28,813 nt of DNA, from NCBI GenBank assembly GCA_023474185.1, contig JAMCXR010000029.1, positions 1 through 28,813 of the forward strand, in the 5' to 3' direction. The translations under genes and the position numbers were made by a program. Of this stretch, positions 1 through 28,813 are shown in pieces. The notes beneath the pieces were generated by a model. The model made no database searches. It saw only the letters and a list, made by a program, of their open reading frames with translations, and had not been told where the DNA came from. Position 1 is the first letter of the stretch. Each line of letters opens with the position of its first letter. This DNA comes from Patescibacteria group bacterium. GTDB taxonomy: Bacteria > Patescibacteriota > Minisyncoccia > UBA6257 > Colwellbacteraceae.

Positions 1-746
1 TCCACTTTATTTTCGGAGATGAGCGCGACATCTTGGATATGCCTCAACGCAAAAATTTGTCCTCGCAGTTTGGCAGCTTTCTCGAATTCAGTTTTCTTGG
101 CAGCCTCTTTCATTTCCTCCTCCAGCGACCTTAATATTCTTTCTTTTCTGCCTTCAAAAAATAACTGAATGTTTTTGATGGTTTTCAAATATTCTTTTTT
201 ACTTACCGCTCCAATACAAGTTCCCGGACAAAGGCCTATCTCGTATTCGAAGCACGGCCGTTTGAACCGACCGACCTCTTCTGGCGGATGAATGCTGTAC
301 GGAAAAATGCGGCGGATTATCCTCAGCGCCTCGCGGATGCTCGAAGCCGAGGTAAACGGACCGAATACGGCCCGGGACGGAATGTTTTGTAACTCTTTGC
401 CATAAGATAAGAGAATCCTCGGAAAAGTGTCCTTGGTTATAGCCACATGCAAAAAGCTCTTGTCGTCCTTTTCGCGAATGTTGTATTGCGGATAATACTT
501 CTTAATAAGGCTTGATTCCAAGATTAAAGCCTCAATGGCCGTCTCGGTCTTAAGAAAATCTACCCTGGCTATCTCGGAAACCATTTTGGAAATTCTCGCC
601 TCCTGCGGACGCAAAAAATAACTGGAGACTCTCCTTTTAAGATTAATTGCCTTGCCAACATAAACAACTTTCTCGGCGCTGTTTTTCATTAAGTACACGC
701 CCGGTGTAGCGGGAAGGTTGCTGTAAGGTTTTTTTTGACTGGTCAT
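1..746 (-). CDS. uvrC: Excinuclease ABC subunit C, N-terminal part (GIY-YIG, Cys cluster, UVR domain); truncated by the window edge
   Basis: Not in the ORF track; translated by hand from ATG at 746: MTSQKKPYSNLPATPGVYLMKNSAEKVVYVGKAINLKRRVSSYF...EALILESSLIKKYYPQYNIREKDDKSF...RPCFEYEIGLCPGTC...EFEKAAKLRGQI. These are UvrC motifs, and the frame is open to position 3. Confidence 0.95.
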   Translation of the reverse strand, partial: MTSQKKPYSNLPATPGVYLMKNSAEKVVYVGKAINLKRRVSSYFLRPQEARISKMVSEIARVDFLKTETAIEALILESSLIKKYYPQYNIREKDDKSFLHVAITKDTFPRILLSYGKELQNIPSRAVFGPFTSASSIREALRIIRRIFPYSIHPPEEVGRFKRPCFEYEIGLCPGTCIGAVSKKEYLKTIKNIQLFFEGRKERILRSLEEEMKEAAKKTEFEKAAKLRGQIFALRHIQDVALISENKV

Positions 747-770
747 AATACAAATCTTATTCCGACGCAC

Positions 771-800
771 CAACTATAAAAACGGCCGTCAAAGTAGTTG
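771..800. promoter_or_regulatory. 30-bp dyad CAACTA-N5-ACGGCCGT-N5-TAGTTG upstream of uvrC, overlapping a TATAGT -10-like hexamer (minus strand, 773-778)
   Basis: Symmetry read directly from the 70-bp uvrA-uvrC intergenic gap; function is inferred. Confidence 0.35.
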
Positions 801-816
801 ATATGTGTCTAACGCT

Positions 817-3345
817 TTAGATTTTTGTTTCGGTCTTCAGGATTCTTCTCAAGTACTCTCCGGTGTAGCTTTCGGCTCTTTTAGAAACCTCTTCGGGCGT
901 GCCTGCGGCCACCACTTTGCCGCCCGCCTCTCCGCCTTCCGGCCCCAAGTCTATTACCCAGTCCGCGCATTTTATCACGTCGAGGTTGTGCTCGATAACG
1001 ACTATGGTGTTTCCTCTATCTACCAGCCTCTGCAGCACGGCCAAAAGCTTTTCTATGTCCGAAAAATGAAGACCGGTTGTCGGCTCATCCAAAAGATAAA
1101 GCGTGCGCCTGGTGTCGCGTTTGGCCAGTTCCGCCGCCAGTTTTATCCTTTGTGCCTCTCCTCCCGAAAGAGTAGTTGCCGGCTGTCCAAGTTCCATGTA
1201 GCCCAATCCGACTTCGTCCAAAATTTTCAGTTTGTCGTAGAGCGACGGAATGTCTTCAAAGAATTTCACAGCTTCGGAAACCGTCATTTTTAGCACGTCG
1301 TAGATATTCTTTTCTTTGTATTCGACTTCCAAAGTTTCCCTGTCGAATCTTTTCCCCTGGCAGATGTTGCAGGTCACGTAAACCGTCGGCAGGAAGTGCA
1401 TTTCTATTGCCAAATATCCGTGCCCCTCGCAATGTTCGCATCTTCCGCCCCTGACATTGAAGCTGAAACGCCCCGGTCTCCATCCTCTTACTCTCGAGTC
1501 TTCCGTAGCGGCAAAAAGATCGCGGACTTCCGTCCAAGCCCCGATATACGTGGCGGGGTTGGAACGCGGCGTGCGGCCTATCGGCGACTGATCGATGTTT
1601 ATGACCCTGTTCAAGTATTCCAGACCAAGTATGGACTTATGCGCTCCAGGCCTATGGCTCGCACGATTGAATTTGTTGGCTAAAGTCTTGTACAGCACGT
1701 CATAGACGAGCGTGCTTTTACCCGAGCCGGAAACGCCGGTTATTACGGTGAATTTTCTCAGCGGAATATCGACGTCGATGTTTTTAAGATTGTTTTCCGT
1801 TGCCCCTCTTATCTTCAAAAAATCCCCCGGGTGCCGCACCGGACGGCGATCTTCCGGAATTTCTATTTTCTTGTCCCCGCGGAGATAGTCCAAGGTAAGC
1901 GATTTCTGTTTTTTGTCCTTGAGTATCTCCGGTAACGGCCCCTGGGCCACAACTTTGCCGCCATTCACGCCGGCTCCGGGACCGAAATCTACCAAATAGT
2001 CGCTGGCGTGGATTGTATCCTCGTCGTGCTCAACGACGACTATCGTATTCCCCAAATCGCGCAGGTTTTGCAGGGTTTTGATAAGCTTGGCGTTGTCGCG
2101 CTGGTGCAAACCAATGGTCGGCTCGTCCAGGATATAAAGAGTTCCAACTAGCCTGGATCCTATCTGCGAGGCCAATCTTATTCTTTGAGCTTCGCCGCCG
2201 GAAAGAGTCCCGGCTTTCCTGTCGAGCGTCAAATAATTCAGCCCGACATCAACCAAAAATTTCAGCCGGCTTTTAATTTCGCGCAAAGGCACCTCGGCTA
2301 CTATTTTTTGCTCAAGATTTAATTTTATTTTCTCGAAAAACGCCGTTGCCTCGTCGATGGAAAAAGCCGTAACCTCAGTGATGTTTTTGCCTCCGATTAA
2401 TACGCTCAAGGCCTCGGGGCGCAAGCGCTTTCCAACGCAGACCGGACAAACTTCTTCCGTCCATAAATCTTTCGTTCCCAATCCGTGGCAAGCCTCGCAG
2501 GCCCCGTAAGGACTATTAAACGAGAAAAGTCTCGGTTCTATTTCCGGAAAGGAAAAGTTGTCGTTCGGACAGGTAAATTTCGCCGAAAGAGAAACTTCGT
2601 TTTTATCGGTAATGATAGTCGCAACGTCATTACCGTATTTTAGAGCCGCTTCGATGGACTCTGCCAATCTCTGACGATTGTCCTTATCCTTGAAATCCAT
2701 TCCGCCAGGGATGCGATCAACGACCAGTTCTATCGTATGTTTCTTATTTTTGCTAAGTTCGATTCGTTCGTGAAGCGAATGCAATTTTCCGTCGATTCTG
2801 GCCTCGCGGAAGCCAGCGTTGAGGAAATCGTAAAGCATCTGATAGTATTCTCCTTTGCGGCCGCGGACGGCCGGAGAAAGTATCAGAACATTCTTGCCGG
2901 AGGCGTCTTCTTTGGCCAAGGTGATGGCCGCGTCTACTATTTGATCGTTGGTCAACCGCCGTATTTCCCTTCCACAAACGGGACAATACGGAACGCCGAC
3001 GCGCGCGAAAAGAACGCGGAGGTAGTCGTAAATCTCCGTAATCGTGGCTACAGTCGAGCGCGGATTCGAGGAATGCGCTTTCTGGTCTATGGAAATTGCC
3101 GGTGACAAGCCCTCTATTTCGTCCATGTCCGGTTTGTCCATTCTTTCTAAAAACTGCCGGGCGTAAGCCGAAAGCGACTCAATATACCTTCTCTGACCTT
3201 CGGCAAAAATAGTATCGAAAGCCAAGCTGGATTTTCCGGATCCCGAAGGGCCGGTGAATATAACCATCTGATCCCGCGGGATTTCCAAATCTATGTCTTT
3301 TAAATTATGCTCCCTTGCTCCTTTTATTTTTATCTTCGTCTGCAT
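817..3345 (-). CDS. uvrA: Excinuclease ABC subunit A (short form, 842 aa)
   Basis: Two ABC ATPase modules ([27 protein letters not shown]; [27 protein letters not shown]), zinc-binding Cys motifs and a UvrB-binding region. Confidence 0.98.
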
Positions 3346-3348
3346 GGT

Positions 3349-5346
3349 TTATCTGGCTTTGCCAGCGCTTTCTTCTTCGACAAATTTTTTCGACTTAAGC
3401 TCCTTGATTTCGTCCCTTAGTATAGCCGCAAGTTCGAAGTCTAAATCCTTAGCCGCCTGCTTCATTTCCTTCTCTTTATCGCGGATAAGCTCCTCGACGG
3501 CCCGTTTTGACCTGACCACGGGTTTCATTTCCAAGGAAAGAATTTCTTCCGAAGGCAAGATGTCTTTTATCTCCTTTTCAATCGTTTTCGGAGTAATGCA
3601 GTGCTCTTTGTTATATGCTAGTTGCCGTCGCCGGCGACGCTCGGTTTCGCCCACCGCGCGCTTGATGGAACCGGTAATTTCATCCGCATACATTAAAACC
3701 TCTCCGTTGACGTTTCTGGCCGCGCGGCCGATGGTTTGGATAAGCGAAGTCTCGCTTCGCAGAAACCCTTCCTTGTCGGCGTCAAGTATCGCCACCAGCG
3801 ATACCTCGGGCAAGTCCAAGCCTTCCCTCAGGAGATTAACGCCGACTAAAACGTCGAAATCCCCCTTTCTCAATTTGGTGAGTATTTTTATGCGCTCCAG
3901 GGTTTTAACGTCGCTGTGGAGATAGCTTACCTTAATCTTTTTCTTCTCGCCAAGGTACTCGCTCAAATCCTCCGCCATTTTTTTGGTTAAAGTGGTCACC
4001 AGCACCCTTTCCTTCTTCGCCACACGCTCCTCAATACGCGGAATAAGATCATCGACCTGGCCTGTTGCTGGACGCATGGTAACCTTGGGATCAATCAAGC
4101 CCGTCGGACGGATTATCTGCTCGACTATTTGTTTGCTTGCGTCACGCTCATAAGGACCCGGAGTAGCCGAGGTGAAAATCGCCTGCCCGATTCTCTTTTC
4201 GAATTCGCGAAACCTTAAAGGCCTGTTGTCGGCCGCCGAAGGCAACCGAAAACCGTATTCGATAAGCGTTTCCTTTCTGACGCGGTCTCCCTCGTACATC
4301 CCGTTTAGCTGGGGAATAGTTATATGTGATTCGTCTATGACCGTCAAAAAATCATCTGGGAAATAATCCAGAAGAGTCGCTGGCGGTTCGCCCGCCTTGC
4401 GCCCCGAAAGGTGCCGCGAGTAGTTTTCTATGCCGTGGCAATATCCTATCTCGCGCATCATAGCCACATCGTTTTTGGTTCTCCTTTCGAGTCTTTCGGC
4501 TTCGAGGTATTTGCCTTCTTTTTCAAAATACTTAAGCCTTTCTTTAAGCTCGGCCATAATATCCTTGACGGCATGTTCGCGTTCTTCCTTTCCCGTCAGG
4601 AAATGTTTTGCCGGAGAAATAAATATTTCTTCCGTTTTCGGAGTCTTGCCAAGCTGCCAGCCTTTGACCGGATCGATAACAAAGATGTCGGTAATCGCGT
4701 CATCGACAACGCGAAGGTTGTAGATAACCTCCTCGTTGACCGGCATTACCTCCCAGTTGTCGCCCCGCAAGCGGAAACTGCCGCGTTTTAATTCCGACGT
4801 TGTCCGGCTAAAATGTATCTCGACCAGCTTCCGCGTCATTTCCTTCCTCGAAAGCCTGTCGCCGACCTTGAGATGCAAAAGGTTGGCTCTGTACGTCTCC
4901 GGTGCCCCCAACCCATAAATACAAGAAACGGAAGCCACGATTACCACGTCGCGGCGCGTTAAAAGGGCGGTCGTGGCCGCGTGGCGAAGGCGGTCTATTT
5001 CGTCGTTAATCATCGCCTCCTTGTCGATGTAAGTGTCGCTCAAGGGCATATATGCCTCCGGCTGGTAATAGTCGTAGTAAGAAACGAAATAGTGGACGGC
5101 GTTGTTGGGGAAAAGCTCCCTGAACTCGTTGCAAAGCTGGGCGGCCAGAGTTTTGTTGTGGGCGATGACCAAAGTCGGCCGGTTAATCTCCTCAATGACG
5201 TTTGCGACCGTAAATGTCTTTCCGGATCCGGTCACGCCTAAAAGGGTTTGCTTATCAAACCCTTTGTTAAGCCCCTCGACCAGTTTTCCGATGGCTTGCG
5301 GCTGGTCTCCGGCCGGCTTGTTTTTGCTTATCAGTTCAAAACCCAT
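3349..5346 (-). CDS. uvrB: Excinuclease ABC subunit B
   Basis: [23 protein letters not shown] beta-hairpin, [25 protein letters not shown] and a C-terminal UVR domain ([13 protein letters not shown]). Confidence 0.98.
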
Positions 5347-5357
5347 TCTTACGCCAA

Positions 5358-5390
5358 AACGCCCCCGTTTCGGTTCCTTTAGGGGGTGTT
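5358..5390 (-). promoter_or_regulatory. Imperfect stem-loop (AACACCCCC...GGGGGCGUU) in the predicted uvrB 5' leader
   Basis: Inverted repeat with one mismatch, ending 11 nt before the uvrB ATG. Confidence 0.3.
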
Positions 5391-5400
5391 AGCTCCAATT

Positions 5401-5429
5401 AGAATATAACAAACTCCGCTTTTGGTCAA
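5401..5429 (-). promoter_or_regulatory. Sigma70-type promoter for uvrB-uvrA-uvrC: TTGACC-N17-TATTCT
   Basis: -35 at 5424-5429 and -10 at 5401-5406 with 17-nt spacing, within the ychF-uvrB gap. Confidence 0.6.
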
Positions 5430-5446
5430 TTTCGCAGCGGAACCCA

Positions 5447-6454
5447 TTATCCGTGCCTGATTTCTAAAACATCACCGTCCTGGACAGCGTAGTCCTTTCC
5501 TTCCAGCCTCAGCCACCCGTTTTGCTTGGCCTTCGCCCAACTACCAGCCTCGAGAAGTTTTTGCCAGCTTATGACTTCGGCTCTAATGAACTTGTCTTCA
5601 AAATCGCTGTGAATGATGCCGGCGGCCTGCGGGGCCTTTGTTTCCTTTTCGATAGTCCAAGCCCTAGTTTCATCTTCTCCAGTAGTGAAGAAACTTATAA
5701 GCCCCAATACCTCGTACGCTTTGGACACCAGACTATCGACGTTGTCCACGTTGTTCAAATCGAAACAAACGTATTCCGAACCCAGTTCTTTGATTCGGGC
5801 TAAAAGATCTTCGTTTTCGCATCCCTGGAGACCGTTCAGCAAAAATATTTGCGGCTTGGCCGTCAACAGTTGCAGTTCCTTCACGGCTTGATTGTACAAA
5901 ATGTCCGCTGCCAGAGAATTAGCCAGTTTTCCGGCCTGGAGCGCTTCTACCACGGCTTCCACACTTCTTTCGTCTTCCTTTTTTTTCTTATCGCCACTCC
6001 TCGCTTCGCTCCGCAGCTTTTCCAGCCTTCTCTCGGCCTTCTCCAAGTCCTTGAAAACCAGCTCAAGATTGATGATCTCCAAATCGCGCAGGGGATCTAC
6101 CGAGTTTTCCACGTGAATGATTTCCTCTCCGCCGAAACAACGAAGGACGTGACAAACGGCGTTTACCTCGCTAATGTGCCCCAAAAACTGATTGCCTAAC
6201 CCCTGTCCTTCGTGGGCGCCTCTGACCAAACCGGCAATGTCGTAAAACTCGACCACGGCCGGTATTTTTTTGGCCGATTTACTCATTACATTCAGCTTTT
6301 CCAGCCTTTCGTCGGGTACAGAAACAATTCCGACATTCGGATCAATGGTAGCAAAGGGATAGTTAGCCACGTTAACTTCCTGCTTAGTCAATATCCGAAA
6401 TAAAGTCGATTTGCCAACGTTGGGCAAGCCGACAATGCCGATGGAAAGTTTCAT
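5447..6454 (-). CDS. ychF: Ribosome-associated ATPase YchF (Obg family), shortened
   Basis: GIVGLPNVGKSTLF, NYPFATIDPN, DIAGLVRGA and a C-terminal TGS domain (FFTTGEDETRAWTI...GKDYAVQDGD). ATGA overlap with map. Confidence 0.96.
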   Translation of the reverse strand: MKLSIGIVGLPNVGKSTLFRILTKQEVNVANYPFATIDPNVGIVSVPDERLEKLNVMSKSAKKIPAVVEFYDIAGLVRGAHEGQGLGNQFLGHISEVNAVCHVLRCFGGEEIIHVENSVDPLRDLEIINLELVFKDLEKAERRLEKLRSEARSGDKKKKEDERSVEAVVEALQAGKLANSLAADILYNQAVKELQLLTAKPQIFLLNGLQGCENEDLLARIKELGSEYVCFDLNNVDNVDSLVSKAYEVLGLISFFTTGEDETRAWTIEKETKAPQAAGIIHSDFEDKFIRAEVISWQKLLEAGSWAKAKQNGWLRLEGKDYAVQDGDVLEIRHG

Positions 6455-7209
6455 GCCGTGAGTATCTCCGCCTCTTTCTTGCCTATTAAAACGGTGTGTT
6501 CGAAATGCGCCACGATGCTTTTATCGGCCGCTTCATAACTGTCGTCCGGCAAGTCGACTACGGCGTTGGTTCCAAGGCTAAGAATAGGCTCTATCGCCAA
6601 AACCATTCCTTCCTTTAGCGTCATTCCGCTTCCCGGCTGGCCGAAATTATAAATCATCGGTTCTTCGTGCACCGCCTGCCCCACGCCATGGCCGCCTAGC
6701 TCTTCCAAGACGTAAACGCCACCGGCGGTGGCGACTCTTTCCACCGCAAACCCGATATCGCCGACGGTTTTCCCGACTTTTGCCGCTCTGATTCCGGCCC
6801 GGAGAGCCATTTCCGTCAGCCGCAAGAGATTCTTTACCGGAGTTTCCACGCTTCCCAAAACAATAGTGGTTGCCGAATCGGTAATCGCTCCGCGGTAATT
6901 TACTCCCAAATCTATCTTTAGAACGTCGCCCGACTGCAGCCGGTAATCGGTCGGCCGACCGTGAACCGCAATGGAATTCAGCGAAGTGCAAATGGCGTAG
7001 GGATAGGGAAATCTGGCGCCTTCCGGCCGGTAGCCCAAAAAAGCAGGGGTTGCGCCGGATTCGGCAATCAGTTTCCTGGCTAATTCATCCAGATCGGTAA
7101 GCCTGGTATTGATTTTAGTGGCTGCCTTGAGCTTCCGTAAAACTCCCGCCAGTATCTTTCCGGACTCGCGGAAAGTCGTAACTTCTTCTTTGGTTGTAAT
7201 TAAACTCAT
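6451..7209 (-). CDS. map: Methionine aminopeptidase type I
   Basis: Metal-ligand motifs KIDLG, TDSA, GHGVG..HEEP, AIEP and HFEHT; canonical position after adk. Confidence 0.97.
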   Translation of the reverse strand: MSLITTKEEVTTFRESGKILAGVLRKLKAATKINTRLTDLDELARKLIAESGATPAFLGYRPEGARFPYPYAICTSLNSIAVHGRPTDYRLQSGDVLKIDLGVNYRGAITDSATTIVLGSVETPVKNLLRLTEMALRAGIRAAKVGKTVGDIGFAVERVATAGGVYVLEELGGHGVGQAVHEEPMIYNFGQPGSGMTLKEGMVLAIEPILSLGTNAVVDLPDDSYEAADKSIVAHFEHTVLIGKKEAEILTA

Positions 7210-7877
7210 AAAGATTTTATTTTTTTCAAAGCCGAAGCAAAAATTTTATAAGGCGGCGGAGTGGTATCGAGAGTTATAAATTTATAACCTTCCCGGCGAT
7301 AAGCGGAAAAAATAGGTTCCGTCGTTTCCAGATACTCTTTTAATCTTACCTTAATTACCGCCGGTTTATCCAGTTCCCTTTTCTCCAATCTACCCAGGCA
7401 AATGGGGCAAGTTCTATTCCTCGGAGAAAAACCGATGGGGCTGGCGCCACAAACCGAACAAATTAACCGCTTGGAGTTCCTCGCGATGGACACCTGCGGA
7501 TTGACTTTAAGTTCGATAAAAACGAGGTTTTCTCGGCCAAAGGTTCTTGTCAAAAAAGGTATCAGTACTCGGGCTTCCTCGAATCGCCGCGGCGAGCCGC
7601 TTAAAACCACGCCGTCCCCGTACCGAGCTATGCGTTTCAAGTCGCCAAGGACCATTTTCGTCACAACCGGCGCCGGCAATAACCCTCCCTCCGCGAAAAC
7701 TTTTTCCTCGCCCAAAACCGCGCGGTTTTTGCTCTCGTGAGCCTTTTTGATTTTCTTCTCGATTTCGCTGCCAGTATCGTACTGGATAAGTCCGAATTTG
7801 CTAGCCAAAAACCTTGCTAGAGTTCCCTTGCCGGACCCCGGCGGTCCGAAAACGATTATAGCTCTAGGAGCGTTCAT
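7206..7877 (-). CDS. adk: Adenylate kinase-family nucleoside monophosphate kinase with a Zn-binding LID (CSVC...CPIC); divergent NMP site
   Basis: GPPGSGKGT P-loop, LID Cys pairs and position between secY and map. Confidence 0.85.
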   Translation of the reverse strand: MNAPRAIIVFGPPGSGKGTLARFLASKFGLIQYDTGSEIEKKIKKAHESKNRAVLGEEKVFAEGGLLPAPVVTKMVLGDLKRIARYGDGVVLSGSPRRFEEARVLIPFLTRTFGRENLVFIELKVNPQVSIARNSKRLICSVCGASPIGFSPRNRTCPICLGRLEKRELDKPAVIKVRLKEYLETTEPIFSAYRREGYKFITLDTTPPPYKIFASALKKIKSL

Positions 7878-9135
7878 ACTCGCGCAGCGTAAGCTGAGAA
7901 TCGATTTGCTTAGCTGTGTCCAACGCCACTGCGACTACAATTAGGAGCGCTGTGCCCCCGATTGTCAGTGTTTTGGTTCCGGTTGCAACCTGGGTCACGA
8001 TTGGCAAAACGGCTATGGCACCCAGGAATAAGGCGCCGAAAAGAGTGACTCGGCTGACGACTTTAGAAAGGTACTGGGTCGTCGGCTCCCCAGGCCTGAT
8101 TCCGGGGAGGAAACCACCGCTCCGTTGCAAGCTCTTAGAAATTTCTGCTGGGTCGAACGTCACCGCCGTGTAGAAGTACGTGAAAATAAAAACCAGGAGG
8201 AAATAAGCAATTCCGTACCACAGCTGGTTGTTGGTGAAATTGGTCACCCAATTGGTAATCGCACTCCCCCAATTCAAACTAAAAGCGGAAATCATCTGCC
8301 CAAGGAATTGCGGGAAAAGCAAAACCGAAATGGCGAAAATAATCGGGATGACGCCAGCCTGGTTTACCCTGATCGGCAAATAGCTGGAAACTCCCCCGTA
8401 AATCCTGTTCCCTCTGACTTGCTTGGCGTACGAGACGGTCAACCGGCGCTCGGCCTCATTGACAATGACTACCGCGGCGACGACTACCAAAGCCAAAATC
8501 ACGAAGGCCGCGTAAGGCATGAAATCGCTCGGGGTATAGGCTTGCAGGGCATTGTAAATACTGCCCGGTAGACCGGCCACTATACCAGCAAAAATCAGCA
8601 AAGAAACGCCATTACCCATCTTTTGCTCGGAAACAATATCACCCAGCCAAACCAAAACCATCGAGCCGGCAATAATGGTAAAGACGCTGACAACGGCGCC
8701 CGAAAGCGATATCTGCGGCAACACGCCTTGCTGGGTCAACAACTTTAAAAAACCGAATCCCTGCAGGGCGGCCAAGGGAATGGTCAGATACTTGGAGTAA
8801 CGGTTGAATTTGGCGCGGCCGGCCGATCCTTCTTCGTAATACATCGTTTTCAAATTCGGGAAAATCATGGTTAGGAGTTGCATGATAATCGTCGCCGTGA
8901 TGTACGGGCCCAAACCCAGCATAATAATGGAAAGGTTGGCCAGGGAACCGCCGGAGAAAATATTAAGTAAACCGAAAAGCTGGTTGCTGGAAAAAAGAGC
9001 GCTGAGCGCCTGGGCGTTGACACCAGGTATCGGAATGGAAGCCAAAGCCCTAAAAACGGCGAAGATTAGCGCGATAACTAAGACTTTGTTGCGTAAATCC
9101 TTATCTTTTAAAAGAAGAGAAAGGCGGCTGTTCAT
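7864..9135 (-). CDS. secY: Preprotein translocase subunit SecY
   Basis: Multiple TM segments with LGLGPYITATII, GNGVSLLIFAGI, NQAGVIPIIFA and PGIRPGEPT. Confidence 0.98.
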   Translation of the reverse strand: MNSRLSLLLKDKDLRNKVLVIALIFAVFRALASIPIPGVNAQALSALFSSNQLFGLLNIFSGGSLANLSIIMLGLGPYITATIIMQLLTMIFPNLKTMYYEEGSAGRAKFNRYSKYLTIPLAALQGFGFLKLLTQQGVLPQISLSGAVVSVFTIIAGSMVLVWLGDIVSEQKMGNGVSLLIFAGIVAGLPGSIYNALQAYTPSDFMPYAAFVILALVVVAAVVIVNEAERRLTVSYAKQVRGNRIYGGVSSYLPIRVNQAGVIPIIFAISVLLFPQFLGQMISAFSLNWGSAITNWVTNFTNNQLWYGIAYFLLVFIFTYFYTAVTFDPAEISKSLQRSGGFLPGIRPGEPTTQYLSKVVSRVTLFGALFLGAIAVLPIVTQVATGTKTLTIGGTALLIVVAVALDTAKQIDSQLTLREYERS

Positions 9136-9140
9136 CTAAT

Positions 9141-9404
9141 TTATTTGCGCTCCTTGTTCCCGGCGCTTTTCTTTTTGGCAGCTCTGGATTTGACTTTCTT
9201 CCTCCAAGCCGCGCCTTTGTTTCTGACGCCGCGCAGTTTCGGCAGGTGCTGTATCAAATCCCTTTCCGCCGGCCGAATGCGGTGACCAGCCCTGGCTTTT
9301 TGCCCTTTTGTTCCTCGCCCAGAAAAAGTACCGCGCTTTCCGCCGCGACCGATCCTTTTTTCATCCTTGTTCTTGTGTAATGGCGTTAAATCGTGAAGTT
9401 GCAT
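9141..9404 (-). CDS. rplO: 50S ribosomal protein uL15, C-terminally truncated (87 aa)
   Basis: MQLHDL...KRIGRGGKRGTFSGRGTKGQKARAG...LPKLRG; position before secY. Confidence 0.93.
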   Translation of the reverse strand: MQLHDLTPLHKNKDEKRIGRGGKRGTFSGRGTKGQKARAGHRIRPAERDLIQHLPKLRGVRNKGAAWRKKVKSRAAKKKSAGNKERK

Positions 9405-9410
9405 GGTTGA

Positions 9411-9869
9411 TTATTTGGTTTGCAATTGTTCCAGAGCTTTAAGAGTCGCCAAAGCGTTGGTCAGCTTGTTGGTGGTTGTGCCCAAGCACTTCGCGGTTGC
9501 GTCTTGAACGCCGGCCATTTTTAAAACGACGCGAACCGCTCCGCCGGCAATCAAACCGCGGCCGGCAGAAGCCGGTTTAATCAGAACTTTGGCGGCGCTG
9601 AACTTTGCTTCCACTTCGTGAGGGATGGTCCGATCCTTCATTTTTACCTTGATCAATTTTTTCTTGGCCTGGACTCTTCCCTTGGACACCGCCTGTTCGA
9701 CGTCGCTGCCCTTAGCCACGCCTATGCCAACTCGGCCGTTGCCGTCGCCAACGACCACCGTAGCCCGAAAACGGAACCTCTTGCCTCCGGCCACGACGCG
9801 CGTCACCCGGCGCAGGTCGAGCACCTCTTCGTTAAAATTATCCTTTCTGTTGTTTAAGTTGTCGCTCAT
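9411..9869 (-). CDS. rpsE: 30S ribosomal protein uS5
   Basis: RRVTRVVAGGKRFRFRATVVVGD, PASAGRGLIAGGAVR. Confidence 0.97.
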   Translation of the reverse strand: MSDNLNNRKDNFNEEVLDLRRVTRVVAGGKRFRFRATVVVGDGNGRVGIGVAKGSDVEQAVSKGRVQAKKKLIKVKMKDRTIPHEVEAKFSAAKVLIKPASAGRGLIAGGAVRVVLKMAGVQDATAKCLGTTTNKLTNALATLKALEQLQTK

Positions 9870-10219
9870 ATTTTTATACCGGATTTGCGCAAACTTTCAG
9901 CCAGCGCTTTGATGCGGCCGTGGTATTGATAACGGCTCCTGTCAAAAATGACTTGGTCGATGTTGGCCTTCTTGGCCTTGGTGGCCAGGATTTCTCCTAA
10001 TAGCGATGCCTTCTCTGTCTTCGTGCTCTTTTCCTTCTTCAGCTCCAAAGTCGAAGCTGAAACCAAAGTCTTGCCGTCTTGATCGTTGATGAGCTGAGCG
10101 TAAAGATGGCTGTTGCTGCGGAAAACCGAAAGACGCGGCTGGTCTTTGCCCGCTCGTATCCTGGCGCGCACCCGTCTGGCTCTTCTTTCTCTAAGTAAAT
10201 TTAATTGTTCCCTGCGCAT
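9866..10219 (-). CDS. rplR: 50S ribosomal protein uL18
   Basis: PRLSVFRSN, FDRSRYQYHGRIKALAE. Confidence 0.97.
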   Translation of the reverse strand: MRREQLNLLRERRARRVRARIRAGKDQPRLSVFRSNSHLYAQLINDQDGKTLVSASTLELKKEKSTKTEKASLLGEILATKAKKANIDQVIFDRSRYQYHGRIKALAESLRKSGIKI

Positions 10220-10231
10220 AAATTAAAGATT

Positions 10232-10780
10232 TTACTTGGCGGCCGAACCCGCTGCTTTCTTTCCAGCCTTTCTTCGAATGACCTCATTGTTGTAGCGAAT
10301 GCCTTTGCCATTATAAGGTTCAGGCTTGCGAAAGCTTCTGATTTTGGCGGCAACCTGCCCGACCAAAGACTTGTCGGCTCCAAATATTTTTAAAGTGTTT
10401 TTTGCCACTTCCATTTTAATCCCGTCCGGGATGTCGAATTTTATAGGATGGGAATACCCCAGGTTCAAATTAAGAGTTTTTCCGCTAACTTCCGCCCGGT
10501 ATCCCACTCCCTCGATAATCAATTCTTTGGAGAAGTCGCCGGAAACTCCGGAAACGGCGTTTTGCAACAATGCCCTCATCGTCCCCCAATTGCTTCTGGC
10601 CTGCTTGTTTTGACTCAGAGGGGAGACGATGATTTCTCCGTCCGCTTCTTTAACCTCCACCCACGGCAAAACTCTGACCTCCAGAGAAGCATTTTTGCCG
10701 ACAATTGTGACAACGTCATCGACGGCCTTAACCGACACTCCGCTTTCTATTTTAATTGGCTGCTTTCCTATTTTCGACAT
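10232..10780 (-). CDS. rplF: 50S ribosomal protein uL6
   Basis: MSKIGK start at 10780 (the ORF track's upstream extension overlaps rpsH); GVGYRA, LGYSHP, PEPYNGKGIRY. Confidence 0.97.
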   Translation of the reverse strand: MSKIGKQPIKIESGVSVKAVDDVVTIVGKNASLEVRVLPWVEVKEADGEIIVSPLSQNKQARSNWGTMRALLQNAVSGVSGDFSKELIIEGVGYRAEVSGKTLNLNLGYSHPIKFDIPDGIKMEVAKNTLKIFGADKSLVGQVAAKIRSFRKPEPYNGKGIRYNNEVIRRKAGKKAAGSAAK

Positions 10781-10781
10781 G

Positions 10782-11162
10782 TTACCAAATTTCAAAAAGC
10801 AGCTCTCCGCCGACTTTTTCGCGCCTGGCTTCATACCCGTCCTTTATCCCGCCGGGGGTGGAAAGGACAAAGTGTCCCTGGCCTTGGTGGGATTTGCGCA
10901 ATTCCTTGTAGCCGACGTAAACGCGCCGGGAAGGAGTGGAAATGAATTTCACTCCGGAAATTTGCGGTCGATCGTCGTTGTATTTTAGCTTAACTTCTAT
11001 GATTCTCTTAACGCCGCGCCCCTTTCTCGCGACTGCATCAAGATACCCGCGCTTCGCAAGAAGATCCAGGACCGCCAAATCGTTCCTCGAATAGGGGACT
11101 TTCACTTTTTCCGCTTTCCTCTGTAAGCCGTTTTTGACTGTAATTAATGTATTTAAATACAT
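10782..11162 (-). CDS. rpsH: 30S ribosomal protein uS8
   Basis: ISTPSRRVY, VLSTPGG, GGELLFEIW. Confidence 0.95.
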   Translation of the reverse strand: MYLNTLITVKNGLQRKAEKVKVPYSRNDLAVLDLLAKRGYLDAVARKGRGVKRIIEVKLKYNDDRPQISGVKFISTPSRRVYVGYKELRKSHQGQGHFVLSTPGGIKDGYEARREKVGGELLFEIW

Positions 11163-11163
11163 G

Positions 11164-11349
11164 TTACCAGCTTGATTTTTTCACTCCGGGAATCTTTCCG
11201 GAGCTTGCCATTTCTCTAAAACAAATCCGGCAAATGCCGAAATCCCGCATATATCCGCGCTTGCGGCCGCAACGAAAACAGCGATTCACGACTCTGGTCG
11301 AGAACTTTGGTTTTTTTTGTGAACGCGCTATTACCGATTTTTTAGCCAT
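11164..11349 (-). CDS. rpsN: 30S ribosomal protein uS14, zinc-binding (type Z) form
   Basis: MAKKS start at 11349; RCFRCGR...FGICRICFR (four Cys), 61 aa. Confidence 0.97.
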
Positions 11350-11836
11350 TTTGTTTCTTAAACGGGATTCCCAGCTGGCGATAAAGCTCAATACCCTCTT
11401 CCTTGCTTTTGGCGCCGGAAACCAGGGTCACCTCCAAACCAAAAGCAACACGACTGGTATCCTGATCTACTTCAGGAAAAATGACGTGCTCCTTTATGCC
11501 GATTGTCAGATTACCAGAGGCATCGATATTTTTCAAATCTAAACCGCGGAAATCCCGCATTCTCGGCAAAACGACGGTAACCAGCTTCTCCAGGAAGTCT
11601 TTCATCCTTCGCCCTCGCAGCGTGACTGTTAATCCGACTATATCCCCCTCCCTGACTTTGAACCCGGCGATGGATTTTTTGGCGCGCCTGATGGCCGCCT
11701 TTTGGCCGGTGATACCGCTCAATTCCTTGGCAATGTCCGGCAATATTTTTTCCTCGAACTGCGGGCTAGTTCTAGCCCGTCCCAAGCCTACCGAGACGAC
11801 TATTTTTTCTAAAGAGACGCCTGACATTTTTTGCAT
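11342..11836 (-). CDS. rplE: 50S ribosomal protein uL5, N-terminally shortened (164 aa)
   Basis: [44 protein letters not shown]. Confidence 0.97.
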
Positions 11837-12117
11837 ATTCTTTTCTTATTTCCGCTCTTTGAATTCGTGTCATAGCCGATTCTGGTCGGTTTTCCGCAAG
11901 ACGGACAAACAACTTGTACGTTGGCAATAGCAACCGGCTTGGCCACGGAAATCACTTGTCCTTTTTCTTCCGTAGTCCTCGGACGAACCGTCTTTTTCGA
12001 CATGTTCAGCCCTTCGACTATCACTCGTCCTTTTTCAAAAACAGTCAAAACCTTGCCGGTTTTGCCTCGGTCTTTTCCTTTGATTATTAAAACCTTGTCG
12101 TTCTTTTTGACTTTCAT
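11809..12117 (-). CDS. rplX: 50S ribosomal protein uL24
   Basis: KOW motif (IKGKDRGKTGKV) and C-terminal CPSC...CKKC. Confidence 0.97.
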   Translation of the reverse strand: MKVKKNDKVLIIKGKDRGKTGKVLTVFEKGRVIVEGLNMSKKTVRPRTTEEKGQVISVAKPVAIANVQVVCPSCGKPTRIGYDTNSKSGNKKRICKKCQASL

Positions 12118-12144
12118 TGTTTTTTTGTCGAACCAGTCGAGAGA

Positions 12145-12507
12145 TTACACTATTTCCTCCGCCAAGGAAACTATCTTATCGTATCCTTTTTCTTTCAACT
12201 CCCGCGGGACCGGCCCGAAAATCCTGGTTCCTTTCGGCTCGTTTTTTTCCACCAAAACAACCGCATTATCGTCAAACCTGACGTAACTGCCGTCGGTCCG
12301 ACGCAAAGCTTTTTTTGTGCGGACGATTACCGCCCTGACGATATCTTTTTTCTTCACGCCCTTCCGAGGCTCGGCGGTTTGCACCGAAACAATAATGGTA
12401 TCGCCTATTCCGGCATATTTCTTCCGGCCGCCAAGAATACGGAAGCACCTGACCAGCTTGGCTCCCGAGTTATCCGCTACAGTTAAAATAGCTCTTTCTT
12501 GAATCAT
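12145..12507 (-). CDS. rplN: 50S ribosomal protein uL14
   Basis: [32 protein letters not shown]. Confidence 0.98.
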
Positions 12508-12830
12508 ATTTGCTGGTTACCGCCGGCGTTTCCTTCGGCTTCTCCCGCGTTTACCCGGTCGCTTTTTTTCGACTCTTTCTGCAATACCTTAACTACTACC
12601 CACTTTTTTTCCCGGGATAAGGGCCTGGATTCTTCGATGACCACTCGGTCGCCGGTCCGGCACTGTCCAATCTCGCTGTGAGCTTTGAATCGAGTGGACA
12701 CCTTATGGTACTTTTTGTACTTCGGAGCCATTTTCATCCGCTCAACCAAAACCACGACGGTTTTCGTCATCTTGTCCGAAACCACTGTGCCTTCTAGCCT
12801 TTTTTTAATTTTTGCTTTATTTTCCGTCAT
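12504..12830 (-). CDS. rpsQ: 30S ribosomal protein uS17 with a C-terminal extension
   Basis: [32 protein letters not shown]. Confidence 0.97.
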
Positions 12831-13023
12831 TTTGGCTCTGTTTTATAAAAGTGAGAATGCGGGCGATTTTTTTCTTGGTTTCGCGCAAATCCTTAACGGC
12901 ATCTTTCTTGCCCCGGTAAACGCTGATCCTTAACTCAGACATTCTGCCGCGAGCGGACGCCAGCTCTTTGACAAGTTCTTCCGCGCCTTTTTCTTTTAAT
13001 TTTTGGATGTCGTTCTTTTTCAT
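12817..13023 (-). CDS. rpmC: 50S ribosomal protein uL29
   Basis: Size, position and the ETKKKIARILT motif. Confidence 0.92.
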   Translation of the reverse strand: MKKNDIQKLKEKGAEELVKELASARGRMSELRISVYRGKKDAVKDLRETKKKIARILTFIKQSQNDGK

Positions 13024-13031
13024 CGCTTTAT

Positions 13032-13442
13032 TTATTCCGTCACTATCCTGGTTTTGAAAGGCAATTTATGGCCCGCCAGCGTCAAGGCCCGCTTGGCCAC
13101 TTCCTCTCCAACCCCGTCCATTTCAATAATAATGCGTCCGGGTTTGACCGGAAAAACGTAATGATCAACCGATCCCTTTCCTCCGCCCATCGTCACTTCC
13201 GGCGGCCTTTTCGTCACAGGTTTGTCGGGGAAAACCCTTATCCAAACCTTTCCCTCGCGCTTGATAAAATTAGTGACGGTCCGACGAGCGGCTTCAATTT
13301 GGTTCGATTTCAGCCAAGCCGGCTCGGTAGCCTGCAGACCGTAGGTTCCGAAAGATAAATAGCACCCACGCGTGTCGATTTTCCTTTTGCGCGAGCGCCC
13401 CTTTTGCCATTTTCGATGCTTTACTTTTTTCGGAATGAGCAT
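13032..13442 (-). CDS. rplP: 50S ribosomal protein uL16
   Basis: [33 protein letters not shown]. Confidence 0.98.
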
Positions 13443-13444
13443 GT

Positions 13445-14089
13445 TTATTTATTTTCGAAAACCTCCCCTCGATAAATCCACACTTTGATGCCAACCGTTC
13501 CAGCGGTAGTGAAAGCGGTTGCTTCGCCATAATCGATGTCCGACCGCAGAGTGGAAAGAGGAAGCTTCCCGCTCATTAAGGATTCGGAACGCGCGATTTC
13601 CCCGCCATCCAGCCTCCCGGAAACGGCAATCTTCGCTCCTTTAACCTCGCGATTTTGCTTCAGCGAATCAAGATGTTTTTTAATCGTTCTTCTGAATTTA
13701 AAACGCTTTTCCAGATCCCACGCGATATTTTGGGCGACAACCGCCGCCGAGGTTTCCGTCCTCTTCAATTCCTCGACGCTCAGGCTTAAAGCGACCTTCG
13801 TTTTAATAGCCTTTTCCAGGGTTTTCGTCAAGTCTTCCACCCCTTTTCCGCCACGGCCGATGATCAATCCCGGTCTGGCCGCTTTAATAAAAACTCGATA
13901 CTTGTCTGGCGTCCGTTCTATCTCCACCCTGGCAATTCCAGCTTGCCCGATTTTTTTAAAAATCAACCTTCTTATCTTTTCATCTTCCTGAAGCCACGCG
14001 GAAAAGTTACGTTTGCTGGTAATCCAGCGCGTATCCCAAGGCTTGGAAATCCCCAACCGATATGAACTTGGCTTAATCCTTCTGCTCAT
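13445..14089 (-). CDS. rpsC: 30S ribosomal protein uS3
   Basis: [11 protein letters not shown] (KH domain), [32 protein letters not shown]. Confidence 0.98.
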
Positions 14090-14091
14090 GC

Positions 14092-14610
14092 TTAAATTGC
14101 TTTTCTTCTGAAAATTCGGCGACGGGACGGTGTTTCTCCCGATTTTTCTTCCTTCGGCTTCGCTTCCATTTCTCTGACAGGCGCTTTGGCTTTTTCTTTC
14201 ACCTTCTTCTCGGTCCCAGCCGACGACTTGATCTTTCTGCCGGTCCGGTGAAAAACAAACCGATCTTTGGTTTCCCCGCTCTTTTCAGCCAAAACCAAAA
14301 CCACGTGACTCCTTTTCTTTTGCAGCGGAGTAGCGCGTCCTTGCGCTCTGGGCAGGTATCTTTTTAACATAAGGCCCTTGTCTACGTAAAGCTCTTTAAC
14401 GTAAAGCTTGGCTTCGTCCAGCTTGCCGTTTTTGGCATTGGCCACCGCCGAATAAACCAACTTGCGCAACGGCTCGGTGCCGCGCAAGTCGAGCATTTCG
14501 AGCTGAGCCAAGGCTTCGTTTACTGTTAAGCCGCGGATCAATCCCGCGACTTTCCGCATTTTCCGCGGAGCAACGTCGATGTTTTTCAGCTTTGCTACGG
14601 CTTCAGTCAT
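14092..14610 (-). CDS. rplV: 50S ribosomal protein uL22 with a ~62-aa charged C-terminal extension
   Basis: APRKMRKVAGLIRG, SAVANA, PRAQGRA..KKRSHV. Confidence 0.97.
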   Translation of the reverse strand: MTEAVAKLKNIDVAPRKMRKVAGLIRGLTVNEALAQLEMLDLRGTEPLRKLVYSAVANAKNGKLDEAKLYVKELYVDKGLMLKRYLPRAQGRATPLQKKRSHVVLVLAEKSGETKDRFVFHRTGRKIKSSAGTEKKVKEKAKAPVREMEAKPKEEKSGETPSRRRIFRRKAI

Positions 14611-14615
14611 GACTT

Positions 14616-14927
14616 TTATTTCTGGGCGGAGCCTTCAGCCGCTTTGACTTTGGCTTCCAATTCTTTTTGAATCTTACCGCCGTGCCTGACAAATTTTTTC
14701 GTTAACGCGAATTCTCCAAGGCGGTGTCCGACCATTTCTTCCGTGACAAATACCGGCACGAATTCCTTACCGTTATGGACGCCGAAAGTAAATCCGACCA
14801 TTTCCGGTGATATCTCCGCGTCCCGCGACCAAGTTTTGATGTTGGCTTTTTCCCCCGGCTTCAGTCCTGCCACTCTTTTTAAGAGGCGCTGATCGATATA
14901 CGGACCTTTGTTAGATGATCTGCTCAT
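14616..14927 (-). CDS. rpsS: 30S ribosomal protein uS19
   Basis: [31 protein letters not shown]. Confidence 0.98.
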
Positions 14928-14935
14928 TTTTTTGT

Positions 14936-15772
14936 TTATTTCTTCTTCCTCCTCACGCGCCGAGAAACAATCAAGGCGTTAGACCATTTACGCTTATTTC
15001 TCGTTTTCCTTCCGCCGACCACTTTTCCCCAAAGAGTTTTGGGGTGTCGCGTTCCGCGCGGCTGCCTTCCTTCTCCGCCGCCATAAGGATGGTCTACCGG
15101 ATTCATCACCGTTCCGCGGACGGTCGGCCTCACGCCGCGATGCCGGGACCGCCCGGCCTTTCCGATATTCACCAGTTTGTTGTCCTCGTTCGAAACCTTG
15201 CCCACGGAAGCAAAATTATCCCAGAGCACTTTTCGCACTTCTCCGGACGGCATTTTTAGGTGGGTATAGCCGTCTTCCTGGGCCAAGACCACGGCTGCAC
15301 TGCCGGCGCTCCTTACAACTTGGCCGCCTTTCCCCGGATTCAGCTCCACGTTAAAAACAGAGTAACCGACCGGCGCGCTCTTCAACGGAACTCTGTTTCC
15401 CGGAGTCAAAGCTGCGTTTTCCGCGGACAATATTTGATCGCCAACCTTTATCCCATCGGGTGCCAAGTGATAGCGGCGATCCCCGTCCTTATAACTGACG
15501 CGCATAATGAAGGCTGTGCGGTATGGATCATACTCCAAAGCCTCAACCCTGCCGGGGATGCCCGTCTTATTTTGTTTGAAGTCGACAATGCGGTACCGCC
15601 TTTTGTTTCCCCCCCCTTGGTGACGAACGGTAATGCGCCCGCGGTTATTCCGGCCGGCGTGAGACGGCAAGGAAATAACCCTGCTCTTCAGCGGATTGTT
15701 TTCGCTCAAAGCTGAAAAATCCGGATAGGTCATATGGCGCCTCGACGGCGTCACTGGTCTGTTTCTTTTCAT
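14936..15772 (-). CDS. rplB: 50S ribosomal protein uL2
   Basis: [44 protein letters not shown]. Confidence 0.99.
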
Positions 15773-15774
15773 GA

Positions 15775-16026
15775 TTAAGATTCTATTTTTATCTTGTCGC
15801 CGGATTTGAGCGTGACTATCGCCTTTTTGACGTTTCTCCGCTTGTTCTTGATATTGGTGATGCTGACGCCGGTGACGGTCACTTTATACACCTCTTCTAC
15901 CGCCTTTTTAACCTCGCTTTTGTTGGCGTTTTTTCCCACCAAAAAAGTGTACTGCCCAGTTTCCGCTTTGGCAACGGCTTTTTCGCTTATCACCGGGTAT
16001 TTAATTAATAAATTATTGGCCGGCAT
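15775..16026 (-). CDS. rplW: 50S ribosomal protein uL23 (short tunnel loop)
   Basis: PVISEKA, YTFLV, ANKSEVKKAVE, KKAIVTL. Confidence 0.95.
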   Translation of the reverse strand: MPANNLLIKYPVISEKAVAKAETGQYTFLVGKNANKSEVKKAVEEVYKVTVTGVSITNIKNKRRNVKKAIVTLKSGDKIKIES

Positions 16027-16660
16027 GGTAATGTTCGTTTATGGCTGATACGGCTTCTTTGTCCAAAAGGACGTCTTTGTACTTCAGTAAATCGTAGACG
16101 TTCAGCGAAGACGCATCAAGGCTTTTGACCTTAGGGATGTTCCGGCTTACCCGGTACGCCGTTTTGTTCTTGCCGTCGGGGACTAGCAAGGCGCTAACCC
16201 TCCCCGACCTTCCTATCCCCTTGAAAAAGCCCAGCAAAAATTCGTTGGCTTTTTTAGTTTTCTCTCCTAATTCCAAGGAGTCGATCACCTTCAGCTCCCC
16301 GTCCGCCAACTTCTTAGAAAGAAGTGAGAAAAGCGCGGCTTGCTTCTGTTTTTTGTTCATCTTCAAAGAGTAGATTCTCTCTTTAGTCGGGCCGTGGGAA
16401 ACGCCACCGTGAACCCAAACCGGAGACCTGGTTGATCCTTGGCGAGACCTTCCGGTGTGTTTTTGCCCCCAGGGCTTGATGCCTCCGCCAGCAACCTCGC
16501 CCCGCCCTTTGGCGTGAGCCAAGTTGTCGCGGCTGTTCGCTTCTTGGGTGCGCAAGGCCTGGTGAACCAAGTCGGCATTCCAACCGCGGTTAAAAACGCG
16601 GTCTGCTCCATCCACCGTCCCTACGACTTCTCCGTTTTTGTTATAGACATCCAGCTTCAT
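16013..16660 (-). CDS. rplD: 50S ribosomal protein uL4
   Basis: MKLDVY start at 16660 (the ORF track's longer start overlaps rplC); GEVAGGGIKPW.QK.TGR, SPVWVHGG, RNIP, LNVYDLL. Confidence 0.97.
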   Translation of the reverse strand: MKLDVYNKNGEVVGTVDGADRVFNRGWNADLVHQALRTQEANSRDNLAHAKGRGEVAGGGIKPWGQKHTGRSRQGSTRSPVWVHGGVSHGPTKERIYSLKMNKKQKQAALFSLLSKKLADGELKVIDSLELGEKTKKANEFLLGFFKGIGRSGRVSALLVPDGKNKTAYRVSRNIPKVKSLDASSLNVYDLLKYKDVLLDKEAVSAINEHYHAGQ

Positions 16661-16670
16661 ACTCGCTTCT

Positions 16671-17105
16671 TTATTTTTGAACGCTGACCAACTTGCCAAA
16701 AGCCCCGGGCACCGCGCCATGCAAGTAGATTATCTTATTTTCTTCATCCAAGCTGACAACTTCGAGATTAGCGACCGTCAACCGCTCGACGCCCGTTCTG
16801 CCGGCCATTTTTCTTCCGGGGAAAACGTGCTGCGGAGCCGTGCTGCCGATCGATCCCGGAGCCCGCCAGCGGTTTTTCTGGCCGTGGCTTTTCGGTCCGC
16901 CGGCAAAGCCGTGCCTTTTGACCACCCCCTGGAATCCCTTGCCTTTGGAAATCCCCCGCACTTTGACCAGATCCCCGACAGCCAGCCCTAAGCCAGAAGC
17001 ATCGCCTTCCAAAACACTGACTATTTCCAAAGGAGTCACCGCCACGGCATTGTCGCCGCGGTAAATTTGGCTCATTTTAAGTTTTTTGGCTTTGATTTTT
17101 GTCAT
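16671..17105 (-). CDS. rplC: 50S ribosomal protein uL3 with a large internal deletion (144 aa)
   Basis: SKGKGFQGVVKRHGF.GGPKSHG, RAPGSIG, GRKMAGR, GAVPG; position after rpsJ. Confidence 0.96.
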   Translation of the reverse strand: MTKIKAKKLKMSQIYRGDNAVAVTPLEIVSVLEGDASGLGLAVGDLVKVRGISKGKGFQGVVKRHGFAGGPKSHGQKNRWRAPGSIGSTAPQHVFPGRKMAGRTGVERLTVANLEVVSLDEENKIIYLHGAVPGAFGKLVSVQK

Positions 17106-17120
17106 TTCTTGGTTCTCTAA

Positions 17121-17155
17121 CTAAAACAACCGGGGATATGCCTCGGTTGTTCTAG
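17121..17155 (-). promoter_or_regulatory. 15-bp stem-loop in the rpsJ-rplC intergenic region
   Basis: mRNA CUAGAACAACCGAGG-CAUAU-CCCCGGUUGUUUUAG, with one A-C mismatch and one G-U pair; it ends 15 nt before the rplC AUG. Confidence 0.6.
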
Positions 17156-17185
17156 TTCCTGCGCTCTATCCCTATGCCGTCTATT

Positions 17186-17512
17186 CTACGCCATTTTTAT
17201 TTCCACATCAACCCCTGCCGGCAAGTTCAGTTCGCTTAGGGATTCCATCAACTTTTGGTTGGGATTCAGGATGTCTATAAGCCTCTTGTGGATTCTCATT
17301 TCGAATTGTTCGCGAGAGGTCTTATGGACGAACGTCGAGCGGTTGACGGTGTAACGGCGGAATTCGGTTGGGAGCGGTATCGGTCCGACGATTTCCGCGT
17401 TGTAGCGATGCAGAGCGTCGACAATCTGCCGGCAGGAATTATCCACCAGCCGATGGTCGTAAGATTTGATGCGCAACCGCAAGCGATCGTTTTTTTCCAC
17501 CTCCTTGGACAT
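17186..17512 (-). CDS. rpsJ: 30S ribosomal protein uS10
   Basis: RLRIKSYDHRL, GPIPLPT, SREQFEMRIHKRLIDI, LPAGVDVEI. Confidence 0.98.
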   Translation of the reverse strand: MSKEVEKNDRLRLRIKSYDHRLVDNSCRQIVDALHRYNAEIVGPIPLPTEFRRYTVNRSTFVHKTSREQFEMRIHKRLIDILNPNQKLMESLSELNLPAGVDVEIKMA

Positions 17513-17516
17513 TGAA

Positions 17517-18716
17517 TTACTTGATTATCTTGGAAACTACTCCAGCGCCGACGGTGTGCCCTCCTTCGCGGATAGCAAACCTCTGCTTTTCTTCCAGGGC
17601 CACCGGCGCGATTAGCTTCACGCTGAACTTAACGGTGTCTCCAGGCATCACCATTTCCACGCCTTCGGCCAGCTTCACTTCTCCCGTGACATCGGTCGTG
17701 CGGATGTAAAACTGCGGCTTGTATCCGTTAAAGACCGGCGTGTGGCGTCCGCCCTCTTCTTTGCTTAAGATGTAAACCTCGGCCTCGAATTCCGTGTGCG
17801 GAGTAACGGAGGTCGGTTTAACAACCACCTGTCCGCGCTGAACGTCTTCTTTCTTCAAGCCGCGCAAAAGAATTCCGACATTGTCGCCCGCCATACCTTC
17901 ATCAAGCATCTTGTTGAACATCTCGATTCCGGTGACGACGGTTTTCTGAGTCGGCTTCAATCCGACTATTTCGACTTCGTCGTTAACCTTGACCTTTCCT
18001 CTTTCGATTTTTCCGGTCACCACGGTTCCGCGTCCTTCAATGGAAAAGACGTCTTCAATAGGCATCAAAAACGGCATGTCCGTATCTCTCTTCGGTTCCG
18101 GAATGTACTCATCCATGTACTTGACTAGCTCAAGTATCGGCTGAGCGTCCTGGTCATCGGCTGATTTGACTTCCAAAGCCTTCAAAGCCGAACCGCGAAC
18201 AACCGGCACTTCGTCTCCAGGGAACTCGTACTTTTTCAAAAGTTCTCTGACCTCGGCTTCAACCAAGTCAACCAGCTCCTTGTCATCAACCATATCCACC
18301 TTGTTAAGGAAAACGATCATCGCCGGAACTCCAACCTGGTGAGCCAAAAGAACGTGCTCTCTGGTCTGCGGCATCGGGCCGTCAGCGGCCGAAACCACCA
18401 GTATCGCGCCATCCATCTGGGCGGCGCCCGTAATCATGTTCTTAATGTAGTCGGTGTGACCCGGAGCGTCGATGTGGGCATAGTGACGCTTCTCCGACTC
18501 GTATTCCGAATGGTGCAAGGCGATGGTTATGCCTCGCGCTTTTTCTTCCGGAGCGCTGTCAATCTGATCGACTCTTTCTTCCTTCTTCGCCCACCCTTTT
18601 AAGTGAAGGACGTGGGTAATAGCCGCCGTGAGCGTGGTTTTGCCGTGATCGATGTGGCCAATGGTACCCACGTTAACATGCGGCTTAGTTCTCTCAAACT
18701 TTTCTTTTTCCGCCAT
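17517..18716 (-). CDS. tuf: Elongation factor Tu
   Basis: [35 protein letters not shown]. Confidence 0.99.
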
Positions 18717-18772
18717 GTTTTATTATTTTCCTAAGCTTTTATGCTAGTTTTTAGCTTTAAATCGACTTGTTT

Positions 18773-18801
18773 AATTTATATTAACACCTGTTTCCTGTCA
18801 A
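18773..18801 (-). promoter_or_regulatory. Internal promoter upstream of tuf: TTGACA-N17-TAAATT
   Basis: Perfect -35 at 18796-18801 and -10-like hexamer at 18773-18778 in the 111-bp fusA-tuf gap. Confidence 0.6.
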
Positions 18802-18827
18802 CACAAAATCCCTCGCCAGGAAGCAAA

Positions 18828-20927
18828 TTATTTCTTGCCTTCGATAATCTGCTGCTCGATGTTTTTCGGGACTTGTTCATAATGGCTGAATTCCATGTTG
18901 AACACCCCTCGCCCCTGGGAAACGGAACGCAGCTTGGTGGCATATCCAAACATCTCGGAGAGCGGAATCATAGTATCGATTACTTTGATGTTTAGCCTGT
19001 CTGTAATCGACTCTATGCGGCCGCGTTTGCTGGAGATGTCGCCGGTGACGTCGCCCATAAAATCCGCCGGTACAAGCACTTGCACTTTCATTATCGGCTC
19101 CAAGACGTACGCTCCAGCGCGCCTGGCTGCTTCCTGGAAGGCCATCGACGAGGCAATCTTGAAGGCGACTTCCGAAGAGTCAACCTCGTGGAACGACCCG
19201 TCGTAAAGCGTAGCTTGAACGTCAACCATCGGATATCCGGCAACGACTCCTTTGCTCATCGCCTCCCCAACTCCCTTTTCAACCGCTGGTATAAACTCCT
19301 GCGGAATTACTCCTCCTCTAATGGAGTTGATAAACTCGAAGCCGGCACCCCTTTCCAAAGCCTTGAGCCGCAGCCAAACATGACCATATTGTCCGCGTCC
19401 CCCCGACTGGCGGATGTACTTTCCTTCCGCTTCCGCTTCGCCTTTGATACTCTCGCGATAGGCGACCTGCGGCTGACCGACATCGGCCTCGACGCCGAAC
19501 TCGCGTTTCATGCGATCGACGATTACATCCAAGTGCAGCTCTCCCATTCCGGCGATTATCGTTTCTCCGGTTTCCGGATCGCCGCTGACGCGGAAGGTCG
19601 GGTCTTCCTCGCCAAGTCTGCGCAAGGCTATGCCCATTTTTTCCTGGTCGGCCTTCGTCTTCGGACTGATGCGCTCGCTGATGACCGGCTCCGGGAAGGA
19701 GATTTTTTCAAGAACAATCGGATTGCCCGAATCGCAAATCGTGTCCCCAGTGGTCGTATCCTTAAGTCCGACGAGGGCTCCTATGTCTCCGGTTTCAACC
19801 ACATCCAACTCCTCGCGGTGATTGGCGTGCATCTGCAGTATGCGCCCCACTCTTTCCTGGGAGTTCTTGGTAGAGTTCAAAACATACGTTCCCTTGTTCA
19901 TCTTTCCGGAGTAAACGCGGAAATAAGCCAAACTTCCGACGTAGGGGTCGGTGGCTATTTTAAAAACGAGAGCGGAAAAAGGCGCGTCGTCCTTCGCTTC
20001 GCGGGCTATTTCTTCCTCGGTCTTCGGATTTATTCCCTGAACCGGCGGAAGGTCCAAAGGAGACGGCAGATAATCGACCACCGCGTCCAAGACCAGTTGG
20101 ACCCCCTTGTTCTTCAAAGCAGAACCGGTGAGAACCGGAACCAATTTGTTTTCGAGAGTTGCTTTGCGCAGGGCCTTTTTTAATTCGTCTATACCTATTT
20201 CCTGTCCCTCCAAAAACTTTTCGGCCAAAATATCGTCTGTCTCGGCTATTTTTTCCACCAGCTTCTCGCGGGCTTTAACGGAGGAGTCTTTCAGGTTCTC
20301 CGGAATTTCGGTTTCGACGATCCTTTCGCCGTTATCTCCCTCAAACTTGAAGGACTTCATATTTAACAAATCTATGACTCCGGCAAACTCGGATTCGGCA
20401 CCGATTGGAAGGTTTACCGGAACCGCATTTGGAGTAAGCCTCTCGTGAATGGCAGCCAAGCTGTTTTCGAAGCTGGCCCCGAGCCTGTCCATCTTATTGA
20501 TAAAGCAGAGGCGCGGAACCTTGTATTCGTCGGCGTATCTCCAGTTGGTTTCGGACTGCGGCTCGACTCCGGAAACTCCGTCGAAGACAACGACGGCTCC
20601 GTCTAAGACGCGCAGGGATCTTTTGACCTCGACGGTGAAGTCGATGTGCCCAGGAGTGTCGATAAGGTTGATTCTGTGCTCATGTTGTTTGTCTCCGTGA
20701 TTGTACGTGGGAATCCAGTGAACGGTAGTCGCAGCAGAAGTAATAGTTATCCCCCTCTCTTTTTCCTGCTCCATCCAGTCCATCACCGCTTCTCCCTCGT
20801 GCACCTCCCCTATCTTGTGGGAAATGCCGGTATAGAAAAGAACGCGCTCGGAAACAGTGGTCTTTCCGGCATCGATATGGGCAATAATGCCGATATTCCT
20901 TATTTTCTCTAAGGGATACTTACGCAT
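18828..20927 (-). CDS. fusA: Elongation factor G
   Basis: [52 protein letters not shown]. Confidence 0.99.
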
Positions 20928-20938
20928 AAGAAGGAAAA

Positions 20939-21406
20939 TTACCAGGAAAAGTGAGCAAATGCCCGGTTGGACTCCGCCATGCGGTGGATGTCCTGTTTCT
21001 TTTTGACGGCCGCGCCTTCATTCTTGTACGCGGCAAGGAGCTCGTCGGCCAGCCTTCGCGCCATCGGCTTTCCTTTCTTCGAGCGGGCGGCTTCGATTAT
21101 CCAGCGGCTGGCCAGCATAAATTTCCTTTCCGGCCTGACTTCCCGCGGAACCTGATAGTTCGCGCCGCCGATTCTGCGAGACGCAACCTCGACTCGAGGA
21201 GAAACATTTTCCAACGCCTTTTCAAAAACCTCAATGGGTTTCTCTTTGGTTTCCTTTTCTATTTCCTTCAAAGCGGAATAAACGACTTTCTCAGCCGCGT
21301 TTTTCTCGCCGTCGGACATTACATAATTAATAAAGCGGCTTAAAGCTACGCTGCTGTAAATAGCATCCGGCTTGCGCTCCCTTTTTTCAGCTCTTTTCCT
21401 TCTCAT
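20939..21406 (-). CDS. rpsG: 30S ribosomal protein uS7
   Basis: [32 protein letters not shown]. Confidence 0.99.
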
Positions 21407-21418
21407 AACTAATAAACG

Positions 21419-21829
21419 CTATTTTCCTTTCTTGGCGCCGTACTTGGACCTCTGCTGTTTCCTGCCCTGAACACCGGCGGTGTCCAGTACCCCGCGGACT
21501 ATGTGATAACGAACGCCGGGGAGGTCTTTGACCCGGCCGCCACGCACCAAAACCACCGAGTGTTCCTGCAAATTATGGCCTTCTCCGGGTATGTAAGCAG
21601 TCACTTCTTGACCATTGGTCAGCCTGACTCTCGCTACCTTACGCAAAGCCGAGTTTGGCTTTTTCGGCGTGGTGGTGAAAACCTTCAAACAGACTCCCCG
21701 CTTGAAAGGCGAAGAAGAATTAACCGGGTGGTTTTTAATCACATTAAAATAAAGCCCCAGGGCTGGCGCTTTGCTTTTAGTAACAGATTTCTTCCGCTTT
21801 TTCTTCAAAAGCTGGTTAATAGTCGGCAT
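21419..21829 (-). CDS. rpsL: 30S ribosomal protein uS12
   Basis: [38 protein letters not shown]. Confidence 0.99.
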
Positions 21830-21837
21830 CGGTTGGT

Positions 21838-21867
21838 ACTATATCAACTGAGGCGCTCATTTGTCAA
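21838..21867 (-). promoter_or_regulatory. str-operon promoter: TTGACA-N18 with extended -10 TG-A-TATAGT, 8 nt before the rpsL ATG
   Basis: -35 at 21862-21867, -10 at 21838-21843, ATG at 21829. Confidence 0.7.
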
Positions 21868-21905
21868 TCGTTTCGGCCGGGAAACGCCGGCCCTAGCCGC
21901 CATTT

Positions 21906-24900
21906 TCAGTAGTTTTCTGCCATCCATTTTCTGGTAACCGGCCCGAAGTAGCCGGAAGCCAGACCGATGCCGACAGATTTCTGGTACTCAGCCAGAGCGT
22001 TTTCCGTGATCGGCCCGAAATATCCAGTCGTCCCATACCCACTGAGCACAACCGCCGAATGTCCAGCGTCTTTCGTTATGAGGAATCCCTGAAGAGCGGC
22101 GACATCCCGGCCTTTATCTCCCACGGTTAGATTTCTGACAAAGATAGCCGGAGTGGACGTCGAAAGAACAATCAGAGAATTAACACTAGCCATAGTCAGC
22201 GAATTGAAACTTCCCACTGCGGGAAGTCCGCATTCCAGCTGCAGCTTCTCAACCGCTTTCCGGGTTAGTGGCCCGAAATATCCGGTCACCAAGTCCTGCG
22301 GATATACTCCCAAGTCGAAGAGCACGCGCTGCAGCTTGGCCACCTCTGCGCCTTGCGATCCGAATTGCAAGTAGGATAAAAACGGATGCGCGGCAAACTG
22401 AACCGCAGCGGTGCCTGTCGTTACGGCTGACGATGTCGCCGCGCCGCCAACCGTAAATGCAATTCTCTCTGATTGGGCGATATCACCGTAATCGTCATCG
22501 GCGAATGCCTGCAGAAAATGAGGCCCGGATGCGAAATAAGAAAGAGGCAAAGTCAGAGAGTATGGCGGAGCGGAAAGAGTGTTTTCCACCTTGTGGCCGT
22601 CTACCGCAAACCAGAAGAAAGAAATTTGGGAAGTATTGTCCGCGGAAGCAAAAAACGTAATCGACGACGAGGACACGGAAGGAGCGTTTAGCAAGATGTT
22701 GCTGAACTGCGAAACGTTAGGCCCGCCTCCGACTGCGACGCTCGCACCGCTCACTGCCACCTGGGCGGTATAGGTGACGAAGGGAGTGAAGTGCTTGGTC
22801 CAGACGATTAAGTCCGAGCCGGAATTTATGTAACAGTCCCCTCCCTCGACTAAAGTGTTTCCGTTAGTCTGAGAATCTCCGGAGCACTTTGTGGAAATGT
22901 TTTCAAACTTTCCGGAATTATCGATATAACCCACAAACTTCCCGGCCTCGCCGGCGAGACTCAGCCTCACGGCCTGGCTGAAAGTGGTGGCGGTGTTGCT
23001 GACACCCAACTCTATCGCTGCCGATTGGGCGGGAGAGGTGTATCCGGAAGGAGGGGTAATGGTAATGGAGTTAATATAAGAAGTCGGGAGGTTCAAAATG
23101 CCGTTCCAGGAAGAAGAGGCCACGGTAATGGTGGTGGAGGCCGGCAGCTGAACGTTGACCGAAATTTGGGTGGTGGTAGCGTTGATTACCACAGGATTAG
23201 ATATCGTACTCACCGTCGAGGTTGTCGTAGTGGAAGTCAGGAGGGAAACGTTCAGAGTCGGAGTCGTCACCGTTGAGGGAACGTTAATGGTGGAAGTTGC
23301 CGTTAAACCGGGAGTAAGAGCCGCGGATGAGGAGGCATCGGACAAGGTAATCGTGGAGGTGGAATCGGACATTACGACGGTGGAAGTGGTTCCGCTCGAC
23401 GGAGGATTGAGAACGTAGAGAGTGAAGCTTTGCGGATCCGAGGTAATAGTGCCGATGGTTCCGTTATTGTCGGCGGCAGTGAGAGAAAAATTATAGGCTC
23501 CAGCCACAGTTGACGTTCCTGAAAGGGTTGTCCCGGAAAGAGTAAGTGGCGTAGAGCCTGGAGATAAAGACAAACTGGCTGTGCCTTGAGAGGAAGTAGA
23601 GGTGATGGTTTGAGAAAAGAATAAATTAGTGAACGTAGTAGCAGTGGGCAACGGTAGAATATTCACAACTTTATATTCGAGTAAGCGATTATTACCGTTA
23701 TCGGTTACAAATAATCTGGAATAAGTAGGGTCATAAACCACTCTCAATGGATAATCTAAACCAGTTTGAGTTGCGCTGGCTCCTGACGAATAAGCTAAGC
23801 CGGGGGCACTGGTTACTCCGGTGTTAGTCGTAAAATTCGACTGACCTATAACGAAATTTGCACTCTCATCATTAGTAATGGTGGAAGTAGCTGCATTGAA
23901 GACTAAAACGCGATTATTGCCACGATCAGCAACAAATAATTGAGAGCTGGCAGAGTCATAAGATAAGCCAGACGACTCATATAATCCGCTCTGACTGGTA
24001 GTAATAGTGCGAGTTGTAAACCCAGTCTGTCCCAAGACATAGGAGGCGTTTTCCCCGTTAGAGATAGTGGAGGTAGCGGCGTTGAAGACGAGAACGCGAT
24101 TGTTTCCGTAATCCGCGACAAACAGCCGGGAATTAACCGAATCGTAAGCCAAACCATATGGTTCATACAACCCGCTTTGGGTGGTGGCGCTACCGTTATT
24201 TGTAAACCCAGTCTGTCCCAAGACATAGGAGGCATTCTCTCCGTCACTAACGGTAGAGGTGGCAACGTTGAAGACAAGGATTCGGTTATTGCCTTCATCA
24301 GCCACAAAAAGAAGTGAATTTGCCGAATCATACGCCAGTCCGTACGGGGTATTCATCCCGCTTCGGGTGGTGGTCGCCGTACCAGTAGAGAAACTGGACT
24401 GGCCTAAAATATAAATGGGAGTTGTTGTGGAAATGTTGTCGTTGGAATCCAGTTGGAAAACAAGCACTCTATTGTTACTTGAATCGGAAACGAACAACCT
24501 GTGATTGGCCGGATCGACAACCGACCCCGACGGAGAATAGAAACCAGCTGAACTCGGGCCATTGTTGGGACCGTTTTTGATATAACTTGCGGAACCATTA
24601 TCGTCATACTGTCCTATTAGACCGCTCGCATTTTCGCCATCGGCAATGGTAGAAGTCGAAACGTTAAATGCGAGGACGCGGCTGTTATTAGTATCGACCA
24701 CAAACAGGCGAGAGGTCGTTGAATCATAAGCAAGTCCGATGGGAGAAGTCATTCCGCTTTGACTCGCAGCACTAGCGGCAGCCACAAAATTTACCTGTCC
24801 CAAAACATAGGAAGCATTCTCTCCGTTACTAATGGTCGAAGTAGCGACGTTGAAGACCAAGACTCTGTTGTTAGGTGAATCAGAAACAAACAAGCGCGCG

Positions 24901-25874
24901 TTTATAGAGTCATAGGCCAAATCACGCGGATTACGCAACCCGCTTTGGGTGGTGGCGCTACCGTTATTTGTAAACCCAGTCTGTCCCAAGACATAGGAGG
25001 CGTTTTCGTTGTTAGAGATAGTGGAGGTAGCAGCGTTGAAGACGAGAACGCGATTGTTGCCGTAATCCGCGACGAATAAGCGGGAAAATGTAGGGTCATA
25101 AGATACGGTAAGCGGAGCATTTAGCCCGCTTTGTGTCGTTGTGGCAACATCGGTTGTAAAGCTCGATTGTCCCAAGACATAGGAGGCGTTTTCGTTGTTA
25201 GAAATAGTTGAAGTGGCAACGTTAAAGACCAAAACCCTGTTGTAATAAGAATCGGCGACAAACAGTCGCGAGTCGTTCTGGTCATACGCCAATCCGTACG
25301 GGGACGCCATTCCGCTTTGACTCAGAGCGCCACTTCTGCTTGTGAAATTTACCTGTCCCAAAACATAGGAAGCATTCTCTCCGTTACTAATGGTCGAAGT
25401 AGCGACGTTGAAGACCAAGACTCTGGCATTCCCGGTATCAGCCACAAAAAGACGCGAGTTTACCGGATCATAGGCCAACCCTTCCGGCTGCCACATTAAA
25501 CCTTGAGCGCAACCTCCGGTTGCGTTAGTGAAGCTAATTTCGCCCAAAACATACGCAGGGGTAGTTGTAGTCAGGTTGCCGTTAGAATCAAGTTGGTACA
25601 CCAACACTCTTTCGTTTTCCCAATCGGAGACAAACAATCGATGATTAACTTGATCAATAGCCGTATATCGCGGGTAATACAAACCCGAGGAATTAGGGCC
25701 ACCGTTTGGGTAACTCCCAGTAAAATTACTATTTCCCAAAACTCCGGAAGCGCTGTAAGAAGCGGCAAGTGCAGGTTTAGAAATTATCACTATCAAACCC
25801 AGAAGAATAAAAAGAAGAAACGGTACAAACGGCTTAAGCAAGCATCTTAACTGCTGGTTTTGGTGCTTGTACAT
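21906..25874 (-). CDS. Large secreted surface protein: signal peptide, 11 NHL-like beta-propeller repeats, Ser/Thr-rich stalk, Ig-like domain and two C-terminal peptidoglycan-binding-like domains
   Basis: Hydrophobic N-terminus ending in ALA-A; 11 copies of the (R/L/Q)LFVxDxxNxRVLVF-type motif; C-terminal LQFGSQGAEVAKLQ..TGYFGPLT and LTVGDKGRDVAALQ..TGYFGPIT (PG_binding_1-like). Confidence 0.85.
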   Translation of the reverse strand: MYKHQNQQLRCLLKPFVPFLLFILLGLIVIISKPALAASYSASGVLGNSNFTGSYPNGGPNSSGLYYPRYTAIDQVNHRLFVSDWENERVLVYQLDSNGNLTTTTPAYVLGEISFTNATGGCAQGLMWQPEGLAYDPVNSRLFVADTGNARVLVFNVATSTISNGENASYVLGQVNFTSRSGALSQSGMASPYGLAYDQNDSRLFVADSYYNRVLVFNVATSTISNNENASYVLGQSSFTTDVATTTQSGLNAPLTVSYDPTFSRLFVADYGNNRVLVFNAATSTISNNENASYVLGQTGFTNNGSATTQSGLRNPRDLAYDSINARLFVSDSPNNRVLVFNVATSTISNGENASYVLGQVNFVAAASAASQSGMTSPIGLAYDSTTSRLFVVDTNNSRVLAFNVSTSTIADGENASGLIGQYDDNGSASYIKNGPNNGPSSAGFYSPSGSVVDPANHRLFVSDSSNNRVLVFQLDSNDNISTTTPIYILGQSSFSTGTATTTRSGMNTPYGLAYDSANSLLFVADEGNNRILVFNVATSTVSDGENASYVLGQTGFTNNGSATTQSGLYEPYGLAYDSVNSRLFVADYGNNRVLVFNAATSTISNGENASYVLGQTGFTTRTITTSQSGLYESSGLSYDSASSQLFVADRGNNRVLVFNAATSTITNDESANFVIGQSNFTTNTGVTSAPGLAYSSGASATQTGLDYPLRVVYDPTYSRLFVTDNGNNRLLEYKVVNILPLPTATTFTNLFFSQTITSTSSQGTASLSLSPGSTPLTLSGTTLSGTSTVAGAYNFSLTAADNNGTIGTITSDPQSFTLYVLNPPSSGTTSTVVMSDSTSTITLSDASSSAALTPGLTATSTINVPSTVTTPTLNVSLLTSTTTTSTVSTISNPVVINATTTQISVNVQLPASTTITVASSSWNGILNLPTSYINSITITPPSGYTSPAQSAAIELGVSNTATTFSQAVRLSLAGEAGKFVGYIDNSGKFENISTKCSGDSQTNGNTLVEGGDCYINSGSDLIVWTKHFTPFVTYTAQVAVSGASVAVGGGPNVSQFSNILLNAPSVSSSSITFFASADNTSQISFFWFAVDGHKVENTLSAPPYSLTLPLSYFASGPHFLQAFADDDYGDIAQSERIAFTVGGAATSSAVTTGTAAVQFAAHPFLSYLQFGSQGAEVAKLQRVLFDLGVYPQDLVTGYFGPLTRKAVEKLQLECGLPAVGSFNSLTMASVNSLIVLSTSTPAIFVRNLTVGDKGRDVAALQGFLITKDAGHSAVVLSGYGTTGYFGPITENALAEYQKSVGIGLASGYFGPVTRKWMAENY
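24014..25073. repeat. Direct repeat pair, 106 nt, 5 mismatches: 24014-24119 and 24968-25073
   Basis: Aligned by hand; lies within the NHL repeats. Confidence 0.85.
24168..25001. repeat. Identical 66-nt direct repeat pair: 24168-24233 and 24936-25001
   Basis: caacccgctttgggtggtggcgctacc...cccaagacataggaggc is present twice. Confidence 0.9.
24787..25425. repeat. Identical 81-nt direct repeat pair: 24787-24867 and 25345-25425
   Basis: aaatttacctgtcccaaaacatagg...gaagaccaagactctg is present twice. Confidence 0.9.
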
Positions 25875-25913
25875 TCAATTTTATTTTTCTTTGTATAAGT
25901 ATATACCAAATAA

Positions 25914-26549
25914 TTATAAATTCATGAGCAAGCTTCCCGCGCCGCTCCCAGCCAAAACTAAGAAAAGATTGAAGGCCAAGTAAAATATGACTCCGGCTAG
26001 AAGATAAAGCAGAGCAAAAACCAGAAGAAGCCACCAGATGCCAGCTCCTTGAATCATCAGCGAATAGCGCTGGGGAAGGATGGCGGTTAAAACTTTTGAG
26101 CCGTCCAGCGGCGGAACCGGAATCAAATTAAAAATCATCAGCAAGCAGTTGATAAATACCACTATCGCCAGGAACGAATCTGCGGCCGCAGACAAAGGAA
26201 CAAACCTGATGACCAACCCAAATGCCGCGGCTATAACCAAGTTGGAAAGCGGTCCTGCCAGAGCTACTTTGAGCGGCCCGTACTTGTAGTCCTTGTACAA
26301 ATTGTACGGATTATACGGAACCGGCTTCGCCCAACCGACTATGAACGGCGAGTGGCTAAGAAACAAAACGACCGGCAAAACGACAGAACCGATCGGGTCC
26401 AAGTGGCTTAGCGGATTTAAGGTCAACCGGCCCATGTCCTTGGCGGTAGTATCCCCCAAAGCCAGCGCGGCATAACCGTGCGCCACCTCATGAACGACCG
26501 CGGAAAATATCAAAACTATTATGCTGAAAGCGAATACCAGCGAATTCAT
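25914..26549 (-). CDS. Site-2 protease family (peptidase M50) intramembrane zinc metalloprotease
   Basis: HEVAH zinc motif, GRLTLNPLSHLDPIG, GWAKPVP, ALAGPLSN, NLIPVPPLDGSK and multiple TM segments. Confidence 0.93.
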   Translation of the reverse strand: MNSLVFAFSIIVLIFSAVVHEVAHGYAALALGDTTAKDMGRLTLNPLSHLDPIGSVVLPVVLFLSHSPFIVGWAKPVPYNPYNLYKDYKYGPLKVALAGPLSNLVIAAAFGLVIRFVPLSAAADSFLAIVVFINCLLMIFNLIPVPPLDGSKVLTAILPQRYSLMIQGAGIWWLLLVFALLYLLAGVIFYLAFNLFLVLAGSGAGSLLMNL

Positions 26550-26589
26550 TCTTTACATTGTACCCGATTTGCCATATATTAGAAGCCGT
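26550..26589. promoter_or_regulatory. Overlapping divergent promoters in a 40-bp gap: plus TTTACA-N17-TATATT (26552-26580) for rpmB; minus -10 TACAAT (26557-26562) for the M50 protease
   Basis: Hexamers and spacing read directly; the minus-strand -35 is weak. Confidence 0.55.
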
Positions 26590-26781
26590 ATGAAACAGTG
26601 TGAGATTTGCGGCAAGGGATCAATTATGGCCGGAAGGCGGCTAAAGCTGCGCGGCCATTATAATCCTCAAGCACTTGTAAGAAAGCATCCGAATTTGCAA
26701 AAAACCACGCTCCCCGAGGGTAAGCGTATTTTGGCGTGCGCGCAGTGCATAAAAACCTTGGCTAAAAAGAAGAAAGGCTAA
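26590..26781 (+). CDS. rpmB: 50S ribosomal protein bL28 (Cys-containing, zinc-type)
   Basis: MKQCEICGKG...HPNLQ...ACAQCIKT, 63 aa; ATG at 26590 (the ORF track's longer start overlaps the opposite gene). Confidence 0.88.
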   Translation: MKQCEICGKGSIMAGRRLKLRGHYNPQALVRKHPNLQKTTLPEGKRILACAQCIKTLAKKKKG

Positions 26782-26805
26782 GAAAAACGCACGGCACGGC
26801 GCTCT

Positions 26806-26876
26806 CGGGCTGTAGTATAACGGCAGTATACACCCTTGGGGTGGGTGCGACCCGGGTTCAATTCCCGGCAGCCCGA
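26806..26876 (+). tRNA. tRNA-Pro(GGG); CCA end not encoded
   Basis: Acceptor stem CGGGCTG/CAGCCCG with discriminator A (C1-G72, A73 typical of Pro); D arm GTAT-AACGGCA-GTAT; anticodon arm CACCC-TTGGGGT-GGGTG; T arm CCGGG-TTCAATT-CCCGG; followed by CAAG. Confidence 0.95.
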
Positions 26877-26880
26877 CAAG

Positions 26881-28116
26881 TTACTGTTTGCTTTTGTTCT
26901 TGATCAAAAACCCTTTCACTCTAATCAAATACCACGAACCCCAAGCCAGAAGCAGAAAAACCGCTAACCCGATAAAAAAGGACAGCGGTCCAACGATCAA
27001 TCCGTCGAAAGTGATAAACGGTATTTCGCGGATTCTGAACTCTGCCGTTTTTTCCGTTCCGTTTCCGGCCTGGTCATACGCCACAACCGTTAGCAGATGA
27101 GAACCGGGAAGCTGCTGGGGCAAAACAATACTGGTGGCAACCGTACTGGTCACTAAATTGCCGTCGATGCTAACGACATAATCGGCGACACCGGATAAGG
27201 CGTCGGAGGCGACATAAAATATCCTGAGACTTAAGGAAGCGGTGGTGTTTCCCCCGCTGATTATGACGCCGAGCTGGGTTGGCGGTTCGGTATCAATCGC
27301 TATTTTATAGTTGGAAACCGGACCCCATCCTTTGTTGTCTTTAAAACGGACGTGGAGATACCATATTCCGTCGTCTAACGGAGGAAAGTTCTCGTTGTCG
27401 AACAATCCCTGAGAAACTGATGGCGTGGTGTTCGGAGACTTGTCCAAAACTGCCGCTACGCCCGTCACAGAATTCGGTAAAGGCCAGCGAGCGTTAAAAT
27501 TAGAGACCTGGTCGTACCACTCGCCGCTCACCGGATAAAACGGAATACTGATTTGGGGAGACGGAGGGAGGCCGGCGATATAAGTTTGGCCGGCCGGCGG
27601 CGCCGGTTGCGCTTCGGCTTGGCTTACGCTTTGCGTGGACGTGCTTTCAATCGAAATTCCGTTCATCGCAGACAACACGTTGGTTCCGCTGCCATTGGCA
27701 GCGGTAGCCGCTCCATCGATAAAGTTAATCGTCGCTTTCCCCGTGCCGATGACCTTGAAGTTGACTTTCAGTGCTTCCAAAGATTGCCCCAATAGGCCGC
27801 TATCCGACCCTCCGATAAAGCTCGCTTGGCCGTCTTCGTTGGAAAATCCCGGCAGCTGAAGCCAAAAAGAAAATACGGAACGGGAATAATCCAAGCTGGT
27901 GATGCTTAGGATGTCTTGGGGGAACTGAATGGTGGCTTGCGCCGCGTTGATGGGGGTGTCCGTAGAATTAATTTTAACGTCCACGGAAAATGTGTCGCCG
28001 ATCTTAACCAGATTTTTGCTGGCGGAGAGGTTGAAGGAAGCCGCTTCCGCAAGATTCCCCCTACAGAGTAAAGCGCCTGATATTATTAGCGCTGCGATTA
28101 TTGCTTTTCTAGTCAT
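26881..28116 (-). CDS. Cohesin-domain surface protein: signal peptide, cohesin-like beta-sandwich, Pro/Gln linker, two Ig-like domains and a C-terminal TM anchor with a basic tail
   Basis: LVKIGDTFSVDVKINS..INAAQATIQFPQDIL..SFIGG..LKVNFKV.GTG.ATINF pattern; YLHVRFKD..GWG..IDTEPP and H.LTVVAYDQAGN Ig-like motifs; hydrophobic C-terminal segment. Confidence 0.75.
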   Translation of the reverse strand: MTRKAIIAALIISGALLCRGNLAEAASFNLSASKNLVKIGDTFSVDVKINSTDTPINAAQATIQFPQDILSITSLDYSRSVFSFWLQLPGFSNEDGQASFIGGSDSGLLGQSLEALKVNFKVIGTGKATINFIDGAATAANGSGTNVLSAMNGISIESTSTQSVSQAEAQPAPPAGQTYIAGLPPSPQISIPFYPVSGEWYDQVSNFNARWPLPNSVTGVAAVLDKSPNTTPSVSQGLFDNENFPPLDDGIWYLHVRFKDNKGWGPVSNYKIAIDTEPPTQLGVIISGGNTTASLSLRIFYVASDALSGVADYVVSIDGNLVTSTVATSIVLPQQLPGSHLLTVVAYDQAGNGTEKTAEFRIREIPFITFDGLIVGPLSFFIGLAVFLLLAWGSWYLIRVKGFLIKNKSKQ

Positions 28117-28132
28117 TTTAATTTTTTATATT

Positions 28133-28813
28133 CTAAGCTGGTTTTAAAGTTCTCACAAAAATGGAAAAGTCCTGGACGTCGACCTTGCCGTCGCCGTTCA
28201 AGTCGTCCAGCGCTCTTACTTTAGGATCCGGCGACAGCCAGCGGCTGAGAAATATACTCCAGTCTCTGATGTCTACCACCCCGTCATTGTTGAAGTCGAC
28301 TTGGGGAACTAAGAGGCTGGTGACATAGAAAACTTTTTGCAGGGAAAAAGCGCTGCCGAAAGTTCCCGATTCCCTAACGCACAACGTATGGCTGTCTATC
28401 CCCAAACTCCCCGTCGGGTAAAGCAGGCGATAAAACCCGCTGCTGTCGGCAATTGTTTGTTGTGATATAGGCTTCCCGTCGACTTCGAGTTGCAAAACAG
28501 AATTGGGAACGGCGTATCCGGTTATAATTAATTTTCCGCCTTTGGTCACCGTCGACTGAGAGAAACCGACCGTTGGAGGAAGTAAAATATTTTTGATATC
28601 CAACACGTTGGCCTGGTTTTTGACCTTAATCCAATAGACCACGGCCTGTGTCGATCTTCCTTGTGGATCTATAGCCGTTACGCCAAAAGCCCTGTCCCCC
28701 GCAGGAAGCCCGCTGACAAAATTAACTTGGAAGCTGCCCGTATCTCGGTCGGCTGTTCCGCTTCTTAAAATAATAGTAGACGTTCCCAAAGCTAGAAGCG
28801 GAACAGCCGACCG
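28133..28813 (-). CDS. Dockerin-domain protein (Ig-like domains plus a C-terminal duplicated EF-hand-like dockerin); 5' end probably beyond the window
   Basis: DFNNDGVVDIRDWSIF and DLNGDGKVDVQDFSIF form the duplicated Ca-loop-helix pattern. The frame stays open upstream of the TTG at 28789 to the window edge (RSAVPLLALG...) and no signal peptide is visible. Confidence 0.75.
   Translation of the reverse strand, partial: RSAVPLLALGTSTIILRSGTADRDTGSFQVNFVSGLPAGDRAFGVTAIDPQGRSTQAVVYWIKVKNQANVLDIKNILLPPTVGFSQSTVTKGGKLIITGYAVPNSVLQLEVDGKPISQQTIADSSGFYRLLYPTGSLGIDSHTLCVRESGTFGSAFSLQKVFYVTSLLVPQVDFNNDGVVDIRDWSIFLSRWLSPDPKVRALDDLNGDGKVDVQDFSIFVRTLKPA
28746..28813. repeat. Perfect 20-bp inverted repeat (28746-28765 / 28794-28813) ending exactly at the window edge
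   Basis: cggtcggctgttccgcttct versus agaagcggaacagccgaccg, with a 28-nt spacer. Confidence 0.9.

Follow-up and report, generated by a model that had tools for sequence, protein, structure and literature searches.

A candidate membrane-anchored cohesin-dockerin tether encoded by two neighbouring genes of a Patescibacteria bacterium

Several characterized systems mount a dockerin-ended protein on a single cell-bound cohesin. The anchors OlpA, OlpC and SdbA of Acetivibrio thermocellus and ScaE of Ruminococcus flavefaciens, which carry SLH repeats or a sortase signal, each hold such a partner, in these cases an enzyme-loaded scaffoldin. In the type II X-module-dockerin dyads (CipA XDoc-SdbA; A. 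cellulolyticus ScaA XDoc-ScaB, 4wi0/4u3s/2b59), an Ig-like module directly precedes the dockerin, and the dyad anchors a large protein to the cell. The two modules are also used outside of cellulose degradation, as seen in the glycosidase/toxin complexes of Clostridium perfringens (2vo8, 2w1n, 2jh2, 2ozn), where they sit on secreted enzymes and link these together, and in the cohesin of Archaeoglobus fulgidus (2xdh). Strands 8-3-6-5 form the classical dockerin-binding sheet of cohesins, and type II cohesins additionally feature a helix and flaps.

The stretch of DNA analysed here (the window, 28,813 nt) comes from a CPR/Patescibacteria bacterium from mine tailings, the genome of which measures 503 kb and is 91% complete. 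Two neighbouring genes in the window, referred to as gene A and gene B, encode a protein that ends in a dockerin and a protein that carries a cohesin. Together they seem likely to form a minimal tether, non-cellulosomal and anchored in the membrane, by which a cohesin and a dockerin fasten one fibrillar surface protein to the cell.

Gene layout and domain composition

The open reading frames of the window place genes A and B next to each other on the minus strand (Table 1), in agreement with the initial annotation, which had described two co-directional genes 16 nt apart. Inspection and a scan of the spacer revealed neither a Shine-Dalgarno sequence nor a terminator, and the two genes are therefore probably co-transcribed. 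The final 16 nt of the window (28798-28813) conflict with independent Logan contigs from two runs, in which the reading frame stays open for another 232 nt past position 28797. When the assembly itself was searched for the absent N-terminal portion of gene A, using six full-length relatives and a 1411-aa orthologue from the same genus, only the known C-terminal fragment was matched, and the open reading frames left open at contig ends of the assembly provided no convincing candidate. A search for related loci with a single protein gave an unrelated Ig as its sole match.

Table 1. Features of the gene A-gene B locus, in window positions.
Feature	Position	Strand	Description	Basis
Gene A	28133..28813	-	C-terminal 226 codons and stop; secreted repeat protein; 5' part lost at contig end
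Gene A domain order	28133..28813	-	Ig-like domain, Bap/Big_6-like Ig domain, dockerin	ORF and Pfam
Ig-like domain before dockerin	28313..28573	-	Residues 81-167	Gene A family alignment (A2)
Dockerin module	28136..28312	-	Residues 168-226	Pfam PF00404
Predicted Ca-binding loop 1	28262..28297	-	DFNNDGVVDIRD, residues 173-184, then helix WSIFLSRW	Translation
Predicted Ca-binding loop 2	28169..28204	-	DLNGDGKVDVQD, residues 204-215, then helix FSIFVRTL	Translation
A-B spacer	28117..28132	-	16 nt, A/T-rich, aatataaaaaattaaa; stop of A to start of B
Gene B	26881..28116	-	Cohesin-bearing type I membrane protein of 411 aa	ORF and AF2 model, pLDDT 90.4
Signal peptide	28042..28116	-	Residues 1-25, MTRK...; cleavage probably after AEA	Sequence
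Cohesin domain	27634..28041	-	Residues 26-161; compact, all-beta, type-I-like	AF2 domain model, pLDDT 95.6
Linker	27562..27633	-	Residues 162-185; Pro/Gln/Ala-rich, flexible	pLDDT <50 at 162-170
Ig-like spacer domain 1	27289..27561	-	Residues 186-276; Y_Y_Y-like, motif DGIWYLHVRFKDNKGWGP	AF2 strands
Ig-like spacer domain 2	27022..27288	-	Residues 277-365; Big_13/Bap-like
Transmembrane helix	26920..26997	-	Residues 374-399	Hydrophobic stretch; AF2 helix 377-410
Cytoplasmic tail	26884..26919	-	12 residues, short and basic, VKGFLIKNKSKQ

The C-terminal module of gene A is, judged by its sequence, a true dockerin. A type I dockerin consists of two tandem segments of ~22 residues, each an EF-hand-like Ca loop (D1, N/D3, D5, D/N9, D12) followed by a helix, and gene A shows this arrangement, with two canonical 12-residue D-x-N-x-D-G-x-x-D-x-x-D loops predicted to bind calcium. 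Dockerin_1 (PF00404) scores 30.1 bits (E 5.4e-7), above its cut-off of 22.9, and 32.5 bits in a six-frame search of the genome, while the gene A family profile matches solved dockerins such as 2y3n_B (E 2.6e-9). The duplicated loop-helix that had been proposed to follow Ig-like domains at this end, quoted as DFNNDGVVDIRDWSIF (residues 173-188) and DLNGDGKVDVQDFSIF (204-219), is thereby borne out. Across 18 family members the aspartates of the loops do not vary; the family alignment identifies D173 and D184 as invariant in loop 1, and D208, D215, S217 and I218 in loop 2 and the helix after it. The Ig-like domain directly before the dockerin, a position like that of an X-module, is present in every member of the family. 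Its profile matches the Bap Ig repeats (7dm0_A, E 2.2e-9), and the family profile aligns over both the X-module and the dockerin of 4wi0_B (E 1.2e-5).

The relatives give an indication of what the lost part of gene A may look like. The fragment shares 59% identity with the C-terminus of the complete 1411-aa orthologue from the same genus (L047:5740-9975), which has a signal peptide and tandem repeats of ~332 aa. Full-length orthologues range from 624 to 3200 aa and consist of a signal peptide and repeats (YDG, fn3 or Ig), with N-terminal parts that vary and an Ig-plus-dockerin end that is conserved. No catalytic, GH or CBM domain was found in the gene A fragment or in six full-length orthologues, and neither GH nor CBM was seen in orthologues of 624-1600 aa, which extends to complete proteins the earlier remark that neither gene has a visible glycoside hydrolase motif. 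Searches of the ESM Atlas and of PDB sequences with the 1411-aa orthologue were uninformative.

Gene B comprises a signal peptide, a cohesin-like domain, two Ig-like spacers and a C-terminal transmembrane anchor, all as initially annotated. Its N-terminus is basic and hydrophobic up to the AEA motif. In the AF2 model, the fold of its N-terminal domain is unambiguously that of a cohesin, a flattened nine-stranded beta-sandwich of the jelly-roll type. All of the best 50 PDB matches in Foldseek are cohesins, as are the 16 best matches in an unbiased VIA scan of 48,161 PDB chains (Z 13.5-16.1), which rank ahead of the first other fold; a CBM or a generic Ig fold, either of which would have spoken against the assignment, is not what this domain resembles. 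The Pfam Cohesin profile (PF00963) covers model positions 3-127 of 139 with 21.1-23.8 bits, just below the gathering cut-off of 24.1, and it matches 15 of 33 gene B family members at E<=1e-3 (best E 5.6e-10), the homologue G021 lying above the cut-off with 30.4 bits. The near-invariant residues of the cohesin strands fall mostly on strands 3, 5, 6 and 8, which is a trend only (p 0.08 against the other sheet). The family is large, with at least 1008 cluster representatives (50% identity clusters) matching at E<=1e-30.

The remainder of gene B fits a membrane anchor. An AxA|A motif before strand 1 is conserved in the relatives, so that the signal peptide is probably cleaved after AEA by this sequence comparison. 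A lipoprotein anchor was considered and rejected, since ALLC does not make a canonical lipobox and the relatives have kept AEA|A as a signal-peptidase I site. In the first Ig-like spacer, W200, W211, G250, H255 and G263 are invariant, and relatives give Y_Y_Y matches; in the second, Big_13 is weak here and reaches 39-46 bits in relatives, with PDB profile matches to 7dm0 and 2yn3. Gene B contains neither SLH nor LPXTG and ends in a transmembrane helix and a basic tail, consistent with the membrane anchoring that had been proposed for the cohesin. A search of the genome turned up no sortase, which makes another anchoring route plausible, and the sole SLH match lies on another contig. Compared with its relatives, the anchor is without a third Ig domain and without the cytoplasmic tail of ~80 aa that most of them have at the C-terminus.

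Copy number and gene linkage across Patescibacteria

In the 91%-complete genome, the dockerin and the cohesin each occur exactly once, as judged both by Pfam and by family profiles. The initial annotation had envisaged other dockerin genes as interchangeable payloads of a modular coat; this part of the proposal finds no support in this genome, where the copy number looks like that of a dedicated one-to-one tether. The linkage that it expected across genomes is conserved. Among the genomes sampled from the order, 30 carry the cohesin protein, and in 27 of these a co-oriented dockerin gene immediately precedes it. Across the phylum, the cohesin profile matches 99 and Dockerin_1 104 of 301 sampled genomes, and among the 47 genomes with cohesin matches listed, a dockerin is found within 1 kb upstream of the cohesin in at least 31 and within 300 nt in 25; as these genomes are related, the counts reflect inherited linkage and not independent events. 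The pair in the window, with one gene of each kind and no accessory WxL-like, ABC or small-cohesin genes, is the most reduced form seen.

The proposed tether and alternative readings

In the arrangement that we favour as probable, gene B would be exported by the Sec route and retained in the membrane by the helix at its C-terminus, the basic tail lying on the cytoplasmic side, while the linker and the two Ig-like spacers would hold the single cohesin away from the membrane. Gene A would be a long secreted repeat protein without an enzyme domain, and its Ig-plus-dockerin end would plug calcium-dependently into the gene B cohesin. This non-covalent join would fix the fibre to the cell surface, where it would most likely serve to attach to host cells, particles or partners. 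We infer the calcium-dependent binding of the two modules, and the adhesive role of the gene A protein is one that its domain types suggest.

It is also conceivable, though rather unlikely, that there is no binding between the two modules. In that case the dockerin would serve as a calcium-stabilised C-terminal module for some other ligand (a glycan, for instance, a host surface or, on another cell, a domain resembling a cohesin), the cohesin-like domain of gene B would have a different ligand, and the genes would be neighbours merely by sharing a surface-protein operon. A complex prediction for cohesin residues 24-162 and dockerin residues 160-226 gave a score of 0.02, which by the tool's own rating speaks neither for nor against binding. 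Such separate functions would suit the many Patescibacteria that have dockerins without a detectable adjoining cohesin, the genomes with a dockerin and no cohesin match at all, as in family f40 (dockerin in 5/6 genomes, cohesin in 1/6), and also family f55, where cohesin-like matches occur in 14/14 genomes and dockerins in 2/14. They would also suit SEML1_0315, an essential dockerin protein of Southlakia (Saccharibacteria): its gene lies between a hydrolase gene and a tRNA gene, and no cohesin was found in this neighbourhood. This indicates that dockerins can work without an adjoining cohesin gene, and also that the Southlakia study does not describe a dockerin-cohesin cassette. However, the dockerin-then-cohesin order is kept at a spacing of 18-300 nt in the phylum-level sample, the copy number in the genome is one to one, and mutual binding is the sole established function of the two folds together, all of which argue for a pair that interacts.

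A still less likely reading makes the pair part of a larger surface-fibre or pilus-associated apparatus, of which the core pair alone survives in this reduced genome; bigger Paceibacteria loci show such an apparatus, with WxL/Csc-like proteins, additional small cohesin anchors, ABC transporters or pseudopilins. Relatives have a three-gene form in which a dockerin protein of 340 aa is accompanied by a cohesin-TM protein of 300 aa and a cohesin protein of 580 aa, with WxL-interacting-protein-like genes upstream of it (a weak match, E 0.0099); a LamG pseudopilin gene follows the cohesin gene in the same genus; and the long cytoplasmic tail of most relatives hints at a cytoplasmic partner. In this genome, however, a search brought up no homologue of the WxL-like, WxLIP-like or small-cohesin proteins, the locus lacks the LamG pilin gene and the tail is cut to 12 residues, and the pair therefore stands alone beside housekeeping genes. 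A cellulosome-like display of enzymes for polysaccharide degradation would use the same module types, but single modules, the lack of enzyme domains in the fragment and the six orthologues, and the failure to find a multi-cohesin scaffoldin effectively rule it out, and we give it hardly any weight. The non-cellulosomal context proposed at the outset thus stands.

The role of such a tether may reach beyond this genome. A cohesin anchor and a giant dockerin-ended protein could be a general, sortase-independent mount for the main host-contact fibre of Paceibacteria and many other Patescibacteria, in which the variable fibre is exchangeable or can be shed, the anchor is retained, and the whole is needed for the episymbiotic lifestyle; we regard this extension as speculative and would not yet count on it. 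To our knowledge, the attachment of CPR bacteria to partner cells is largely unexplained beyond type IV pili, and a candidate surface tether of two components, conserved and assembled from modules that are well understood, offers a testable hypothesis for it. In the few Patescibacteria in cultivation, anchor and fibre would also provide a handle for studying localisation and host range. No description of a dockerin-cohesin tether of Paceibacteria or other Patescibacteria was found in the literature searched, and within that scope the earlier designation as an undescribed system holds.

Comparison with characterized cohesin-dockerin systems

By structure, the gene B cohesin is closest to 2vo8 (Z 16.1) and 2w1n (Z 15.6) of C. 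perfringens and to 2xdh (Z 15.4) of A. fulgidus. In 2w1n the cohesin is followed by an FN3/Ig domain, which resembles the order in gene B. Unlike the modules of the C. perfringens enzymes, those encoded here belong to a conserved two-gene cassette in which one partner is membrane-anchored and neither is enzymatic. The best VIA matches are the C. perfringens and type I cohesins, with type II cohesins (5k39, 3l8q, 1qzn) also ranking high in Foldseek; the domain is compact (136 aa) and has no helix in the AF2 model. Like the type II X-module-dockerin dyads, the gene A-B pair has an Ig-like module directly before the dockerin, and the same role in anchoring a large protein to the cell is proposed for it.

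With respect to architecture, the single-cohesin anchors are the nearest counterpart, and the fold of the gene B cohesin is similar to theirs (4dh2 of OlpC, Z 15.1; 3ul4 of OlpA, Z 14.3; 2zf9 of ScaE, Z 11.0). The SLH repeats or sortase signal of those anchors contrast with the C-terminal transmembrane helix of gene B, and their enzyme-loaded scaffoldin partners contrast with a single non-enzymatic repeat protein in a CPR host with a 0.5-Mb genome. By anchoring a fibre without enzyme domains in the membrane, one to one, the pair would widen the known use of cohesin-dockerin modules, and it would do so in a genome of a size that affords few genes.

Domain identity of the paired proteins

Two co-directional ORFs on the minus strand make up the finding, gene A with a C-terminal dockerin and gene B with an N-terminal cohesin domain. 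The AF2 model of gene B, built on a 31-sequence alignment, has a pLDDT of 90.4, and residues 24-162 modelled alone reach 95.6. The best 50 Foldseek matches of the latter model in the PDB are all cohesins. A Foldseek-independent scan of 48,161 chains likewise places 16 cohesins on top (Z 13.5-16.1). In the lead are C. perfringens (2vo8, 2w1n) and A. fulgidus (2xdh) cohesins, all non-cellulosomal, together with type I cohesins; the best non-cohesin fold reaches Z 13.2, and pilin domains lie near Z 10. The domain scores 21.1-23.8 bits against Pfam Cohesin, slightly below the cut-off of 24.1, and 15 of 33 gene B homologues match this profile at E<=1e-3 (best 5.6e-10). The models thus identify the domain as a cohesin, as the initial annotation had proposed, rather than as the CBM or generic Ig fold that it had named as the outcome speaking against it. 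By the positive-inside rule, the basic tail is predicted to be cytoplasmic and all else to lie outside.

Features of the locus and of the gene B protein (nucleotide positions for genes, residues for protein segments)
Feature	Position	Strand	Description
Gene A	28133-28813	-	226 codons left, open at contig end
Gene B	26881-28116	-	complete, 411 aa
tRNA-Pro(GGG) gene	26806-26877	+	convergent with gene B, 3 nt from its stop
L28-like ORF	26521-26781	+	ribosomal protein L28-like
NHL-repeat gene	21906-25874	-	1322-aa secreted protein, nine NHL repeats and two PG_binding_1 domains
Gene B segment	1-25		N-terminal helix, signal peptide ending AEA
Gene B segment	26-161		beta-sandwich (cohesin)
Gene B segment	162-185		disordered Pro/Gln/Ala linker
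Gene B segment	186-276		beta-sandwich (Ig-like spacer 1)
Gene B segment	277-365		beta-sandwich (Ig-like spacer 2)
Gene B segment	374-399		hydrophobic transmembrane stretch (AF2 helix 377-410)
Gene B segment	400-411		basic tail VKGFLIKNKSKQ

At E<=1e-30 the gene B family comprises at least 1008 cluster representatives (clustering at 50% identity), most with the same N-terminal cohesin-Ig-Ig layout, and the source names include Yonath-, Falkow- and Liptonbacteria. A cytoplasmic tail of ~80 aa follows the TM helix in 27 of 31 family members, and those of ~560-620 aa have a third Ig domain. Neither feature is present in gene B or in the two proteins closest to it (410-411 aa); this genus has a reduced version of the anchor.

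The dockerin occupies the final 59 residues of gene A and matches Pfam Dockerin_1 at 30.1 bits in the protein (cut-off 22.9) and at 32.5 bits in a six-frame genome search. Both 12-residue loops fit the canonical D-x-N-x-D-G-x-x-D-x-x-D, and the helix after each opens with [WF]-S-I-F. The profile built from 18 family members matches the solved dockerins 2y3n_B (E 2.6e-9), 4fl4_A, 1daq and 2vn6; its underlying alignment shows no variation in the loop aspartates or in the S-I of helix 2. Immediately N-terminal is a Bap-like Ig domain, kept in every family member. Since the family profile aligns over both the X-module and the dockerin of A. cellulolyticus ScaA XDoc (4wi0_B, E 1.2e-5), this order resembles an X-dockerin dyad, a likeness only and not a class assignment.

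The locus and full-length gene A

The 503-kb genome, from mine-tailings metagenomes, is rated 91% complete in 36 contigs, of which the window is the whole of C20. The 16-nt spacer between the genes is A/T-rich, and scanning it revealed neither a Shine-Dalgarno sequence nor a terminator, so co-transcription is likely. Logan contigs (independent assemblies of sequencing runs) break at the tRNA-Pro gene with many alternative continuations. None of the Logan pieces listed spans 26880-26953; support for the connection of gene B to the tRNA gene therefore comes from this assembly and from synteny within the genus. The listed start of the L28-like ORF is probably too early, a later ATG giving MKQCEICGKG... 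The NHL-repeat gene sits between the M50 peptidase gene and rpsL, and is missing there in same-genus contigs.

A complete gene A orthologue (L047:5740-9975) is found among contigs from other samples that carry a cohesin gene of the same genus, which shares 55-56% identity with gene B. The 1411-aa product of this orthologue has a signal peptide and ~332-aa tandem repeats, and its sole Pfam match is the dockerin. The order there (VKOR, TspO, dockerin gene, cohesin gene, LamG pseudopilin, M50 peptidase, rpsL) is the same neighbourhood as the window, which lacks the pseudopilin and has L28, tRNA-Pro and the NHL-repeat protein instead. Long repeats explain why assemblies break inside gene A. Logan contigs from two runs diverge from the window at 28797 and run on for 232 nt. 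Because 30 nt of this continuation remain in frame with gene A (LAYPGAKIN-I) and match KINILAF of the orthologue, the last 16 nt of the window (28798-28813) are a repeat-induced or alternative branch or an artefact. Dockerin-protein gene calls in four same-genus contigs from other samples (L045, L047, L048, L049) vary (388, 664+, 749 and 1411 aa), with a signal peptide only in the longest; over the C-terminal ~320-390 aa that they have in common, identity is about 99%, and the spread in length reflects either real repeat-number variation or repeats collapsed in short-read assemblies.

Full-length gene A relatives measure 624-3200 aa and carry a signal peptide. Their N-terminal parts vary (six YDG plus Big_3_5 in one, three fn3 in two others), the Ig-Ig-dockerin end is common, and no catalytic domain was found in any examined.

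LamG-domain pseudopilins form a large family in this genome, with tblastn matches on about 20 contigs, covering the LamG domain on about 10 of them (C5, C7, C8, C9, C11, C17, C19, C23, C26, C34). Many of these genes lie at contig ends, and their conserved N-terminal pilin segment seems to break assembly; the copy missing from the window directly follows the cohesin gene in the same genus. The beginning of one signal-peptide protein (…FxNPTQSPPNGTPGPISVTDGGTGASTVSGARSNLGAAASGANTDITS) is found at the ends of both C7 and C15; it belongs to a further repeated surface-protein gene at which assembly breaks.

Copy number and linkage

Pfam Dockerin_1, Pfam Cohesin and two family profiles locate one dockerin site and one cohesin site, genes A and B, in this 91%-complete genome. 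Several interchangeable dockerin payloads, as initially envisaged, are therefore unsupported here. No sortase was found in the genome. Within the order, 30 of 61 genomes have a gene B homologue; 27 of these, counting G000, encode a dockerin or a gene A homologue immediately upstream in the same orientation. Across an even phylum-wide set of 301 genomes, the cohesin profile matches 99 and Dockerin_1 104. Cohesin matches were listed for 47 genomes; in 31 of them a listed dockerin precedes the cohesin on its strand by no more than 1 kb (in 25, by no more than 300 nt), and several of the remainder are contig-edge cases. Position alone would yield such adjacency with a probability of about 0.2% per genome (~0.7 Mb, one or two dockerins). 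As the genomes are related, the counts attest to an arrangement kept over a long time rather than to independent events; the conserved linkage on which the earlier proposal depended is borne out.

A second cassette form has three genes, encoding a 340-aa dockerin protein (ending ...DFSIMAFYWTG), a 300-aa cohesin-TM protein and a 580-aa cohesin protein. At L041 (G057:C7:1-9500) and L042 (G020:C12:1-9500), where the three genes stand in this sequence, genes for TM-anchored and secreted proteins that faintly match a WxL-interacting protein (E 0.0099) lie upstream of the cassette; a search of the window's genome for these accessory genes found no homologues.

A proposed surface tether and its known relatives

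The observed domains, copy number and linkage are best accommodated by a one-to-one surface tether, wherein the membrane-anchored cohesin of gene B, held out on two Ig spacers, would capture the C-terminal dockerin of the long secreted repeat protein. Binding would presumably depend on calcium, and the role may be adhesive. A single complex prediction of the two domains gave "no support, and no evidence against" and was counted as nothing. Alternatively, each domain may have other partners, as dockerins without neighbouring cohesins do occur, e.g., the essential SEML1_0315 of Southlakia. The pair could also be the core that remains of a larger apparatus linked to fibres or pili, such as is present in bigger loci. 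A cellulosome was rejected, given the single dockerin, the single cohesin and relatives of gene A devoid of catalytic domains.

Non-cellulosomal cohesin-dockerin pairs are already known. The initial claim of an undescribed system thus does not extend to the kind, and stands for the variant, of which no description was found in the literature searched. The proposed tether is of a known kind and new in three respects: the single cohesin is TM-anchored, it adjoins a single, non-enzymatic giant dockerin protein, and the arrangement is conserved through the Patescibacteria.
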